From contig JAKFCY010000002.1 of assembly GCA_036676395.1 (NCBI GenBank), positions 2,144,001 through 2,208,000 of the forward strand: 64,000 nt of DNA, read 5' to 3'. Shown here in pieces: positions 1-64,000 of the stretch. The notes under the pieces were generated by a model, which made no database searches, was not told where the DNA came from, and worked only from the letters and a program-made list of their open reading frames with translations. Both the position numbers and the translations under genes were made by a program. Positions within the stretch are counted from its first letter, which is position 1. Every line of letters begins with the position of its first letter. The DNA is from Bdellovibrio sp. GTDB taxonomy: Bacteria > Bdellovibrionota > Bdellovibrionia > Bdellovibrionales > Bdellovibrionaceae.

Positions 1-792
1 CATGTTCTGCGCTTAGCTTATTTTGCCGCCGACGCATCAGGATTACTAATCGATCATTTAGCCCACAAGCAACAATCGCAAATGGGTGATCAACTGGCTC
101 CATTAGCAACCAAATCTTTAAAAGGCCTTGTGATCATTATCGGAACCCTGGTGATCTTGCAAAATTTCGGCGTCAACGTGACAGCTATCTTAGCCGGTCT
201 TGGTTTAGGTGGCGTGGCCTTAGCGTTCGCAGCTCAAGACACCGTCGCGAATTTCTTTGGCACGATCACAATTTTATTAGATTCACCATTTCGTGTGGGC
301 GACCACATTAAAATTATTGATGTCGAAGGCACCATTGAAGAAGTGGGTTTTAGATCTACCCGCATTCGTTCATTAACTAATTCAGTGATCACTTTACCAA
401 ATTCTGTGGTGGCTAAAGAAAAAATCGATAACATCACTGAACGCCGGGGCATCTGCAGGTTTCGTCATATAGTGGGCTTCACCTATGCAGCTACACCAGA
501 ACAAATCGAGCATTTCGTCGAACAACTTCGCTATTACTTAAAACAAGATCCCCGCGTGAACCAAGAACGCATAGTAATTCAATTTCATGAATTGGCCGAA
601 AGCTCGCAAAATATTTTAATTCAGTTTCACTTCTTAGTGCAACCGCATGAAGCCGAGTCACAAATTCTACAGAAGTATTTATTAGATATCGTAAAACTAT
701 CTCAAGCTTCAAAACTTGATTTCGCCTTCCCGACCAGAACTTTAATAATGGAATCTACGAGCGTAAAACTAAACAGCGCGCAAACTATCTAA
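1..792 (+). CDS. mscS: MscS-family small-conductance mechanosensitive channel (5' truncated by window edge)
   Basis: Frame is open from base 1; motifs AGLGLGGVALAFAAQDTVANFF, PFRVGD, VGFRSTRIR, LPNS, FAFPT. Confidence 0.9.
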   Translation, partial: HVLRLAYFAADASGLLIDHLAHKQQSQMGDQLAPLATKSLKGLVIIIGTLVILQNFGVNVTAILAGLGLGGVALAFAAQDTVANFFGTITILLDSPFRVGDHIKIIDVEGTIEEVGFRSTRIRSLTNSVITLPNSVVAKEKIDNITERRGICRFRHIVGFTYAATPEQIEHFVEQLRYYLKQDPRVNQERIVIQFHELAESSQNILIQFHFLVQPHEAESQILQKYLLDIVKLSQASKLDFAFPTRTLIMESTSVKLNSAQTI

Positions 793-1356
793 CCAGTTTC
801 TAAAGCGCATAAACTGCGGGTCTGACTCTTCTGACATGACCTGCACGCGCTTTTTCTCTTTTTGGTCTTCAACTAATGAACACATCACTGAATAAACGTT
901 ACCATCGCTGGTGTCGGTGATGCGAACGATAAAATATCCAGAAACCCAGGCTGGAATCAGATCATTAAAATGAATGCCACCTTCAGATAAATCGATTGTG
1001 GTGGTGTTAAAATTTTGATTCTGACCCAGAACAGTGACATTAAATTCTTTTTCAATACGGTCATGCAAACGTGGGTGTAATACTTTTTTAGTTTTTACGA
1101 CGAAATAATCAGTATCTGTGCTTTCAATCGCGGCATCTGCATTTAGGGCCGGATAACCTTCTTCAAATTTTCCCACAGGGGCATACAGTTCAGGAAATTG
1201 TTCACGTGAAACTTTATGCCATTCTTTGTCGTGCTGTTTGCAGACTTTCACAAGCTTTATTTCGTTACTTGAGAGCGTGTTAATCAACAACTGAACTTCG
1301 CGCTCAGCCAGTGAATAAAGTGTCCACCCTTTTAAAGAATTATGTAAAGCCCACAT
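769..1356 (-). CDS. PilZ-domain (c-di-GMP-binding) protein
   Basis: RxxxR (RLHDR) and D/NxSxxG (DLSEGG) motifs; ATG at 1356 preceded by AGGGAG RBS. Confidence 0.75.
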   Translation of the reverse strand: MWALHNSLKGWTLYSLAEREVQLLINTLSSNEIKLVKVCKQHDKEWHKVSREQFPELYAPVGKFEEGYPALNADAAIESTDTDYFVVKTKKVLHPRLHDRIEKEFNVTVLGQNQNFNTTTIDLSEGGIHFNDLIPAWVSGYFIVRITDTSDGNVYSVMCSLVEDQKEKKRVQVMSEESDPQFMRFRNWLDSLRAV

Positions 1357-1378
1357 AGGTTGCTCCCTGTGAAAAGTA

Positions 1379-2614
1379 TTATTTTTTCTTTTTCTTAGCT
1401 GGTGCTGTCGGAAGCTTTGAAGCATCATAACCGACAGTTTCAGCTTTGATCTTTTCAGCTTCTAATTTCATTTTTTCAGCTTCAGCATTAGCTCTTTCGG
1501 TTTCAGATTTAACTTTGCTTTCTTCGGCCTGAGCTTTGAACTTTTCAACTGCCGCAGCTAAAGCTTCACGCTCTTGCTTGTTTTTCTCTGTGTCTTTTTT
1601 CATTTGTTCGATCTCAGCCTGGTTCTTTTTGATCTCAGCTTCTAACGAAGCTTGCGACTTTTTCAGCTGGTTCGACTCGGTGTTAAATTGTGCGCTTTCT
1701 TTTAGAAAAGTTGATTTAGTTTTTTCTAATTCAGCACGAGACTTTAAGTTTTGCTCTTTTAATTTATCTTCTTCTTTACGAACGCTTAAGAATTTTTCTT
1801 TTTCTTCGTTTAACTTCAATTGCGATTCTTTTTGTTCTGTTTCTATTTTTTTCACTTCTTCTTTTAAACGATCAACATTTGCCTGGGCCGTATCAATTAA
1901 CGATTTGTGTTTTGCTGCTTCAGCTTCGTTTTTCTTTTTTTCAGCTTCTGCACGTGCTTTTTCCTGAGTAAGCTTTGCTTCGTTCATTTTTAATTCAGCT
2001 TGCGCTTTTTGTGACTGCGCCTGGGCTTTAACTAAATTTTGCTGTAACGTTCTTTGTTCGTTCTGCTGTTCAGCCGTTTCTTTAATGGCTTTCGCTAATT
2101 CATCTTGTGATTTAGAGGTTTCTTTTTCAGTGTCTTTCCAGTTTTTTTCAGCATCACGGGCCGCTGTTTGGGCTGCTTTTGTTTTTTCTTTTGATTCAGC
2201 CGTTTGCTTTTTCAAAGCTTCAATTTTTTCATTAAACGATTTAGTCTTAGCTTCGAATTCAACTTTTTGTTTTTCGCTTTGCGCTTGCTGCTTTTCAGCC
2301 TCAGACATTTCAAGACGCATTTGCGCTAGTTCTTTTTCATATTGCGCTGTCATTTTTTTAGATTCAGCTTCGGCACCACGAGCTTTGTCTAAAGCTTTTT
2401 TTGCCTCATTTAAAACCTGATCATGCTTTTTCTTTTCTTCTTCTAAGCGCTTTTTAGCATCAGCTGCATTTATTTTTGCTTCAGCGGCATCACCGATCGC
2501 TTCTTCAGCCTGAATTTGCGTGTCAGTGGCATCTGCTGCTTGTACACTTTGGCTAACACCCTGAAATAAAAAAACAATTGAAACTAACAGAACAATTTTT
2601 TGCATCGAGAACAT
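1379..2614 (-). CDS. Exported long coiled-coil protein
   Basis: Signal peptide (..VQA-A), then ~370 aa rich in E/K/A/Q with heptad character; poly-Lys C-terminus. Confidence 0.75.
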   Translation of the reverse strand: MFSMQKIVLLVSIVFLFQGVSQSVQAADATDTQIQAEEAIGDAAEAKINAADAKKRLEEEKKKHDQVLNEAKKALDKARGAEAESKKMTAQYEKELAQMRLEMSEAEKQQAQSEKQKVEFEAKTKSFNEKIEALKKQTAESKEKTKAAQTAARDAEKNWKDTEKETSKSQDELAKAIKETAEQQNEQRTLQQNLVKAQAQSQKAQAELKMNEAKLTQEKARAEAEKKKNEAEAAKHKSLIDTAQANVDRLKEEVKKIETEQKESQLKLNEEKEKFLSVRKEEDKLKEQNLKSRAELEKTKSTFLKESAQFNTESNQLKKSQASLEAEIKKNQAEIEQMKKDTEKNKQEREALAAAVEKFKAQAEESKVKSETERANAEAEKMKLEAEKIKAETVGYDASKLPTAPAKKKKK

Positions 2615-2728
2615 ATAATAACCCCTTAAAACTCTATGAATTTATCTATTCATAGTAGCTCTGCTTCTTGAAATTGAATACTTCTTGCTTGTAATTAAAC
2701 ACTTAAGTCCAGATGAGCTTTCAAAACA

Positions 2729-3592
2729 TTATGTTTCTATCTGCGAATTGTTTGTTAAATCTTTTTTAAGAATGACGTCACGAGTGAATTCGTAACTGAA
2801 AAGTAAAGTTAAAGCGGTGTAATAAACCCAAACCAGTAATACAATTAATGACCCTGCGGCCCCGTATGAGGACTCAAGTCCTGCATTTCCCAAATACAAG
2901 CCAATAACCCGTTTACCGATTAAATAGAAAATCGTACTGATCACGCCTGAAATGATACAACTTTTATAAGTCGCCTTATCAGTGGGAACAAACCGGTAAA
3001 TGGCACTAAACACCAAGGCAAATAAACTAAAATTAACGGCAAACGAGACTAAGCCCCAAAAAAAACCCATACCTTCAGGATAAATAATCGCAATCACCAT
3101 AGTAAAAACTAAAGAGGCCACAGATAAAAAGGCAAAACCAAAAACTAAGCCCATCGAAAACAATTTACCCTTAACAAAAATCCAGAAACCACTGGGGTCT
3201 TTTGCAAAAGCGTGTTCATTAATTTTATCCAAAGCGATTTTTAGATTCGAAAAAATAGCTGAAGCTGAAATGGCTAAAACAATAACCCCAATGACTCCGG
3301 ATATTCCTGAAAGTTTTGGATTGCTGTCTGCACTTTCAATCATCGCCAATATGGTTCCCGCAATTTTTTCACCGACGGCTGTCGTTAAGCCTTCGTAAAT
3401 ATTTTGCTGCAAGTCTGGAGACAGTAATGATGCAAACGATAAAGTAATTAACAAAAACGGGGCAAGCGCCAGTGCCGTTGTGTAGGCCAAAGAACTGGCC
3501 ATAACAAAAATATCATGCTTACTTGCATTAGAAACCGCATTCGATAAGCGGGTTTTGAATTCAGAAAAGGGCATTTTTTGAATCAACTGCAT
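2729..3592 (-). CDS. YihY/BrkB-family inner membrane protein
   Basis: ASSLAYTTALALAP, IYRFVP, YGAAGSLIVLLVWVYY motifs; multiple TM helices. Confidence 0.9.
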   Translation of the reverse strand: MQLIQKMPFSEFKTRLSNAVSNASKHDIFVMASSLAYTTALALAPFLLITLSFASLLSPDLQQNIYEGLTTAVGEKIAGTILAMIESADSNPKLSGISGVIGVIVLAISASAIFSNLKIALDKINEHAFAKDPSGFWIFVKGKLFSMGLVFGFAFLSVASLVFTMVIAIIYPEGMGFFWGLVSFAVNFSLFALVFSAIYRFVPTDKATYKSCIISGVISTIFYLIGKRVIGLYLGNAGLESSYGAAGSLIVLLVWVYYTALTLLFSYEFTRDVILKKDLTNNSQIET

Positions 3593-3665
3593 ATGTTAAA
3601 TTTAAAAAGCAAACTTAGAACCAGCTTTTTTCGACCTATTCCGCCACAAACTCGAAACAGCTATC

Positions 3666-3690
3666 CAGTGACGCGCGTTTCGCGTCACTG
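3666..3690. promoter_or_regulatory. Perfect inverted repeat, candidate sigma54 enhancer (bEBP site)
   Basis: CAGTGACGCG-N5-CGCGTCACTG, 71-95 bp upstream of the predicted sigma54 start at 3761. Confidence 0.5.
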
Positions 3691-3734
3691 TCCAGTGGAT
3701 ATACAGCTCAAATCGCATAAATTGCTTTAAAACT

Positions 3735-3750
3735 TGGTCACACTATTGCT
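3735..3750 (+). promoter_or_regulatory. Sigma54 (-24/-12) promoter
   Basis: TGGTCACACTATTGCT with exact GG-N10-GC spacing; predicts +1 at G3761. Confidence 0.6.
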
Positions 3751-3760
3751 CTATATAAAA

Positions 3761-3812
3761 GCACCCCCCATGGCGGCTAGGCATCCCCCCCTTACCTGGC
3801 CGTCTTTTTTTT
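3761..3812 (+). ncRNA. Candidate ~52-nt C-rich small RNA
   Basis: 5' GCACCCCCCAU, 10-bp stem GGCGGCUAGG/CCUGGCCGUC, loop CAUCCCCCCCUUA, U8 tail. Confidence 0.5.
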
Positions 3813-3852
3813 CTCTTTTCTATAAAGCCCAAAAAAATGCTTAAATTAAGAA

Positions 3853-4557
3853 ATGCGATACGCATTACTTATCCCCATTTTACTATTAACTCTGATGGCA
3901 CAGGCCAATTTCGCTCAACCTGTCGCAAAACCCTTTGTGTTGGTGATTGATCCGGGACACGGTGGCGTCGATGTTGGGGCTGTGCGCGGAATTTTCAAAG
4001 AATCTGACATTACGCTTAAAGTAGCGCAAAAAATCCAGAGCCTGATTCAAAGCCAGTTCTCACAGAATATCGAAGTGATTCTCACTCGTGAAACAAACAA
4101 AAGTTTATCCTTAGAAAATCGCGTAAAAGTGGCCGAAAGACAAAACGCTGATCTTTTCATTAGCCTTCACGCCAACTCTTCACAGGCAAGTTATGTGAGC
4201 GGCATGGAGTTCTATTTTAGAAAAGGTGACAACAAAGTAAAAATGCCTGCGATTGAAGCCTCTATAGGAGTTAAAAAAATTATTGGCGATCTGACCAGCT
4301 TTGGTCAAACCAGACAGAGTCTTAAGTTTAATCAAATTTTGCAAAACCAAGTTAAGGCCTTAGGCAAAGACTCTAAAACCGTTATTAAACGCGCACCATT
4401 TTTTGTGATCGAAAAAACCACGATGCCTTCTGCGCTGATTGAAATTGGCTACATTTCCAATTTAAGCGAAGCGAAACTGCTTCTCACCGAAGAGCGTCAA
4501 CAAGAGATTGCTGAAACGATTGTCAAAAGCATTTACGGCTATAAAAATTCACTCTAG
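3853..4557 (+). CDS. N-acetylmuramoyl-L-alanine amidase (Amidase_3), exported
   Basis: IDPGHGG, ILTR, FISLHANS, LIEIGYISN motifs; signal peptide. Confidence 0.92.
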   Translation: MRYALLIPILLLTLMAQANFAQPVAKPFVLVIDPGHGGVDVGAVRGIFKESDITLKVAQKIQSLIQSQFSQNIEVILTRETNKSLSLENRVKVAERQNADLFISLHANSSQASYVSGMEFYFRKGDNKVKMPAIEASIGVKKIIGDLTSFGQTRQSLKFNQILQNQVKALGKDSKTVIKRAPFFVIEKTTMPSALIEIGYISNLSEAKLLLTEERQQEIAETIVKSIYGYKNSL

Positions 4558-4598
4558 ATTCCCTTTACTTTCACTCGAGGATTTAGTGTTATATCCAG

Positions 4599-5369
4599 AT
4601 GACAAATCCATCTCAACACTTCGTTCGCGCCGACAAACGTCTTCACAATCAACTTCGCCAAATTAAAATTACCGCGAATGTTTCAGACTACGCTGAAGGC
4701 TCTGCTTTAGTTGAATTCGGAAACACCCGCGTACTTTGCACAGCGACTTACGAATCGAAAGCCCCGCAATGGCTTGCTGGTTCTGGTGCTGGTTGGGTCA
4801 CTGCTGAATATGGCATGTTACCGCGCTCGACTCACACACGCATGAAACGCGAAAAAACGGCAAGTGGTGGTCGCACCCAAGAAATTTCAAGATTAGTTGG
4901 GCGCAGTCTTCGTTCATGTGTTGAATTAAAAAACCTAGGTGAAAAACAAATCATCATCGATTGCGATGTGATCAACGCCGATGGTGGAACTCGCACCGCT
5001 GCAGTTACAGGTGGATTTGTAGCGTTAGCTTTAGCTTGCAAAAAATTACAAGCCCTTGGTGAAATTAAAACTAATCCTATCAAACATTATGTCGCGGCAA
5101 TTTCTGTTGGTCTTTTTGAAGATGATAAAAATAATTTAATTCCAATCTTAGATTTAAATTACGACGAAGATTCTGATATCGGCACAGATATGAATTTCGT
5201 AATGACAAATAAAAATGAATTCATCGAAGTGCAAGGTACGGCTGAAGAAGGCACGTTCTCGCGTCAGCAATTGTTTGACATGATGACGATCGCTGAACAC
5301 GGCTGCAAAGAATTATTTGAATACCAACAAAAAATCATCGGCGAGTATTATCCGCTGGTTAAGGCTTAA
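4599..5369 (+). CDS. rph: Ribonuclease PH
   Basis: AEGSALVEFGNTRVLC, GWVTAEYGMLPRST, ADGGTRTA, IEVQGTAE. Confidence 0.97.
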   Translation: MTNPSQHFVRADKRLHNQLRQIKITANVSDYAEGSALVEFGNTRVLCTATYESKAPQWLAGSGAGWVTAEYGMLPRSTHTRMKREKTASGGRTQEISRLVGRSLRSCVELKNLGEKQIIIDCDVINADGGTRTAAVTGGFVALALACKKLQALGEIKTNPIKHYVAAISVGLFEDDKNNLIPILDLNYDEDSDIGTDMNFVMTNKNEFIEVQGTAEEGTFSRQQLFDMMTIAEHGCKELFEYQQKIIGEYYPLVKA

Positions 5370-5371
5370 CG

Positions 5372-5968
5372 ATGGAACTTTGGATCGCCACTGGCAATAA
5401 AGGTAAACTTGAAGAATACAAAATGGCATTGCGTGCATTGCCAGAGATTCAACTTTTTCATCAAGGCGAAATCAAAGGCTTCACTGCCCGTCCAGAAGAC
5501 GGCGCAACTTTTTTAGATAATGCGCGCATTAAAGCAAAAACTTTAAAAGCGATTAAACCTGACGCTTTTGTTTTAGGTGAAGACGCAGGCCTTGAAGTGA
5601 CTGGTTTAAATAATTTACCCGGCGTTCACTCAGCACGTTACGCAGGTGCCAACGCAGCTGATAGCGAAAACGTCGCAAAACTTTTAAAGATGATGCAAAT
5701 CAGAAATATTTCTCCGCGCACGGCCCAATTTAAATGTGTGACGGTTGTATTAACTCCCGATAATCAAGAATGGATTTTCGAAGGCGTTATGAAAGGCGTG
5801 ATCAGCTCAAAGGCCACAGGGCAAATGGGCTTTGGTTACGACCCGGTATTTATTCCTGAAAATGAAACTAAAACTCTGGCAGAACTTGGTCCCGGTTATA
5901 AGATCCAGCACTCGCACAGAGCTCAAGCGTTGAATCAGTTTATTTCGAAATTGAATTCGACAAAGTAA
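5372..5968 (+). CDS. rdgB: dITP/XTP pyrophosphatase (Ham1/RdgB)
   Basis: ATGNKGK, PGVHSARYAG, GFGYDPVF, SHRAQA; follows rph. Confidence 0.96.
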   Translation: MELWIATGNKGKLEEYKMALRALPEIQLFHQGEIKGFTARPEDGATFLDNARIKAKTLKAIKPDAFVLGEDAGLEVTGLNNLPGVHSARYAGANAADSENVAKLLKMMQIRNISPRTAQFKCVTVVLTPDNQEWIFEGVMKGVISSKATGQMGFGYDPVFIPENETKTLAELGPGYKIQHSHRAQALNQFISKLNSTK

Positions 5969-5994
5969 CTGCACCACAGTCATAGGGGGATGAA

Positions 5995-6954
5995 ATGACA
6001 GATGCAAAAAACAGAAACTTTAAGGTGTTCGCAGGTAATACAAACCTCGAACTTTCAAAACAAGTCTGCAATATTTTAGGAATTCCGTTAGGTGAAAGCA
6101 AAGTCACAAGCTTTTCTGACGGCGAAATCCAAGTCGAGATTCACGAATCAGTGCGCGGCAAAGATATCTTTGTTATTCAAAGCACTTGTCCTCCAGTGAA
6201 CCAAAGTTACATGGAATTATTTATTATTCTTGATGCCCTTAAAAGAGCCTCGGCGGCTTCAATCACGGCCGTGATTCCGTATTACGGTTATGCCCGCCAA
6301 GATCGCAAAGTCGCCCCACGCGCACCGATCACCGCAAAATGTATGGCCGATTTAATCACTACAGCGGGAGCTGATCGCGTAGTATCCGTTGATCTTCATG
6401 CTGCCCAAATTCAAGGCTTTTTCAACTGCCCGTTTGATCACTTATTCGGAGTTCCGACTTTAGCCCGCGCCTGGAAAGACGCTTACGGCGAAGGCGAAGC
6501 TTATGTGACAGTAAGCCCTGATGCTGGCGGCGTTGAACGCGCCCGCGCCTTCTCTAAACGCATTGGTTCGACTTTGGCCATTATCGACAAGCGCAGAACG
6601 GCTCCGAATGAGGCTAAAGCGATGCATTTAATCGGTGATGTTCAGGGTAAAATTGCTGTGATCGTGGATGACATGATCGATACGGCTGGAACGTTAACAC
6701 AAGCTGTTGACAGCCTCCTTAAAAATGGTGCAAAACAAGTGTTCGCCGTTGCTACGCACCCGGTATTTTCTGGTCCGGCTATTAGCCGTTTACAAGAAAG
6801 TGCCATTGAAAAAGTATTTGTGACTGACACAATTCCTTTATCTGAGCAGGCAAAAAAATGCAGCAAAATCCAAGTCATTTCGGTGGCCGGGGTTTTAGCT
6901 GAAGCGATCAGAAGAATTCACGACCACGATTCAGTGAGTTCACTTTTCGACTAA
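5995..6954 (+). CDS. prs: Ribose-phosphate pyrophosphokinase
   Basis: FSDGE, PYYGYARQDRK, DLHAAQIQGFF, VDDMIDTAGT. Confidence 0.98.
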   Translation: MTDAKNRNFKVFAGNTNLELSKQVCNILGIPLGESKVTSFSDGEIQVEIHESVRGKDIFVIQSTCPPVNQSYMELFIILDALKRASAASITAVIPYYGYARQDRKVAPRAPITAKCMADLITTAGADRVVSVDLHAAQIQGFFNCPFDHLFGVPTLARAWKDAYGEGEAYVTVSPDAGGVERARAFSKRIGSTLAIIDKRRTAPNEAKAMHLIGDVQGKIAVIVDDMIDTAGTLTQAVDSLLKNGAKQVFAVATHPVFSGPAISRLQESAIEKVFVTDTIPLSEQAKKCSKIQVISVAGVLAEAIRRIHDHDSVSSLFD

Positions 6955-6973
6955 ATATTTTAACAAACAAACT

Positions 6974-7013
6974 CCACCGATGAGTAAGGCAATTAAGCCT
7001 GATGAGTAAGTGG
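6974..7013 (+). promoter_or_regulatory. Candidate L25-binding leader (5S rRNA loop E mimic)
   Basis: CCAC-C-GAUGAGUA-AGGC-AAUUAA-GCCU-GAUGAGUA-A-GUGG: two stems around a symmetric purine-rich internal loop, 17 nt before the rplY ATG. Confidence 0.6.
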
Positions 7014-7030
7014 TACAAAGAGAGAAAAAA

Positions 7031-7714
7031 ATGTCAAAACAAAGAATTGAATTAACAGTTACAGCTCGCGAAATCGGCCGTGCTAACTCACGCGAATTAC
7101 GCGTTAACAAAATGGTTCCAGCCGTAATCTACGGAGCTATGGAAAACCAAAACGTATCTGTACACGTAAATGATATCTTAAAATACAACACTCGTGCTTA
7201 CGAGAATGCTTTATTAACTTTAAAATCAACTGATTCTAAATTAAACGGCAAAGTAGCTTTAATTAAATCCGTACAAGTTAACCCATTATCTCGTCGTCCA
7301 GAACACGTTGATTTTTTCGCATTAGACATGAACAAAGCGGTTCGCGTATCTGTAGAGATCAAAATCGAAGGTAAAGCGATCGGTCTTGCTGAAGGCGGAT
7401 TATTAAATATCGTTATGCGTTCAGTTGAGATTGAGTGTTTACCAACAGCAATCCCTGATTTCTTAACTTTAGACGTATCTAACTTAGGCGTAGGCGATTC
7501 ATTACATGCTTCTGAATTAACAATGCCAGCGGGAGTTAAACTTATCTCTCGTCCAGAAGTTACTCTTGCAGCAGTTGTTGAACAAGAAGAAGAAGTTGTT
7601 GCAGCTCCAGTTGCAGCAGCAGCTACTCCAGCAGCAGCAGCGGGTGCAAAAGCTCCGGCAGCAGCAGCAGGCGCGAAAGCTCCAGCAGCAGCTAAACCAG
7701 CAGCAAAAAAATAA
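7031..7714 (+). CDS. rplY: 50S ribosomal protein bL25/Ctc (long form)
   Basis: VPAVIYG, HVDF, CLPTAIPD, GDSLH; Ala/Lys-rich tail; prs-rplY-pth synteny; ATG at 7031. Confidence 0.96.
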   Translation: MSKQRIELTVTAREIGRANSRELRVNKMVPAVIYGAMENQNVSVHVNDILKYNTRAYENALLTLKSTDSKLNGKVALIKSVQVNPLSRRPEHVDFFALDMNKAVRVSVEIKIEGKAIGLAEGGLLNIVMRSVEIECLPTAIPDFLTLDVSNLGVGDSLHASELTMPAGVKLISRPEVTLAAVVEQEEEVVAAPVAAAATPAAAAGAKAPAAAAGAKAPAAAKPAAKK

Positions 7715-7720
7715 TTTAGT

Positions 7721-7766
7721 TTATTCCTGCAAAGCAGGATGAATTATTCCTGCAAAGCAGGATGAA
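7721..7766. repeat. Exact tandem duplication of a 23-bp palindromic unit
   Basis: TTATTCCTGCAAAGCAGGATGAA x2 (7721-7743, 7744-7766); each contains the hairpin TCCTGC-AAA-GCAGGA. Confidence 0.9.
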
Positions 7767-7783
7767 CTTATTAATGACAAAAT

Positions 7784-7818
7784 AAAAAAAAGGCGACTTC
7801 ACAGTCGTCTTTTTTTTT
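7784..7818 (+). terminator. Intrinsic terminator after rplY (symmetric A/T tracts)
   Basis: A8-GGCGACT-TCAC-AGTCGTC-T9. Confidence 0.85.
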
Positions 7819-7832
7819 GCTTTAATACGCTT

Positions 7833-8414
7833 ATGTACTTAATCGCAGGCTTAGGAAATCCAGGTTCTAAATACGCAATGACCCGCCATAATATCGGGTT
7901 CATGGCCGCTGACTACTGGTTAAAATCTTTAGGTGGCGCTGACTGGCGCGACGAGCACAAAGCGATGACCAAAAAATTCAAAATCGAAGGTAAAGAAGTT
8001 CTCTTAGCCAAACCGCAAACCTTTATGAATTTATCTGGCGAATCTATCGTGGCGTTAATGAATTTCTATAAAATCGATCGTGCAAACCTTTTAGTTCTGC
8101 ATGATGAAGTCGATTTTCCATTTGGTACAATCAAAATGCAATTTAACCGCAGCGCTGGCGGTCAGAATGGCGTAAAAAGCATTACCCAATTATTAGGTAC
8201 ACAAGAATACGCTCGTCTTCGTTTAGGCGTGGGGCGCCCATCTCATCCTGATTTCGCGCTAGCTGACTACGTCTTAGGAAACTTCTCAAAAGAAGAGCAA
8301 ACAAACCTGGATAAGGTTTTAGATACTGCATCAGATGCCATCGAATGTTTTATATTAGAGGGCATAAATAAAGCCTCAACAAAGTTCAACGGACCTGTTA
8401 AGTTAGACCCTTAG
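7833..8414 (+). CDS. pth: Peptidyl-tRNA hydrolase
   Basis: GLGNPG, TRHNIGF, KPQTFMNLSG, HDEVD, RLRLGVGRP. Confidence 0.97.
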   Translation: MYLIAGLGNPGSKYAMTRHNIGFMAADYWLKSLGGADWRDEHKAMTKKFKIEGKEVLLAKPQTFMNLSGESIVALMNFYKIDRANLLVLHDEVDFPFGTIKMQFNRSAGGQNGVKSITQLLGTQEYARLRLGVGRPSHPDFALADYVLGNFSKEEQTNLDKVLDTASDAIECFILEGINKASTKFNGPVKLDP

Positions 8415-8435
8415 TAATTTTGCTAGGAGTATGTC

Positions 8436-9536
8436 ATGGCTTTACAAGTTGGTATCGTAGGTCTTCCAAACGTAGGTAAATCTACATTATTTAATGCTTT
8501 AACTTCTGCAAAAGCAGAGGCTGCGAACTACCCGTTTTGCACAATCGATCCAAATGTGGGTATCGTGATCGTTCCAGATTCTCGTCTTGATCAAATTACC
8601 GCTTTCGTAAAACCACAAAGCATAATTCCAACAACAATGGAATTCGTTGATATCGCCGGTATCGTTAAAGGCGCTTCTCAAGGTGAAGGTTTAGGAAATC
8701 AATTCTTAGGTCACATCAAACAAACTGATGCAATCGTTCACGTGGTTCGTTGTTTTGATGATCCAAATGTTATTCACGTATCTGGTTCAGTAGACCCACT
8801 TCGTGATGTTGATGTGATCAACACTGAATTAATGTTAGCTGACTTTGATAACGCTGATAAAAAATTAAAAAAAGTTGAAAAGATGGCAAAAACATCTTCA
8901 GATCCAAAAGTAAAAATGGATCTTGATGTAACACAACGTCTTCACGCAGCTTTAGCACAAGGAAAACCGGCTCGTTCAGTTGTGTTGAACGACCTTGAAG
9001 CACCTTACGCGCGCGAGATGCACTTATTAACTTCTAAACCGGTTCTTTATGCTTGTAACGTATCTGATACAGATTTCGCTGCCGGTGGTAATGACTGGGT
9101 ACGTGCCGTTGAAAAACGTGCGGCCGAAGAAAATAATAAAACAATTATGATCTGTTCTGCGATGGAAGCTGAAATTTCTCAGTTACCACCAGAAGAGCGC
9201 AAAGATTTCTTAGATTCATTAGGCGCTACAGAGCCAGGCTTAAACCGCCTAATCCGCGAAGCTTATGCTTTATTAGGATTAGCGACATACTTTACAGCTG
9301 GCGAAAAAGAAGTGCGTGCTTGGACAATTAAAACTGGCTTCAAAGCCCCGCAAGCAGCCGGTGTAATTCACACTGATTTCGAAAAAGGTTTTATCCGCGC
9401 TGAAGCTTACCACTGCGAAGATTTATTCAATTTAAAATCTGAAGCGGCAGTAAAAGAAGCCGGTAAATACCGCTCTGAAGGCAAAGAATACATCGTCAAA
9501 GACGGCGACATCTTATTCTTCAAATTTAACGTTTAA
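8436..9536 (+). CDS. ychF: Redox-regulated ATPase YchF
   Basis: GIVGLPNVGKSTLFNALT, ANYPFCTIDPN, TGS-domain APQAAGVIHTDF. Confidence 0.98.
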   Translation: MALQVGIVGLPNVGKSTLFNALTSAKAEAANYPFCTIDPNVGIVIVPDSRLDQITAFVKPQSIIPTTMEFVDIAGIVKGASQGEGLGNQFLGHIKQTDAIVHVVRCFDDPNVIHVSGSVDPLRDVDVINTELMLADFDNADKKLKKVEKMAKTSSDPKVKMDLDVTQRLHAALAQGKPARSVVLNDLEAPYAREMHLLTSKPVLYACNVSDTDFAAGGNDWVRAVEKRAAEENNKTIMICSAMEAEISQLPPEERKDFLDSLGATEPGLNRLIREAYALLGLATYFTAGEKEVRAWTIKTGFKAPQAAGVIHTDFEKGFIRAEAYHCEDLFNLKSEAAVKEAGKYRSEGKEYIVKDGDILFFKFNV

Positions 9537-9578
9537 TTCGGTGGTGCCAGGCCCTGTTTCTGGTAACGGCGCATTATG

Positions 9579-9603
9579 AAGGATCCGAAAGGATCCTTTT
9601 TTT
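9579..9603 (+). terminator. Intrinsic terminator after ychF
   Basis: AAGGATCC-GAAA-GGATCCTT followed by a T run. Confidence 0.85.
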
Positions 9604-10318
9604 AATAGGGCCAAACAAACGGCTTCATCTCATCAATGTAAATTTCTTCTAATTCAAAATAATTACTGATGCCTTTGCAACCTGTCATGGTTGAAGCCTT
9701 AAAGCCCGATACCGCGACTTTTACTTTAAAGCGTGCATTCATGCGAAATAGAACTTCAGCTTCTTGATCGTGCTTAGATTGATTTTCAACAACGCGCCCT
9801 GATTTCGAAATAATTTTAAATAAGGTATTTCCTTTTTTTGCAAATTCACACCCCACATTAAAAGCCATCGACGTGCTCGAAAAAGCCGGAAAACTAATTT
9901 CTTCTGAAGCCTGATATTTCTCGGCAATTTGTTCAGGCAAATTGGCTCCGCGAAAAACTTCTTTTTCACTGATTGGGTAATCACAAAGAACCGCATCTAG
10001 CTGCTGAGCTAATTGCAAAATATCGAGATTTTGCTCTTCAGTTTTTTTAAATAATTCGCGATTAATTTTCTCAAAGCACTTGTCGGTGTATTGATAAACC
10101 AGAAATTCGCTGGCGGTCGATGATTCATAGGCTCTGTCGTATTCCATATAGACGTCAGGATCAGAAGTGTTTTCAGGTGGGCACACTTTAACCGTGAGCT
10201 TTTTTAATAGATCATCAGCAAGAAGGGTCTTCTTGCTGGCTTCGCATGAGGTTTGATCAGCCAAGGCTGGCAGCGAATGCAAGAATACAAATAGAGCTAA
10301 AACCGCGAAGCTTTTCAT
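9602..10318 (-). CDS. Secreted R-S-E class ADP-ribosyltransferase (VIP2/C3-like fold)
   Basis: Signal peptide (..ALA-D); YQYT, VFRG, FSSTS and QEAEVLF (E-x-E) motifs in canonical order. Confidence 0.8.
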   Translation of the reverse strand: MKSFAVLALFVFLHSLPALADQTSCEASKKTLLADDLLKKLTVKVCPPENTSDPDVYMEYDRAYESSTASEFLVYQYTDKCFEKINRELFKKTEEQNLDILQLAQQLDAVLCDYPISEKEVFRGANLPEQIAEKYQASEEISFPAFSSTSMAFNVGCEFAKKGNTLFKIISKSGRVVENQSKHDQEAEVLFRMNARFKVKVAVSGFKASTMTGCKGISNYFELEEIYIDEMKPFVWPY

Positions 10319-10425
10319 ACGCAGGGATTATGCAACTTCATGCCAAGTTAAAAACGACTACAAAGCATCAACTTGTCGACTTTTTTGACAAAGTGACTGC
10401 AAAAGAATGCCTGCAGCACGAATAT

Positions 10426-11031
10426 CTAAAACGTCATCCCCAAATTGAAATCCAGAAGCATTCCAGGGTCTAATTGGGTTTCGACCTGTTGAATAAGAGC
10501 TTGTTCATTGGCCCACTGGCCTTCGCCTGCTGCCCCGTAACCGAAACCAAATTGAAAAAGTGAAGTGTGATTCTTATTTAGCTCTCCGGTAAACTGATAG
10601 CCCACTTTAAATTGTACGCCAGTATCCGAATCTTCATCTGAAGAAACACCGTAGACTGGATCATTGTAGGTAATATTATTTACACCTGCTGCATACCCGA
10701 AAGACGTGTAAAGACCGCTGGTAAAAACCGAAGTGAAATAATAAGTGATCGACATTCCGACCTCGGCAAATTCATATTTATTCGGATCTTTGCTGCGAAT
10801 AATAAATCCCTCAGAATCGGATTTATACTGCTTTCCGAATATTCCCGTCATGATGTTATCAGTAAAAGCATAATCAACCTTTAAACCAATTCCCTGCTGC
10901 GCTAACGCAGCCCCATCGACAGTTAGTGAGTATTTATTTTTGTTTTGCTGAGCTAACGTTAATGAAGAACTAACTAATACCGCTGTAAATAACAAGGCCT
11001 TAAAAAGAAGTCGTTTAAAACTTAAACTCAT
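10426..11031 (-). CDS. Probable outer-membrane beta-barrel protein
   Basis: Signal peptide, alternating aromatic beta-strands, C-terminal FNLGMTF. Confidence 0.65.
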   Translation of the reverse strand: MSLSFKRLLFKALLFTAVLVSSSLTLAQQNKNKYSLTVDGAALAQQGIGLKVDYAFTDNIMTGIFGKQYKSDSEGFIIRSKDPNKYEFAEVGMSITYYFTSVFTSGLYTSFGYAAGVNNITYNDPVYGVSSDEDSDTGVQFKVGYQFTGELNKNHTSLFQFGFGYGAAGEGQWANEQALIQQVETQLDPGMLLDFNLGMTF

Positions 11032-11159
11032 TAGGCTTTAGGTTACAACGCGTTCTTCGATCATGAGAAGCAAAAAGTTAAAATTATGCTTATTTTCCGG
11101 CGCTCTGTACTTCAGTCAACAATGTTAACTAAAACCCTGAGCGCAAAAAAAGCAGCCCC

Positions 11160-13616
11160 CTAGTTTTGCATTTGGCGAAATTCAGAGCGGAATGGCTCCC
11201 ATTCTTCTTTTAGCGAAATCGGCTCTTTTAATTTCATCGGGATGGGATTTAATAAATACGTGTATTTATCCAGCTCGATCGATTTGTTATACAGTTTATC
11301 GTAAGTCGCGCGGTAAGTAAGAACCCGCTTAACGTAAGTTCTGGTTTCGACAAAAGGAATATGTTCGATGAATTTATCAAATTCTAACTGCCCCAAGTTT
11401 CGCATCCACGCTTTTACTCTGTGCGGGCCGCCGTTGTAAGCTGCTGCGACCAGCGGTTTCTGGTTATCAAGTTCTAATGATAATTTTTTTAAATAAGCCG
11501 CACCAAACTCGATTGATTTTTCAGGAGAAAACAATTGTTCGGTTTGAATTTTTTGATCGGTGATATCAGCTACTTTTTGTGCCGAATACGGCATAAACTG
11601 CATTAATCCTACAGCACCCACTGGTGAAATTGCGTCAGATTTGTAGCGTGTTTCGGCTCGCATAATCGATAAAATTAAATACGGGTCGATTTTTCTTTTT
11701 TCGGCGTACTGAAATACTTTTGTTTTGTAGGCCTCTGGATAAAGCGAACCCCACATCACCGGATCTGCCTTAATTTGTAATGAGGTTTTATCAGATTGTG
11801 AAAAACGATCCATTAACGATAGCGCCCGGTAATAAAATTCTTGCGACAAATAAAATTGCGCCAAGACTTCGGCCTTTTTACGGGTATTGATCTTTTTTTC
11901 GATTTCGTATAAATGCCAGCGGGCTAAATCTGGTTCATTTTGCAGAATTAAAAATTTTGACCAGTTAATTTGCGCTGTTAAATCTTTTTCAGAAGATACT
12001 TCAATACCCGCTGTATCTGTGTTTTGAATGACTTCGTTTTCAGAATTGGCTAATTGAACTTCGCCTTCATCAGTTTCATAAGATGTTTGGTCAAAAAAGC
12101 TGTACGATTCCATAATTTGCGAATAACTTTGTGTTTCAGAAGCTACCGGAAACGGGCCTTTATTCATTTTTGCAACAAGCGCGATGCTTTTTAAAACACC
12201 GTTATCTTGAAATTCTTTTTTCATATTTTCGTAACGAAGCCAGGCTAATAAATTATAATAAGAAAACGATTTCTGTGCCAACACTGGCGCTGACAAAGTT
12301 CTAAAGCCTGCGATCGCTGAACTTTCGCTGCCTAGTTTAAGTCTTGTATCAGCCACCCAATAGGCTAATCGGGCTTCATCAATAGCAAAAGGCACAGTGT
12401 CTTCAAACGCACCTAAAGCTTTTTTGTATTGGCCATCAAGATATAAAGTCCATCCCCGTAACCAGGCAATTTGATCAAAATCACGCGAAGGACGCCCGCG
12501 TCTTTTCTTTTTCTTATATGGATGAGCTTTGTATAATTCATCAAAGATCGTATGGGCTTGGGTGTATTTTTTTATTTGGTACAATAAAAAGCCCTGCTGA
12601 AATTTCATTTCTTCAAATTCTTTACGACTTTTTGTTTTTGTTAAAATTTTAGCGATGATTTGTTCAGCTTTTTCTAATTCGCCGGCACGCTGGGCAATAA
12701 AGAAATAATTATCTTTATAATCAGTCTCCATCAGCTCTTTTTCATATTTCGCTAAATTTTTAAAAGCAGTGACCGGATCACCCTGATTTGAATCATAAAC
12801 TGCGCGAACATAAGTGCGCTCCCAGTTTTGCAACTTGGCATAAACTGAAAACAATTCAATTTCACGCAAGGCCTGAAATTCTTTCGCGGCAAAAAGAAGT
12901 CTGCGCATGCGAGTTAAAAAATCATCTAAAGCTACAGGGCATTTTTCTGTCGCCGTAGTTAATTCGACGAAATCGATTCCGGGTTCTGCGATCCAACGAT
13001 CGCGTTCGGTGTAGCAGATTTCATCAAAGTATTTATTTCTTTGCAGCCATTTTAAATACTCTTCTTCAAAAACTTCACCCTCAGACGAACCGCGCAGTTG
13101 GCGCAAGATCGCACGTGATTCAGTTTTAATAAACGCTACGGCATTGGCAAATTTTAATTGCTCGACCGGAGAATTAATTAAGAACACAATCAATTCTAAG
13201 CGAATGCGAATAAATTTTTTCTCTTTTTTCAGCGCCAGATAATGTTTATACACATCATCATAATTTCCTGACCATGTAGATAAAAAATAATCTTTATAAT
13301 TATTTAAGATGGCCTGAGGCGGATTCCATTTTTTGATTTTTTCAATAGCGTTATTCACGTTCTGACTTTTTTTCGTGAATTCAGAAAATGCATCAACTAG
13401 CGGCTGATTTTCTTTCAAAAACTCTTGATAAGATTTATCACCCTTCAAAGAACTAATTTGTTCTCTGTTCAAGTGGGCTGCTGAGATATCAGTTTTAATT
13501 GTAGAAATTGTTTTTGGCGTGTCAGTACTTTTGCCCTCAAGAAAATGCGAATTTGGCTTACTAGAAAATGCAAAAGCGAACGAAAATAAAAACTTGAACA
13601 AGCTGAATAACACCAT
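11160..13616 (-). CDS. slt: Soluble lytic murein transglycosylase (Slt70-like, TPR-like N-terminal region)
   Basis: IMRAET, SPVGAVGLMQFMP, AAYNGGP, IPFVETRTYVKRV; start placed at 13616 (uncertain). Confidence 0.88.
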   Translation of the reverse strand: MVLFSLFKFLFSFAFAFSSKPNSHFLEGKSTDTPKTISTIKTDISAAHLNREQISSLKGDKSYQEFLKENQPLVDAFSEFTKKSQNVNNAIEKIKKWNPPQAILNNYKDYFLSTWSGNYDDVYKHYLALKKEKKFIRIRLELIVFLINSPVEQLKFANAVAFIKTESRAILRQLRGSSEGEVFEEEYLKWLQRNKYFDEICYTERDRWIAEPGIDFVELTTATEKCPVALDDFLTRMRRLLFAAKEFQALREIELFSVYAKLQNWERTYVRAVYDSNQGDPVTAFKNLAKYEKELMETDYKDNYFFIAQRAGELEKAEQIIAKILTKTKSRKEFEEMKFQQGFLLYQIKKYTQAHTIFDELYKAHPYKKKKRRGRPSRDFDQIAWLRGWTLYLDGQYKKALGAFEDTVPFAIDEARLAYWVADTRLKLGSESSAIAGFRTLSAPVLAQKSFSYYNLLAWLRYENMKKEFQDNGVLKSIALVAKMNKGPFPVASETQSYSQIMESYSFFDQTSYETDEGEVQLANSENEVIQNTDTAGIEVSSEKDLTAQINWSKFLILQNEPDLARWHLYEIEKKINTRKKAEVLAQFYLSQEFYYRALSLMDRFSQSDKTSLQIKADPVMWGSLYPEAYKTKVFQYAEKRKIDPYLILSIMRAETRYKSDAISPVGAVGLMQFMPYSAQKVADITDQKIQTEQLFSPEKSIEFGAAYLKKLSLELDNQKPLVAAAYNGGPHRVKAWMRNLGQLEFDKFIEHIPFVETRTYVKRVLTYRATYDKLYNKSIELDKYTYLLNPIPMKLKEPISLKEEWEPFRSEFRQMQN

Positions 13617-13790
13617 AGGTAATATGCTACCCTTTTTACAGAGGTAAACGAAGGATAAAACAGTCGCAAGTCTGCTAGCTCGCAATGCATTGATTGAGTC
13701 CCCCTTGACCAAAGGCTGGCTGACAATATGATTTACCAAAATCAAGTTTAGTTATATTATAAAAGCCATCAACATCTGAAGAGGTCTATC

Positions 13791-14165
13791 ATGAGTTCAA
13801 TTACTAAAGAATCTTTTAAAGCCGGCGATTTTATTTTTTTTGAAGGCGATATTGAAGCTCACTTCTATATTATTGAATCAGGCACCGTAAAAATTTTTTC
13901 GAAAAATAAAACTGGGCAAAAAGTTGAACTTGCAACCCTGAATCCGGGTGAAACATTCGGAGAATTTGCATTGATTGATAAAGGGGCGCGTACAGCCAGC
14001 GCACAAGCAGCTACAGACTGTAAATTAATGAAAATTTCTGAAGAAGGTTACAACATCATGTTAAACGATCTTCCGCTATGGGCTTCGTCAATGCTTGAAT
14101 CTTTTTCTTCAAGATTAAAAACGATGAACACTCAGCTCAAAGATTTCAAAGCTTCGCCAAAGTAA
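13791..14165 (+). CDS. Stand-alone cyclic-nucleotide-binding domain protein
   Basis: FYIIESGTV, GETFGEFAL, RTASA; no HTH. Confidence 0.88.
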   Translation: MSSITKESFKAGDFIFFEGDIEAHFYIIESGTVKIFSKNKTGQKVELATLNPGETFGEFALIDKGARTASAQAATDCKLMKISEEGYNIMLNDLPLWASSMLESFSSRLKTMNTQLKDFKASPK

Positions 14166-14235
14166 ATTGTCACTTCGTCTACTTTACACACACTGGTTTT
14201 GCCTTTAAGTAATTTAACCAGCTTTTAACCATGGT

Positions 14236-15249
14236 TTGAAAATAGCACCAAGTTTATCCGTGAAGTACGTTCTAGCAACTTTTATTATCGTCTGCATGGC
14301 CTCTGCGGCCTTTGCCAATCCAGAAATTAGCCTTGCTGAAGCCACGGCTATTGAACAAATTGATCAGCTTCATGATTCTGATGACTCTGCCTTAGATGTC
14401 GAAAACAAAAGTGAAATAGATTCGCAAAAAAGTAAAATTTTAATTGCCGGCGATAGCTGGGCCTTTTTTACCTGCATTTACAACAGCATGGGTAAAATGA
14501 TCCGCGATAAAAAAGCTCCATTGGTCGAAGATAATCGCTGCTGGAGAACTTCAAGAACTGGCTTAACCGCTGCCGAATGGTCGGCTTCTAAATCTCATAA
14601 ACGAACTCTTAAATTCATAAAAAATACCCCGCGCATTAAATATTTATATTTATCACTTGGCGGAAACGATTTGATGCGCAGTTGGAACCAGGATTTTACA
14701 CCTGCACAAGAGCTGCAACTGTTTGAAGCCACAACTAAGACACTGAAAAATATTATGGATAGCTATCTGGCAGTTCGCCCTGATCTAACAATTATTCTAG
14801 CGGGCTATGATTTTCCAAATTTTACGATCAAGTTTACACTTCCACTCTATCGAAAAATACATAAACGCATGCATGAGCCTGCACCAGAACGCATGAATAA
14901 TCTTTTAGTTCAATTTACTGAACACGCGGCTAAACTTGTTAACGGAAAAAATATTTTCTTCATTCATAGCATTGGTCTTTCGCAGTATTATCACGGTGTA
15001 CCTGAAAAAGGCTTTGCCGCAAAACTGACGGCAAGTCCCGCAGAAATTTCACCGATGAATGATCCAGGTTGTGCCGGTGGTAATGTCTGCATTCAAACCA
15101 GCAAAAAAAGCATGGTTAACTGGTTATTTATTCTGCGCGATGCTTTTCATTTGAATACCAGAATGTACAGAAAAGTTATGCATCATGCTTATGACAACTT
15201 GATAGTTCACCTGCTGCGCCGTGAAGAAATCCTGCAAATGACTCATTAA
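14236..15249 (+). CDS. Exported SGNH/GDSL hydrolase
   Basis: AGDSWA, SLGGND, DAFH motifs; signal peptide. Confidence 0.8.
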   Translation: MKIAPSLSVKYVLATFIIVCMASAAFANPEISLAEATAIEQIDQLHDSDDSALDVENKSEIDSQKSKILIAGDSWAFFTCIYNSMGKMIRDKKAPLVEDNRCWRTSRTGLTAAEWSASKSHKRTLKFIKNTPRIKYLYLSLGGNDLMRSWNQDFTPAQELQLFEATTKTLKNIMDSYLAVRPDLTIILAGYDFPNFTIKFTLPLYRKIHKRMHEPAPERMNNLLVQFTEHAAKLVNGKNIFFIHSIGLSQYYHGVPEKGFAAKLTASPAEISPMNDPGCAGGNVCIQTSKKSMVNWLFILRDAFHLNTRMYRKVMHHAYDNLIVHLLRREEILQMTH

Positions 15250-15366
15250 GCCCTAATTCGGAAGCTGTAAAAAAGTTTGACGCTATCACTGTGTCAAATG
15301 TCGTTAAATAGCCATAACCCGGTCTTAAATTTGTAATTAGATTCAAGCATAAAGGAGCCACACCCC

Positions 15367-16245
15367 ATGAAGCGGAATTTGATTTTATCTCTAGTTGCAA
15401 TTTTGGGTGTTATTTTTGTCGCGCAAGCCAGTTTTGCGCGCACGGCGACGACAGGTAAAAAACAAATAGCCGCACCGAAATCATACCCCGATGTTGATGA
15501 TCCTGCGGTGGTAAAATCTCCGTTTAAATTTTCAACCGCTATAAGTTTAGCTTACGAACAAAGTGCCGAAGAAAAATCGAACGGTGTTAGATCGCGCGGT
15601 CTTGGTTTAGCCGTGGTTCCTAAATTTATTTTTTGGGATTTTTCAATTCGTGCAGATTTATTTTATGGTTATGATTTAAACGCTCCAAGCACAGGTTCGG
15701 GTATTGCCGATGGCGTATTTTCACTTTTATACGACGGCTGGAAATTTTCGGCGTTAAAATTTTCGCCCTACACATCAGTTGAGCTTCCGTTATCAAAAGA
15801 ATCTCGCGAAAATCGTGAAATCGAATTAGTAAATAACGTGGGTGTATTAATCAGCCTTGATACCAAAGCTTTAGATATTTCAAAATTAAGCATGTCTTAC
15901 TCGGTCGCTTACGGTTACTACACAAACAAATATACAACGCGCGTAAATGGTGAACCGGCTACTGAATACAAAATCGTGCAAACCTTTAAAGCTGGTTACA
16001 ATTTTGATCCGATTTCGATCGCCACAAAATTTCAGTTCACAAGTGCTTATTCTTACGAAGATGTGGTGCGTTCTGGCTTCTTATTAGTAGAAAGTATTTC
16101 TTATGAAGTAAACGACACTGTTGGATTTTCACTTTACCACTACAACCGCGCAGCCCTTTTAAAAGATACGACTTACGAAAACAACTTAAAAGCTTTCGAT
16201 AAAGAGACTTCGACAATTGGTCTTGGAATAGATTTATCGCTTTAA
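15367..16245 (+). CDS. Probable outer-membrane beta-barrel protein
   Basis: AAGGAG RBS, signal peptide (..SFA-R), amphipathic aromatic strands, C-terminal GLGIDLSL. Confidence 0.6.
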   Translation: MKRNLILSLVAILGVIFVAQASFARTATTGKKQIAAPKSYPDVDDPAVVKSPFKFSTAISLAYEQSAEEKSNGVRSRGLGLAVVPKFIFWDFSIRADLFYGYDLNAPSTGSGIADGVFSLLYDGWKFSALKFSPYTSVELPLSKESRENREIELVNNVGVLISLDTKALDISKLSMSYSVAYGYYTNKYTTRVNGEPATEYKIVQTFKAGYNFDPISIATKFQFTSAYSYEDVVRSGFLLVESISYEVNDTVGFSLYHYNRAALLKDTTYENNLKAFDKETSTIGLGIDLSL

Positions 16246-16261
16246 TTAAAGAAGGTGTAAC

Positions 16262-16930
16262 ATGAAAAATCTAATTATCTTTTCAACTCTGGTCGTCATG
16301 GCCGTGATCAATTTCACGGGTTGTGGCAAAGCCCAAGAGCGCCCGGCAAAGCCAAATAAAAAAATCGCAAGCCAGGTTGTGGCGATCGATGGCTTAATTG
16401 ACATCACAAAAACAGAACAGCAAAATTCACCAGAAAATATTTCTTTTAAAAAAAGGCTCATCGCAAAATTAGAAACTGCAGAAAAACGCGAACAGGCCGA
16501 AAACTTATTAGCACAGAACAAACTGGTCTATATGTTAATGGAAGGTAAAGTAATTTTACTTGAATACATGCCGGCGACAACTAATAAGCACGCCAGCGCT
16601 TCAGTTTCAGCGACCATTGAAATCGCCGCAGACGAAGCTACCGCCGCGGTTAAGCTTTATACATACGAATCACTTATGGCTTTAAAAGCAGGTCGCACTG
16701 AAGAAGCTGTTTGGTCAAAAGTAAGCTTACCTTCACAAAATCATTTTATGATCTTAGCTGAAATCGGCATGCAAACCGGGGTTTTAGAAAACGAAACTAC
16801 TGATTACGACGAGAAAAAAAGTACGCTAAAATTAACTGAAACTTCGCTTGAACAAGCGCAGGTTTTACTTTTACAAGCTGAACTTAAAACAGCAGCTACA
16901 GGCGATGTTTCCGGTGACGAATCGAAATAG
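16262..16930 (+). CDS. Hypothetical lipoprotein
   Basis: Lipobox-like FTG-C after a hydrophobic leader; GAAGGT RBS. Confidence 0.65.
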   Translation: MKNLIIFSTLVVMAVINFTGCGKAQERPAKPNKKIASQVVAIDGLIDITKTEQQNSPENISFKKRLIAKLETAEKREQAENLLAQNKLVYMLMEGKVILLEYMPATTNKHASASVSATIEIAADEATAAVKLYTYESLMALKAGRTEEAVWSKVSLPSQNHFMILAEIGMQTGVLENETTDYDEKKSTLKLTETSLEQAQVLLLQAELKTAATGDVSGDESK

Positions 16931-17306
16931 CATTGTACGCTTGTTCGTAAAATTGCAACGAACGGGCGTCAGTTTTTTTCACTAATTCTTGGTAAACTTT
17001 TGTAATCTCATGCATCGATGCCCCTTGCGGCACACCCAACACATCATGGGCTTCCCAATCATGTCCGTTGTACATAAAAATCACCGAAAGCGATCTGCTG
17101 CTTACCTCGCGCGGTTCTGCTTGCTGAACTGCCAAAGTCTTTGGGCTTTCGGGCTCTAAAACTTGCGTTTTTTTATCGCCAGAATCTTTGGCGCGCATGT
17201 TCAACTTTGTCGGCTGTTTAGGCTTAGGACGCCCTAAAACAAAATACAGCACTAAAAGTACGCCGAATACTAAGTTTAAGAATAAAAGCAGTTGGCTATT
17301 GATCAC
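16896..17306 (-). CDS. Membrane-anchored protein with degenerate J-domain
   Basis: N-terminal TM helix; HDVLGVPQGASMHEITKVYQEL resembles J-domain helices I-II but no HPD. Confidence 0.6.
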   Translation of the reverse strand: MINSQLLLFLNLVFGVLLVLYFVLGRPKPKQPTKLNMRAKDSGDKKTQVLEPESPKTLAVQQAEPREVSSRSLSVIFMYNGHDWEAHDVLGVPQGASMHEITKVYQELVKKTDARSLQFYEQAYNAISIRHRKHRL

Positions 17307-17375
17307 TTTGTTATTATTAATTTACTTCTATTAGTTGTAAACGAGAATTCGGCAATGCCCGATACAAGGACTGTC

Positions 17376-18155
17376 ATGAACCCATTCGACCGCCAAGCTG
17401 CTATCCCCGGAGTTAAAAAAATCATCGTCGTTGCCTCAGGAAAAGGCGGCGTTGGTAAAAGCACCGTTTCAACAAACCTTGCCTTAGCTTTACGTAAATA
17501 CGGTTCTGTTGGTTTATTAGACGCCGACATCTACGGCCCATCGATCCCGCGCATGATGGGAGCCATCAACCAAAAACCCACAGTTTCTAACGGCACCGAA
17601 ATCAACCCGATCGAACGTTACGGCATTAAACTAATGAGCATTGGCTTCTTAGCAGAAGAAGGTGCAGCGATCGTTTGGCGTGGTCCGATGTTATTCAAAG
17701 CCATGGATCAATTCTTTCGCGATGTAAAATGGGGCGAGCTTGATTTCTTAGTGATCGATCTTCCACCTGGCACTGGTGATGTGCAGTTATCAGTGGTTCA
17801 AAAAATCCCGGTATCAGCGGCAGTGATCGTATCAACACCACAAAACGTGGCCTTAATCGACGCTAAAAAAGCGATCGACATGTTCGAACGCACTCAAGTT
17901 AAAATTTTAGGAATGGTTGAAAACATGTCTTACATGTTAAATCCAGTAAACGGCGAAAAAATGCAGCTATTTCCAAAAGGCGAAATGGATTCTTTCTTAG
18001 CAGCGAAAAAAATTCCAAAGCTTGTTGAAATGCCGTTTAACCCAAGCATTTCTTTAGGCTCAGAAGCCGGCATCCCGTTAATGGAAAGCTACTCAGATTC
18101 TTTAGAAGCAAAAACTTTTGCAGAACTTGCCGCTAAAGTTGTAGAGAGTATTTAA
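17376..18155 (+). CDS. mrp: Mrp/ApbC/NBP35 Fe-S cluster carrier ATPase
   Basis: SGKGGVGKST, DADIYGPS, WRGPM, DLPPGTGD, VENMS; AAGGA RBS before ATG 17376. Confidence 0.95.
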   Translation: MNPFDRQAAIPGVKKIIVVASGKGGVGKSTVSTNLALALRKYGSVGLLDADIYGPSIPRMMGAINQKPTVSNGTEINPIERYGIKLMSIGFLAEEGAAIVWRGPMLFKAMDQFFRDVKWGELDFLVIDLPPGTGDVQLSVVQKIPVSAAVIVSTPQNVALIDAKKAIDMFERTQVKILGMVENMSYMLNPVNGEKMQLFPKGEMDSFLAAKKIPKLVEMPFNPSISLGSEAGIPLMESYSDSLEAKTFAELAAKVVESI

Positions 18156-18389
18156 TCACTCTGGTTTTGGGTTTACACTTTTAGAGAAGTTGTAAACCGA
18201 AAACATGAGCAATAAAAAAGCGCTGACAACCATCAAGCCTAAAAGGCTACCGCACCTATCCGTTCGTTAATTCTTTTTAATCGTACGCAATGGCGATCTA
18301 AAAAGCTCAACTAGTAAGGAAACTGCTTAAATAAGTTTAAGATCTTTTCTAAAATCACTAGGACTTTAAAGACTAGACCTAAAACCCGT

Positions 18390-18416
18390 TTAAGTTTCTC
18401 TCGTTTGTGTCGATAT
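18390..18416 (+). promoter_or_regulatory. Sigma28 (FliA)-type promoter
   Basis: TTAAGTTT-N11-GTCGATAT vs consensus TAAAGTTT-N11-GCCGATAA. Confidence 0.6.
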
Positions 18417-18422
18417 TTCATT

Positions 18423-18515
18423 ATCACTTTGAAATACGGCATTCGGATCTCCTTCCTCGGAAAGGGTGTCACGAAAGCCTCTTAAAGCGAGATGGCGTAA
18501 GCAATCTCGCTTTTT
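18423..18515 (+). ncRNA. Candidate ~90-nt small RNA
   Basis: Lies between the sigma28 promoter and a terminator, no RBS-led ORF; long hairpin GGC-A-UUCG..CGAA-A-GCC containing UCUCCUUCCU. Confidence 0.4.
18484..18515. terminator. Intrinsic terminator (probably bidirectional; also ends the ABC-F mRNA)
   Basis: AAAGCGAGAT-GGCGTAAGCA-ATCTCGCTTTTT. Confidence 0.8.
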
Positions 18516-18532
18516 GCATTTAAAGAGCCAAA

Positions 18533-20152
18533 TTAGTTGTGGTGAACGCGTTCTACGTACTCTGGGTAAGTCATATCGTAAGTCGTTAAATGATTCTTAT
18601 CGATTTCAAATACGCGCGTTGTGATTTCACGCAAGAAGAAACGATCATGCGATACCATCATCACTGTGCCCGGAAATTCTTTAATCGCCTTTAATAGCAC
18701 TTCACGAGATTTAATATCTAAGTGATTCGTTGGCTCATCCAGCACTAAGAAATTCACCGGCTCTGATAAAATACACGCTAAAATTACGCGAGACTTCTCA
18801 CCACCCGATAAAATCGAAATCTTTTTTTCTGCTTCTTCACCAGAAAACAAGAATGCTCCTAATAAACTCTTAATAGAACCAATCGTTGCATTCGGAACAC
18901 GAGATTCCATCTCTTGCATGATAGTGTTGTTCGGATTTAATAAATCTAAAGAGTTCTGCGAAAAATAGCCTACAGAAATAGAAGGCCCGACTGTGCATGT
19001 TCCTGCTGAAGCTTCAGTTTGCTTAGTGATGATTTTAAGTAAAGTCGATTTACCCGCACCATTCACACCGACTACGGCTACGCGGTCCATACGTTTAACT
19101 AACGCTGTCGCGTTGTTAAATACGTTTCTGTCACGGCCATCTTTTAAGTGATAAGTTTTGCCAAGTTTTTCAAACTTCACAACTTCATCACCTCCGCGTG
19201 GTGGCTCTGGCCAAACGAAATCCATCGCACGATCTTCTGGTGGAATTTCAATGCGATCAATCTTTTCTAATTTTTTAACACGGGATTGCACTTGCGCTGC
19301 ATGCGATGCACGCGCCGCAAAGCGCGCGATAAATTCTTCTTCTTTAGCTAACATATCGTCTTGGCGACGAGCTTGCGCGATTAATTGCTCTTTACGAATT
19401 TGACGTTCTTTATCATAGAAATCGTAATTACCACCGTACACAGTGATCGCTTTATTGGCGATTTCGATAGTTTTCGTCACAAGTCGATTCATAAAATCAC
19501 GATCATGCGAAGTCATTAAGACAGAGCCTTTAAAATCTTTAAGCCAAGCTTCAAGCCACACGATCGATTCAACATCTAAGTGATTCGTCGGCTCATCCAT
19601 TAATAAAACATCAGGCATTAATAATAAGATCTTAGCTAAGCTTGCACGCATTTTCCAACCGCCCGAGAACTGGCCGATATCCATTTGCATATCTTCTTTA
19701 GAAAAACCAAGACCACCTAAGATTGCAGAAGCACGCGGTTCTACATCGTAGCCACCCACAGCTTCAAACTGCTCTTGCAACACGCCGTATTTTTCAACGA
19801 CATCCATCATCTCATCTTCACCAAGATTTGGATCTTGTAAGCGCTCTTCGTAGTGCTTAATCATATCGACTACTTTATCTAAGCCTCCACTGGCTAACAC
19901 TTCAGCCAATACAGAACGGCCTTTCATGTTTTCGATACTTTGCGAGAAATAACCAATGCGAATTCTTTCAGGTTTAGAAATAGTGCCTTGATCAGGAGAC
20001 TCTTCGCCCATGATTAAACGAAAGATTGTCGTTTTACCCGCGCCATTAGAGCCGACCAGGCCGATTTTATCGCCAGGATTAATTTGAAATGACCCATTTG
20101 CGTATAAAATTTTAGTACCAACTTGTTTTGTAACGGCGTTAAAAGCGACCAT
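18533..20152 (-). CDS. ABC-F family ATPase (translation factor-like)
   Basis: Two NBDs (GSNGAGKT, FSGGW, LMDEPTNHLD; GVNGAGKS, LSGGE, LDEPTNHLD), no TM segments. Confidence 0.95.
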   Translation of the reverse strand: MVAFNAVTKQVGTKILYANGSFQINPGDKIGLVGSNGAGKTTIFRLIMGEESPDQGTISKPERIRIGYFSQSIENMKGRSVLAEVLASGGLDKVVDMIKHYEERLQDPNLGEDEMMDVVEKYGVLQEQFEAVGGYDVEPRASAILGGLGFSKEDMQMDIGQFSGGWKMRASLAKILLLMPDVLLMDEPTNHLDVESIVWLEAWLKDFKGSVLMTSHDRDFMNRLVTKTIEIANKAITVYGGNYDFYDKERQIRKEQLIAQARRQDDMLAKEEEFIARFAARASHAAQVQSRVKKLEKIDRIEIPPEDRAMDFVWPEPPRGGDEVVKFEKLGKTYHLKDGRDRNVFNNATALVKRMDRVAVVGVNGAGKSTLLKIITKQTEASAGTCTVGPSISVGYFSQNSLDLLNPNNTIMQEMESRVPNATIGSIKSLLGAFLFSGEEAEKKISILSGGEKSRVILACILSEPVNFLVLDEPTNHLDIKSREVLLKAIKEFPGTVMMVSHDRFFLREITTRVFEIDKNHLTTYDMTYPEYVERVHHN

Positions 20153-20291
20153 ATTTATTCCTAGGATTTCAATTAATTAATTTGAGACGTTTTATATTCT
20201 TTTTTGAGAATAATCAAAAAAAATTGGAAATACAATTCGCACCCAGGCTATTCTTAATTCATACAAGATCAATTAATCTGAGTGGAGCACT

Positions 20292-20359
20292 CTAAGGAGA
20301 CGTTATATGCGCCGAATTCACGACCATAACGATAAAGCACCAAAGTGACGTTGCGATAA
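20292..20359 (+). promoter_or_regulatory. Tandem sigma28-type promoters
   Basis: CTAA-N15-GCCGAATT (20292-20318) and TAAA-N15-TGCGATAA (20333-20359). Confidence 0.55.
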
Positions 20360-20487
20360 ATAAAATATCTTACCGTTTTTTTATGACGGAAACCGGTTTA
20401 CATGGTGTAGGCAATGGTTTCGAGTTGATTTCTTTACTAACGTAATAGGAGGTCACTAGCGGTTTGAAAAGAATACGGGTAATTCCG

Positions 20488-20589
20488 TATCCTTCTTTTG
20501 CCTCAAGGCAAACCAGAGGGAACTCTGGGACGCAAAGCTATAGGGGCTCGCTGTTTATTCAGCAAAAGCCAGCCAGCTACCAAAGGATA
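20488..20589 (+). ncRNA. c-di-GMP-I (GEMM-I) riboswitch within a standalone merRNA-like transcript (~20325/20366-20710)
   Basis: GGCAAACC-AGAG-GGAA-CTCT-GGGACGCAAAGCTATAGGGGCT...AGCCAGCTACC; closing helix TATCCTT/AAGGATA. Confidence 0.9.
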
Positions 20590-20665
20590 TAAGAACCTGC
20601 GGTGAAAACTGCAATGGAAGGAAAAACAAATACATATTATTTCATGGATTGGTTTCATTCCCCTT

Positions 20666-20710
20666 AACTCTAAACTTATCAGTGGATGACAAAGTTTAGA
20701 GTTTTTTTTT
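20666..20710 (+). terminator. Intrinsic terminator ending the riboswitch transcript
   Basis: AACTCTAAACTT-N14-AAGTTTAGAGTT followed by a T run; the next gene (mltD) is convergent. Confidence 0.8.
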
Positions 20711-20726
20711 GCTTAAAATAAACAAA

Positions 20727-22100
20727 TTAAATTCTAGGAATGCTTAATCTTACGCCAGCGCGTAGTTTCGACTTACGCTTAATATTGTTGGCTTTGCTCA
20801 ATTCAATAACAGATAGATTATATCTGTCTGCAATCGAGGCCAATGAATCGCCTCTTTTAACCACATAAAATTTGCTCGATGTGACGCTTTTTGAAGACGT
20901 TTTTTTCTTTTCTTTTGTCGATTTTCTTTCGATCAATGGCGTGCGGTCCGGAACGATTATTTTTTGCCCGACACGGATAGTTTTCTTACGCGAAAAATCA
21001 TTTAATTCGCGTAAGTACGCCACTGTTGTTCTGTACTTACGGGCAATCGCTCCTAAGTTGTCACCACGGCGAACTTTGTAGTGCTGAGTTTCAACCTGGT
21101 CAGGCACGAAATCTACAAGGCTTGCGACCGAGTTTTGCGCCGCTAAGGTAGCTACTTCCATTGTGCCTGCAGGAATACGTAAACTTAAAGTGTTGTCAGC
21201 TAAATCAAGAGGCGCTATTTCGCCTTTGAATTTTGGATTTAAATCTTTAAAGTCTTCGTAATTGAAATTCATTTTTTCGGCCATGATACGAAGATTGACT
21301 GGCTCTTTTAATGTAACGTGATCAAATTCAATAGGTGTCATGTAATCGATGCCTTCAAATCCGTATTTATCCGGATTTTTTGCAATCAATTTTGCCGCGA
21401 TATATTTTGGAACGTAATTATCAGTCTCTGCAGGCAAGGCTTTACGGTTTTTTGAAAGCTCCCAAAAATCTTTTGTTTTGTATTTTCTAACGGCTTTGAT
21501 CACACGGCCTTCACCCACATTGTAGGCCGCCATTGATAAATACCAAGAATTAAAAATGCCGTATAAGTCTCTGAAATACTCGGCGGCCGCTTGGGTGGCT
21601 AAAACTGGATCGCGACGCTCATCAACCATTTTATTAATATCTAATTTATAACGTTTTCCTGTACCGCGAATAAATTGCCAGTAACCCACAGCCGATGCAT
21701 GTGATCTTGCTGAAGAGCTAAAACCTGATTCGATTAAAGCGATGTAGAATAAATCTTCTGGTAATTTATTATCGCGTAAAACTTTTTTCATTAACGCTTC
21801 ATAACGCGTAGAACGGGCTAAATAACGCTCCATGTGCGGACGACCGCGGCCTTGAAAGTATTTGATCCACATTTCAACTTTTTCATTAATTTCTGTGGGG
21901 ATGGTCTCAAGCTCTTGGTTTTCAGAAATTTTGGAGTTAGTCGCTTTCGCGCTTTCTTTTTCGCTTTCAGAGACGCGAAATTTTTCTAGGTCGCCTTCTT
22001 TATTATACTCAGTTGTCGGTCCTGTAGATTTAGAATTCGTTACACAACCAAATGAAACACATAATAAAGACATCAATAATAACCTAGATGTTAGTCGCAC
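20727..22100 (-). CDS. mltD: Membrane-bound lytic murein transglycosylase D-like lipoprotein (SLT + 2 LysM)
   Basis: Lipobox SFG-C; ALIESGF, AVGYWQF, AAYNVGEG, ETDNYVPK; LysM repeats YKVRRGDNL and YVVKRGDSL. Confidence 0.92.
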   Translation of the reverse strand: MRLTSRLLLMSLLCVSFGCVTNSKSTGPTTEYNKEGDLEKFRVSESEKESAKATNSKISENQELETIPTEINEKVEMWIKYFQGRGRPHMERYLARSTRYEALMKKVLRDNKLPEDLFYIALIESGFSSSARSHASAVGYWQFIRGTGKRYKLDINKMVDERRDPVLATQAAAEYFRDLYGIFNSWYLSMAAYNVGEGRVIKAVRKYKTKDFWELSKNRKALPAETDNYVPKYIAAKLIAKNPDKYGFEGIDYMTPIEFDHVTLKEPVNLRIMAEKMNFNYEDFKDLNPKFKGEIAPLDLADNTLSLRIPAGTMEVATLAAQNSVASLVDFVPDQVETQHYKVRRGDNLGAIARKYRTTVAYLRELNDFSRKKTIRVGQKIIVPDRTPLIERKSTKEKKKTSSKSVTSSKFYVVKRGDSLASIADRYNLSVIELSKANNIKRKSKLRAGVRLSIPRI

Positions 22101-22174
22101 GCGATGCTCCCCCCAAAATTTAAGGCTACAAGTGAAGAGCAGCGTTTACAAGACTATATTTTACCTGTGGCGAT

Positions 22175-24148
22175 TTACGGCAATTCAGACACAATTTTTA
22201 GTGTAGTGGCTTTGATTTCTTTTAACATTTCTTCAGGCGTATTACGACTAAGGGCCTGCTCGCGCAATGATTCTGGCGCAAATCCCACCATCTGAAAATA
22301 ATCAAAAAGTTCATTCAATTTTTTCTCGTAACTTTGGCGGTAGTTTTCGGGCATTTTATAAAACAAAGCCGCCCAGTCTTGCGTAGCACTCTGTTCTTGT
22401 GCCAAGTGGGCCGTTACTAAATAAAGTAAATTAATCGATTCGGCACCAAACAAACGGTAATCTTTATTTTTAACAGCACCTTCTAAAACTTTTAATTTTG
22501 TTTCTACTTTAAAAGATAACTGCGGCGCCATTCGCAAATTTTTAAGAGCTAATAAAAACTGCGCAATGACAGCAATAACCGCAATCATTGAAAGGCTGAC
22601 CAAGATCGGAAGCTTCGCATCAGCTGTCGGCAACCATGAAGAACTTAGCTCGGTCACCGGTAAAAATACTTTTTCGGCTTCAGCTTTTTGCGCCTCAATG
22701 GTATCACTGGCTTTAAGCGGCGCAAGGCTAGAGCCCTTCACCGCTTCAGTGATATTGATACTGAATTCTTCAGTTGATTTTGTGATGTACTGTTTTAACG
22801 TCGGGTCAAAATACGAAAAATTAATCTGCGGAATTTTAACTTCACCAGGTGTTTTCGCGATCACTAAAATTTCAAATTCTTTAAAACTTAATCCATCTTT
22901 AAAAAATTTAGATTCACTTTTTGTATCATAAACTTCTAAATTCTCGGGCCATTTGATTTCAGGCAATTCGATCACCTTGGCATTACCCTGCCCTTCTAAA
23001 CGCACCCGTAATGAAATCGGCTGCCCTGCCGGAAACTGCGTGCCATCAACTTGGGTTTGAATTTGAAACTGCCCCACGGCTCCAGAAAACGATAAAGGTT
23101 TTCCTTCTGTTGGCAGTGGCAGCACCGTGATTTCTGCGCGCTTTGAGGCCTTGGTGTATTCTTGCTGTGAACCCCAGCCAAACTGGGTCGGTAGACGAAC
23201 TTTGGCTTTAATTTTAAATTCATCGATCGTGGTTTTTCCGGGCTTAATCGGAAACAGCGCATGCGCTGCCAACAAGGCTTTTTTATACATTAGGCCATTC
23301 ACCATCTCTTCAGTGAATTGCAGCGACGGCACTTCTTCGATGATTTCTTTCCAGAAACCTTTTAAATCCGGAAATTTGGCGCGATCTAAAGAATCTAAAT
23401 TACCGCGCGTATAAATATGCCAAGTAGCGGTGATTTGTTCACCTTCATAAGCTGTTTTTTTATCGGCTTCTAATAAAAGAAAAAAAGCTTCGTTGGTGTT
23501 TAAATTTTCAATCGTGCGTGAAGGAATTTGATTATTTGGCACCTGGTTAAAATTTGGCGCGCCTCTTCCGCCGCCCAGGCCTTGCCCCATTTGCTTTTGC
23601 ACTTCTTCTAACATTTTCTGCCGCTGCTTCATCAGCTGTGCAAACATATCTTCGTCAGCTTGAAATGGGTCATCTTCATCGTCTTTAAATTGCGGGCGCC
23701 CGGCAATGTTTGGGCGCTGCTGTCTTTGGGCTTGGCTATTTTGTGAAACAGAAATTTTTTGCGGCGCCGATCTGATTTGTTTGCCGTTCACTTCAACCGT
23801 AATGGCCGGAATCGTTACAATCCCCGCCTTAATAGCTTCGAACTGAAAAATATATTGCTGCGATACTGTTTTTGAAAAATCGGTTTTACCATTTACAAAA
23901 TTCATGCGCGTTGACGAAGACTGTCCGGCATTTTGCCCTTGTAAAAACTTTAACCCCGCAATATCTGAAATCTGCGGGTCATTCATTTGAAAATCATCAG
24001 ATGACTGCACCGTTAAACTAATTTGAACCGTATCACCAAGCCCTACTGATTCAGGCTGAATTTCAACTTTTAAGGTCTCTGCGGCAAAGGCCATCACCGC
24101 GCAGACTTGAATAAATAAAATAAATAATGCTTTACCAATCTTTTGCAT
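22175..24148 (-). CDS. batD: BatD family protein
   Basis: Signal peptide, repeated Ig-like segments, FSGAVGQF, GQGN, FSYFDP, C-terminal TM; position in bat operon. Confidence 0.85.
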   Translation of the reverse strand: MQKIGKALFILFIQVCAVMAFAAETLKVEIQPESVGLGDTVQISLTVQSSDDFQMNDPQISDIAGLKFLQGQNAGQSSSTRMNFVNGKTDFSKTVSQQYIFQFEAIKAGIVTIPAITVEVNGKQIRSAPQKISVSQNSQAQRQQRPNIAGRPQFKDDEDDPFQADEDMFAQLMKQRQKMLEEVQKQMGQGLGGGRGAPNFNQVPNNQIPSRTIENLNTNEAFFLLLEADKKTAYEGEQITATWHIYTRGNLDSLDRAKFPDLKGFWKEIIEEVPSLQFTEEMVNGLMYKKALLAAHALFPIKPGKTTIDEFKIKAKVRLPTQFGWGSQQEYTKASKRAEITVLPLPTEGKPLSFSGAVGQFQIQTQVDGTQFPAGQPISLRVRLEGQGNAKVIELPEIKWPENLEVYDTKSESKFFKDGLSFKEFEILVIAKTPGEVKIPQINFSYFDPTLKQYITKSTEEFSINITEAVKGSSLAPLKASDTIEAQKAEAEKVFLPVTELSSSWLPTADAKLPILVSLSMIAVIAVIAQFLLALKNLRMAPQLSFKVETKLKVLEGAVKNKDYRLFGAESINLLYLVTAHLAQEQSATQDWAALFYKMPENYRQSYEKKLNELFDYFQMVGFAPESLREQALSRNTPEEMLKEIKATTLKIVSELP

Positions 24149-24899
24149 TTTTATCCTCTTTGCGATCTTTTTTATTATAATTAGCGCGAATTTTTTTATC
24201 TTGCTGTGATAATTCACCTAAGATTTTTTTAACATCAGCTTCGCTTAACTGCTCGCCTTTAAATGGGCGAGGTTTATATTTAGAGGTCTGCTGGCGGTCT
24301 TTTTCTTGTTCTTTGTCTTTGTTTTTTTCTTTATCTTCGCCATCATTGGGGTCTTTATTTTCGCCCTTACCGTCTTGGTCTTTTTTATCAGACTTACCGT
24401 CGCCGCCGCCACCTTGCTGCTGCTGAATCAGTAATTCGATATTGTGCTTAGTTTCAAGCGAGGCCGGGTTAACATCTAAAGCTTTCTGGTAAAATTCTAA
24501 AGCTTTTTCAGTTTCTTTAGCGTGGTGATAACGTAAACCTAAATTATAATAAATTTGAAATATATCACCCGGGTATAATTGCTCTTTGTAACGCTCTAAT
24601 AAATTTAAGGCTAAATCAAAAGACTGTCCTGATTCATCTTTTTTCTGTAAAGCATCAAAGATAATTCCTAGGTTAGAATGGGTTTGAATCGAAAGTGGGT
24701 CATTTTCTAAAATTTTTAATTCGTAGTCTAAGGCTATTTCTGGATTTTTATCTTTAAGAGCGCTACGGGCTTTATAGTCATAATAAAGCGAACCTAAACT
24801 TGGCCATGGTAATTTATCGTTAGCTGCGACTGGCGCAGAAACTTGCGCCAAAGCGGTCGCAGAAACAAGCAAACTTAAAAGAAAAGACTTAAAATTCAT
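24132..24899 (-). CDS. batC: BatC-like TPR protein
   Basis: TPR repeats (YYNLG..., YQKALDVNP), low-complexity linker, terminal KDW. Confidence 0.8.
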   Translation of the reverse strand: MNFKSFLLSLLVSATALAQVSAPVAANDKLPWPSLGSLYYDYKARSALKDKNPEIALDYELKILENDPLSIQTHSNLGIIFDALQKKDESGQSFDLALNLLERYKEQLYPGDIFQIYYNLGLRYHHAKETEKALEFYQKALDVNPASLETKHNIELLIQQQQGGGGDGKSDKKDQDGKGENKDPNDGEDKEKNKDKEQEKDRQQTSKYKPRPFKGEQLSEADVKKILGELSQQDKKIRANYNKKDRKEDKNAKDW

Positions 24900-25950
24900 A
24901 ACGTCCTTTCCACATGATTGGTTCTTTTTTGCGATCACTGATTAATAAACTTAATAATAAAATCACTAAACCTAAAGCTAACGGATAACTAAATTTTTCG
25001 TCGTATTGCACAACCATCGACGAATCAAAAAGCGCTTTTTCATAAAGATTAATATCCTGCGCGATTTGTTTTAAATGGCTACCCTCTGCCGACGCGAAAT
25101 AAAAACTGCCTTCACCGGCTTGCGCTAAAGATTTTAAAAATTCACCTTTAACCTGAGTGATAATAACTTCGCCCTGTTTATTTTTTTTCGACCCCGTTAA
25201 ATTACCAAAGGGATCACGCGTCGGAATACTTCCGCCTTTTTCAGTGCCGTAGGCGATAGAAATAATTTTAACGCCGTCTTTAGCCAATTGTTTTGCGGCT
25301 TCAAGAGCACCTTCTTCTTGGTCTTCACCATCTGAAGCTACAATAATTACGCGCGTTGTTTTTAAATCATTTGATTGTGTTACGCCGCCTTTTTCAAAAG
25401 CCTCTTTAGCAAATGATAACGCAGGTTCAAAAGCTGTTCCTTGCGTCGATACGGCGTACGTATCTAACGACGAGATATATAATTTAAGCGCACCGGGATC
25501 AGAAGTTAACGGCGACATTAGCGCGGCACTTCCCGCAAAAGCGATTAAGCCTGTTTTATTACCCGGCATTAAATCCATCAATTTAGCTAATTCGATTTTC
25601 ATTTGTTCTAAACGCGACGGGCGCACATCTTCGGCTAACATCGAATCTGAAACATCAGCCACGATCATAAGCTCGACACCTTCAGATTTTACTTCTTGTT
25701 CTGATTGGCCCATTTGCGGGCGCGCTAACGCTGTGATCAGAAAAAATCCGGCTAAGGCTTGTAAAAATAATTGTAAGCGGCGTTTCGGTAACGAAACACT
25801 GGCGCGAAGCCACGGCACAACTTTTTTACCGAAAGCTTGGTTTAATTTTTTTTCTGAGTTTTTCTCGAAATAAAAATATAATAAAACCCAAATACCCAGC
25901 AATATTAAAAAACTAAAGGCCGATGCATTACCCCAGCGTAAGACTGACAT
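24889..25950 (-). CDS. batB: BatB-like VWA domain protein
   Basis: ALARPQ, MIDAS DVSDSM, SDGED; second VWA gene of the operon. Confidence 0.85.
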   Translation of the reverse strand: MSVLRWGNASAFSFLILLGIWVLLYFYFEKNSEKKLNQAFGKKVVPWLRASVSLPKRRLQLFLQALAGFFLITALARPQMGQSEQEVKSEGVELMIVADVSDSMLAEDVRPSRLEQMKIELAKLMDLMPGNKTGLIAFAGSAALMSPLTSDPGALKLYISSLDTYAVSTQGTAFEPALSFAKEAFEKGGVTQSNDLKTTRVIIVASDGEDQEEGALEAAKQLAKDGVKIISIAYGTEKGGSIPTRDPFGNLTGSKKNKQGEVIITQVKGEFLKSLAQAGEGSFYFASAEGSHLKQIAQDINLYEKALFDSSMVVQYDEKFSYPLALGLVILLLSLLISDRKKEPIMWKGRYEF

Positions 25951-26972
25951 TAGGGCCCCCGTCTTAAAAATGAGTAATTTAAAATGCGGTTAATTAAAAA
26001 CAAGATGATTCCCCAAATTAAGAACTGATAGAAAAATTCGTTATATCTGACAAACTTTTGATCTTCGATTTTAGTTGTCTCTAAGCTATTGATCTCGTTA
26101 AATACGCCGGCTAATGAATCTTCACGCGTGGCTCTGAAATATTTTCCGCCCGTGCTTGAGGCCATTAAACCTAACAGCTCATCATTTACGGTGCTTTCAA
26201 AAGGTTGGTAACGTTTTACTTTATTACCGAACATATCTGTTGAATAGATGGGTAATTTTGTCGGGCCCGATTTACCAATACCGATCGAATAAATTTTAAT
26301 CCCGTAACCTTTAGCGATCTCTAACCCAGTTTCAGGATCAATCATGCCCGAGTTATTTTCACCATCAGTTAAAAAAATCATGACCCGCTCTTTGGCCTGT
26401 GAATCTTTTAATCTGGCAGCACCGGCTGCTGTCGCCACACCGATCGCCGTGCCATCTTTAATACGGGCTGCCTGCGCAGTTTTAATTTGGGCGATACGCT
26501 GTTCGATCAGCTGGTAATCTAAAGTTGGCGGCACCAGCGTAAACGCTTCGCCAGCAAAGATCACAATACCAATACGGTCAGAAGTTCTTTGTTTAATAAA
26601 ATTAGCGATGGTTTCTTTGGCTGATTCTAGACGATTTGTCGGCTTCATGTCTTCGATTAACATCGAATCTGAAATATCTAAGACGATCACGATATCTAAA
26701 CCATCCAATGTGCGTTTAACTCTTTCATCACGCGTTTGTGGGCGCGCTAAGGCCACGATCATAAATGCTAAACTGATAAATAATAACAGCGTATTAAAAC
26801 GCACCAGCTGCACTTTACCCCGGCCGGCCCAAGGTTTAAATAATTGCACGGTGCTAATTTGAAACGTGGCTTTATTTTTTTGCGAACGTGCATATAACCA
26901 GTAAATGACCGGTAACAATAACAGCAGTAAAAAAGCCCAGGGCTGCGCCCAGATAAACCCAAAGATCGTCAT
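25950..26972 (-). CDS. batA: BatA-like VWA domain protein
   Basis: ALARPQ, DISDSM, DGTAIG, LTDGENNSG, TGGKYFRA. Confidence 0.87.
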   Translation of the reverse strand: MTIFGFIWAQPWAFLLLLLLPVIYWLYARSQKNKATFQISTVQLFKPWAGRGKVQLVRFNTLLLFISLAFMIVALARPQTRDERVKRTLDGLDIVIVLDISDSMLIEDMKPTNRLESAKETIANFIKQRTSDRIGIVIFAGEAFTLVPPTLDYQLIEQRIAQIKTAQAARIKDGTAIGVATAAGAARLKDSQAKERVMIFLTDGENNSGMIDPETGLEIAKGYGIKIYSIGIGKSGPTKLPIYSTDMFGNKVKRYQPFESTVNDELLGLMASSTGGKYFRATREDSLAGVFNEINSLETTKIEDQKFVRYNEFFYQFLIWGIILFLINRILNYSFLRRGP

Positions 26973-27826
26973 TTGCCGAAACCTCCGGTTTTTGCGGTAG
27001 TTTCACAACGATTAATAAATTCATAAAAACGTCTGATAAATTTAGTTTTTTGTTCAGTCGTTATGTTTGCATCTTTTGATAATAACTCGATGTCTTTAAC
27101 GATATTATAAACCTGACGACGCAGCTCTTTTAATTGCGGGTGACGCTTTTTAATAAAGCTGATGGTTTCTTTTAAATCTAAATTAAAAATCGGCACACCA
27201 AACCGGCGTAAGATATAAACTTTGGCCGCTTTTTCAATTTCAGCAATCGGATAATCTTTTTTCTCGATTTCACGAATGGTTTTATAAAACTGGTTATCTG
27301 CAGCCTGAACTGAATCGTATGCCAGCACCACTTCAGCTAAACGCTTCCAGCGCTGCGACCGGGCAGCCAGCATAATCGCCTGCACAATAACGGCTAAGAT
27401 TAATGCTGCAAAAATTAAAGTATAAGCCATCGGCCAATGCAGACTGCTGATCGCAAAACCAAACGGTTTAGGTGGCTCTTTTGCCTGCGGGTCAGGTTTT
27501 GGTAAAACTGAAACCACTTCAAAAGTTTGTTGCCCCATTGAAATCTGCAAGTTGCCATCCGAAATAATCATATTCGGAAACTGCACTTTACCTGCAGCAT
27601 ATAAAGTCATATCGACTTCAAAACTTTCGGTGCTTCGGGCTTCGGCTTTAAATAATTTAAAAACAAATTTAGTTTGTTCGTCTGTTAAAAACTGCGCTTT
27701 GGTAAAATCAAATGATTTATCCCAAGTGCCCTCACACGATAAGAAAAAATGACGACCCACAGTCAGCTCTTGTGACTTTAAATCCGAAACCTCAGGAATG
27801 TTGACTGTGCACTTCACCTCAGCCAT
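26969..27826 (-). CDS. Bat-operon membrane protein (single TM)
   Basis: Translationally coupled between DUF58 and batA; one central TM helix. Confidence 0.7.
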   Translation of the reverse strand: MAEVKCTVNIPEVSDLKSQELTVGRHFFLSCEGTWDKSFDFTKAQFLTDEQTKFVFKLFKAEARSTESFEVDMTLYAAGKVQFPNMIISDGNLQISMGQQTFEVVSVLPKPDPQAKEPPKPFGFAISSLHWPMAYTLIFAALILAVIVQAIMLAARSQRWKRLAEVVLAYDSVQAADNQFYKTIREIEKKDYPIAEIEKAAKVYILRRFGVPIFNLDLKETISFIKKRHPQLKELRRQVYNIVKDIELLSKDANITTEQKTKFIRRFYEFINRCETTAKTGGFGK

Positions 27827-28716
27827 TACCGAGACTTCCTTCTTTTAAAAAAGGCTAATAATGATTTGTGAAAGTTTTCATCGGCTTCAAAAGTAAAACT
27901 ATCAATGCCCGAACGTTTTAGATTTTTTTGAAATTTTTCAAAGTCATTTTTAAATTTACTTTGCATCTCTTCACGAAACGCAGGGTTTGAGGTGTCGATT
28001 AAAATAGATTCACCAGATTCAGCATCATGTAGATCAATTAAGCCCACGTCCGGAAACATAAATTCTGCAGGATCAGTCACAAGCCCTGCGATGACTTCGT
28101 GCTTTTTTTCTAAGTAAGTTAATGAATTTTCATAACCCTGATCTTGAAAATCACTTAATACAAAAATCGTTGCACGTTTTTTTAAAACTCCGCGCAAGAA
28201 ATCTAAGGCCGAACTGATTTTAGTTTTAGTTGATTTGGGTTTAAAAAATAATATTTCACGTAAAATGCGGTAAACATGCTGTTTACCTTTTTTCGGCGGA
28301 ACGTAAAGTTCAACTTCATCCGAAAACAGGCATAAACCCACATGGTCATTATTGCGAATCGCCGAAAACGCTAACGTCGCAGCCACATAAGCCAGAGTTT
28401 CACCTTTGAAATTATCGCGCGAGCCGAAATCCTGAGAACCCGACACATCGACCACGATCATCATGGTTAATTCGCGCTCTTCTTCAAAAGTTTTGACGTA
28501 CGGTTTACCCGCACGGGCCATTAACGTCCACGAAATATTGCGCACGTCATCGCCGGCCACGTATTCGCGAAAATCCGAAAACGTCATGCCTTGGCCTTTG
28601 AATTTAGTGTGGTATTCGCCGGCAAAAATATTATTCACCATCTTGCGCGTATCAATTTCAATGCGCTTGATTTTTTTTAATATTTCTGCGGGCACCTGTT
28701 GCTGTTCAGCCATCAA
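27826..28716 (-). CDS. DUF58 family protein
   Basis: GQGMTFSDFREYVAGDDVRNISW, EEERE, VDVSGS, LSDF. Confidence 0.92.
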   Translation of the reverse strand: MMAEQQQVPAEILKKIKRIEIDTRKMVNNIFAGEYHTKFKGQGMTFSDFREYVAGDDVRNISWTLMARAGKPYVKTFEEERELTMMIVVDVSGSQDFGSRDNFKGETLAYVAATLAFSAIRNNDHVGLCLFSDEVELYVPPKKGKQHVYRILREILFFKPKSTKTKISSALDFLRGVLKKRATIFVLSDFQDQGYENSLTYLEKKHEVIAGLVTDPAEFMFPDVGLIDLHDAESGESILIDTSNPAFREEMQSKFKNDFEKFQKNLKRSGIDSFTFEADENFHKSLLAFFKRRKSR

Positions 28717-28724
28717 TTAACTCT

Positions 28725-29720
28725 TTAAGCTGAAACTTCGACAGCAGCTAAAACTTCTTTAATCACGTCGTCTTGTTTTAAATTTTCAGCTTCGGCTTCA
28801 TAAGTTAAAATTAAACGGTGACGTAAAACTTTATAAACAATTGATTTAATATCTTCGACCGTGACAAAACCACGCCCACGTAAAAACGCGTGCGCTTTGG
28901 CTGCGCGAATTAAACTTAAACTAGCACGCGGCGATCCACCGACGGCGATAATTTTCTCTAATCGGCCTAAACCGTAAAGTTTTGGTTCGCGGGTTGCCAT
29001 AATAATATCAACGATGTAATTACGCACTTTTTGATCCACGTAAATTTGATCTACTGTTTTAATTGTCGCGATTAACTGCTCTTTTGAAAGTACAGTTTGA
29101 ATCACCGGGCGATCATTGACTCCCATACGGTTTACGATTTCTAATTCTTCAGCTTTGGTTGGGTAGGTCACATTAATCTTAAACATGAAACGATCCATCT
29201 GCGCCTCTGGCAATGGATAGGTGCCTTCTTGCTCTAGTGGATTTTGTGTCGCCATAACTAAGAACGGCTGATCTAACTTGTATGACACATCACCAATGGT
29301 GACTTGTTTTTCAGCCATCGCTTCTAAAAGTGCAGATTGCACTTTCGCCGGCGCACGATTGATCTCGTCGGCTAAAACGATATTGGCGAAAATGGGCCCT
29401 TTTTTCGCGGTAAATTCACCTGATTTTGGATTAAACATCATGGTACCGATTAAATCTGTCGGTAAAAGATCGGGCGTAAATTGAATACGCTGAAAATGTA
29501 ATGAAATCGTTTGCGCAAGTGTTGAGATCGTTAAGGTTTTGGCTAACCCCGGCACACCTTCTAATAAAATATGACCGCCGGTTAATAAACCGATCACAAT
29601 GCCTTCGATCATATCACGTTGTCCGACGACAACTTTATTCATCTCGTTCATCATCTGCATAACGAACAAACTTTGTTCTTTAACGGCTTGATTCAGTGCT
29701 GCAACATCCATATTCGACAT
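28725..29720 (-). CDS. moxR: MoxR family AAA+ ATPase
   Basis: LLEGVPGLAKT, RIQFTPDLLP, DEINRAPAKVQSALLEAM, ATQNPLEQEGTYPLPEAQ. Confidence 0.96.
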   Translation of the reverse strand: MSNMDVAALNQAVKEQSLFVMQMMNEMNKVVVGQRDMIEGIVIGLLTGGHILLEGVPGLAKTLTISTLAQTISLHFQRIQFTPDLLPTDLIGTMMFNPKSGEFTAKKGPIFANIVLADEINRAPAKVQSALLEAMAEKQVTIGDVSYKLDQPFLVMATQNPLEQEGTYPLPEAQMDRFMFKINVTYPTKAEELEIVNRMGVNDRPVIQTVLSKEQLIATIKTVDQIYVDQKVRNYIVDIIMATREPKLYGLGRLEKIIAVGGSPRASLSLIRAAKAHAFLRGRGFVTVEDIKSIVYKVLRHRLILTYEAEAENLKQDDVIKEVLAAVEVSA

Positions 29721-29795
29721 ACTATCTCCAAGTTGAGCTTACATTTTGGCATAAATAGGCTTGATTTCAACCTCAACTCGCATAAAAATTATCGA

Positions 29796-30554
29796 ATGAA
29801 GACCCTGACTCAAGTCTGGCTTATCAGTGCGGCCAGTTGTTTTATTTTTTTAATCCTTGGATTTCAAGTTGGTGGCCGTCTCGGGTTGCTTGTCGCATTT
29901 TTATTATGTTTAGTTTTACTGTACCTAATCTTTCACAGAGGCCTACATATCTTTATTGATCGCACTCGCGCTAAAGAAGTCTTAGGTAACGATCCGCATA
30001 AACTAACTGGACTTTTTAAACAACACGCCCTGGCCTACGGTTTTCGCGAAGTTCGACTGTTTGTGACCGACCGGCCAACACCGCCCCTGGTCTGGCCCGA
30101 ATTTTCAAATCAATTAGTTGTTTTCTTAAACGCCCAAACTTTAGAACAACTTACGGCTAACGAGAAAAAAATATTCGTCCACTTATTATTAAGCCATGGT
30201 TTTCTGCATTCAAAATTAACCCGTAAAACTTTGGGGCTAATTTATATTTCGTTAGCACCGCTTGAAAAATTATCTGCGCCGTTATTTAATGCGCTAGCTT
30301 ATGCTTTTGGATTATCTAAAGAAATTTACAAAGCCGATCTCAAAGCTTTGTCAGTTTCACAAGCCAGCCATTTTGAATTCGGAATGCTTTTACACAAGCT
30401 GCACCACTTGCAATCGCACAACGATAAAATCTTTGAAGGCACCTATTTTTTCTCTATTTTATCAAAAATAAATCCTAAACTTTACAATTTAAAATTCCAC
30501 CCCAACATTACCAGTAGAGAAAAAAATCTCTTAGGTTACGCCGTAGGAATATAA
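29796..30554 (+). CDS. HtpX/M48-like membrane protein lacking HExxH
   Basis: HtpX-like two-TM N-terminus (..GFQVGGRLGLLVAF), E.YKAD and HP....R elements; HExxH replaced by HLLLSH. Confidence 0.55.
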   Translation: MKTLTQVWLISAASCFIFLILGFQVGGRLGLLVAFLLCLVLLYLIFHRGLHIFIDRTRAKEVLGNDPHKLTGLFKQHALAYGFREVRLFVTDRPTPPLVWPEFSNQLVVFLNAQTLEQLTANEKKIFVHLLLSHGFLHSKLTRKTLGLIYISLAPLEKLSAPLFNALAYAFGLSKEIYKADLKALSVSQASHFEFGMLLHKLHHLQSHNDKIFEGTYFFSILSKINPKLYNLKFHPNITSREKNLLGYAVGI

Positions 30555-30563
30555 AAGGATCAT

Positions 30564-30812
30564 ATGGAAAACATGGAAGCGTCATTTAACGTATTAATTA
30601 TGTCAATCGGCTCGTCAGCAGCTATGGCCATGGGTTTGCAAGCAGATCCACAAACTGGCAAAACCGAAGTCGATAAACCTTTAGCCCGATTTAATATCGA
30701 TTTATTATCTTTATTAAAAGACAAAACAAAAAATAACTTAACTGCCGACGAAGCCAATTTCTTAGACGCAGTCATTACAGATTTGAAAAATAAATTCATC
30801 TCTGTAAAGTAG
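30564..30812 (+). CDS. DUF1844 family protein
   Basis: ARFNIDLLSLLKDKTKNNLT pattern; AAAGGA RBS. Confidence 0.8.
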   Translation: MENMEASFNVLIMSIGSSAAMAMGLQADPQTGKTEVDKPLARFNIDLLSLLKDKTKNNLTADEANFLDAVITDLKNKFISVK

Positions 30813-30837
30813 GCCTAACAAAAAAGGACTCTCTATT

Positions 30838-32301
30838 ATGAAAAGATTAACTGTAGTTTTATTAGCCATAATAACAGCATTCATCGTATTTCAAGGTCAT
30901 AACGTCACGGCGCAGTCATTTCAAAAAACTCCACCCGCTTTAAAACTGGGTGAACCCCTGCCAGCAAATCTTTTTATTGAATTAGCAAAAGCGATCAACC
31001 CATCAGTGGTCAATATCTCAACCTCGGTCATTCCGCGCGGCCGTATGTACCGCGACCCGATGTTAGAAATGTTAGAACAATTCTACGGCGTACCGATGCA
31101 ACAGCAGCAACAGCCGGGTAAACCGCGCCGCATGGGCCTTGGAACAGGTTTCATCATTCGCGAAGATGGTTTAATCGTAACCAACAATCACGTGGTTGAA
31201 GGTGCTGATATCGTCGAAGTGCAATTAGCCGAAAACGATCAAAAAACTTATAAAGCCGAAGTGATCGGCCGCGATAATCGTTCAGATATCGCCCTTATTA
31301 AAATCAAAGCTGATGTGAAACTTACAGCGGTTGCGATGGGTTCATCAGAAGATGCGCAAGTCGGCGAATGGGTTGCAGCCTTCGGAAACCCTTACGGCCA
31401 CGGCCATTCAATGACTAAAGGTATTATCTCTTCAAAAGGCCGATCAATTAACGAGATCAATAAATTTCCGTTAATTCAAACTGATGCTTCAATTAATCCG
31501 GGTAATTCTGGCGGTCCGCTAGTGAATGCCAAAGGTTTTGTGATCGGGGTAAATTCAGCAATCGATGCACGCGCGCAAGGCATTGGTTTTGCGATTCCGA
31601 TTGATGAAGTTAAAAAAATTATTCCGGCTTTAGAAAAAGGCGAACAATTAGCTAAAGGCTATATCGGCATTCAGCCTGGGGATTTAGATTACCGTGCGGC
31701 CATAGCGATGGGTTTAGATGAATATCGTGGCGGCGCGATTTTGGGTTTAGGCAACGGCCCGGCTAAAAAAGCAGGAATGAAAGTTTATGATATCATTCAA
31801 GAAATTAACGGTAAAAAAATTCGCGACGCGCAAGATTTAATGAACACGATCGCAGATCTTGAACCGGGCAAAAAAGCTAAGTTTAAAGTTTTACGTAATG
31901 ATAAAAACTTGAATTTTGATGTGACAGTAGATGAGCGCCCGTCTGAGAAAAAACTATTAAGTCTTTTTCAAAAACAAGACAGCGAACTGCAAGATGCACC
32001 GAAAGCTTCGACGAATACAAATACACCGTATAATTTCGGAGTTAAAATTTCTGATATGACTGATGCTTTAAGACAGGATTATAATCTTGAAGCTTCGGTT
32101 AAAAACCCGATGATCACTTGGATTGATCGTGGATCTATCGCAAGCGCCATTGGCCTTCGTGTGGGTGATGTGATTCTTGGTATTAATAAAGTTGAACCAA
32201 CAAGCGCAGATCAAGCAATTAAGGCGATTAAAAAGGGTACGAACACAATCCGTGTAGCCCGCGGTCGCGGCATCACCGCTATCACTTTCGACCTTAAGTA
32301 G
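30838..32301 (+). CDS. degP: DegP/DegQ (HtrA) serine protease with two PDZ domains
   Basis: TNNHVV, DIALIK, TDASINPGNSGGPL; PDZ domains; signal peptide. Confidence 0.93.
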   Translation: MKRLTVVLLAIITAFIVFQGHNVTAQSFQKTPPALKLGEPLPANLFIELAKAINPSVVNISTSVIPRGRMYRDPMLEMLEQFYGVPMQQQQQPGKPRRMGLGTGFIIREDGLIVTNNHVVEGADIVEVQLAENDQKTYKAEVIGRDNRSDIALIKIKADVKLTAVAMGSSEDAQVGEWVAAFGNPYGHGHSMTKGIISSKGRSINEINKFPLIQTDASINPGNSGGPLVNAKGFVIGVNSAIDARAQGIGFAIPIDEVKKIIPALEKGEQLAKGYIGIQPGDLDYRAAIAMGLDEYRGGAILGLGNGPAKKAGMKVYDIIQEINGKKIRDAQDLMNTIADLEPGKKAKFKVLRNDKNLNFDVTVDERPSEKKLLSLFQKQDSELQDAPKASTNTNTPYNFGVKISDMTDALRQDYNLEASVKNPMITWIDRGSIASAIGLRVGDVILGINKVEPTSADQAIKAIKKGTNTIRVARGRGITAITFDLK

Positions 32302-32311
32302 CGCTTGTAAT

Positions 32312-32602
32312 TTATGCGGCTTGTTTAATCGTTAAAACCACATCCAGGACTAAGGCGATCTTTGCTAAAAAGTCTAAGCTCACTTCTGAAACTAGTCCTG
32401 ACTCCATACGGGCTATGGCTGGTTGTTTACTGCCCACCATACCGGCAAGCTTAGCCTGTGAGATTTTCTTTTTTAAACGAGTTGCTTTAAGTTTTTCGAT
32501 GAGTTTCTTTTTTTGTCGTACAAGTTCCATGTCGATATCAGATAAACCCAGGGCTTTTCCAAAATCAGAGACGCTGCGGTAACGTATGCTTTTTTCTTTC
32601 AT
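32312..32602 (-). CDS. XRE-family HTH antitoxin (HigA-like)
   Basis: SQAKLAGMVGSKQPAIARMESG; 4-bp overlap with the upstream toxin gene. Confidence 0.85.
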   Translation of the reverse strand: MKEKSIRYRSVSDFGKALGLSDIDMELVRQKKKLIEKLKATRLKKKISQAKLAGMVGSKQPAIARMESGLVSEVSLDFLAKIALVLDVVLTIKQAA

Positions 32603-32919
32603 AGTCCAAAACTCCTTATACGCTGTTTTAAAAGGTCTGCTGTTTGCCGATCTAGTGCTTGCTTCTTTTTGCTAGTTGCGTGGATTACATAAATCGCATC
32701 AGACACTTTAACCACATAAAAAACGCGGTATTCTCCGGCACGTCCTGATAGCCTTAACTCATGCAAACCTTTGCTGATCAACGGTAACGGGCGTGAAATC
32801 GGCATACTCAGTTTTTTACCTGCGGCCAAGTCATCGAATAGTGCGAACACATCTATCAGAATGTCTTTAGGGGCATCCTTCAATTCGCGTTCGGCTTATT
32901 TAATTACGACGACTTCCAC
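32599..32919 (-). pseudogene. RelE/ParE (HigB/Gp49-like) toxin with in-frame nonsense codon
   Basis: AGGAG RBS + GTG at 32919 gives MEVVVIK*AERELKDAP...; TAA at 32898-32896; GLHELR, YRVFY, HATSKK motifs. Confidence 0.75.
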
Positions 32920-32932
32920 AACGAACTCCTTT

Positions 32933-32961
32933 ACTATATAACGAATCCGTTATAATGTCAA
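32933..32961 (-). promoter_or_regulatory. Sigma70 promoter with operator palindrome for the TA operon
   Basis: TTGACA-N17-TATAGT; palindrome TATAACG-N4-CGTTATA (32937-32954) covers the spacer and overlaps -10. Confidence 0.8.
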
Positions 32962-33213
32962 ATTGACTTATATAATGGCTTATTTCACTTTAATTCGGCC
33001 TTCGGATCATTCTTGGCGTAAGTAAGTACGTAAGCGTTTTCAGGTTCTTCAATGCAGAGTTGTTACAAGATAGAAACCAAAAATTATGTTCCCCGAACCC
33101 CCGTGGAATTTTAAATAAGTTCTATTTAATATCTCAAACTGTCTCAAAGTGTTTAAGTTTTAGACGACTAAACACTTTGGCGATTTTTTTTCATCTCAGC
33201 GCGTAATTTTTTT

Positions 33214-33241
33214 TAAAGTCTCAAGACCATGGTCCCGATAC
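33214..33241 (+). promoter_or_regulatory. Possible sigma28 promoter of spoVG
   Basis: TAAA-N16-CCCGATAC. Confidence 0.4.
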
Positions 33242-33310
33242 TAGACGTAGATACAGTAAGTCATGAAGGCGCAAGCCAGCACGGCGAAATACGGCTTAAA
33301 GAGAGGCACC

Positions 33311-33631
33311 ATGAAAATCACAGAAGTAAAAATCTTTCCGGTTAACGAGGACAGGTTAAAGGCATACGTAACGATCACCATCGAAAATTGTTTCGTTGTA
33401 CGTGATCTAAAGGTCATCCAAGGGCCCGGCGGATTGTTTGTGGCCATGCCCAGCAAAAAGCGTAAGGATGGCCAGTTTCGTGATATAGCGCATCCGTTAA
33501 ATCAAGAAACACGAGAAACGATTGAAAATTTAGTATTTGAGGCTTATGAAAATGAGCTACGTTCTATGGGAGAAACTCTGACGACATTAAAACGACAGAA
33601 AACTCCGCATACCTATCAAGGTGACGATTAA
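33311..33631 (+). CDS. spoVG: SpoVG nucleic-acid-binding protein
   Basis: MKITEVKI, LKAYVTITI, GLFVAMPSKK, FRDIAHPLN; GAGAGG RBS before ATG 33311. Confidence 0.95.
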   Translation: MKITEVKIFPVNEDRLKAYVTITIENCFVVRDLKVIQGPGGLFVAMPSKKRKDGQFRDIAHPLNQETRETIENLVFEAYENELRSMGETLTTLKRQKTPHTYQGDD

Positions 33632-33815
33632 GCTTTTCTTTAACGAAAAGTCAGTCTTCTTGGGTAACCGAGATTACTAAAGTCGCCCGATAGGCATGCA
33701 ATAGGGGGAGCAATCCAAGTTTAGATGTGGTCAGAAATATAGCACCTCGTGAAGACACAAGTAAAAAGAAAGACCCTGCTCAATAAACTTTCCAGATACA
33801 CCCCATAGAACACCC

Positions 33816-33855
33816 AGCCCAAGCTTATTCAGTTAAGTTTGGGCTTTATTTTTTC
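33816..33855 (+). terminator. Intrinsic terminator downstream of spoVG
   Basis: AGCCCAAGCTTA-TTCAGT-TAAGTTTGGGCT followed by a T-rich tail. Confidence 0.75.
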
Positions 33856-33906
33856 TTGCGCTCGACGCCAAAATTCATTAACTTGTGTTTCACGTCATTC
33901 GACAGT

Positions 33907-33982
33907 TGGGGTATCGCCAAGTTGGTAAGGCAATAGATTTTGATTCTATCATTCGGAGGTTCAAGTCCTCCTACCCCATCCA
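33907..33982 (+). tRNA. tRNA-Gln(UUG)
   Basis: Acceptor stem TGGGGTA/TACCCCA, anticodon arm ATAGA-TTTTGAT-TCTAT (TTG at 33940-33942), GGTTCAAGTCC T-arm, encoded CCA. Confidence 0.97.
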
Positions 33983-34009
33983 AATTTTTCTTCTTTTTCA
34001 GGTTTAACA

Positions 34010-34327
34010 ATGAACGACCGTAAATTACCTAAACCTCGCAATAATAAATATCCTGCTGCTAGCATTACTTTAGAGAAGATGGTTCGCGATCTTGTTGAAG
34101 AGTATGGTTGGACTGAACTTGGTCAGAAGATTTATATTCGTTGTTTTAACGAGAACCCGAGTTTGAAATCTAGTTTGATTTTTTTACGTAAGATGGAATG
34201 GGCTCGGCTTGAGGTTGAGGAATTGTATTACTGGCGCTTTGGTGGCGCACCTGAGGGTTGGGTTGGACCTGTTCGTCGTGGTGATGATGGGTATGATCCG
34301 CGCGATGATGGGGATTTTGGGGAGTAG
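34010..34327 (+). CDS. VF530 (DUF2132) family DNA-binding protein
   Basis: ITLEKMV..LVEEYGW..L, CFNENPSLKSSL.FLRK..WAR..VE.LY. Confidence 0.85.
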   Translation: MNDRKLPKPRNNKYPAASITLEKMVRDLVEEYGWTELGQKIYIRCFNENPSLKSSLIFLRKMEWARLEVEELYYWRFGGAPEGWVGPVRRGDDGYDPRDDGDFGE

Positions 34328-34647
34328 TTCTAATTACACCATCATTTCCTAACAGCACCCAACAATGTGTTTTGATATCATTTTTTCATACGCTTTAATG
34401 TCACTTCAAGCTCCACTCTTTCAATATAATTAATAAAAAATCCATTAAATCTATTTCCAGAATAGTTGACTGTAATATTAAATACTTGATATTCAATATT
34501 ACAGGTCTGGAAATACCCGCCGATCGCGGCTGAAAAGCTAAGGTGAAATTTCCACAATTCATTAAAGGTTTATTACAATACAAACTTTTTAGGGCTGTAC
34601 TTTAAGGCGATCAATAGAACAAATAGTCCGAAAAAAAGGGTGTATCT

Positions 34648-35175
34648 ATGGGCCAACCATCAAAAGAACAAATTAAAGAACGTGCGAAATACCTACGTGA
34701 AATCTTGCGTGAGAAACACAAGATTGAGTTACCACATGGGCATTCGCTTGAAGTGATAGCTAAAGTCTTTGGCTTCAAAGACTGGAATACGGCTTCTGCG
34801 TTTTCAGTAAAGACAAGTGAAGAAAAAACTATCGAAAAACCTATTACAGCTAACTTTCAGAAGGTCGGAGAGCTGAAGAAATTTCTAGATAAGTTTGATG
34901 ATGAAACTAAATTAGTAGTGAATGAATATAGCTGGAGTGACTCTAAAGACTCTACACTACTGGGAAATGTTACTTCGATCTGCTCGCTCACTTACGATTA
35001 CGAAATTCAGAATGAAACCGAACTTTGTCTAGAATTAAAAACGGAATCAGAACACGATCGTATGATTGGAAAAAGTTCAAGTCAGTCTTTCGATAAAACT
35101 TCAGCAGGACGTTCACAACGACGTATAAAATATTTAAATATGTTGAAGCCTCATTTATGGAATCTGAATAAATAA
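34648..35175 (+). CDS. Protein with N-terminal 'glyoxalase superfamily' (Glyoxalase_8-like) helical domain
   Basis: KERAKYLREIL...LPHGHSLEVIAKVFGFKDWNTASA pattern. Confidence 0.6.
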   Translation: MGQPSKEQIKERAKYLREILREKHKIELPHGHSLEVIAKVFGFKDWNTASAFSVKTSEEKTIEKPITANFQKVGELKKFLDKFDDETKLVVNEYSWSDSKDSTLLGNVTSICSLTYDYEIQNETELCLELKTESEHDRMIGKSSSQSFDKTSAGRSQRRIKYLNMLKPHLWNLNK

Positions 35176-35182
35176 AACCTCT

Positions 35183-35212
35183 ACCACGGCAGCACTCATG
35201 TGTTGCTGTGGT
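35183..35212. terminator. Hairpin between convergent genes
   Basis: ACCACGGCAGCAC-TCAT-GTGTTGCTGTGGT. Confidence 0.6.
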
Positions 35213-35226
35213 TAGTTAAACCCGAC

Positions 35227-38200
35227 TTATTCGGATTTCTTTCTAGATTTCTTTGGCAGAACTAAATCATCAGGTTGCGATTCCCATTCTTGACGAATCT
35301 CGAAAGCTCTCAATAAAAGCTTTCGCTTAACATCATCATCTTCTGTGTGAACAGGAGCTGCATGAGGGCCCAATTTTTCTATTTCAAAAGCTTCAAGCTC
35401 TTTAAAAATGCGCTTCATAGCTTTGTCTCGCGATTTAAAATATTCACTTCCTCGCACCCTAATGAACTTCCATCCTAAGCGCTCGAGTACACTCTGTCGC
35501 TGGATATCATCCACAAGTTTTTCTGGAGGATGATATCGATCGCCATCGCACTCAATGGCGATCTTTTTACCGCCGATGCCCATAACTACTAGATCAATTC
35601 GGTATGCCCCGACTTGCCATTGCGGAACAACTCGATAGCCTTCATTCATCAAATCTTTAATAACAGATTGCTCGAAAATTCCCGAATTGGGATCTGCTTT
35701 TTTTTGTGTCGCTTCAATCGCTAATGACAGCTCACGAGGGTTTTCTGCATGCTTGATTAAACGTAATCTTAAATCACCAGGTTTTAAATCCGTCGCTGGA
35801 TTCAAAGAATGTACAACCCATAATTGATCCTGCGCTCTAGAAGCTGCGACATTAAAAGTTTTCTTAACATCTTCAGCTTGTTTTATGTTAAGTGGCGGAT
35901 CATCACAAGTATCTACCATCGAAAGAAGCATCACACTTCTTTCGTCACCTTGAAACTGCGAAGCATTGCCGCATAGAATTTTATGCTTTTGATAAATGCT
36001 AGCGCCAAGTTTGCGTTGAAGAATTCCATCAATGACCTGCGCCTGCTCAGTACCAACCATCGAAATCACACCAATAGACGAATCCTTATATTGATCGGAC
36101 TCTGCCATAGCTGCAATAATTGACGAAACCTCAGTTGCTTCAACTATATTTATTTTATTAACCGCTGTTGCAGAACTTACCTTATGACAAATCACATGAT
36201 CTGCAAAAGGACTACTTGAAGCTTCACGCAACGGTTTAATTTCACCTGAATATGACAGCTGATTACTAAATTGAATAATGTCCGGCACACATCTGAAATG
36301 TTCAACCAGTCGTATTGTTTCCCCAAACGACAGCTGGGCCAAATCATAGACTGAAGTTTTGCCGTCATAAAGCATCCTATTTGGTACACCTTGAAGTAAC
36401 TCGTTAATTAAAGATTGAATTTTTCCTAATTCCTGCCCTACGGCATAAGGCGTAACCTGCTGGTCATCTCCAACTACAATAACCTGCTTAGCTATCGCAA
36501 ATGCTACCAATGCCGTGATATCACTTTGGCTGGCCTCATCTAGAATTAATACGTCGAACTTCGTATGAACAAGATCAAAGCTATCGAAGACTCTCGACAA
36601 CGGCATGATCCAAACCGGAACGGCATTTTTACAATCTTTTAATGTTTTTTGGGCTTCACGTTTTATCTGCGAATCACGCTTTCCCGTACCTGACTTAGTT
36701 AATTTGCCTTGCAACTTTTCCCAACCATTTAAAGCTGATTGCTCTTTCAAGCCAGTGCGCTTTTTTTGGAATCGCCATGAAAGCTTTTCTACGTATTGAG
36801 CGTTTACATCATTTAATTCATACTTTAGGTTTAAAAGTTTTCGCTGCACAGTGCTGTAGTCTTTTGCCAATCGACGATCTAGCTCTTGTCGCCACTGACA
36901 TAAGTTCCATGCAAGTTCAGCATTACCGGGAATCAAGCTATCGGCATGAACACCTGAACGAGTTTGAACCATAGCAGCCCATGTAGGCGCATACCTTTCA
37001 AGTTTTTCTAAGTGTGCTGTGCGCAAATTATAAAAATGATTTTTACCTTTAAGATCTAAATAGCGGTTGTATGCAGCTTCGTATGCTTCAATATTCAATT
37101 CTGTTAACGCTTTTTGTAAACTCAAGATAAATGATCTCGCACACGCTGGTTTGTTTACGTTTATGCGCAAGATTTGCATTGTATCCTGACGTTTGGATTC
37201 TAAAACTTTTCGGTTTAGCCATAATTTACGAGAATTAATTGCTGGCACAAGTGTCATTTGTGCCATGGTCTCAAGTTGCTCAACATTTGGTTGCGCAGCT
37301 GCAGTAAGCGAGGTTTTTTCTATAACTATTGATAAATTAAATCCCTGAGATTTTAATCCGCTTTCAACATTATTCCAGATTGTTTTTGACCATGTTGAAC
37401 CGATTTTTAATGCTTCGACAAAAGACTTAGCGTGAATTTCTGGTTCTTTCTCTTCTAATGATGGACCTGACGCTGGCACAACCTGACGATGCCACCTGTT
37501 TGTAAGTTCGCGCCGTATTTGCAAAGTTTCGATTAATGCCGAAATTGCTTCAAAATGTTCAAGTTTTGCAGGACGCCCATCATCTACATAACACGTATTA
37601 ATTAATGTTTTCCAAGAAGATTTAAAAGTTAAATCCATAAAACCTATTGGTTTGCCTGATCTAAGATGAAAAATAATTTCATTATTAGCTTTGACGAGTT
37701 CAGGCGTTATCGGCGCACCAAGTTTGGGCCCATGGCTTAAGATGTATTCTTTTCTTTTCGCGATTTTCAGTGATGATGACTCAATCAGTTCAATGAGCTT
37801 AAGCCAAGGATCTAAATGTTCGATACCAAGTCTTGCATCAGCAACAACTTTTTTTATCCACTTGTTTGAACTAAGAACATCCCGACCTTTATTAATATCT
37901 TGAAGAACTTTTTCTAGAACATCTACAGACTGATTTTCATGAATCCATAGATTTGAATGGCTTTCTGCAGTTTCATTATCAACACCATCCAAGTGCTTCT
38001 TAAGATCAGAAACTTGGTGTGGAGTTAAAATCGCTTCAAGCTCAGGTAATACCTCGGACAAACATGATTCATCTTCCAAACTTATAAACCCATTAGTCTG
38101 ATATAGCTCATTTAATTCTTTGTCACTAAGTGGTAGAGGGGCTGACGGTTCAACAGGTTCAATAATCCATCCGTGTTCTAAGTTCAGTTCCGCAACTTTT

Positions 38201-39771
38201 CTTGCGGCCTCAGAAGGTCTTATCGCTTCGCCACCAACTACAATGTCTAGGTATTCATTAGCTCGAATATCTAAAATTTCTTTCTCTAAATTTTTAATAT
38301 CATCTTTAATCTGATTACGACGAAGACCGATCTGATTGATTTCTTTAGTTAATGAATCATGATCTGCGCGTGATAAATACGAAGTAATGCCCTTGACTGA
38401 CTCTTCAAGTTGAGCTTTGCTTTCTGCATCGTTTTCAAGAACTGATACGCATAGTGGGCGTAATCCTGGAACTACTTTCTCACGAACAACACGTAAAGCT
38501 TTAGATGTATGACTCGATACTAATACAGTTTTTCCACTTGCAAGCAGATGACCAATTACATTTGCGATCGTGTGTGACTTACCTGTACCTGGAGGACCTT
38601 GAACTAAAACTGAGCCATTTTTTTCTAAACGTGAAATTACTCTTTCTTGTTCGGCATTGGACGGCTTAGTTAATAAATAATCAATCTCATTGTTATCAAG
38701 TTCCGGTGAAGTCTCAACAGATGTTCCTTCACCATTACCATTGCCCACTAATGGTTTATCCTCAATACCCATCAATCGCATCAATGACTCAGGTACATGT
38801 TCTAAAGTTGGTAATTTTTCAATTAAGTTATCCAATGATTCAGCAAAACCTTGCGATCGATTACCTAAGAAAATTACTGGGTCTCGATATATATTAGCTT
38901 TATTCTTAACTACGTCTGATCTGCTTTCAGAAAAGTGTCCATCAGAAAAAAAACGTTGTATGAAAAATTTAAAAAACTCAGATGATTTGCCGTTTGCCAA
39001 TGGATGGGGGTTCGCTTCAAGAACTCGTTTTTTAACAGCTGAAATACCGCTGCCATCAAGTTCGTGATGTCGTAATAGTGAAGTATATAGCTCCACATCA
39101 TCGTCAGTTTCTCTGATTATGAATTCAGGCGTAACTGAGTCAAATTCAATCTCGACCTTTTTTAATAAAATCGGATGGTCAACAGGCTGAATAGCGCTGT
39201 CCCAGATCAAGTGACCGTCAGCTACAAATAGCTGAAATTTTTCAGATTCTCGTTGTATTTGACCTTGTAGTTTGAATAGATCGGCAAATACGAGAGCTGC
39301 ATCCCGTGCTGGGAGCTCAGCCTCTAACCAATTCTGTCTTTGTATCTGCCATCGCTCGAATGAAGCAACTCGTGATGGATCGTCTTCGAATTTATGGGTA
39401 GTAGCGTGACCAGTTTTCAAGTCTGTTAAATTTTTTGCGTGGATACATTTTGCTTGTCCGTCAATTTTTTCCCAACCATTTTCAAGCCATCCGTCCAAAC
39501 TTGATGGCGGCAAAGGGCACATTGTTTCAACTGGTCGCTTTACGCGAAATATAATTCCGTCAAATTCCTGTTCTGGATCATCCGGAGCATTAAATGTTTG
39601 AATCGTTGGGTATTTCGGGAGACCTGAAAAACGTAATGACCAGTCATAAGACTGCAGTGAGCAAACTGGCGGCGTGCGAAGTTTCGTTAATTCTCTTATG
39701 TAAGTGAAAACTCTTGTTAATCGTTCTTTTCCGGTGTTGTTATTCTGCTCGTCCAAGATGATGTTCCCCAC
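35227..39771 (-). CDS. Large SF1 (Upf1/Dna2-like) helicase fused to a C-terminal Vsr/DUF559-like endonuclease
   Basis: GPPGTGKS, DEASQ, VGDDQQ, EHFRC, QFQGDE, NVAASRA; C-terminal YRIDLVV..AIECDGDRYH..RQSVLERLGW. Confidence 0.88.
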   Translation of the reverse strand: MGNIILDEQNNNTGKERLTRVFTYIRELTKLRTPPVCSLQSYDWSLRFSGLPKYPTIQTFNAPDDPEQEFDGIIFRVKRPVETMCPLPPSSLDGWLENGWEKIDGQAKCIHAKNLTDLKTGHATTHKFEDDPSRVASFERWQIQRQNWLEAELPARDAALVFADLFKLQGQIQRESEKFQLFVADGHLIWDSAIQPVDHPILLKKVEIEFDSVTPEFIIRETDDDVELYTSLLRHHELDGSGISAVKKRVLEANPHPLANGKSSEFFKFFIQRFFSDGHFSESRSDVVKNKANIYRDPVIFLGNRSQGFAESLDNLIEKLPTLEHVPESLMRLMGIEDKPLVGNGNGEGTSVETSPELDNNEIDYLLTKPSNAEQERVISRLEKNGSVLVQGPPGTGKSHTIANVIGHLLASGKTVLVSSHTSKALRVVREKVVPGLRPLCVSVLENDAESKAQLEESVKGITSYLSRADHDSLTKEINQIGLRRNQIKDDIKNLEKEILDIRANEYLDIVVGGEAIRPSEAARKVAELNLEHGWIIEPVEPSAPLPLSDKELNELYQTNGFISLEDESCLSEVLPELEAILTPHQVSDLKKHLDGVDNETAESHSNLWIHENQSVDVLEKVLQDINKGRDVLSSNKWIKKVVADARLGIEHLDPWLKLIELIESSSLKIAKRKEYILSHGPKLGAPITPELVKANNEIIFHLRSGKPIGFMDLTFKSSWKTLINTCYVDDGRPAKLEHFEAISALIETLQIRRELTNRWHRQVVPASGPSLEEKEPEIHAKSFVEALKIGSTWSKTIWNNVESGLKSQGFNLSIVIEKTSLTAAAQPNVEQLETMAQMTLVPAINSRKLWLNRKVLESKRQDTMQILRINVNKPACARSFILSLQKALTELNIEAYEAAYNRYLDLKGKNHFYNLRTAHLEKLERYAPTWAAMVQTRSGVHADSLIPGNAELAWNLCQWRQELDRRLAKDYSTVQRKLLNLKYELNDVNAQYVEKLSWRFQKKRTGLKEQSALNGWEKLQGKLTKSGTGKRDSQIKREAQKTLKDCKNAVPVWIMPLSRVFDSFDLVHTKFDVLILDEASQSDITALVAFAIAKQVIVVGDDQQVTPYAVGQELGKIQSLINELLQGVPNRMLYDGKTSVYDLAQLSFGETIRLVEHFRCVPDIIQFSNQLSYSGEIKPLREASSSPFADHVICHKVSSATAVNKINIVEATEVSSIIAAMAESDQYKDSSIGVISMVGTEQAQVIDGILQRKLGASIYQKHKILCGNASQFQGDERSVMLLSMVDTCDDPPLNIKQAEDVKKTFNVAASRAQDQLWVVHSLNPATDLKPGDLRLRLIKHAENPRELSLAIEATQKKADPNSGIFEQSVIKDLMNEGYRVVPQWQVGAYRIDLVVMGIGGKKIAIECDGDRYHPPEKLVDDIQRQSVLERLGWKFIRVRGSEYFKSRDKAMKRIFKELEAFEIEKLGPHAAPVHTEDDDVKRKLLLRAFEIRQEWESQPDDLVLPKKSRKKSE

Positions 39772-39876
39772 GATGAAATTCTTTATAATTTTATCGGGGT
39801 TTTAAAGGCTTAGCTTGATAATAAATAAAATTTTAGTTGTAAGCTTGTATCAATTCGAAACAATGTTTATTAGCAT

Positions 39877-40845
39877 TCATAATTTTTTTAATGGCGTTAC
39901 TACCAATTTCCGTACGTTAACAGGGCCATCAACGATATCACCTGTCTCATGCTTAAAAAATGTTATTTCTCCCGGGTGAAAGTCTGTTGGATATTTTTGA
40001 ACGACATTGGAGTCACCTATAGCGTGATTAACTTCATCAATAGTTTTCTTTAAACCTTCATGAAAAACATGCAACCTTAATTTAGTCTTTTCTGGTTGGT
40101 CGCAAGTATAGCAATCAATTGGCATTAAATTAGTGCCATTTAATTTTCCAAATACTGAGTAATGCACCAATTCGGTATCAACGAGATCATCTTTAATCCG
40201 TACTCCCATCGCCATTTCAATAGTTCGAGTTAGATCTCGACCAAAACTTTTTAATCTCTCCGTGGGTTTTTCATTCTGCCAACGCCAATGCACCCCTCTA
40301 AACATGCAAACATCCATGCCTTGCGATATCCAGCGAGCAGCGTCTATCCATAAACTGCAATGATAAATCGTTGCAGATGACTTTTTCATGGGAAATTTCT
40401 GAGAATACTCAATAGCTAAACAATGGATTAAGATATGTCTATTTTCTGTCTTGAGATATCTAGCAGTAGCTATGGTAAAGTATGGCATACCTTTATCATG
40501 TACGTGTTTATTTCGATGCTCTAGGGTTTCTTTTAATTGATTTTCAGACAAACTCGGTAATTTATCAAAATATTTATACGCATATTCGTACAGTTTTGCA
40601 GCTAAGGCTATAGCATCATCAAACGTTTTTAGGGGCTTGATTGGCAATAGTCCACTAGGCGATGGCGGCATTCCGACTTTTATTCCCATGTATTCAATGA
40701 ATGCAAATGGTGAAACGAAAAGCTTCATTTCCTGAGGAGGAATTCCAAGATATTTCTTTGCTAGCTGGTTATTAGCTTTATCAAAAAAAGATTCATCTTC
40801 TATAAATTTTCTGAAAAAATTTGTATCAAAGAACAAACTCGGCAT
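39877..40845 (-). CDS. Hypothetical protein, PIN-like nuclease features
   Basis: N-terminal LFFDTN, SPFAFIE, later DDLVDTE and YTCD acidic motifs; AGGAG RBS. Confidence 0.5.
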   Translation of the reverse strand: MPSLFFDTNFFRKFIEDESFFDKANNQLAKKYLGIPPQEMKLFVSPFAFIEYMGIKVGMPPSPSGLLPIKPLKTFDDAIALAAKLYEYAYKYFDKLPSLSENQLKETLEHRNKHVHDKGMPYFTIATARYLKTENRHILIHCLAIEYSQKFPMKKSSATIYHCSLWIDAARWISQGMDVCMFRGVHWRWQNEKPTERLKSFGRDLTRTIEMAMGVRIKDDLVDTELVHYSVFGKLNGTNLMPIDCYTCDQPEKTKLRLHVFHEGLKKTIDEVNHAIGDSNVVQKYPTDFHPGEITFFKHETGDIVDGPVNVRKLVVTPLKKL

Positions 40846-40938
40846 AAGCTCCTAAGCTGATTCGCTTTTCATTTTTTTTAACTCCATTAAAACCAACGTT
40901 AAGTACTGTTGGCTTTTCGCGAATTCTACTTCCGCAAC

Positions 40939-41145
40939 CTATCTATAACAAAGTTTGATTTTTAAACTTTGAACTTCAGACTTTGTTTTTGCGCCACATT
41001 GAGGCTCTAAACCCCCGGTTCTGCAAAATGCAGAACGTCGACCGCATTGTGAGCCTCTTTTGTCTACATTCCAAGGGCAATTGCACAGGCCAGCAAAGCT
41101 ATTGTCCGTCATAAAAACGACAAAAAGAAATATAAAGTATTTCAT
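40939..41145 (-). CDS. Small secreted Cys-rich protein
   Basis: Signal peptide (..SFA-G); CNCP..G.QCGRRSAFCR.GG..P.C; 6 Cys. Confidence 0.65.
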   Translation of the reverse strand: MKYFIFLFVVFMTDNSFAGLCNCPWNVDKRGSQCGRRSAFCRTGGLEPQCGAKTKSEVQSLKIKLCYR

Positions 41146-41148
41146 TGA

Positions 41149-42105
41149 TTAAGCGACATCTGTTTTATTTTTTTCGGCTGTAGCTTCAACAACTGGGCAA
41201 GGTGTTTCAATTGCTTGAGCATTCAATGGTGCAGGTGCCATTGAAATTACCGAAATAGCCTCAACAGTTGCTGGTACATCTTTCTTAGCATTGCTGCGCT
41301 TGGTTTTACGGGTCGCACGTTTTTGCGATCTAATGTACTTATGGAATTCTAAAGCCTTAGTTTCGTTCCAATCTTTGATTGAATCATCTAATCCGTTTTC
41401 TAATAAATTGTACACTTTATCCATTAGCATTTCGTGATTCGCTTTAAACTCGTGTTCACCACGAATTGATTTAGCAATATACTTGATTACATCAACTGAT
41501 AAGATTGCTTTAGATAAAGATTCTGGAGAAAAAGCCATAGCTTCTTTAGCTAATTCAGGCCATTCGCTCGCAGCAAATGTCGATTCATGCAAATCTAAAA
41601 ATTCGTGGCATTGCTCTTCTACCACTTTTTTAGTGCAATCAATTACATCGCTATCAGACTTAATATCAAATGCTGCGAATTCAACCCCGCCGTACTGTGG
41701 TTGTGAAAAATCAAATAGTAACCATTCTGTACCATTTGTTAACATTCCATATTTTACGCCACCTAGACTATGAAGGTATTCACTTAATTGAATTTTTCCA
41801 GATCTAAAGTCAGATTTTCCTAAATCAAAACCCATCTTTTTAACTTCAACTACGAATACTGGCTTATCGTTTTTAGATACGATTAAATCGGGCCGCATTT
41901 TACCTTTAGTTTCTTGCGAACGAATTACATATCCAGAAGCCGCAGTATAACCTAAGCAATTTTTAAGAAAGCTCTGTGCCCAAACTTCAACATTAGACTC
42001 TTTACTCGCGGGGTTTACATCGATATTCTTTAATTCAATCATATGCTCGATAGCTTGATCTAACATATTTCTAACTAATCTGTCTTGTTTGCTCTCTTTT
42101 GCCAT
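41149..42105 (-). CDS. Type I restriction HsdR N-terminal-like PD-(D/E)xK nuclease protein
   Basis: RPD..VEVKK..QL.EY..LTNG.EW; no helicase domain; AGGAG RBS. Confidence 0.75.
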   Translation of the reverse strand: MAKESKQDRLVRNMLDQAIEHMIELKNIDVNPASKESNVEVWAQSFLKNCLGYTAASGYVIRSQETKGKMRPDLIVSKNDKPVFVVEVKKMGFDLGKSDFRSGKIQLSEYLHSLGGVKYGMLTNGTEWLLFDFSQPQYGGVEFAAFDIKSDSDVIDCTKKVVEEQCHEFLDLHESTFAASEWPELAKEAMAFSPESLSKAILSVDVIKYIAKSIRGEHEFKANHEMLMDKVYNLLENGLDDSIKDWNETKALEFHKYIRSQKRATRKTKRSNAKKDVPATVEAISVISMAPAPLNAQAIETPCPVVEATAEKNKTDVA

Positions 42106-42370
42106 GGTCTCTCCTGTTTTTTTAACAAGACAAGATCGGTTAGGAACAATCCAGACTAAAATAAAAATTTATTTGTTTCAAAGCGACATACGTAGTGTTT
42201 CATTATATTCCTCAATTGTTCGAATCTTGGCTCGTTATTGACCGAATCACCCCTGATTAGGGGGTCGAGCAATTTTGATTCAATTGTTTTCTAATGTGAG
42301 TGAATTAACATCCTATAGCAATATGATCGAAAAAACGAATCTTCGATCTAGACTTATTGCATTGGAATTA

Positions 42371-43165
42371 TTATGGCTGTCGTTTGCCTAATTTAAATAT
42401 TTCTCCAGATTGCTCATTGAAAATTGCTACACAGGCATCAGTTAAAACAGGCAACACTTCGATGATCTGAAGCGCACTCTTGTTAGAAATTTGAGTAATT
42501 CCTCTCACATCTTTATCAGACTTAATATGTGCACATCGATCTCGTATGTCAATAAAAGTAGATAATGGTTTTCTTGTATATCCAAGCCTATTTAATCTTT
42601 CAGACACAAAGTCTAAACGCTTATGCGCATCAGAGTAATTCCACTTTCCCGCAGTTTTGAAGGTTTCCTCAAGGAATAAAAAAAGTGAAAGAAATCTGTA
42701 TTGTAGTGGAATTCTTTCGTCTTGCGCATCAGCAATTAATTTCAGCGAATGCCGATATTTAAAACTAGATGTAAATGTATCTCTTATAACCCCTGAATTG
42801 GGTGGTCTCAAAACCAAATCTGTCTTAATCGACATTGAGGGTGGCGAGTTTACCTCAACAAAGTTCCACATACTCAATTCAAAATAACCCTGAGGATCAT
42901 AATTCAAGCGGTATATCGATAAGAAATGTTCTTTAGATTCTTGAATAATAGGTAAATATTTTTCAGGCATTATACCATCTTGCGAATTTGGCAGCGTAAA
43001 TCTAAGAGCCGCAGGATGATTATCTTGATATAATAAGAAAGCCATCTTAATCACCGTTAAATCTTTTGGTTTTATATCAACTTCCCAGCTTACAATACTT
43101 TCTGCATCAGAAAATATTTCTCGCATTGGCTCAAATATGAAATAATAATAGCAATTGAACGACAT
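42371..43165 (-). CDS. HEPN-like (RxxxxH) protein
   Basis: RFLSLFLFLE helix followed by IRDRCAH; start uncertain (43186/43165/43126). Confidence 0.55.
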   Translation of the reverse strand: MSFNCYYYFIFEPMREIFSDAESIVSWEVDIKPKDLTVIKMAFLLYQDNHPAALRFTLPNSQDGIMPEKYLPIIQESKEHFLSIYRLNYDPQGYFELSMWNFVEVNSPPSMSIKTDLVLRPPNSGVIRDTFTSSFKYRHSLKLIADAQDERIPLQYRFLSLFLFLEETFKTAGKWNYSDAHKRLDFVSERLNRLGYTRKPLSTFIDIRDRCAHIKSDKDVRGITQISNKSALQIIEVLPVLTDACVAIFNEQSGEIFKLGKRQP

Positions 43166-43175
43166 ACTTATTTCT

Positions 43176-43646
43176 TCAAACCCCAACCACAGCCATCACC
43201 AACACCCGGCCAGCCATATAAATAATAATCAACGAGCCCGGAGTCCAAAACGTCGCCCTAGTATCATGAGTAAACTCTTTCAAATACACAAACGTATGAA
43301 TCAGTCTCGTCACAACATACCCATACATTAAAATCTGCATCGTCAGCAACGATGGCCCCGTAAACATAAATAAAAACCCAGCCATCAGAAAAAACGGAAT
43401 GTTCTCTAAATCATTAAGCTGAATGCGACGAACACGATCCACATAAGGATTCGGATTCAACTGCTCAGGCGAAGGGTTCGGATTTAACGCTGTCTTTTTG
43501 ATATCTTCAGGCGAACGATATCCACCCTTGACCTTCATCATACGTATCACCGTTAACCATGACATACTCACCGCTTTTAAAATCATAATCGTGGCAGCAA
43601 TAACGTAAGTAGAAAAAATCGGATTTGAAAAATTGAATTGTTCCAT
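43176..43646 (-). CDS. MAPEG family membrane protein (MGST-like)
   Basis: SPED, VDRVRRIQLNDLENIPFF, RLIHT. Confidence 0.88.
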   Translation of the reverse strand: MEQFNFSNPIFSTYVIAATIMILKAVSMSWLTVIRMMKVKGGYRSPEDIKKTALNPNPSPEQLNPNPYVDRVRRIQLNDLENIPFFLMAGFLFMFTGPSLLTMQILMYGYVVTRLIHTFVYLKEFTHDTRATFWTPGSLIIIYMAGRVLVMAVVGV

Positions 43647-43790
43647 TTCTTAACGCTAGCCATAACCATCAAATCGGTCACGGCACTTATAGTTATTCGT
43701 CTTTAACTCATTCTTAACAACTCACCTGCGCCACTCGGCGTAAACCCAAACGGCTCGGGTAATGCTACGGTAAAAAACCCGAGGATAAAA

Positions 43791-45407
43791 ATGGCCGATA
43801 CGCAACAAGACACCTTCGTTAACCTGATTTTGAAATTACTTTCAAACGAAGAGCCTTTAGATACGATTTATAAAAATTTGATCGAGTTTTTTGAAGAACG
43901 CAACCCCGGCGCTATCTGCAGTATTCTATTTTTAGATAAAAATAAAAAACGTTTTGAAAAAGTTTATGCTCCAAGCCTGCCAGCATTTTACAATGAAGCC
44001 ATACCCCACTTAGATATCGGCAGCAGCGCCGGTTCGTGCGGAACAGCCGCTTACTTAGGAAAGCGTGTTATCGTTGAAGATATTCAAAATGATCCGCTTT
44101 GGACACAGTATCGTGATTTAGCAAAAGCCGCAAACTTAGCTTCGTGCTGGTCGCAACCGATTAAATTACCATCGGGCGAAGTGTTAGGAACCTTCGCCAT
44201 TTATCACACCATTCAACACAAGCCTTCTGAACGGCATATTCAAATTATTGAACAAGCCGCTGATTTAGTTTCAATTGTTTTGCAACATTTCGAAACTAAA
44301 AGAATGGTTAAACTGGCTCAAGAACGAATTGCCTTAAGCGAAGCCGATCTGGTTTACGCCCAACACGTAGCCCAACTTGGCAGCTGGAAGTGGGAAGCTA
44401 AAACCGACACCGTTCACTGGTCTAAAGAAATTTATAATATTTTAAATTTAGATCCGAACACTCCGCCCCTGCCATTCGTTGAACAATCAAAGCTTTACAC
44501 CGAAGAATCTTGGAACCGACTTAAAGCAGCCGTCGAACACGCTATGGCGACCGGAGGCTCTTACGAAGTAGATCTTGAAGGCAGAGCCAGCAGCCAAGGC
44601 CCGCGCTGGTTTGTGGCCCGTGGTGAAGTGACTGAACAAGATTCTGAGGGGCACCCCACACGCTTGGCCGGAACTCTACAAGATAACACCGAACAAAAGT
44701 TACTCGAACACAATCTTAAAAGTGCGTTGAATGCCCGCGATGAATTTATTGCCGTTGCTACGCATGAATTAAAAACTCCGTTAACGACGCTGCAATTATC
44801 TTTACACGTGATCGCAAAATCATTAGATGGTGTTATCGATAAAGAAAAAATATTAAGTAAGATTGAAAAAGTAAAACAGCAAGGTGATCGTTTAGAAGCT
44901 TTAATTAAAAACTTGCTTGATGTCACCAGCATTGGCGCCGGGCACATGCGCTTAGAATTAAAACCAAATGTTAACTTTTCTAACTTGGTCGAAAATGTTA
45001 TTAAAAAGTATGAAGATGAAATCACTAAGTCTGGCTCTTCTTTGATTAAAAATATTGAACCAGATATTACCGGCGTGTGGGATGATTTTAGATTAGAGCA
45101 AATCGTAACGAATTTAATATCAAATGCCATTAAATACGGAGACGGTAAACCCATTGAAATTCATCTTCGTCGTTATCATCAAAATGCGCTTTTAGAAATT
45201 CATGATCAGGGCATCGGTATTCCTGAAAACAAACAGAAAAAAATCTTTGAAAGATTCGAACGCGCTGTTAGTGAAACCAGCTATAAAGGTTTGGGTTTAG
45301 GGCTTTGGATTGTAAAAGAAATTGTAACCGCATTAAAAGGCAAAGTTTGGGTGGCTAGTGCACTTAACAAAGGCTCTGTCTTTAGCGTAGAATTGCCAAT
45401 ACAATGA
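43791..45407 (+). CDS. Cytoplasmic GAF-PAS sensor histidine kinase
   Basis: GAF (GSCGTAAY, SCWSQPI), PAS (GSWKW), HELKTPL, NLISNAIKY, DQGIGI, GLGLGL. Confidence 0.93.
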   Translation: MADTQQDTFVNLILKLLSNEEPLDTIYKNLIEFFEERNPGAICSILFLDKNKKRFEKVYAPSLPAFYNEAIPHLDIGSSAGSCGTAAYLGKRVIVEDIQNDPLWTQYRDLAKAANLASCWSQPIKLPSGEVLGTFAIYHTIQHKPSERHIQIIEQAADLVSIVLQHFETKRMVKLAQERIALSEADLVYAQHVAQLGSWKWEAKTDTVHWSKEIYNILNLDPNTPPLPFVEQSKLYTEESWNRLKAAVEHAMATGGSYEVDLEGRASSQGPRWFVARGEVTEQDSEGHPTRLAGTLQDNTEQKLLEHNLKSALNARDEFIAVATHELKTPLTTLQLSLHVIAKSLDGVIDKEKILSKIEKVKQQGDRLEALIKNLLDVTSIGAGHMRLELKPNVNFSNLVENVIKKYEDEITKSGSSLIKNIEPDITGVWDDFRLEQIVTNLISNAIKYGDGKPIEIHLRRYHQNALLEIHDQGIGIPENKQKKIFERFERAVSETSYKGLGLGLWIVKEIVTALKGKVWVASALNKGSVFSVELPIQ

Positions 45408-45766
45408 CATCAGATATTTTATTAATCGATGACGAGCCAGATTTAAGAGAATGCATCGCCGAACTTCTAGAGGGCGAAGGTTACACCGTCAAACGAACAG
45501 AAAATGGTAAAACTGCACTTGAGATTTTAAAATCAGGTTACAAACCAAAAGTTATTATCCTTGATTACATGATGCCCGTCATGGATGGAAAAACATTTTG
45601 CGAGAACATCAGTAAAGACAGTCAAATCAGTTCTATTCCAATTATTTTATTATCAGCAGCTAATATTCCCGCAGAAACCATTGCAGACATGAAAGTGGCT
45701 GTGCAACTGGAAAAACCTATCCATGTTGATAAATTTTTAAACGCCGTGAAATCGTATATTCACTAA
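45404..45766 (+). CDS. Single-domain response regulator
   Basis: LIDDE, LDYMMPVMDG, KP; overlaps the kinase stop codon. Confidence 0.92.
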   Translation: MTSDILLIDDEPDLRECIAELLEGEGYTVKRTENGKTALEILKSGYKPKVIILDYMMPVMDGKTFCENISKDSQISSIPIILLSAANIPAETIADMKVAVQLEKPIHVDKFLNAVKSYIH

Positions 45767-46531
45767 TTACTTTTTTAATTCTAAAACCACCGGACAATGA
45801 TCTGACCCATAAACTTCGTTACGGTGGTACGAAGCCTTCAACCGATCACTAAATTCTTCATTCGCCATAAAATAATCTAAACGCCAACCCACGTTTTTCT
45901 CGCGCACGCCAGGGCGATAACTCCACCACGTGTAATGATCGCCGCCTTTTTCAAACTGGCGAAACGCATCGACATAACCCTTCTTGATCATCTCATCCAT
46001 CCAAGCACGCTCTTCAGGTAAAAAGCCTGCGTTCTTTTTATTCGTCTTCGGATTTTTTAGATCGATTTCTTGATGCGCGATATTCCAATCAGCACACATA
46101 ATTACGTTTTCGCCTTTTTTACGTAAGTCTTCGGCCGTTTTTAAAAACTTTTTGCAAAAAGCTAACTTGTAGGGAAGACGCGTGTGTTCGCGCTGTGAAT
46201 TCGGAAAGTATGAATTAATTAAAGTGAATTTCGGGTATTTAACAATCATCACGCGGCCTTCGTTATCAAACTGCGAATCCCCTAAACCCAACTGCACACT
46301 GAGCGGTTCTTTTTTAGAAAAGATCGCTGTGCCGCTGTAGCCTGGCTTGACGGCCGGGTTCCAGATGGCGTGATACTTTAATGGATTTTTTAGATTATCT
46401 TCTAACTGGTCGGGCGTAGCTTTAATTTCTTGCACACAGATGATGTCGGCATTTTCTTTTTCGAACCATTTTAAAAAACCGCCTTTAGCGCAGGCACGAA
46501 TACCGTTTACATTCCAACTGACTAGCTTCAT
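45767..46531 (-). CDS. xth: Exodeoxyribonuclease III
   Basis: SWNVNGIRA, QEIK, GYSG, YTWWSYR, GWRLDY, SDHCP. Confidence 0.96.
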   Translation of the reverse strand: MKLVSWNVNGIRACAKGGFLKWFEKENADIICVQEIKATPDQLEDNLKNPLKYHAIWNPAVKPGYSGTAIFSKKEPLSVQLGLGDSQFDNEGRVMIVKYPKFTLINSYFPNSQREHTRLPYKLAFCKKFLKTAEDLRKKGENVIMCADWNIAHQEIDLKNPKTNKKNAGFLPEERAWMDEMIKKGYVDAFRQFEKGGDHYTWWSYRPGVREKNVGWRLDYFMANEEFSDRLKASYHRNEVYGSDHCPVVLELKK

Positions 46532-46633
46532 TTAAACTCCCCATCAATATACTTTGAAAGTGTATCATATTTTTCTTGCTGTTTAGTAAGTTCATCTTTA
46601 TAAAAAAAATTCTTTTAACGAGGGGCCCAAACT

Positions 46634-47533
46634 TTGAGAATTTTATTAATCACAATTTCGTTCATGACTCTATTGGCCTGCCAAAACACAACCCAAGAGC
46701 AAAACATCTCGCAAAATAACCTTACCCCTGTCATTGGTGGCGAAGCTGTTTTAGATAAAGCCGAACTTAGCTATAGCATCGTAGGCATCTACGACAGCGA
46801 ATATAAAGCTATCTGTACCGGCTCTTTGATTGCGCCTAATTTAGTTCTTACTGCTGCTCATTGTATAAACCCAGATTCGTCTAAAATGAAAATCATTTTT
46901 AACGTTAATCTAGACAAAGTTATCGGAACAAAAAACCAGCTTATCACGATGTTCTATCAGCGCGATGTGACTGATGCTAAGGTGCACCCCGTTTATCTTG
47001 ATCCTGCCAATGAAGATAAAGAATCTGATGTAGGCGATATCGCCCTGATTAAATTCGCAGGCGATCTACCTGAAGGTTACCACCCAGCTGAAATTTTAAG
47101 CGATGATTCTATTTTAAAACGTGGCGTCGATATCACGGTCGCGGGCTTTGGTGTGTCTGAGGTCTATGCTGAACCGATCGACCCGAAAAAAGTAAAAGAT
47201 CTTCAAGACGCCATCGAATACGGCGAAGTCTACTGTTTTGACGAAGCACTTACAGATTGTGTAAGCGTTGAAATGGGCGGCGATGGTATTTTAAGACAGA
47301 CTCACGCTTTAATTTCTTCGGTGCAAGAAACTGAATTTCAACTTGATGAATCTAAAGGCCATGGCACTTGCAGCGGAGACTCTGGTGGCCCAGCTTACGT
47401 GACTGTTGAGGGTAAACTTTATTTAACGGGCGTTACCAGCCGCGGAAGCGCTTTATGCGACGACGTTGGCGTTTATACTAACGTTGTGCCTTACGCCGAG
47501 TGGATTAGCTTAACTGCGCCGTTGTTGAAGTAA
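46634..47533 (+). CDS. Trypsin-like S1 serine protease lipoprotein
   Basis: Lipobox LLA-C; IGG, CTGSLI, LTAAHC, DIALI, GDSGGP. Confidence 0.92.
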   Translation: MRILLITISFMTLLACQNTTQEQNISQNNLTPVIGGEAVLDKAELSYSIVGIYDSEYKAICTGSLIAPNLVLTAAHCINPDSSKMKIIFNVNLDKVIGTKNQLITMFYQRDVTDAKVHPVYLDPANEDKESDVGDIALIKFAGDLPEGYHPAEILSDDSILKRGVDITVAGFGVSEVYAEPIDPKKVKDLQDAIEYGEVYCFDEALTDCVSVEMGGDGILRQTHALISSVQETEFQLDESKGHGTCSGDSGGPAYVTVEGKLYLTGVTSRGSALCDDVGVYTNVVPYAEWISLTAPLLK

Positions 47534-47547
47534 TTTATTTTTACTAA

Positions 47548-47937
47548 CTAGCTACGTTTATAAAACATGCCTTGAGATTTCTGTGGCTTTACGAAACCAA
47601 ATTTCTGATAAAGCCAATCCACATCCGCAAAAAGACTAACAACAGCAGACTTAGAAACTTTTTCGTCGATGAATGACATTATTTTTTCTAAAATCTGTCT
47701 CGAATACCCCTGCCCCTGAAATTCGGGGTCAACGGCAATATCAACAACTTGCACATGCAATCCATCTCCTACAACCCGCCCCATGCCGATGAGCTTTTCA
47801 CCATCTCTCAAAGTCACGGCATAAAGAGATTTCGGAAGTCCTGCTTTGGCAGCTTCAACAGACATAGCCGAAAGACCACAAGTAATTCTTAAAGCACAAT
47901 ACTCTGCCGCATCAGGGATTTTTTCTTCGATTTGCAT
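47548..47937 (-). CDS. GNAT family acetyltransferase
   Basis: IGMGRVVGDG, DIAVDPEFQGQG, LYQKFGF. Confidence 0.9.
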   Translation of the reverse strand: MQIEEKIPDAAEYCALRITCGLSAMSVEAAKAGLPKSLYAVTLRDGEKLIGMGRVVGDGLHVQVVDIAVDPEFQGQGYSRQILEKIMSFIDEKVSKSAVVSLFADVDWLYQKFGFVKPQKSQGMFYKRS

Positions 47938-47948
47938 AATGCATTTCC

Positions 47949-48359
47949 TTACTTTTTTTCTGTTCGAACGGCAATGGCTTCAATTTCAAAAAGCATTCCC
48001 GGTAACGCTAATGAGTCTACCGGAATATAAGTGCTAGCCGGAAATATTTCAAAGATCTTTTTTTTCTTATTATTAACCGCTTCAAGTCTTTCTAATGAAT
48101 TTCCAACCACCAGTTCTGTGACCTTAACCACGTTGGCGAAGCTCATTCCCGCACTTTGTAAAACTTTTTCCATGTTTTGGTAAGCGAGCTCAATCTGGTC
48201 TGCAAATGATCTTTGGTCGTTAGAAAATAAAATCCCGACTTGTCCTGAAATATATAAAATTTCTTGCGGCGATGTCACCGCTACAGCTTGTGAATATCCG
48301 TATTCACGCGAATCATAACCTTCACTGTAATTAATATCTTTAATCTGTGTTTGGCTCAT
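47949..48359 (-). CDS. RidA/YjgF family protein
   Basis: YSQAV, LYISGQVG, PAST, LFEIEAIA. Confidence 0.88.
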   Translation of the reverse strand: MSQTQIKDINYSEGYDSREYGYSQAVAVTSPQEILYISGQVGILFSNDQRSFADQIELAYQNMEKVLQSAGMSFANVVKVTELVVGNSLERLEAVNNKKKKIFEIFPASTYIPVDSLALPGMLFEIEAIAVRTEKK

Positions 48360-48799
48360 AAATCTCCGGCTGGGTATTGATCGTACTTGGCCCAGAATTC
48401 ATATTTTTCTTTGTCACTGGCACCGGCGTATAAATGAAAATTTAAGAAAAAATCTTCGCGTTGAATATTCGGAGTAAAAAGAATTTGTATTTTACAACCG
48501 CGATCGGCCAAGGGTTTAAAGGCATGAATGGTCATCGTCGGGATCACCACAGTTTCGCCGGCTGTAACCACCCGCCAGTCACCATTGATTAAGATGGCGA
48601 TGGCTCCTTCAAGAACATTAAAGATCTCTAACATTTTTTTATGATAGTGGGGTTCGGCTCCGTTCGCTCCGGCGGCGTAGCTCATCGTGTAAAGACCTAA
48701 ACTTGCGTTAGTTAGATCACTAGTTACATCAAATACACCAGTCCATCCCGGATTCTGTAAAGTTTGTTTATCCTGCACTTGTTTTAGTATCGCACTCAT
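48356..48799 (-). CDS. Cupin domain protein
   Basis: PHYH...E.F.VLEG and G....IP...IHAF motifs. Confidence 0.85.
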   Translation of the reverse strand: MSAILKQVQDKQTLQNPGWTGVFDVTSDLTNASLGLYTMSYAAGANGAEPHYHKKMLEIFNVLEGAIAILINGDWRVVTAGETVVIPTMTIHAFKPLADRGCKIQILFTPNIQREDFFLNFHLYAGASDKEKYEFWAKYDQYPAGDL

Positions 48800-48851
48800 A
48801 TTATTTCACTGCCTTTCACATACAGAATAGATTTTGAAAGGTGTAAAATCG

Positions 48852-48865
48852 TTAACATATGATAA
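48852..48865. promoter_or_regulatory. Near-palindrome, candidate operator for the divergent Crp-family regulator
   Basis: TTAACATATGATAA (12/14 palindromic) between the divergent cupin and Crp genes. Confidence 0.35.
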
Positions 48866-48883
48866 GGTTTTAAAGAAATATTT

Positions 48884-49474
48884 ATGAAAAAGCCCAATTC
48901 ACCCCAACAGAAATTTCTAAACTTCTTAGACCCACTGGGTAAACTCAGTCAGGCCGAGCAAAACCTTTTATTAGATCATTGCGAAATCACTTCGGCTGCT
49001 AAAAATGAACATCTGATCAACATGGGTGACACTGTTACCCATGTTTTATATTTGCTTGAAGGCATTGTTCGCTATTACGTCGTCACCGAAGCTGGCCGCG
49101 AAGTGACGAAGGCTTTTTATAAAGATTCTTTTTTAATTGGCAGTTTTGATGTGACCTTCAACAAAGGCACCAATAAATTTTTTGTGCAAACTTTATCTGA
49201 GGTTCAGTTTCTAAAAATTCCGATCGACAACATTCGTAATTTGCTTGAGACTTCTCACGAATTTTCGAAAGCTTACAATCGTTTTTTGACTTCGGTTTTT
49301 ATCTTTAAAGAAAAACGCGAAATTGAGCTTTTATCAACCACCGGCAAAGAAAGATTTGAAAATTTTCGCCAAGAGTTTTCTCAGATCGCCGATGAAATTT
49401 CTGGAGTAACGCTTGCTAGTTATTTAGGAGTAACCCCGGTGCAGCTGAGCCGCATTAGGCGTGTTATAATTTGA
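48884..49474 (+). CDS. Crp/Fnr family transcriptional regulator
   Basis: cNMP-like N-terminal domain; C-terminal LASYLGVTPVQLSRIR HTH. Confidence 0.88.
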   Translation: MKKPNSPQQKFLNFLDPLGKLSQAEQNLLLDHCEITSAAKNEHLINMGDTVTHVLYLLEGIVRYYVVTEAGREVTKAFYKDSFLIGSFDVTFNKGTNKFFVQTLSEVQFLKIPIDNIRNLLETSHEFSKAYNRFLTSVFIFKEKREIELLSTTGKERFENFRQEFSQIADEISGVTLASYLGVTPVQLSRIRRVII

Positions 49475-49504
49475 CGATAATTTGTCTTAATAGTCCAATA
49501 GGTC

Positions 49505-50239
49505 ATGGATTCACAAAAACCGCACACTTGGTCTGAAGATTATAAAATTGCCTCTTACTTTGTAAACTTACGCGGACGCGCAGGTCTTTACTCAATACTT
49601 AATTTTATTCAAGACGTCGGTTGGATGCACGCCCGCCAAATGCGGGCTCATCTTGAACCGCACCAAGGCTGGGTTTTTACCCGCCAAAGTTTAACGATGA
49701 ATGCTTGGCCTAAGTGGAATGAGACTATCACCATTAAAACTTGGCTTCGCACGCCGACTTCAGATGTTTTCTTTTTTCGTGATTACGAAATTTTTAACGG
49801 CGATACAAAAATCGGCGAATGCACCAGCACTTTTTCAGTGATTGATATGAACACCCGTAAAATGGTAGCCCCTGATTTAAATAAACTGGGTGCCGTATTT
49901 CGCGATGATCACAATCGCACTGAATTACCTGAAAAAATTCTGTGGCAAGCTGATGTCACCGAGATCGCGCAATTTGAAGTGCGCAACAGCGATCTTGATA
50001 TGAATAATCATGTTAATAACACTAAATATGCTCAGTGGATTTTAGATGCCATCCCGCTTGAGATCTTAAAAGGTGATGTGCAGTTAAAAAAATATGAAAT
50101 TAATTTTTTAGCCGAAACTAAATCAGGCGATAAAGTCATCTTGCAGAAAACTAATGTCCCAGATTCTGCGGTCACGCAGTTTCAAGGCGTACGTGCTGCT
50201 GATGGTAAGCCTGTGTTTACGGCTAGGCTTCATACTTAA
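49505..50239 (+). CDS. Acyl-ACP thioesterase
   Basis: VRNSDLDMNNHVNNTKY double hot-dog motif. Confidence 0.9.
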   Translation: MDSQKPHTWSEDYKIASYFVNLRGRAGLYSILNFIQDVGWMHARQMRAHLEPHQGWVFTRQSLTMNAWPKWNETITIKTWLRTPTSDVFFFRDYEIFNGDTKIGECTSTFSVIDMNTRKMVAPDLNKLGAVFRDDHNRTELPEKILWQADVTEIAQFEVRNSDLDMNNHVNNTKYAQWILDAIPLEILKGDVQLKKYEINFLAETKSGDKVILQKTNVPDSAVTQFQGVRAADGKPVFTARLHT

Positions 50240-50376
50240 TCCGAAAACCGCATTATTTTCTTTAAACTATCCTTTAATTAAATTTTACGCATAGAAGAAA
50301 CAGGCCCAATACAAGCTATGCATATCTACCTAAAGATACTAGCGTTTTTGAGCTGGTTAACAACTACACAAAAAAC

Positions 50377-50392
50377 TTCCTAAATTTAGGAA
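50377..50392. promoter_or_regulatory. Perfect 16-bp palindrome, probable operator of the downstream TA-like pair
   Basis: TTCCTAAATTTAGGAA, 20 bp upstream of the GTG at 50413. Confidence 0.6.
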
Positions 50393-50412
50393 ACTGTGGT
50401 AAGGTGGGTTAA

Positions 50413-50706
50413 GTGTTTCGGATATATAAGGCTGAAGTAAGGTTTAACAAGAAATACTGGAGTTATATTTGGATAGATTCTCATTACGAAAAAAAACATA
50501 GCCACTCTATCAATGATGATCTAATCCTGACCTTACTTAGCTGCTTAACAGGCGATAGTGCCGTTGAAGCCAATACTGAATCAGGTGGCTTTGCATATTA
50601 TGAAGTCGATACAGAGTACAAAGGCAAACTTTACCGACTTATTTTAGTCATTCCACCAGACAACAGCTATCTTGGCGTCAGAAATACTTATAGGAGGTCA
50701 AAATGA
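50413..50706 (+). CDS. Small protein, putative toxin of a toxin-first TA pair
   Basis: 97 aa, HYEKKH, KLYRLILV..GVRNTYRR; 4-bp overlap with the HTH gene. Confidence 0.5.
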   Translation: MFRIYKAEVRFNKKYWSYIWIDSHYEKKHSHSINDDLILTLLSCLTGDSAVEANTESGGFAYYEVDTEYKGKLYRLILVIPPDNSYLGVRNTYRRSK

Positions 50707-51056
50707 AGAAAATAAAAAAACCAAAGTTAATTCGAGTTAGCAAAACACCTCCACCAGGCTGGCCTACCGAAACCCATTGGAAAGAAATTGAAAAAAAGCT
50801 TGGCAAAGGATTAGCTACAAAGATGCTTTCTCCTGACGCTGGCCCCGTAGAGCGCACTAAGCACGAGCTTTGCGAACTGTTTATCCTTTACCGTCGTGAA
50901 ACAGACATCACCCAACGTGAGCTGGCAACACGCTTAAATGTGACTGAAAACAGAGTCAGCGAAATTCTACACTACCATTTTGATACCTTTACACTGGATA
51001 GGCTTATCGAATTGCTAAGTCGAATAAAGCCAAATCTAAAAATAAAAGTAGCGTGA
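50703..51056 (+). CDS. XRE-family HTH protein (putative antitoxin)
   Basis: TQRELATRLNVTENRVSEIL..FTLDRLI; AGGAGG RBS. Confidence 0.8.
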   Translation: MKKIKKPKLIRVSKTPPPGWPTETHWKEIEKKLGKGLATKMLSPDAGPVERTKHELCELFILYRRETDITQRELATRLNVTENRVSEILHYHFDTFTLDRLIELLSRIKPNLKIKVA

Positions 51057-51140
51057 TATTCAACACTTAAATCCCTGATTACCCTTACCGCTCAATTCAG
51101 TGGTACAATGAAACTATGGCAAATACCTAAGGAGGCATTT

Positions 51141-51257
51141 ATGAATGCATTACTTCTTAAGACACTAAAAGGGCCAATAGCTTTTGCGTTAGCTGTTGGA
51201 TTATTTTGGTTATTTGGCCTAATATTCGCGGTTGTTTACGCGCTTATTCCGATTTAA
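51141..51257 (+). CDS. Unannotated 38-aa single-TM membrane peptide
   Basis: AAGGAGG RBS, ATG 51141; MNALLLKTLKGPIAFALAVGLFWLFGLIFAVVYALIPI; paralog of 57377..57592. Confidence 0.7.
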   Translation: MNALLLKTLKGPIAFALAVGLFWLFGLIFAVVYALIPI

Positions 51258-51317
51258 TGAACCCGCTTACTATAAAACAAATAGCCTCATAAAAGCTTAT
51301 GCAGTAATATTCTAACC

Positions 51318-51608
51318 ATGAGCGAAGAAGTAGTAGTAAAACCCTTGAACAAGGTTCAACAAAACATTGCGGCCAACAAAAATCCTCTTGAAGGTATTAC
51401 TCTTGAGACTATGGTTACCGAATTAGTCGAATGCTACGGCTGGGAACGTTTATCTGATAAAATCTCGATCAATAGCTTCTCAGAAAACCCAAGTGTTAAA
51501 TCAAGCTTAAAATTCTTAAGAAAAACCGACTGGGCACGAACGAAAGTCGAACAGCTTTACACTTGGCGCGCGAAGACCGGTTGGGACCCGCGCGATAACG
51601 CTAAGTAA
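51318..51608 (+). CDS. VF530 (DUF2132) family DNA-binding protein (second copy)
   Basis: [45 protein letters not shown]. Confidence 0.9.
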
Positions 51609-51707
51609 GAATTAGCTGTACAAAAAACTGACAGCGACCATAAACGCCGAACCATGAAATAAGGTTTGGTCTTGCCTCGCTATCTCGAATTAATCGCCTT
51701 ACAAGCC

Positions 51708-51723
51708 TGGAACGAAACTAGCT
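51708..51723 (+). promoter_or_regulatory. Sigma54 promoter of the M23 peptidase gene
   Basis: TGGAACGAAACTAGCT (GG-N10-GC); possible enhancer TGT-N11-ACA at 51617-51633. Confidence 0.5.
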
Positions 51724-51756
51724 CTTAGAGTTTGTAGATAACAAACGGGAGCTAAC

Positions 51757-52743
51757 ATGTATAAAAAAATTATCATCAATCTAGCAATGGCAATGGTTAC
51801 GCCACTAGCGTTCGCTAACACTTCATATGACGGTGTGTCGCTGGCTGCCGCTGCAGATTCAAGTTTTTATATAGAGACTCCGGTGGCCGCAAAGCTAACT
51901 TTATTTAATCAAGATGTGACCGGCAATATGTCAGTCAGCAAACAAATCACAGTTCCAGAGAATTCAATCTTAGCGGTGAATTTATCAACGTTTGCAACGC
52001 GCGTGAATAGCGACTGGGTGTGCGGAATTCGTGTAGTCGACGTTCAAGATGAAGATCTTCGTGAATCAGATGTCGCTGACGAAACTGATTTTTGTATTCG
52101 TACTGCAGATGTTAAAAAAGCTGGATTATTAGATAGTTCAAATGGTTTAAATAAAGAAGCCTTTCTTAAATATCAAAAAACGGGTCAGCTTTCTGAATTA
52201 CATGATCTTGGTGCTTTTGCTGCACATATGGCGTCTTCAGAAAACAATTACCAAGTCTTTAAATCAGCTGCGACTAAAAGTAGTAATATGATTAGCCCGC
52301 TTAAAAACTGTAGTGTTGGCTGTTTAGCAGTAACAAGTGAATACGGCATGCGTAAACATCCGGTTCACAAAACTAAACGTTTGCATAAAGGCATAGATTT
52401 ACGCGCAAGAACCGGAACCCAAGTCGTGAGTGTTTATGATGGCAAAGTTTTAGCGACTCGTACTGAGCGTAATGCAAGAACTAAAAAAATGAAGGGCTAC
52501 GGTCATTACGTGATCGTGATCCACCCAACACGTCAGATTGAAACTTTATATGCGCATTTATCTGCATTTAAAACTTCAGCCGGTAAACCAGTAACTCAAG
52601 GTCAAACGATTGCTTTATCTGGTAACACGGGTGTAGGCACTGCCCCGCATTTACATTTTGAAATTCATGTGAAGAAAAATCGCAGCTACGTTCCTGTGAA
52701 TCCAAGATCGTATGTTACTAAAATGTTAAACGTGAATCTTTAA
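51757..52743 (+). CDS. Exported M23 metallopeptidase
   Basis: HKGID, GYGHYV, YAHLS, SGNTG..TAPHLHFEI; signal peptide. Confidence 0.92.
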   Translation: MYKKIIINLAMAMVTPLAFANTSYDGVSLAAAADSSFYIETPVAAKLTLFNQDVTGNMSVSKQITVPENSILAVNLSTFATRVNSDWVCGIRVVDVQDEDLRESDVADETDFCIRTADVKKAGLLDSSNGLNKEAFLKYQKTGQLSELHDLGAFAAHMASSENNYQVFKSAATKSSNMISPLKNCSVGCLAVTSEYGMRKHPVHKTKRLHKGIDLRARTGTQVVSVYDGKVLATRTERNARTKKMKGYGHYVIVIHPTRQIETLYAHLSAFKTSAGKPVTQGQTIALSGNTGVGTAPHLHFEIHVKKNRSYVPVNPRSYVTKMLNVNL

Positions 52744-53533
52744 TTGAACGGGCTGACACTTCTCTTTGTAGCGAAGCCCATGCATTGATGCACTGATATC
52801 CCCAACAAGTGACTAAAGACTCACGAAAGAATAAGTAATTTTTTGGGGTGCACGAATAACCAGTTTCGAACTCTTGAAATTCGTTAATGCATAAAAAATA
52901 ATTCAGTTCATCTTGCGCACGTTTATAGTTAGTCCATTCTTTATGATCTGCATCGCTTGTTAAAAGTAACATGGCTATTTGATCTTCGAAAATAAATGCG
53001 GCACTTTCAGAACCTAATTCATCAGTAGGATGATCTAACTCGTACAACGCATGCCCAAGCTCATGAGCAAAACAAATAAGATTGCCATATGTTGGCTTAT
53101 TATTGCCCCGAATAACGTACCCAGTACTTCGTGGAAGCGTATAAAATTCGGGACTAGACAAATCCAGCATGGCATTTTCAATCAGAATATTTATTTCAAT
53201 TAGGCGTGGATGGTCTTTTAACAATTCTTTTAAACTAGATTTAAGGTCATTTGTTAGATGTTGTGAAAAAAATAAAGGCGGCTTAAGTGTTGGGGGAAGC
53301 AAACCTAAATTAGCAGAATCCATTAAATTTACTAACTGCGATTTTAACTCTGTTAGCATAGGAAACACCCAGCCTTTTTTAATAAGACTTAACCTTAGAA
53401 TTTCACGGCTTACGAGAACCTCTTTTTCGATGGGTGTTAGTTCGTTTTTTAACCAACGTCTTGGTTCAAATTGCATCTTTTGATACATTTCTTGAATTGA
53501 AACTGAAGTCGCGTAAATCACACAAAACTCCAT
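52718..53533 (-). CDS. HExxH zinc-metallopeptidase-like protein (truncated M3/gluzincin-like)
   Basis: CFAHELGHALY with a downstream ESAAFIFE third-ligand helix. Confidence 0.55.
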   Translation of the reverse strand: MEFCVIYATSVSIQEMYQKMQFEPRRWLKNELTPIEKEVLVSREILRLSLIKKGWVFPMLTELKSQLVNLMDSANLGLLPPTLKPPLFFSQHLTNDLKSSLKELLKDHPRLIEINILIENAMLDLSSPEFYTLPRSTGYVIRGNNKPTYGNLICFAHELGHALYELDHPTDELGSESAAFIFEDQIAMLLLTSDADHKEWTNYKRAQDELNYFLCINEFQEFETGYSCTPKNYLFFRESLVTCWGYQCINAWASLQREVSARSIKDSRLTF

Positions 53534-54060
53534 TCAGATATTAGAGTCAGACGTTCAACTTCTTTAACAACGGGCGAGACGCTGTGAAAAGATTTTTCAG
53601 AAAAAGGCAATACCACAAGTGTATTTGGTTTGGGCTGAATCGTGTTTTCTAAAATAAAGTGTTTGTTATTTTTACTCCAAATTTGAAGGTTTCCACCCAT
53701 TCCAGATCTCCATTCGGTCAAATGTAAAAACACACCTGCATTAAAACCGCAATCTGCGTCAGTATGGATAGGCACACCATTTGTTATTCCTTGGGTACAT
53801 CGCAACTGCGGAACAGAACCTTGATGCCTTTGCACTCTGTTTTTCAATAAATCCTGTAAAACTTGGCGCATATCTTTACCGATCATTTTACGCAGGACTT
53901 CGGTATTACTAACTAATCCATAACGATCGTGATGTTTGGGGTTAGTTTCCCACTGAACAGAGCTTAGGGCTGCTTTTTTAATAAAATGGTAACTCTCTTC
54001 GGAAAAAAAGTTCTCGATAATAAAATAAGGATACGGATTACTGTAGGCTAAGACTTTCAT
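53518..54060 (-). CDS. 2OG-Fe(II) oxygenase
   Basis: PYPYFIIENFF, HxD (IHTD), W...GGNL, SFHSV, RLTL. Confidence 0.85.
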   Translation of the reverse strand: MKVLAYSNPYPYFIIENFFSEESYHFIKKAALSSVQWETNPKHHDRYGLVSNTEVLRKMIGKDMRQVLQDLLKNRVQRHQGSVPQLRCTQGITNGVPIHTDADCGFNAGVFLHLTEWRSGMGGNLQIWSKNNKHFILENTIQPKPNTLVVLPFSEKSFHSVSPVVKEVERLTLISEWSFV

Positions 54061-54844
54061 GATCCCCACCCGCTGCTTTCATAATTTTTAGTACTTCTAA
54101 ATTACCGGCATGATTCTTTATCGCCGGAACATAAAGTGTTGTCGAAAAGTTGATTTGAGACTTCAATTGATCGACTTGATCTACGGTATAATAATTTACA
54201 CTCGATTTATCACTTGCTGAGTTAGCGGCTCTAACTAAAGCTATCGGATGATCAGCAGAATAAAACTTTAGCAAATATACTTTAAGCAGATCTAACCGAT
54301 TACCATCGCCTGCGCCTTGATAATCGGCTACTGGATTTGCAACTGAACACACATGATAAAAGAAATGGTCACTCTGTATATTGATCTTATGCTCGAACAG
54401 CAGCGCTCGGTTAATATCAATTAAGCTTGATCCGTTTTCTAGAATATCTAATTCTAATACATTTGCCATAACATCAAAACTAGAAATGCCTTCGAATACC
54501 TGAACTAGCGTTTGCTTTTGACGGCCCCACGTTTCTAAAGCTTTTGTCAAAAACACGCCTAAACGCGGATGACCAGCAACGATGAAACTTACCTGTTCAA
54601 ACTGAGCAACAGTTTTAATGATTGTCTTCATCATGTCTTTATAATTTTCAAGATCGGTGCGGTCAGTTTTGTAATAGGGGTTTAAATTCACCATTACCTG
54701 ATTGCCAGGAACATACTGTTTAATGATCGCTTCCGATGTTTCAATAAAGCAAATAGCTTTACTAGCCTGAATTTGAGCCAGAGCTTCTAAGGTAATTTGT
54801 GTAAATCTTTTAGTACCGATGCCTAGGATATTTAACTTTTTCAT
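54038..54844 (-). CDS. Borosin-type (tetrapyrrole-methylase fold) SAM-dependent methyltransferase
   Basis: LNILGIG..QITLEA, NL..YY......NY..M, AGHP, EGISSFD..LELD....G; matches the OphMA/SonM layout. Confidence 0.75.
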   Translation of the reverse strand: MKKLNILGIGTKRFTQITLEALAQIQASKAICFIETSEAIIKQYVPGNQVMVNLNPYYKTDRTDLENYKDMMKTIIKTVAQFEQVSFIVAGHPRLGVFLTKALETWGRQKQTLVQVFEGISSFDVMANVLELDILENGSSLIDINRALLFEHKINIQSDHFFYHVCSVANPVADYQGAGDGNRLDLLKVYLLKFYSADHPIALVRAANSASDKSSVNYYTVDQVDQLKSQINFSTTLYVPAIKNHAGNLEVLKIMKAAGGDHESLSLQ

Positions 54845-55083
54845 GATTTGCCTTCTGGTTATAACGAACCGTTTGTCTTCAAGGCTTATTTCAAAGGTGA
54901 TACCAATCCGCATCTATATATAAGTAGGCTATATTTCAGTTCACCTATTTGAATTCCGGGTTTTAAGAAAGTATTCCGAAAATCCGGATAAATTTCGAGC
55001 CAGATCGATTTTATCAAGGCTAGAAATCCGGACAAAGAGGCATAGTACTTGGAATAGTGTTTATCAACTAACAAGGAGTACAC

Positions 55084-55242
55084 ATGAACCATAACCAAAA
55101 CACAGAAACTGAAATCACTGTAAACCAAGCCGCATTAGAGCTTAGAATTGAAACTGAAGGCCCTAGCGTTGTTCGACGTTTACTTAATGTGATTCCAGTC
55201 GACATCGAAGCACTTCTTAAAGAATTAGACGAAGAAGTGTAG
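55084..55242 (+). CDS. Unannotated 52-aa putative RiPP precursor peptide
   Basis: AAGGAG RBS 6 nt before ATG; MNHNQNTETEITVNQAALELRIETEGPSVVRRLLNVIPVDIEALLKELDEEV; followed by a strong hairpin and then the transporter and modifier genes. Confidence 0.75.
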   Translation: MNHNQNTETEITVNQAALELRIETEGPSVVRRLLNVIPVDIEALLKELDEEV

Positions 55243-55245
55243 TTT

Positions 55246-55277
55246 TAAAATGGGGATCTGAAAAGATCCCCATTTTA
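55246..55277 (+). terminator. 14-bp perfect stem-loop after the precursor gene (leaky terminator / mRNA stabiliser)
   Basis: TAAAATGGGGATCT-GAAA-AGATCCCCATTTTA. Confidence 0.8.
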
Positions 55278-55313
55278 TTGATTTTGGATTCAACGAATAA
55301 TACGGAGAAAAAA

Positions 55314-56606
55314 ATGAAATTTTTTATTAACTCAAAACAGTTTTTACACCTAAGCCTAATTACTTTAATTCAGCAGATGATGGTTGCAGGATCGACTTAC
55401 TTTTTAATTAAACTTACCTCTTCGCAAAACAATCCCGAGAATTTTTTAATTCAGCTATTTGGTTTCTTAGCATGCTTAACGCTGGTCTACTTACCGGTCT
55501 CTCTACAAAAATATTTTCAAGATAAATGGGTTCTTTCAGTTCAGAAAAAATATTTATCTTTATTTAGAAAAAATTACTATGGCCGCATTGATTTACTTGG
55601 AAACGCAAATACTGAAAACGAAAAATTTGGCTTTATGCAAAGAGAAGCTTTTCATGTTATTGATCAAGTCACGTTTTATTGGAGCGATTTACTAACGACT
55701 TCATTAAATGTTGTTCTGAATATTTTAGTTATTGGTGCAGTGCTGGATAAGTCTTTTTTTAGTGCTTACTTTGCCAGTTTTGTAGTTTATGGAATTCTTG
55801 CGACAGTATTTGCTAAATTTATTGAAAAATGGAGCATTGAAAATCAAACGGCTCGTGTTACTCATTCAAGCCTGTTGAATAAAATTTGGCCAACGCTATT
55901 AATTGGCAACCGTATCAATAACGACCAATTATTTAGCTCAGAAGAATCTAAATTTGCTGATTTGAATTCTTCATTGTTAAACAATCGCCGTAAAACTGAA
56001 GCTGTTCAACTTATAACAACCTTACTAACCATGGCTCCAGTCATTGGCTTACTCGTTTATACTATGATTCAAAATTTGCAAAATGCAATGATCTTAGTAC
56101 CCTTGATAGCCACTTTACATCGTCAGGTTCAAATCATTCAACACATCGAAGTTATTGGAACACTTGGCTTACATTATCATTCGATGACGGCTCTGTTAAA
56201 TGGGTTTTTAGCAAGCCTTGAAGCTCCTGAAAAACAACAGCTTAGTCAGCGCATGCAACCCGCACTAATTCGTGTTCAAGAAAATAACGGTCGCACGTTA
56301 GTGACAGGCCCAAATGGTGCCGGAAAATCCACGTGGTTAAAGATCAAAAAAGAAGAACTAGGCGACAAAGCGATTTATATTCCGGCAAAAATGGATATTT
56401 TCTTTAAAGATATTTCTGACGAAATGTCGAGTGGCCAACGTGCTATGGCTATTCTAAAAAATATTGAAACTTCAGATTGCAAAGACCAAGTTTTTTTATT
56501 GGATGAGTGGGATGCCAATTTAGATGCTAACAATCGTGAAGCTTTAGAATTAGTTGTGCAAAAGCTCGCTGAAAACAACAGTGTCTTCGAAGTTCGCCAT
56601 GCCTGA
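55314..56606 (+). CDS. Compact ABC exporter (TMD + very short NBD)
   Basis: About 6 hydrophobic segments, then GPNGAGKS, MSSGQ, FLLDEWDANLD and a terminal H-loop VRH. Confidence 0.8.
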   Translation: MKFFINSKQFLHLSLITLIQQMMVAGSTYFLIKLTSSQNNPENFLIQLFGFLACLTLVYLPVSLQKYFQDKWVLSVQKKYLSLFRKNYYGRIDLLGNANTENEKFGFMQREAFHVIDQVTFYWSDLLTTSLNVVLNILVIGAVLDKSFFSAYFASFVVYGILATVFAKFIEKWSIENQTARVTHSSLLNKIWPTLLIGNRINNDQLFSSEESKFADLNSSLLNNRRKTEAVQLITTLLTMAPVIGLLVYTMIQNLQNAMILVPLIATLHRQVQIIQHIEVIGTLGLHYHSMTALLNGFLASLEAPEKQQLSQRMQPALIRVQENNGRTLVTGPNGAGKSTWLKIKKEELGDKAIYIPAKMDIFFKDISDEMSSGQRAMAILKNIETSDCKDQVFLLDEWDANLDANNREALELVVQKLAENNSVFEVRHA

Positions 56607-57267
56607 AGTATCTATAGAATTTCTACTCGCATTGGGTATAAATGGGTATCAACAAATTACTCCAAAAGCTGAATGCAAACTACGCTTGCAGCAATCAATG
56701 GATCTGATTTATGAGCTGCCGACTGAACTAGTCTGTCTGCAATCACTTTTCACAGATGAACTTAAAGAAGTTATTTGGCTGCAAGCGATAAGTAAAGACA
56801 CTCCGACATTTGCTTCAGCGGCCTATCCAGAAGTACCTGGTAAAGTTTTTGTGACAACAGCATTATTTTATTATGTTCCGCCAACAACAGCTACGCTAAT
56901 TACTAATACATATTTTGCTTTTGAAAATATGATTCATGAATGCCTTCACCATCGTGGTGAAAAAATATTTACCGCATCGCCGCTACTAAGAGACTTAATG
57001 AAAAGCAGTGCTGAAATTAGTGTGTCTTGGCGGGCAACAACTTGGAGTTTTTCTCACGCCATTCAAGCTTACTATGTGTATCTTTGGATATTTAAACTTC
57101 GCCAATGGCGCTCGAACGATGTAAGCGAAAAAATTGAAATTCGCAAAATTCTGTCACAGTCATTGAATGATGTAAGTGTTATTATTAATGAACTTGAAAT
57201 CCAACTAAGCCAGATTTCGAAGGTCTCCCCTATTGAATTTCGTGCTTTACTAGAGAATCAATTTTAG
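56599..57267 (+). CDS. aKG-HExxH-type peptide beta-hydroxylase-like protein
   Basis: FASAAYPEVPGKVFV, ENMIHECLHH, SWR..W...AIQAYYVY; ATG 56599 overlaps the ABC stop codon. Confidence 0.7.
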   Translation: MPEVSIEFLLALGINGYQQITPKAECKLRLQQSMDLIYELPTELVCLQSLFTDELKEVIWLQAISKDTPTFASAAYPEVPGKVFVTTALFYYVPPTTATLITNTYFAFENMIHECLHHRGEKIFTASPLLRDLMKSSAEISVSWRATTWSFSHAIQAYYVYLWIFKLRQWRSNDVSEKIEIRKILSQSLNDVSVIINELEIQLSQISKVSPIEFRALLENQF

Positions 57268-57376
57268 TTAAACAACTAAAACCTAAATCAAATCACACAC
57301 TTGATTCACCAATTACCTCCTACCGCTGTTTTGTGCTATAATATCTAGTACAGCAGACTTACAGATAGGAGGACTT

Positions 57377-57592
57377 ATGGATTCAATGCGAATACTTATT
57401 GATACCGCAAAAGGACTGCTAGCTCTAGGCTTAATCATGTTAGGATTGTGGTTATTTGGCCAATCATTACTTATTATTTATGCGACCCTAGGAGACAACA
57501 TTGGCTTTCTTGCCTTAATTCCGACTGGCTTAGTGGTAGCGTACTTAATCGGTCACGCGATCACCGCGCAAAAAGATATTACCCACTACTAA
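57377..57592 (+). CDS. Small 2-TM membrane protein
   Basis: AGGAGG RBS; extended -10 TGCTATAAT upstream; paralog of 51141..51257. Confidence 0.75.
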   Translation: MDSMRILIDTAKGLLALGLIMLGLWLFGQSLLIIYATLGDNIGFLALIPTGLVVAYLIGHAITAQKDITHY

Positions 57593-57599
57593 ACACTGA

Positions 57600-58859
57600 C
57601 TAAAACAGATTCCAGAACTGGTTTGCGCTCCAAAATTTCAAATTCACGACGCGTGAACCAGTTCCTACTTTATCAGCAAGCTTATCGTCGGCAAATATGT
57701 TTATGGTGTAGTCTTTTAAATTCGGAGTGCCCGTAAGCTTGTTCATATCACTCTCGACCATTCCGCCATGGTTATCATCGACTTCATACCCGCCTAAGAT
57801 AGAACCTTCTTTAACCCGCTCTAAAAATGTTTCTTTAGGTATTTTAGTAAAATCAATTGAATCATGCGCATAAATTCCCGACACCGGTAAATGAATTGTG
57901 AGTGGCTCTTGGCTTACCAGAAAATGTCTGGTGATAGCGTCTAACTGACTGGTGCGAAGGCACTGGCTGTAAAAACCACCCATCATGATGACCGTGTTAG
58001 TGCTTAATACCGAATGTTCACCATTTTTTGAAAAATAAGCTCTGGTCGGATTTTTATCAGCTAAATACCAAGTTTGATCATGTACTCCGTCATCACTGAC
58101 TAAGTACACCACTGGCAAACCGCGCGATTTGGCGTGCTGAATAGTTGCATCAGCAAAAGTCTTAATCGATTTTTTATCGAAGATAGTTGTCGCATGAGTC
58201 ACCAGAACTAAAGGTTTTGTGATAATTGGGTCATGACCGGCATAAGCTTTTTTATCAAATTCTTTTAAAGTTCCATCTAACAAGGCATTTCTAAATTCAG
58301 CATTTCTATACCATTCAAATTCACGCTTATTGTCTAAGGTGTAATTCACTAATTGATTCAGAGCCATTATCGCATCAGCTTTAACTTGGTAATCGGGCGC
58401 ATTGTAATCTGTATAAATTGAGTTTTTATTTAAATGAAATAATACTTTTTTGAGTTGTGGTAATTCGGGAGTTAAGAATTTTTCTAAGGCCGGGTACACA
58501 ATCGTTAAAGCATCGTTGTCTAATTTTAGACAATTAAATTTGGCCCACATGGCTTTATCATCAATCGTGTCTAAATTAATCGTTAATTCTAAAACGCCCG
58601 CTTGCAGAGATTGATCACAAGTGCTCTTAAAACTGTAGTATTCATGTTTTGTTGAATAATTTAGCCAGAATTCACGTTTACCGTAACGATCGCCTTCAGC
58701 ATCACGTCTTTGGCGATACCACAGCTCATAGGGTTTTAACGGCGCATAAGGCTTGATAGACACTTTTAACACGCGATCCGTTATAACAGCCTTAACCTCA
58801 GCATGAGCTGAGGTAAGCCATAATCCGATCGTTAAAATTGCAAAAATCAAGTGTCTCAT
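57600..58859 (-). CDS. Exported hypothetical protein with possible isochorismatase-like C-terminal domain
   Basis: Signal peptide (..AHA-E); AKSRGLPVVYL and VIMMGGFYSQCL..DA resemble cysteine-hydrolase motifs. Confidence 0.5.
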   Translation of the reverse strand: MRHLIFAILTIGLWLTSAHAEVKAVITDRVLKVSIKPYAPLKPYELWYRQRRDAEGDRYGKREFWLNYSTKHEYYSFKSTCDQSLQAGVLELTINLDTIDDKAMWAKFNCLKLDNDALTIVYPALEKFLTPELPQLKKVLFHLNKNSIYTDYNAPDYQVKADAIMALNQLVNYTLDNKREFEWYRNAEFRNALLDGTLKEFDKKAYAGHDPIITKPLVLVTHATTIFDKKSIKTFADATIQHAKSRGLPVVYLVSDDGVHDQTWYLADKNPTRAYFSKNGEHSVLSTNTVIMMGGFYSQCLRTSQLDAITRHFLVSQEPLTIHLPVSGIYAHDSIDFTKIPKETFLERVKEGSILGGYEVDDNHGGMVESDMNKLTGTPNLKDYTINIFADDKLADKVGTGSRVVNLKFWSANQFWNLF

Positions 58860-58964
58860 TTTGATACTCTCTAAGTTATTCGTAAACCTAAAGTATACCT
58901 ATGAAAGAATCGTTCCCGTTTTTATGAAAATATAGCGCTGCTCGGGCACTATACCGTGTCGAAC

Positions 58965-60035
58965 TTATTTCATTTCCGGAATTTTATTGGCAAGAACGTT
59001 TAAGAATGCGTTTTGAAAGATCAATGGTTGGCCTGCAAGACTTACGTTATAAAAACTTTCAAGCTGTGAATTCGCATTTCTAAAAAAGTGATCTAAAACA
59101 GGAACTTCTTCGATCTGTACTTTCACTGCACGAGTCTTATTTATATCTGCAGAAAAAGACTGATGTTCTGGCCACTGAGAACCGACAAAATCAGCTTTGC
59201 CTAAAAGCATAAATACTTTAGCTGATGATTTTTTCCAGCTCGGATTCAAATCTAAATCTGCTAACTGCTGCATGTAAGTGAAATGCACCGGAAACTCTAA
59301 ATAAGGCGTTCCAGCTGGATAAACTTGTTTAATTTGAGCGGGAGTTTTTTTACCGATGTAAAATTCTTTTGCCACATAATCGCGAATTTGAATTTCTTGC
59401 GCCACTTGCTGGGCTGTGTATCCTGCTAAATATAACTGACGAATCGTGTTGGTGCGATCATAATCAGACCAACGTTCGGCTAAGGTTCCCATCACGATCA
59501 CCGCATAAGCCGAAACTTTTTCTAATAATAACGGCGCGATCACACCACCGATGCTATGACCAAATATTGAAACGCGGTCTGCGTTTACAAAAGAATAACT
59601 TTTTAACGCTGTTAACCCCGCAACATAGCCTGCCAGTTCGCGGTCAAAATTTTGTTCAGCACAAGGTTTACCTTGGCTATCGCCCATGCCGGTCTTTTCA
59701 ACTCGCATTGTGACAAAACTATTTTTACTCATAAATTCAATAATGTTCTTATAAGACTCGACATGCGGACCCGCCCCCGAAAAATCGAGTGAATAGCAGC
59801 CAAGCCCACCAATAAATAACAAGGCTGGGTGTGGCCCTGTACCCTTTGGCACAGTCACAATCACGCGCTGAAGTTCGCCGGCGATGTTTACTGAACCATA
59901 CTGAACTGTGTGGTCAGCACTGCTTTCTTGAGCCTTCGGAGCACCCAATTCATTCGGAATCTCAGCCGCTAGACTGTTAACTCCAGTTAAAATTACAACG
60001 ATACAAATTAGTTTAGAAAAATTTTTTACATTCAT
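58965..60035 (-). CDS. Exported alpha/beta hydrolase
   Basis: EKTGMGDSQG, GHSIGG nucleophile elbow, D and DH catalytic candidates; signal peptide. Confidence 0.85.
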   Translation of the reverse strand: MNVKNFSKLICIVVILTGVNSLAAEIPNELGAPKAQESSADHTVQYGSVNIAGELQRVIVTVPKGTGPHPALLFIGGLGCYSLDFSGAGPHVESYKNIIEFMSKNSFVTMRVEKTGMGDSQGKPCAEQNFDRELAGYVAGLTALKSYSFVNADRVSIFGHSIGGVIAPLLLEKVSAYAVIVMGTLAERWSDYDRTNTIRQLYLAGYTAQQVAQEIQIRDYVAKEFYIGKKTPAQIKQVYPAGTPYLEFPVHFTYMQQLADLDLNPSWKKSSAKVFMLLGKADFVGSQWPEHQSFSADINKTRAVKVQIEEVPVLDHFFRNANSQLESFYNVSLAGQPLIFQNAFLNVLANKIPEMK

Positions 60036-60145
60036 GGGTGCATAAAACCCTTTTTCAAAGCTTTCTGCTTGGAAAAAATTGCTCTTTAAATTGTAAAGCT
60101 CCTATGCCTGTTGAAACCCCGCACAGATGTGTGTACTGCATAGTT

Positions 60146-60991
60146 ATGAACGATGGCTTTAACCTTCACATTCAAAACCAGTATAATATCAGCACCCTGC
60201 TTAAGGCTGAACTGACCAACTTTACCGGCCAGACAGTTTGTGAAATGCCAGGCCTTGAATATGTGGTACCGTCGAATTTTATTTCTGAAATCCATACCCG
60301 CGGAAACACCATCAAGCCATCGCACAATAAGGTTTTACTGTTTAATGGAACCGAAAGACATACCGAAACTTATCAACAAGTCACTGGGCAAATTCAATCT
60401 GTCGTAATCGCTAAAGATTATTTAAATAAACTGTGTGAACCATTGGGCGTCAATGCTGCTGAAATTCTTTTTGATCCGATCGAACTAGAACAAGGCCAAG
60501 AAATTTCAATGTTAATGAAAAAGATCATTCATTTTTCTAACCCTGCATCTTTAGGAAGTTCATTAACCATTGACTGTCTAGCGACCGAATTAGCCCTTTT
60601 GACGCTGACTCGTTACCAACATAGTGATTCGCTGAAAATTAGCCGCGGCATTGATTCTGGGCATTTTCCGGATTCAATCGATAAAATGAAGCGCGTGATT
60701 AATAACCATGTAGGCGATGTTGAATTTAGCTTAGATAAATTATCAAAAGCAGTTGGCCTTAGCAAATTTCATATGGTGCGCGTATTTCGTAATGCTATTG
60801 GCGTGTCTCCGGCAAAATACCTAGCGCGTATAAAAATTGATTTAGCTAAAGAGCTTTTAAGTTCTACTAATAATACAATTATTTCTATTTCTACTGAACT
60901 TGGCTTTGATCATCTTTCAACTTTTAATAAATCGTTTAAAGCTAATACTGGCTTATCGCCAAGTCAGTTTCGCGCTAATCACAATGCTTAA
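60146..60991 (+). CDS. AraC family transcriptional regulator
   Basis: C-terminal double HTH (SKFHMVRVFR..GVSP; GFDHLSTFNKSFK..GLSPSQFR); start uncertain. Confidence 0.9.
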   Translation: MNDGFNLHIQNQYNISTLLKAELTNFTGQTVCEMPGLEYVVPSNFISEIHTRGNTIKPSHNKVLLFNGTERHTETYQQVTGQIQSVVIAKDYLNKLCEPLGVNAAEILFDPIELEQGQEISMLMKKIIHFSNPASLGSSLTIDCLATELALLTLTRYQHSDSLKISRGIDSGHFPDSIDKMKRVINNHVGDVEFSLDKLSKAVGLSKFHMVRVFRNAIGVSPAKYLARIKIDLAKELLSSTNNTIISISTELGFDHLSTFNKSFKANTGLSPSQFRANHNA

Positions 60992-62144
60992 AAAAATATT
61001 TTTCTATTTCGGCTTATTTTTCACTTTTTCTTCAAAAACTTTAGCTGAAGCTGTAACGATACCCTTTGAATTCGTCGACAATCGAATTTTTGTCTCAATC
61101 AAAATCAATGGCCAAGGCCCGTTTGTCATGGTGTTAGATACAGGGGCTTCAAATATCTTAGATGCGCAAACTGCCGCAAAATTAAATATATCAACTTACG
61201 ATTCATTTAACATCACCGGTGGTGGCGAATTTACGGCAACGGCTTCTTACGGCGATATTCAGCATATGGATATTGCAGGGCTAAAATTTTTAAATCAGAA
61301 ATTTTTAATCGTTGATCTTTCTGGTATGAAAAAAGCCATTGGTTTTAAAAATTTCGATGGCCTGATCGGTTACGAAGTTTTTATGCGTTATGTGGCCGAA
61401 GTTAATTTTGACAAACAGCAAGTAACTTTCACTTCGCATAATCAGTTTAATACAAAGCCTTCGGGTGAAATTATCCCGTTTGTTGGTTTTGATGGTGGTA
61501 TTCCTTTAGTTGAAGCTTCAATTGATGGTGTGCGCGGTAAATTCTGGCTAGACACCGGTGATCGCGCCGCAATGACTTTAACGACTCCGTTTATTCACGC
61601 TAATAATTTAAAAGCCATTTACAAACCCTCATTTGAACTGATCACCGGCTGGGGCATCGCTGGCCCGCTGCACACTCAAATTATTCGCGCTGGCCAAGTT
61701 ACTTTCGGCAATGAAACCTTTATCCGTCCCGTGCTGCGTCTGCCCACCGCTACGAAGGGTGGGATGACGGCAACGACATCAAATGGAACATTCGGCAATG
61801 AACTGCTAAAGCGGTTTAATTTAACGATTAACTATCTAAAGCAGCACATCGTGCTGAATAGAAATTCTTTTTATTCGAACACGCATGAATTCGACCGTAG
61901 CGGTATGTGGCTTATGCTGGATGGCGCAAACTTTAAGGTGCTCGATGTTTTTAGCGGAAGCCCTGCAGATAAAGCTGGCGTTCGCACCGGAGATCTCGTC
62001 ACCGCAGTTGACCAGAAACCCACTGTGACTTTATTTTTACCTACAGTTCGCGAGCACTTATCGAACCCGCAAACTAAGTCTGTCACAGTGAGCATCGAAT
62101 CACGTAAGGTAGTTATTCTTTTAGAAAACCTCTTACAGGAATAA
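60984..62144 (+). CDS. Exported two-lobed aspartyl protease with C-terminal PDZ
   Basis: LDTGA and LDTGD motifs, DGLIG, GSPADKAGVRTGD; ATG 60984 overlaps the AraC stop codon. Confidence 0.88.
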   Translation: MLKKIFFYFGLFFTFSSKTLAEAVTIPFEFVDNRIFVSIKINGQGPFVMVLDTGASNILDAQTAAKLNISTYDSFNITGGGEFTATASYGDIQHMDIAGLKFLNQKFLIVDLSGMKKAIGFKNFDGLIGYEVFMRYVAEVNFDKQQVTFTSHNQFNTKPSGEIIPFVGFDGGIPLVEASIDGVRGKFWLDTGDRAAMTLTTPFIHANNLKAIYKPSFELITGWGIAGPLHTQIIRAGQVTFGNETFIRPVLRLPTATKGGMTATTSNGTFGNELLKRFNLTINYLKQHIVLNRNSFYSNTHEFDRSGMWLMLDGANFKVLDVFSGSPADKAGVRTGDLVTAVDQKPTVTLFLPTVREHLSNPQTKSVTVSIESRKVVILLENLLQE

Positions 62145-62154
62145 GCAAATTAAC

Positions 62155-62853
62155 TTAACCTAGATCAAACAATAAAAATTCAGAATCAGCACCAGCTTTA
62201 AATTGGATAGCTTCTGCGTTTTCAAATTTCAGTGCATCCCCGGCTTTTACCGTCGCACCATTCACTGTTAAATCACCCTTAACCACTTGAATCCAGGCGC
62301 CGCGTGTTTCACGAAGTTTGAAATCTAAATCATCTCCTGCTTTTAAGCGCGAGATATATAAATCAGCGTCTTGATTAATACTGATCGAACCATCTCGGCC
62401 ATCTTGTGAAATCACGTGAACTAATTTTTGAGTGTTGAGTTCGGTTTCAAAAGATTTTTGCCCGTAACCAGGAGCACTGCCTTTAGCTTTTGGTAAAATC
62501 CAGATCTGAAAAAAGTGAGTCTCATCGGTTGGGTTTGCATTGTATTCAGAATGCACCACCCCCGTGCCTGCGGTCATACGCTGTACTTCGTTCGGGCGAA
62601 TCACCGTTTTATTACCCATCGAATCTTCATGTTGCAAACCACCACTGATGACATAAGAAATAATTTCGACATCACGATGCGGATGCGCCCCAAAGCCTGT
62701 ACCACCTTCGATGCGATCTTCGTTAATCACCCGAAGCGAACGAAAGCCCATTTGTTTAGGGTCATAGTATTCGGCAAATGAAAAAGTGTGAAGTGACTTA
62801 AGCCAGCCATGGTTTGCAAGACCGCGGTCTGCGGATTTTCTGATTTCTAACAT
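62155..62853 (-). CDS. Pirin family protein (YhhW-like)
   Basis: HGWLKSLHTFSFAEYYDP, HPHRD.EI, MTAGTGVVHSE, QIWI. Confidence 0.95.
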   Translation of the reverse strand: MLEIRKSADRGLANHGWLKSLHTFSFAEYYDPKQMGFRSLRVINEDRIEGGTGFGAHPHRDVEIISYVISGGLQHEDSMGNKTVIRPNEVQRMTAGTGVVHSEYNANPTDETHFFQIWILPKAKGSAPGYGQKSFETELNTQKLVHVISQDGRDGSISINQDADLYISRLKAGDDLDFKLRETRGAWIQVVKGDLTVNGATVKAGDALKFENAEAIQFKAGADSEFLLFDLG

Positions 62854-62953
62854 AATAGGCCTCCTTGATATAAAGTACTTTACGGTATTTTTGATTAGCT
62901 GAATAGACGGTTTAATCTAGATTTATTGTTCACTGTATTGTACAATCACCTGC

Positions 62954-63853
62954 ATGGATTTAAATGAAATTGCAATATTCGTCAAAGTCGTAGAATGCGG
63001 AAGCTTCGCTAAAGCTTCATTACAACTAAACATGCCTAAATCAACTGTCAGTACAAAAGTCTCTGCTTTAGAAAAGCGCTTAGGTGTAACCCTTATTCGC
63101 AGAACGACGCGAAAGCTTTTTGTCACTGATGCTGGCCTTGCCTATCACAAACAGTGTTTGCAAGCCTTAAACCAAATTACAATGGCCGATGAGCAAGTGA
63201 CGCAAACTCAAAGTACACCACAGGGACGACTTCGCATCACCGCCCCGGTTGAATTAGGTGGAGCGCTTTTACCTGCGGTGATTGAACAATTTCAAAAAAT
63301 GTATCCGGCTGTGCAGCTTGAAATTATTTTATCTGATCGAACTGTTGACTTGGTCGCAGACGGAATTGATCTGGCCATCCGCGCTGGAGATTTGAAAGAT
63401 TCAAGCTTGATCGCCAAAAAGATCGGCTCTGTCTATTTTGCCCCTTTCGCATCGCCCAAATATATTAAATCTTACGGTGAACCAAAAACCCCAAAAGACT
63501 TACAAAACCACCATTGTGTGCAGTTTACTCCGCTTGGCACTGAAAGCTGGAAATTAAATAGCTCTAAAGGCAGCCAGACTGTCACCATGACTAAAAGTCT
63601 GATGATGAATGATTTAAATTTAGTTAAATCATTGGTCGTAAGCGGATTAGGCGTAGCGCTCATGCCGACTTTTTATTGTTATGCTGAAACTGGTAATAAA
63701 AAACTAGTGCGCATTCTGGATGACTGGAAAAGCGAATCAAGACCTGTGCATTTTGTGTATCCGCACCAAGCCTTTGTGTCTAAAAAGCTAAGTGCTTTTT
63801 TACAAGTAGCTACCGGAATTATGCGCGAGAGCCTTGAGACTTATAATTTCTAA
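62954..63853 (+). CDS. LysR family transcriptional regulator
   Basis: FVKVVECGSFAKAS..L..PKSTVS..LEKRLGV.L.RRTTR; divergent from pirin. Confidence 0.95.
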   Translation: MDLNEIAIFVKVVECGSFAKASLQLNMPKSTVSTKVSALEKRLGVTLIRRTTRKLFVTDAGLAYHKQCLQALNQITMADEQVTQTQSTPQGRLRITAPVELGGALLPAVIEQFQKMYPAVQLEIILSDRTVDLVADGIDLAIRAGDLKDSSLIAKKIGSVYFAPFASPKYIKSYGEPKTPKDLQNHHCVQFTPLGTESWKLNSSKGSQTVTMTKSLMMNDLNLVKSLVVSGLGVALMPTFYCYAETGNKKLVRILDDWKSESRPVHFVYPHQAFVSKKLSAFLQVATGIMRESLETYNF

Positions 63854-64000
63854 TCGAGAAGTCGTAATAATACAGTTTATTTTCGGAAAGACCGCGGGCT
63901 ATTAACGATAAAGCTCCGCTTTCAGAAAATCTTAACGTGAAAACTAAAAACTGAAATAACATCTTTGGCAAAACCCAGCCTTTGGTTTCACGCAAGCGAT

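Follow-up and report, generated by a model that had tools for sequence, protein, structure and literature searches.

Could a 52-aa open reading frame hidden in one of two divergent gene arms of a Bdellovibrio genome be the precursor of a peptide that its neighbors modify, cleave, and export? This question arises from a first-pass annotation of the window, that is, the whole stretch of 64,000 nucleotides analyzed here, which proposed at 52718–57267 a RiPP cluster with a borosin-type methyltransferase. When we searched the window again, each of the six genes, like the hairpin and the 52-aa ORF, was found at the position that had been proposed. The features are as follows.

52718..53533, minus strand: HELGH metallopeptidase-like protein, 271 aa, a putative precursor-trimming peptidase
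53518..54069, minus strand: prolyl-hydroxylase-like (OGFOD1/PHD) 2OG-Fe(II) oxygenase, 183 aa
54038..54844, minus strand: borosin-like (TP_methylase fold) SAM methyltransferase, stand-alone, 268 aa
54845..55083, no strand: divergent intergenic control region with direct repeats and the precursor ribosome-binding site
55084..55242, plus strand: precursor peptide, 52 aa, with a variable N-terminal half and an invariant C-terminal half
55246..55277, plus strand: intrinsic-terminator-like hairpin between the precursor and ABC genes
55314..56606, plus strand: ABC-type protein, 430 aa, putative exporter; likely start ATG 55314 behind GGAG
56599..57267, plus strand: aKG-HExxH-type oxygenase, 222 aa, an optional tailoring enzyme
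52746..57276, no strand: extent of the accessory island compared with the close relative G018

The cluster is a real RiPP-type cluster, a variant on the split-borosin theme. The analysis shows its gene content, co-conservation, purifying selection on the peptide, family and fold assignments, intact metal-binding motifs, island boundaries, and, at the level of a model, a methyltransferase–peptide interface. It probably constitutes a self-contained, horizontally mobile biosynthetic island built around the borosin-like methyltransferase, with the pathway proposed below. The 4.5 kb island is a discrete insertion that is missing in G018, where the flanks match at 91–93% identity up to window position 52745 and again from 57277, and where its place is taken by 532 bp with an XRE-type HTH gene; the island edges coincide with the six genes. 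The two divergent operons are tightly overlapping, as had been described, by 32 and 16 nt in the left arm and by 8 nt where the aKG-HExxH gene, if started at ATG 56599, overlaps the ABC stop. The methyltransferase ORF (54038–54913, minus strand) likely starts at ATG 54844, with AGAAGG ahead of it; the ABC ORF spans 55278–56606 on the plus strand; and the aKG-HExxH ORF (56554–57267, plus strand) likely starts at ATG 56599 but would encode 237 aa if TTG 56554 were used.

Is the short ORF a gene? The strong ribosome-binding site claimed for it was confirmed as AAGGAG, 5 nt ahead of ATG 55084. The N-terminal half of the peptide (residues 1–25) is variable and the C-terminal half is invariant, running G26-P-S-V-V-R-R-L-L-N-V-I-P38 and then into the helix D40-IEALLKELDEEV. 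Nine homologues were found, and residues 30–49 and 51 are identical across all 10 sequences; among 12 peptides from three subfamilies, 35–56 aa long in the family as a whole, M1, R32, L34, P38, and L45 remain invariant. At four loci the last 23 residues are identical even though each pair differs at 10–15 of 69 nt, every difference being synonymous. Judged by this synonymous-only tail, and by a related peptide gene in all 11 methyltransferase-bearing genomes, the hidden precursor of the first-pass annotation is a real gene with purifying selection acting on the peptide. Because conservation peaks in the C-terminal half while the N-terminal half varies, the reverse of the usual leader–core pattern, the core cannot be placed with confidence.

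The hairpin also withstood scrutiny. It has 14 pairs, a 4-nt loop, and a T-rich tract behind it, and its folding energy of −21.3 kcal/mol (z = −4.45) was equaled by none of 200 shuffled sequences. Hairpins of unrelated sequence follow the peptide stop at all five close or related loci and at 6 of 7 more distant ones (that of L030 is weak), i.e., at the equivalent place in 11 of 12 loci overall. The hairpin probably acts as an attenuator, keeping precursor high relative to enzyme. The intergenic region 54845–55083 is partially conserved across four loci; it carries two direct copies of AAATCCGGA[T/C]AAA, at 54980 and 55024, and a single weak predicted sigma-70-like site on the minus strand (55035–55008). 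A look for RNA runs covering this stretch of DNA turned up none.

The same genes travel together elsewhere. In the 390 genomes of the class that were searched, 11 carry the methyltransferase, and in all 11 a related peptide gene adjoins it and the ABC gene is adjacent; enzyme sets lacking a precursor-like ORF, which were sought as a refutation, were not found among them. The 2OG enzyme and the peptidase occur in 5 of these 11 genomes and the aKG-HExxH protein in 3, its gene being missing at loci L011 and L012. Locus L013 has the full set at 27–42% identity in a different, colinear gene order, and a metagenome contig has the peptide and methyltransferase as a pair. By this distribution, the conserved core is made up of the peptide, the methyltransferase, and the ABC protein. 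The arrangement is beyond chance because the same gene set and short ORF occur elsewhere, the peptide tail changes only synonymously, and the post-stop hairpins recur. Cleavage is possibly not obligatory in the family, since the minimal cassettes are without any peptidase.

What does the methyltransferase resemble, and what might it do? It matches PF00590 at 1e-8, and all 25 of its PDB sequence matches are borosin peptide N-methyltransferases, from OphMA (4.6e-16) to SonM (5e-4); its only strong sequence relatives in the PDB, and its best, are SonM and the fused borosins OphMA, dbOphMA, and MroMA. A profile of the subfamily matched borosin NMTs at 8e-42 to 4e-33 and the best tetrapyrrole-type methylase at 7e-7. 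On these matches, the enzyme falls within the borosin peptide N-methyltransferase clade. Its own branch extends beyond Bdellovibrio-like bacteria: by source names, it also includes Lysinibacillus, a gammaproteobacterial MAG, and ‘Ca. Symbiodolus’. Across 45 sequences Y58 and Y68 are invariant and D64, N67, R146, and H164 near-invariant; the GHP SAM-site motif is conserved, with G91 and P93 invariant and H92 near-invariant.

Modeling of the methyltransferase with the peptide gave a median ipSAE of 0.80 compared with 0.00 for the best control, a pass that may reflect likeness to known structures because solved SonM–SonA and OphMA complexes exist. The mark applied is one that 116 of 157 solved complexes and 2 of 215 mismatched pairs attain, counts that are rough here since our own alignments were used. 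The runs share at least 51% of contacts, with a partner pLDDT of at least 51. At the level of this model, peptide residues 28–48 sit in the methyltransferase cleft, and residues 28–39, 41–42, 44–45, and 48 contact Y58, D64, Y68, N145, R146, and H164, among others.

By analogy, the enzyme may be a backbone N-methyltransferase, but this is not assured: in single-sequence and profile alignments, Asp64 replaces the Arg (SonM R67/OphMA R72) that is essential in SonM, where R67A is inactive (PMC8429565, in excerpt), and the equivalents of OphMA Y63 and Y98, like those of SonM Y58 and Y93, are non-Tyr. These replacements, the clade's own signature (Y58, D64, N67, Y68, N145, R146, Y163-H164, and C166-S167), and the invariant substrate Arg beside the bound segment would also suit a RiPP pathway in which the methyltransferase acts on, for instance, a side chain (Arg32 or Asn35) or a terminus, or serves mainly as a peptide-binding scaffold. 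We consider that reading unlikely, though it is the alternative to be taken most seriously, since the clade is firmly placed with the borosin NMTs, the next methylase being ~27 orders of magnitude away in E-value; Y68 corresponds to SonM Y71/OphMA Y76; the SAM-site motif is kept; the near-invariant R146 or substrate Arg32 could replace the missing Arg; and the model sets the backbone of peptide residues 33–36 against Y68 and D64. The earlier label ‘borosin-type’ stands as regards the clade, but the enzyme lacks the canonical catalytic Arg.

The preferred reading, a split borosin-like system, has close parallels. The layout of the type IV split borosins (SonM/SonA of Shewanella oneidensis, PDB 7LTC and others), in which a separate short precursor gene neighbors that of a free-standing TP_methylase-fold enzyme of ~260 aa, recurs here, and an enzyme–precursor complex is predicted. 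In contrast to borosins, the 35–56-aa precursors and the 268-aa enzyme are too small to accommodate the five-helix borosin-binding domain, in place of which a single C-terminal precursor helix appears to dock in the model. Further components of this cluster are two types of oxygenase, a peptidase of M3 fold, and a compact ABC protein, which the borosin literature consulted does not name. The BBD-less borosin clusters of Legionellales, likened here by description and not by sequence, are also split methyltransferases without that domain and have short sequence motifs of their own (bioRxiv 10.1101/2024.01.09.574750, in excerpt), whereas the present family occurs in the Bdellovibrio-like and other sources named above.

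The HELGH protein was assigned to no Pfam or NCBIfam family, and none of 64 family members scored above 0.001 against Pfam peptidase models. The family is small (85 representatives in 1.84 billion proteins), and H157, E158, H161, and E176 (HExxH+E) are invariant in 64 sequences. The invariant third residue, E176, lies in an SE..A...E helix, as in gluzincins such as M3 peptidases and ACE. The structure model (pLDDT 93.2) retrieved M3/M2/M32 peptidases in all of the top 14 rows of a VIA search (Z 14.8–9.7 over 239–260 of 271 residues), the matches including M3 oligoendopeptidase F, M32 carboxypeptidase Taq, and M2 ACE. The protein is about half their size (489–1201 residues among the matches listed), and its HExxH-to-Glu spacing is shorter (15 residues). 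The model thus points to a half-size M3/M2/M32 (neurolysin/ACE-like) fold and, at the level of fold kinship, to a putative peptidase; a shared fold does not imply activity. The peptidase claimed earlier keeps this fold and the invariant HExxH+E and loses membership of Pfam M3. The available portions of a 2023 review of RiPP leader peptidases name M1, M16, M61, M103, M50, and M79 and contain neither ‘oligoendopeptidase’ nor ‘M32’ (PMC10885120).

Could the HELGH protein instead be a second HExxH-type non-heme-iron oxygenase, or a pseudopeptidase that binds peptides but is inactive? Its family is without a Pfam model, its structure aligns to 8s5f and 22ob (Z 5.0–5.5), and aKG-HExxH oxygenases, with their zincin-like fold, were long mis-annotated as metallopeptidases (PMC12636437, in excerpt). 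This is improbable: the match to 8s5f covers only 118 residues at Z 5.0, far below the peptidases, the invariant third residue is a Glu, and profile comparison finds no relation to the aKG-HExxH family of the cluster (probability 0.1).

The two oxygenases differ in how well they fit known families. The 2OG-Fe(II) oxygenase was correctly named, with PF13661 (1.4e-8) and PF13640 (3.2e-8) both above cut-off and the triad H102-x-D104...H162 invariant in 6 sequences. Its likeness to NCBIfam YhhC, a 2OG oxygenase of cyclophane-peptide clusters, is full-length but weak (3.2e-8; 33 bits against a cut-off of 150). The best PDB match of its profile is OGFOD1 4nhx (5.9e-19, positions 3–177, nearly the whole catalytic domain), followed by prolyl hydroxylases, so that by profile the enzyme is most like OGFOD1 among the OGFOD1/Tpa1 and PHD-type enzymes; unlike OGFOD1/Tpa1, it is a single 183-aa domain.

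The aKG-HExxH protein has only 6 homologues among 5.8 billion proteins, with H113, E114, H117, H118, R119, and H153 invariant. The best fold match of its model (pLDDT 88.8) is the ChlB HExxH domain 8s5f (E 5e-5, prob 1.0, TMq 0.68), and SjiH (22ob) is also among the best. It resembles ChlB, BpmH, and PflC/PosC in fold, in the invariant HExxH with a downstream His, and in its RiPP-type cluster setting. Such enzymes are known to beta-hydroxylate Asp, His, Gln, and Asn and to catalyze oxidative C-terminal cleavage (PMC12636437). It differs in being a stand-alone 222-aa protein with 13% identity to 8s5f, whose chains have 320–342 residues, and this cluster contains no radical SAM or MNIO partner for it. 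The hydroxylase proposed earlier thus retains its ChlB-like fold, but its match to TIGR04267 (E 0.0017, 18.3 bits) is below the cut-off of 40 and the gene is optional.

The ABC-like protein combines an N-terminal membrane domain (at least 4 hydrophobic segments) with an unusually short nucleotide-binding domain of ~110 aa that bears Walker A GPNGAGKS, SSGQ, Walker B LLDEWD, and a terminal RH. All its HMM matches lie under curated cut-offs, and a PDB sequence search gave no match. Its Atlas look-alikes score 0.98–0.99, with ABC_tran on 18–29% of members. Full-length homologues at all 10 other loci bear out the family guess, and this compact protein is the putative exporter. That the small protein is instead a partner or regulator (e.g., an adaptor, an inhibitor, or a signal within the cell) whose helix binds these proteins and which the ABC protein does not export would agree with the invariant C-terminal half, unusual among RiPP cores, the atypical ABC domain, and the peptidase-free minimal cassettes, but is the least probable alternative, given four accompanying types of peptide-modifying or -cleaving enzymes with intact catalytic motifs, a gene with the strong ribosome-binding site and the attenuator hairpin that precursors usually have, characterized closest relatives of the methyltransferase that all act on a ribosomal peptide, and the occurrence of invariant cores in cofactor-like RiPPs.

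For the RiPP pathway itself, we infer every chemical step, the step order, the cleavage site, export, and the biological role. Both arms would be transcribed divergently from the 239-bp spacer, and the terminator-like hairpin after the precursor gene would leave more precursor than downstream enzyme message. The precursor would dock on the methyltransferase via the invariant amphipathic helix at its C-terminal end (roughly residues 39–48), which would do the job of the borosin-binding domain in classical split borosins, and R32-L-L-N-V36 would lie in the active-site cleft and be methylated, on a backbone amide nitrogen if the analogy with borosins holds. The OGFOD1/PHD-like 2OG oxygenase would oxidize the peptide further, most likely at a prolyl residue, with the invariant Pro38 or Pro27 as candidates. 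Where present, the aKG-HExxH enzyme would hydroxylate a side chain or possibly perform oxidative C-terminal cleavage. The peptide would then be trimmed by the minimal M3-fold zinc peptidase and exported by the compact ABC protein. We found no published description of such a peptide natural-product pathway, and the cluster offers genome mining a promising starting point.

We observed that the sequence around the gene block matches that of a close relative of the same genus which lacks the block (genome G018) at 91–93% identity up to window position 52745, with the match resuming at 57277, and that 4531 bp lie between these flanks in the window vs 532 bp in the relative. The block is a discrete accessory island, and the cluster that it carries is real, mobile and of the RiPP type. 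As the first-pass annotation had proposed, the ORF check of the window found two divergent arms, with six ORFs in all, and the genes of the left arm overlap by 32 and 16 nt. The features are as follows.

52718–53533, minus strand: HELGH protein (putative peptidase), 271 aa
53518–54069, minus strand: 2OG oxygenase, 183 aa
54038–54844, minus strand: methyltransferase, 268 aa; ATG at 54844 behind AGAAGG, with the ORF open to 54913
55084–55242, plus strand: precursor ORF, 52 aa, behind AAGGAG
55246–55277, plus strand: hairpin of 14 bp, with a T-rich tract after it
55314–56606, plus strand: ABC-like gene, 430 aa
56599–57267, plus strand: HExxH gene, 222 aa, with an 8-nt overlap with the ABC stop

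The methyltransferase start at ATG 54844 agrees with that of all homologues. At the island site, the 532-bp segment of G018 (locus L032, G018:C8:28900–30000) holds a gene for an XRE-type helix-turn-helix protein of ~105 aa, an alternative cargo that marks the site, between an M23 peptidase gene and a gene for a 71-aa membrane protein, as a variable hotspot. The convergent M23 peptidase gene (51757–52743) and the HELGH gene overlap at their 3' ends by 26 nt (52718–52743), and the island junction (52745/52746) lies directly at the M23 stop codon. Just outside the island, positions 57600–58859 encode a secreted-looking protein of 419 aa that has no Pfam or NCBIfam match and is kept in the G018 flank. 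Near a contig end in a cluster-bearing relative, a fragment of an IS3-type transposase lies ~450 bp beyond the peptidase gene (L011:12955–13173). Furthermore, the divergent promoter region holds two direct copies of AAATCCGGA[T/C]AAA, 44 nt apart (54980–54992 and 55024–55036), and in three other loci they align with related elements, TCGGACA and CCGGA; the copies may form a candidate regulator binding site.

Could the 52-aa ORF be no gene at all, but a chance reading frame? A search of 5.8 billion proteins returned nine homologues, each of 50–56 aa, and in the resulting 10-sequence alignment residues 30–49 and 51 (VRRLLNVIPVDIEALLKELD.E) do not vary, in contrast to the N-terminal half. At the DNA level, the 69 nt encoding the last 23 residues differ at 10–15 positions per pair among the window and three genome loci, with zero amino-acid changes. 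A chance ORF is rejected by this identical tail and by the synonymous-only changes, and, judged by these patterns, the hidden ORF of the first-pass annotation is a genuine gene under strong constraint. Of the 390 genomes in the class, four were matched by the peptide profile at E ≤ 1.5e-26, and a fifth, G151, has a diverged form (E 2.2e-4). Three weaker matches (G265, G138 and G031, E 0.004–0.009, two with internal stops) were treated as chance, since these genomes have no methyltransferase match. Across the family the precursors span 35–56 aa, and among 12 peptides M1, R32, L34, P38 and L45 are invariant, with G26 and I41 nearly so.

The precursor–hairpin arrangement that had been described was also recovered. 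The 14-bp hairpin of the window folds at −21.3 kcal/mol (z = −4.45), with none of 200 shuffles as stable, and a stable stem-loop follows the peptide stop codon in 11 of 12 loci, the sequences being unrelated. The stem-loop of L030 is weak, and that of L013 is equalled by 4 of 200 shuffles. A terminator scan over 52000–58000 as a whole was not enriched (5 sites vs 4.6 expected), so that the weight rests only on the position and conservation of this hairpin. On these grounds, the stem-loops would fit an attenuator favouring the precursor message. A look-up of sequencing runs listed no RNA data set covering the stretch, a result with no bearing on whether the genes are expressed.

The neighbourhood comparison, proposed earlier as a check for co-conserved short ORFs, showed which genes travel together. 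The methyltransferase profile matched in 11 of the 390 genomes, and the peptide gene adjoins the methyltransferase gene in all 11; an enzyme set without a precursor-like ORF, which the first-pass annotation had named as evidence against its reading, was not found among them. The peptide, methyltransferase and ABC genes are present in 11/11, the 2OG and HELGH genes in 5/11 and the aKG-HExxH gene in 3/11. Consequently, the first three form the core module and the other enzymes are add-ons. All six genes are present and syntenic in Bdellovibrio sp. HCB337 (L002), and two same-genus genomes (L011 and L012) have the peptide, ABC, methyltransferase, 2OG and HELGH genes and lack the HExxH gene; in L012, an unrelated convergent gene comes after the ABC gene. 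In another genus of high G+C content (L013, genome G151), the whole set recurs at 27–42% identity as a single colinear operon, in the order peptide, methyltransferase, 2OG, HEAGH protein, ABC, HExxH and second 2OG. The last of these, a 2OG oxygenase paralogue, occupies L013:14416–14958.

The remaining six of the 11 genomes have a minimal cassette, made up of a peptide of 35–39 aa, the methyltransferase and the ABC gene, but neither an oxygenase nor a peptidase. Their peptides follow the pattern GP..PRCL.T[LI]PLDIEEILK.FE, in which a Cys (PRCL) stands where the window peptide has RRLL. These cassettes (L026–L031; e.g., L026:9029–9139 and L027:10396–10509) come from genomes that their sources label Bdellovibrio bacteriovorus and from relatives of these, and their ABC gene is compact. 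One more peptide–methyltransferase pair was found on a single 2.2-kb metagenome contig in a locus search with the methyltransferase alignment. In three loci (L021, L024 and L025, from G106, G079 and G122), 1–3 stop codons are flagged inside the methyltransferase matches, probably where the ends of the matches run past the ORF. The ABC homologues are all full length, with 62–70% identity in close loci and 25–28% in distant ones. Of 61 related genomes, just one, the window's own, has the HExxH protein; all 36 further genomes sampled from the genus lack it. The co-conservation of a short precursor gene with peptide-modifying enzymes is what is generally expected of a RiPP cluster.

What kind of methyltransferase accompanies the peptide? 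Pfam assigns only PF00590 (1e-8), and source annotations read "SAM-dependent methyltransferase" or "YabN". In the PDB sequence search, however, all 25 of 25 matches were borosin N-methyltransferases (OphMA at 4.6e-16, dbOphMA, MroMA, and SonM at 5e-4). A profile of the 45-sequence subfamily matched the borosin enzymes at 8e-42 to 4e-33, whereas the best methylase outside the borosins reached 7e-7, a gap that rejects a tetrapyrrole methylase or YabN identity. The borosin-type assignment of the first-pass annotation therefore stands as regards affinity, but the essential Arg and two Tyr of the borosin active site are not kept. In HMMER alignments, which have no gaps near the active site, OphMA Y76/SonM Y71 corresponds to the invariant Y68, and the OphMA R72/SonM R67 position is taken by the near-invariant D64. 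OphMA Y63/SonM Y58 is replaced by N55 (S in the profile consensus) and Y98/Y93 by A90. Of the SonM active-site set Y58, R67 and Y71, the sequence alignment thus retains only Y71, and according to the available text of PMC8429565 the R67A mutant of SonM is inactive. R146 of the enzyme, or R32 of the substrate, could act as a structural substitute for the lost Arg.

The clade has a signature of its own, Y58, D64, N67, Y68, N145, R146, Y163-H164 and C166-S167. Clustered at 90% identity, it amounts to at least 111 clusters, among whose source names are Bdellovibrio bacteriovorus, a Lysinibacillus, a gammaproteobacterial MAG and "Ca. Symbiodolus". Judged by size, neither the precursor (35–56 aa) nor the enzyme (268 aa, the methylase domain alone) has room for the five-helix borosin-binding domain (BBD). 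Borosin mining, as set out in the accessible parts of two preprints, distinguished types 0–X, with the five-helix domain in most systems (bioRxiv 10.1101/2024.01.09.574750; 10.1101/2021.12.24.474128). The former also describes borosins without a BBD, a group in Legionellales (bioRxiv 10.1101/2024.01.09.574750), so the domain is not strictly required for borosin membership. We have filed the island as working like the split borosins, but its own methyltransferase fails the active-site definition of that class.

The complex model of the methyltransferase with the peptide gave a median ipSAE of 0.80 (runs 0.65, 0.80 and 0.86) vs 0.00 for the best control, a pass that may stem from likeness to the SonM–SonA and OphMA complexes already solved. 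Of 157 solved complexes, 116 attain this ipSAE mark, as do 2 of 215 mismatched pairs; the counts are only rough because our model was built from its own alignments. The runs share at least 51% of their contacts, with a partner pLDDT of at least 51. Peptide residues 28–39, 41–42, 44–45 and 48 touch the enzyme in the model; residues 33–36 lie against Y68, D64, 96–99, N145, 163–164 and 169–171, and residues 41 and 45 lie against helix 101–106. The model supports binding of the peptide to the methyltransferase and falls short of showing it. Taken together, the modelled contacts and the conservation pattern suggest the C-terminal helix as the docking element and R32–V36 as the substrate segment.

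The 2OG-Fe(II) oxygenase had been correctly recognised. Its Pfam scores for 2OG-FeII_Oxy_3 and 2OG-FeII_Oxy_4 (35.5 and 34.8 bits) exceed the cut-off of 27, and the HxD...H facial triad (H102, D104 and H162) is invariant in six sequences. Against the NCBIfam model NF041706 (YhhC, a cyclophane-peptide 2OG oxygenase), the score of 33.4 bits misses the equivalog cut-off of 150. Among solved structures, its profile comes closest to the prolyl hydroxylase OGFOD1 (5.9e-19) and next to prolyl hydroxylases of the PHD type, an affinity that makes the invariant Pro38, or Pro27, a natural candidate for hydroxylation.

The aKG-HExxH assignment of the second oxygenase holds at the level of fold. The structure model (pLDDT 88.8) found chains of 8s5f, the ChlB HExxH domain, in its top four Foldseek rows (E 5e-5 to 1e-4, prob 1.00, TMq 0.67–0.68), with 22ob (SjiH) next. 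The TIGR04267 score (18.3 bits, E 0.0017) is below the cut-off of 40. In seven sequences, H113, E114, H117, H118, R119 and H153 are invariant. The gene is restricted to the three genomes of 11 already mentioned. Only six homologues were found among 5.8 billion proteins, and the profile gave nothing meaningful against PDB sequences (best E 0.29). In the available text of PMC12636437, the known chemistry of aKG-HExxH enzymes comprises β-hydroxylation of Asp, His, Gln and Asn and oxidative C-terminal cleavage.

The HELGH protein, proposed earlier as an M3-type peptidase, belongs to no Pfam or NCBIfam family. It has no match to the M3, M32 or M2 HMMs, and among 64 relatives there is one match to M32 (E 0.0046) and one to M78 (0.0022). 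Its fold nevertheless agrees with the proposal: in the VIA search with the model (pLDDT 93.2), every one of the top 14 rows is an M3, M2 or M32 peptidase (Z 14.8–9.7, 239–260 residues aligned, rmsd 3.7–5.4 Å), as against Z 5.0 for the aKG-HExxH structure 8s5f, and although mostly helical models can reach Z ~13–14 by arrangement alone, the peptidase reading is preferable because the conserved HExxH+E motif sits in aligned helices. H157, E158, H161 and E176 are invariant across 64 sequences of the family, which has 85 representatives in 1.84 billion proteins. Foldseek gave weak rows only (best E 3.4e-3), and the search against PDB sequences gave nothing meaningful (best E 0.42). A paralogous relationship between the HELGH and HExxH proteins is rejected (hhalign probability 0.1). 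As far as the accessible text of a 2023 review of RiPP leader peptidases goes, the metalloprotease families named are M1, M16, M61, M103, M50 and M79, and the terms "oligoendopeptidase" and "M32" do not occur (PMC10885120).

The ABC-like protein has at least four hydrophobic segments, followed by a Walker A motif, an SSGQ signature, a Walker B motif and a terminal RH. Its nucleotide-binding domain spans ~110 residues, with ~40 residues from Walker A to the signature. All HMM scores are below their cut-offs (ABC_tran 18.8 bits against 25, CydD 31.9 against 435), and there was no match among PDB sequences. Its atlas look-alikes (scores 0.98–0.99, 446–497 aa) are mostly unannotated, with ABC_tran on only 18–29% of the members.

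Overall, these results support the RiPP-cluster reading of the first-pass annotation, with the corrections that the HExxH enzyme is optional, that the peptidase has no Pfam M3 match and that the catalytic Arg of the methyltransferase is absent. Our literature searches found nothing pertinent that joins split borosins or SonM with 2OG or HExxH enzymes, or a borosin with a precursor and an ABC transporter. Nor did we find, among the papers searched, a main-text report pairing borosins with Bdellovibrio, although the supplementary tables of bioRxiv 10.1101/2024.01.09.574750 and 10.1101/2021.12.24.474128 may list these methyltransferases.

We offer the following joint reading as a speculative one that is, as a whole, rather improbable. 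The island would be the most complex member of a so far undescribed RiPP family that spans phyla and includes at least 111 methyltransferase clusters, in which a precursor of 35–56 aa docks not through a BBD but by a C-terminal "follower" helix, P-x-D/N-I-E-x-[IL]-L-K. With Asp in place of the essential Arg, the active site would be completed by Arg32 of the substrate or by R146 of the enzyme, amounting to substrate-assisted backbone methylation. Members of the Bdellovibrio-like subfamily would also hydroxylate the product on proline and trim it with a minimal peptidase of a new M3-fold family. The invariant product would have a single fixed target, serving for instance as a predatory life-cycle signal rather than a diversifying antibiotic.

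Peptide drug design places a high value on backbone N-methylation, to which borosins are, to our knowledge, the only ribosomal route. A compact clade that needs no bulky binding domain, and whose substrate of 35–56 aa docks by a simple helix, would make an appealing scaffold for engineering. The change from Arg to Asp in the active site is directly relevant to how borosin enzymes activate the amide nitrogen, a question that, as far as we know, is still without a settled answer. Two further assets of the cluster are a minimal, as yet uncharacterised peptidase family of M3 fold and an aKG-HExxH enzyme that stands alone and comes with a defined candidate substrate. Finally, since no report linking borosins to Bdellovibrio came to light, the invariant, putatively exported peptide could offer a first way into peptide signalling or prey-directed chemistry in such bacteria.
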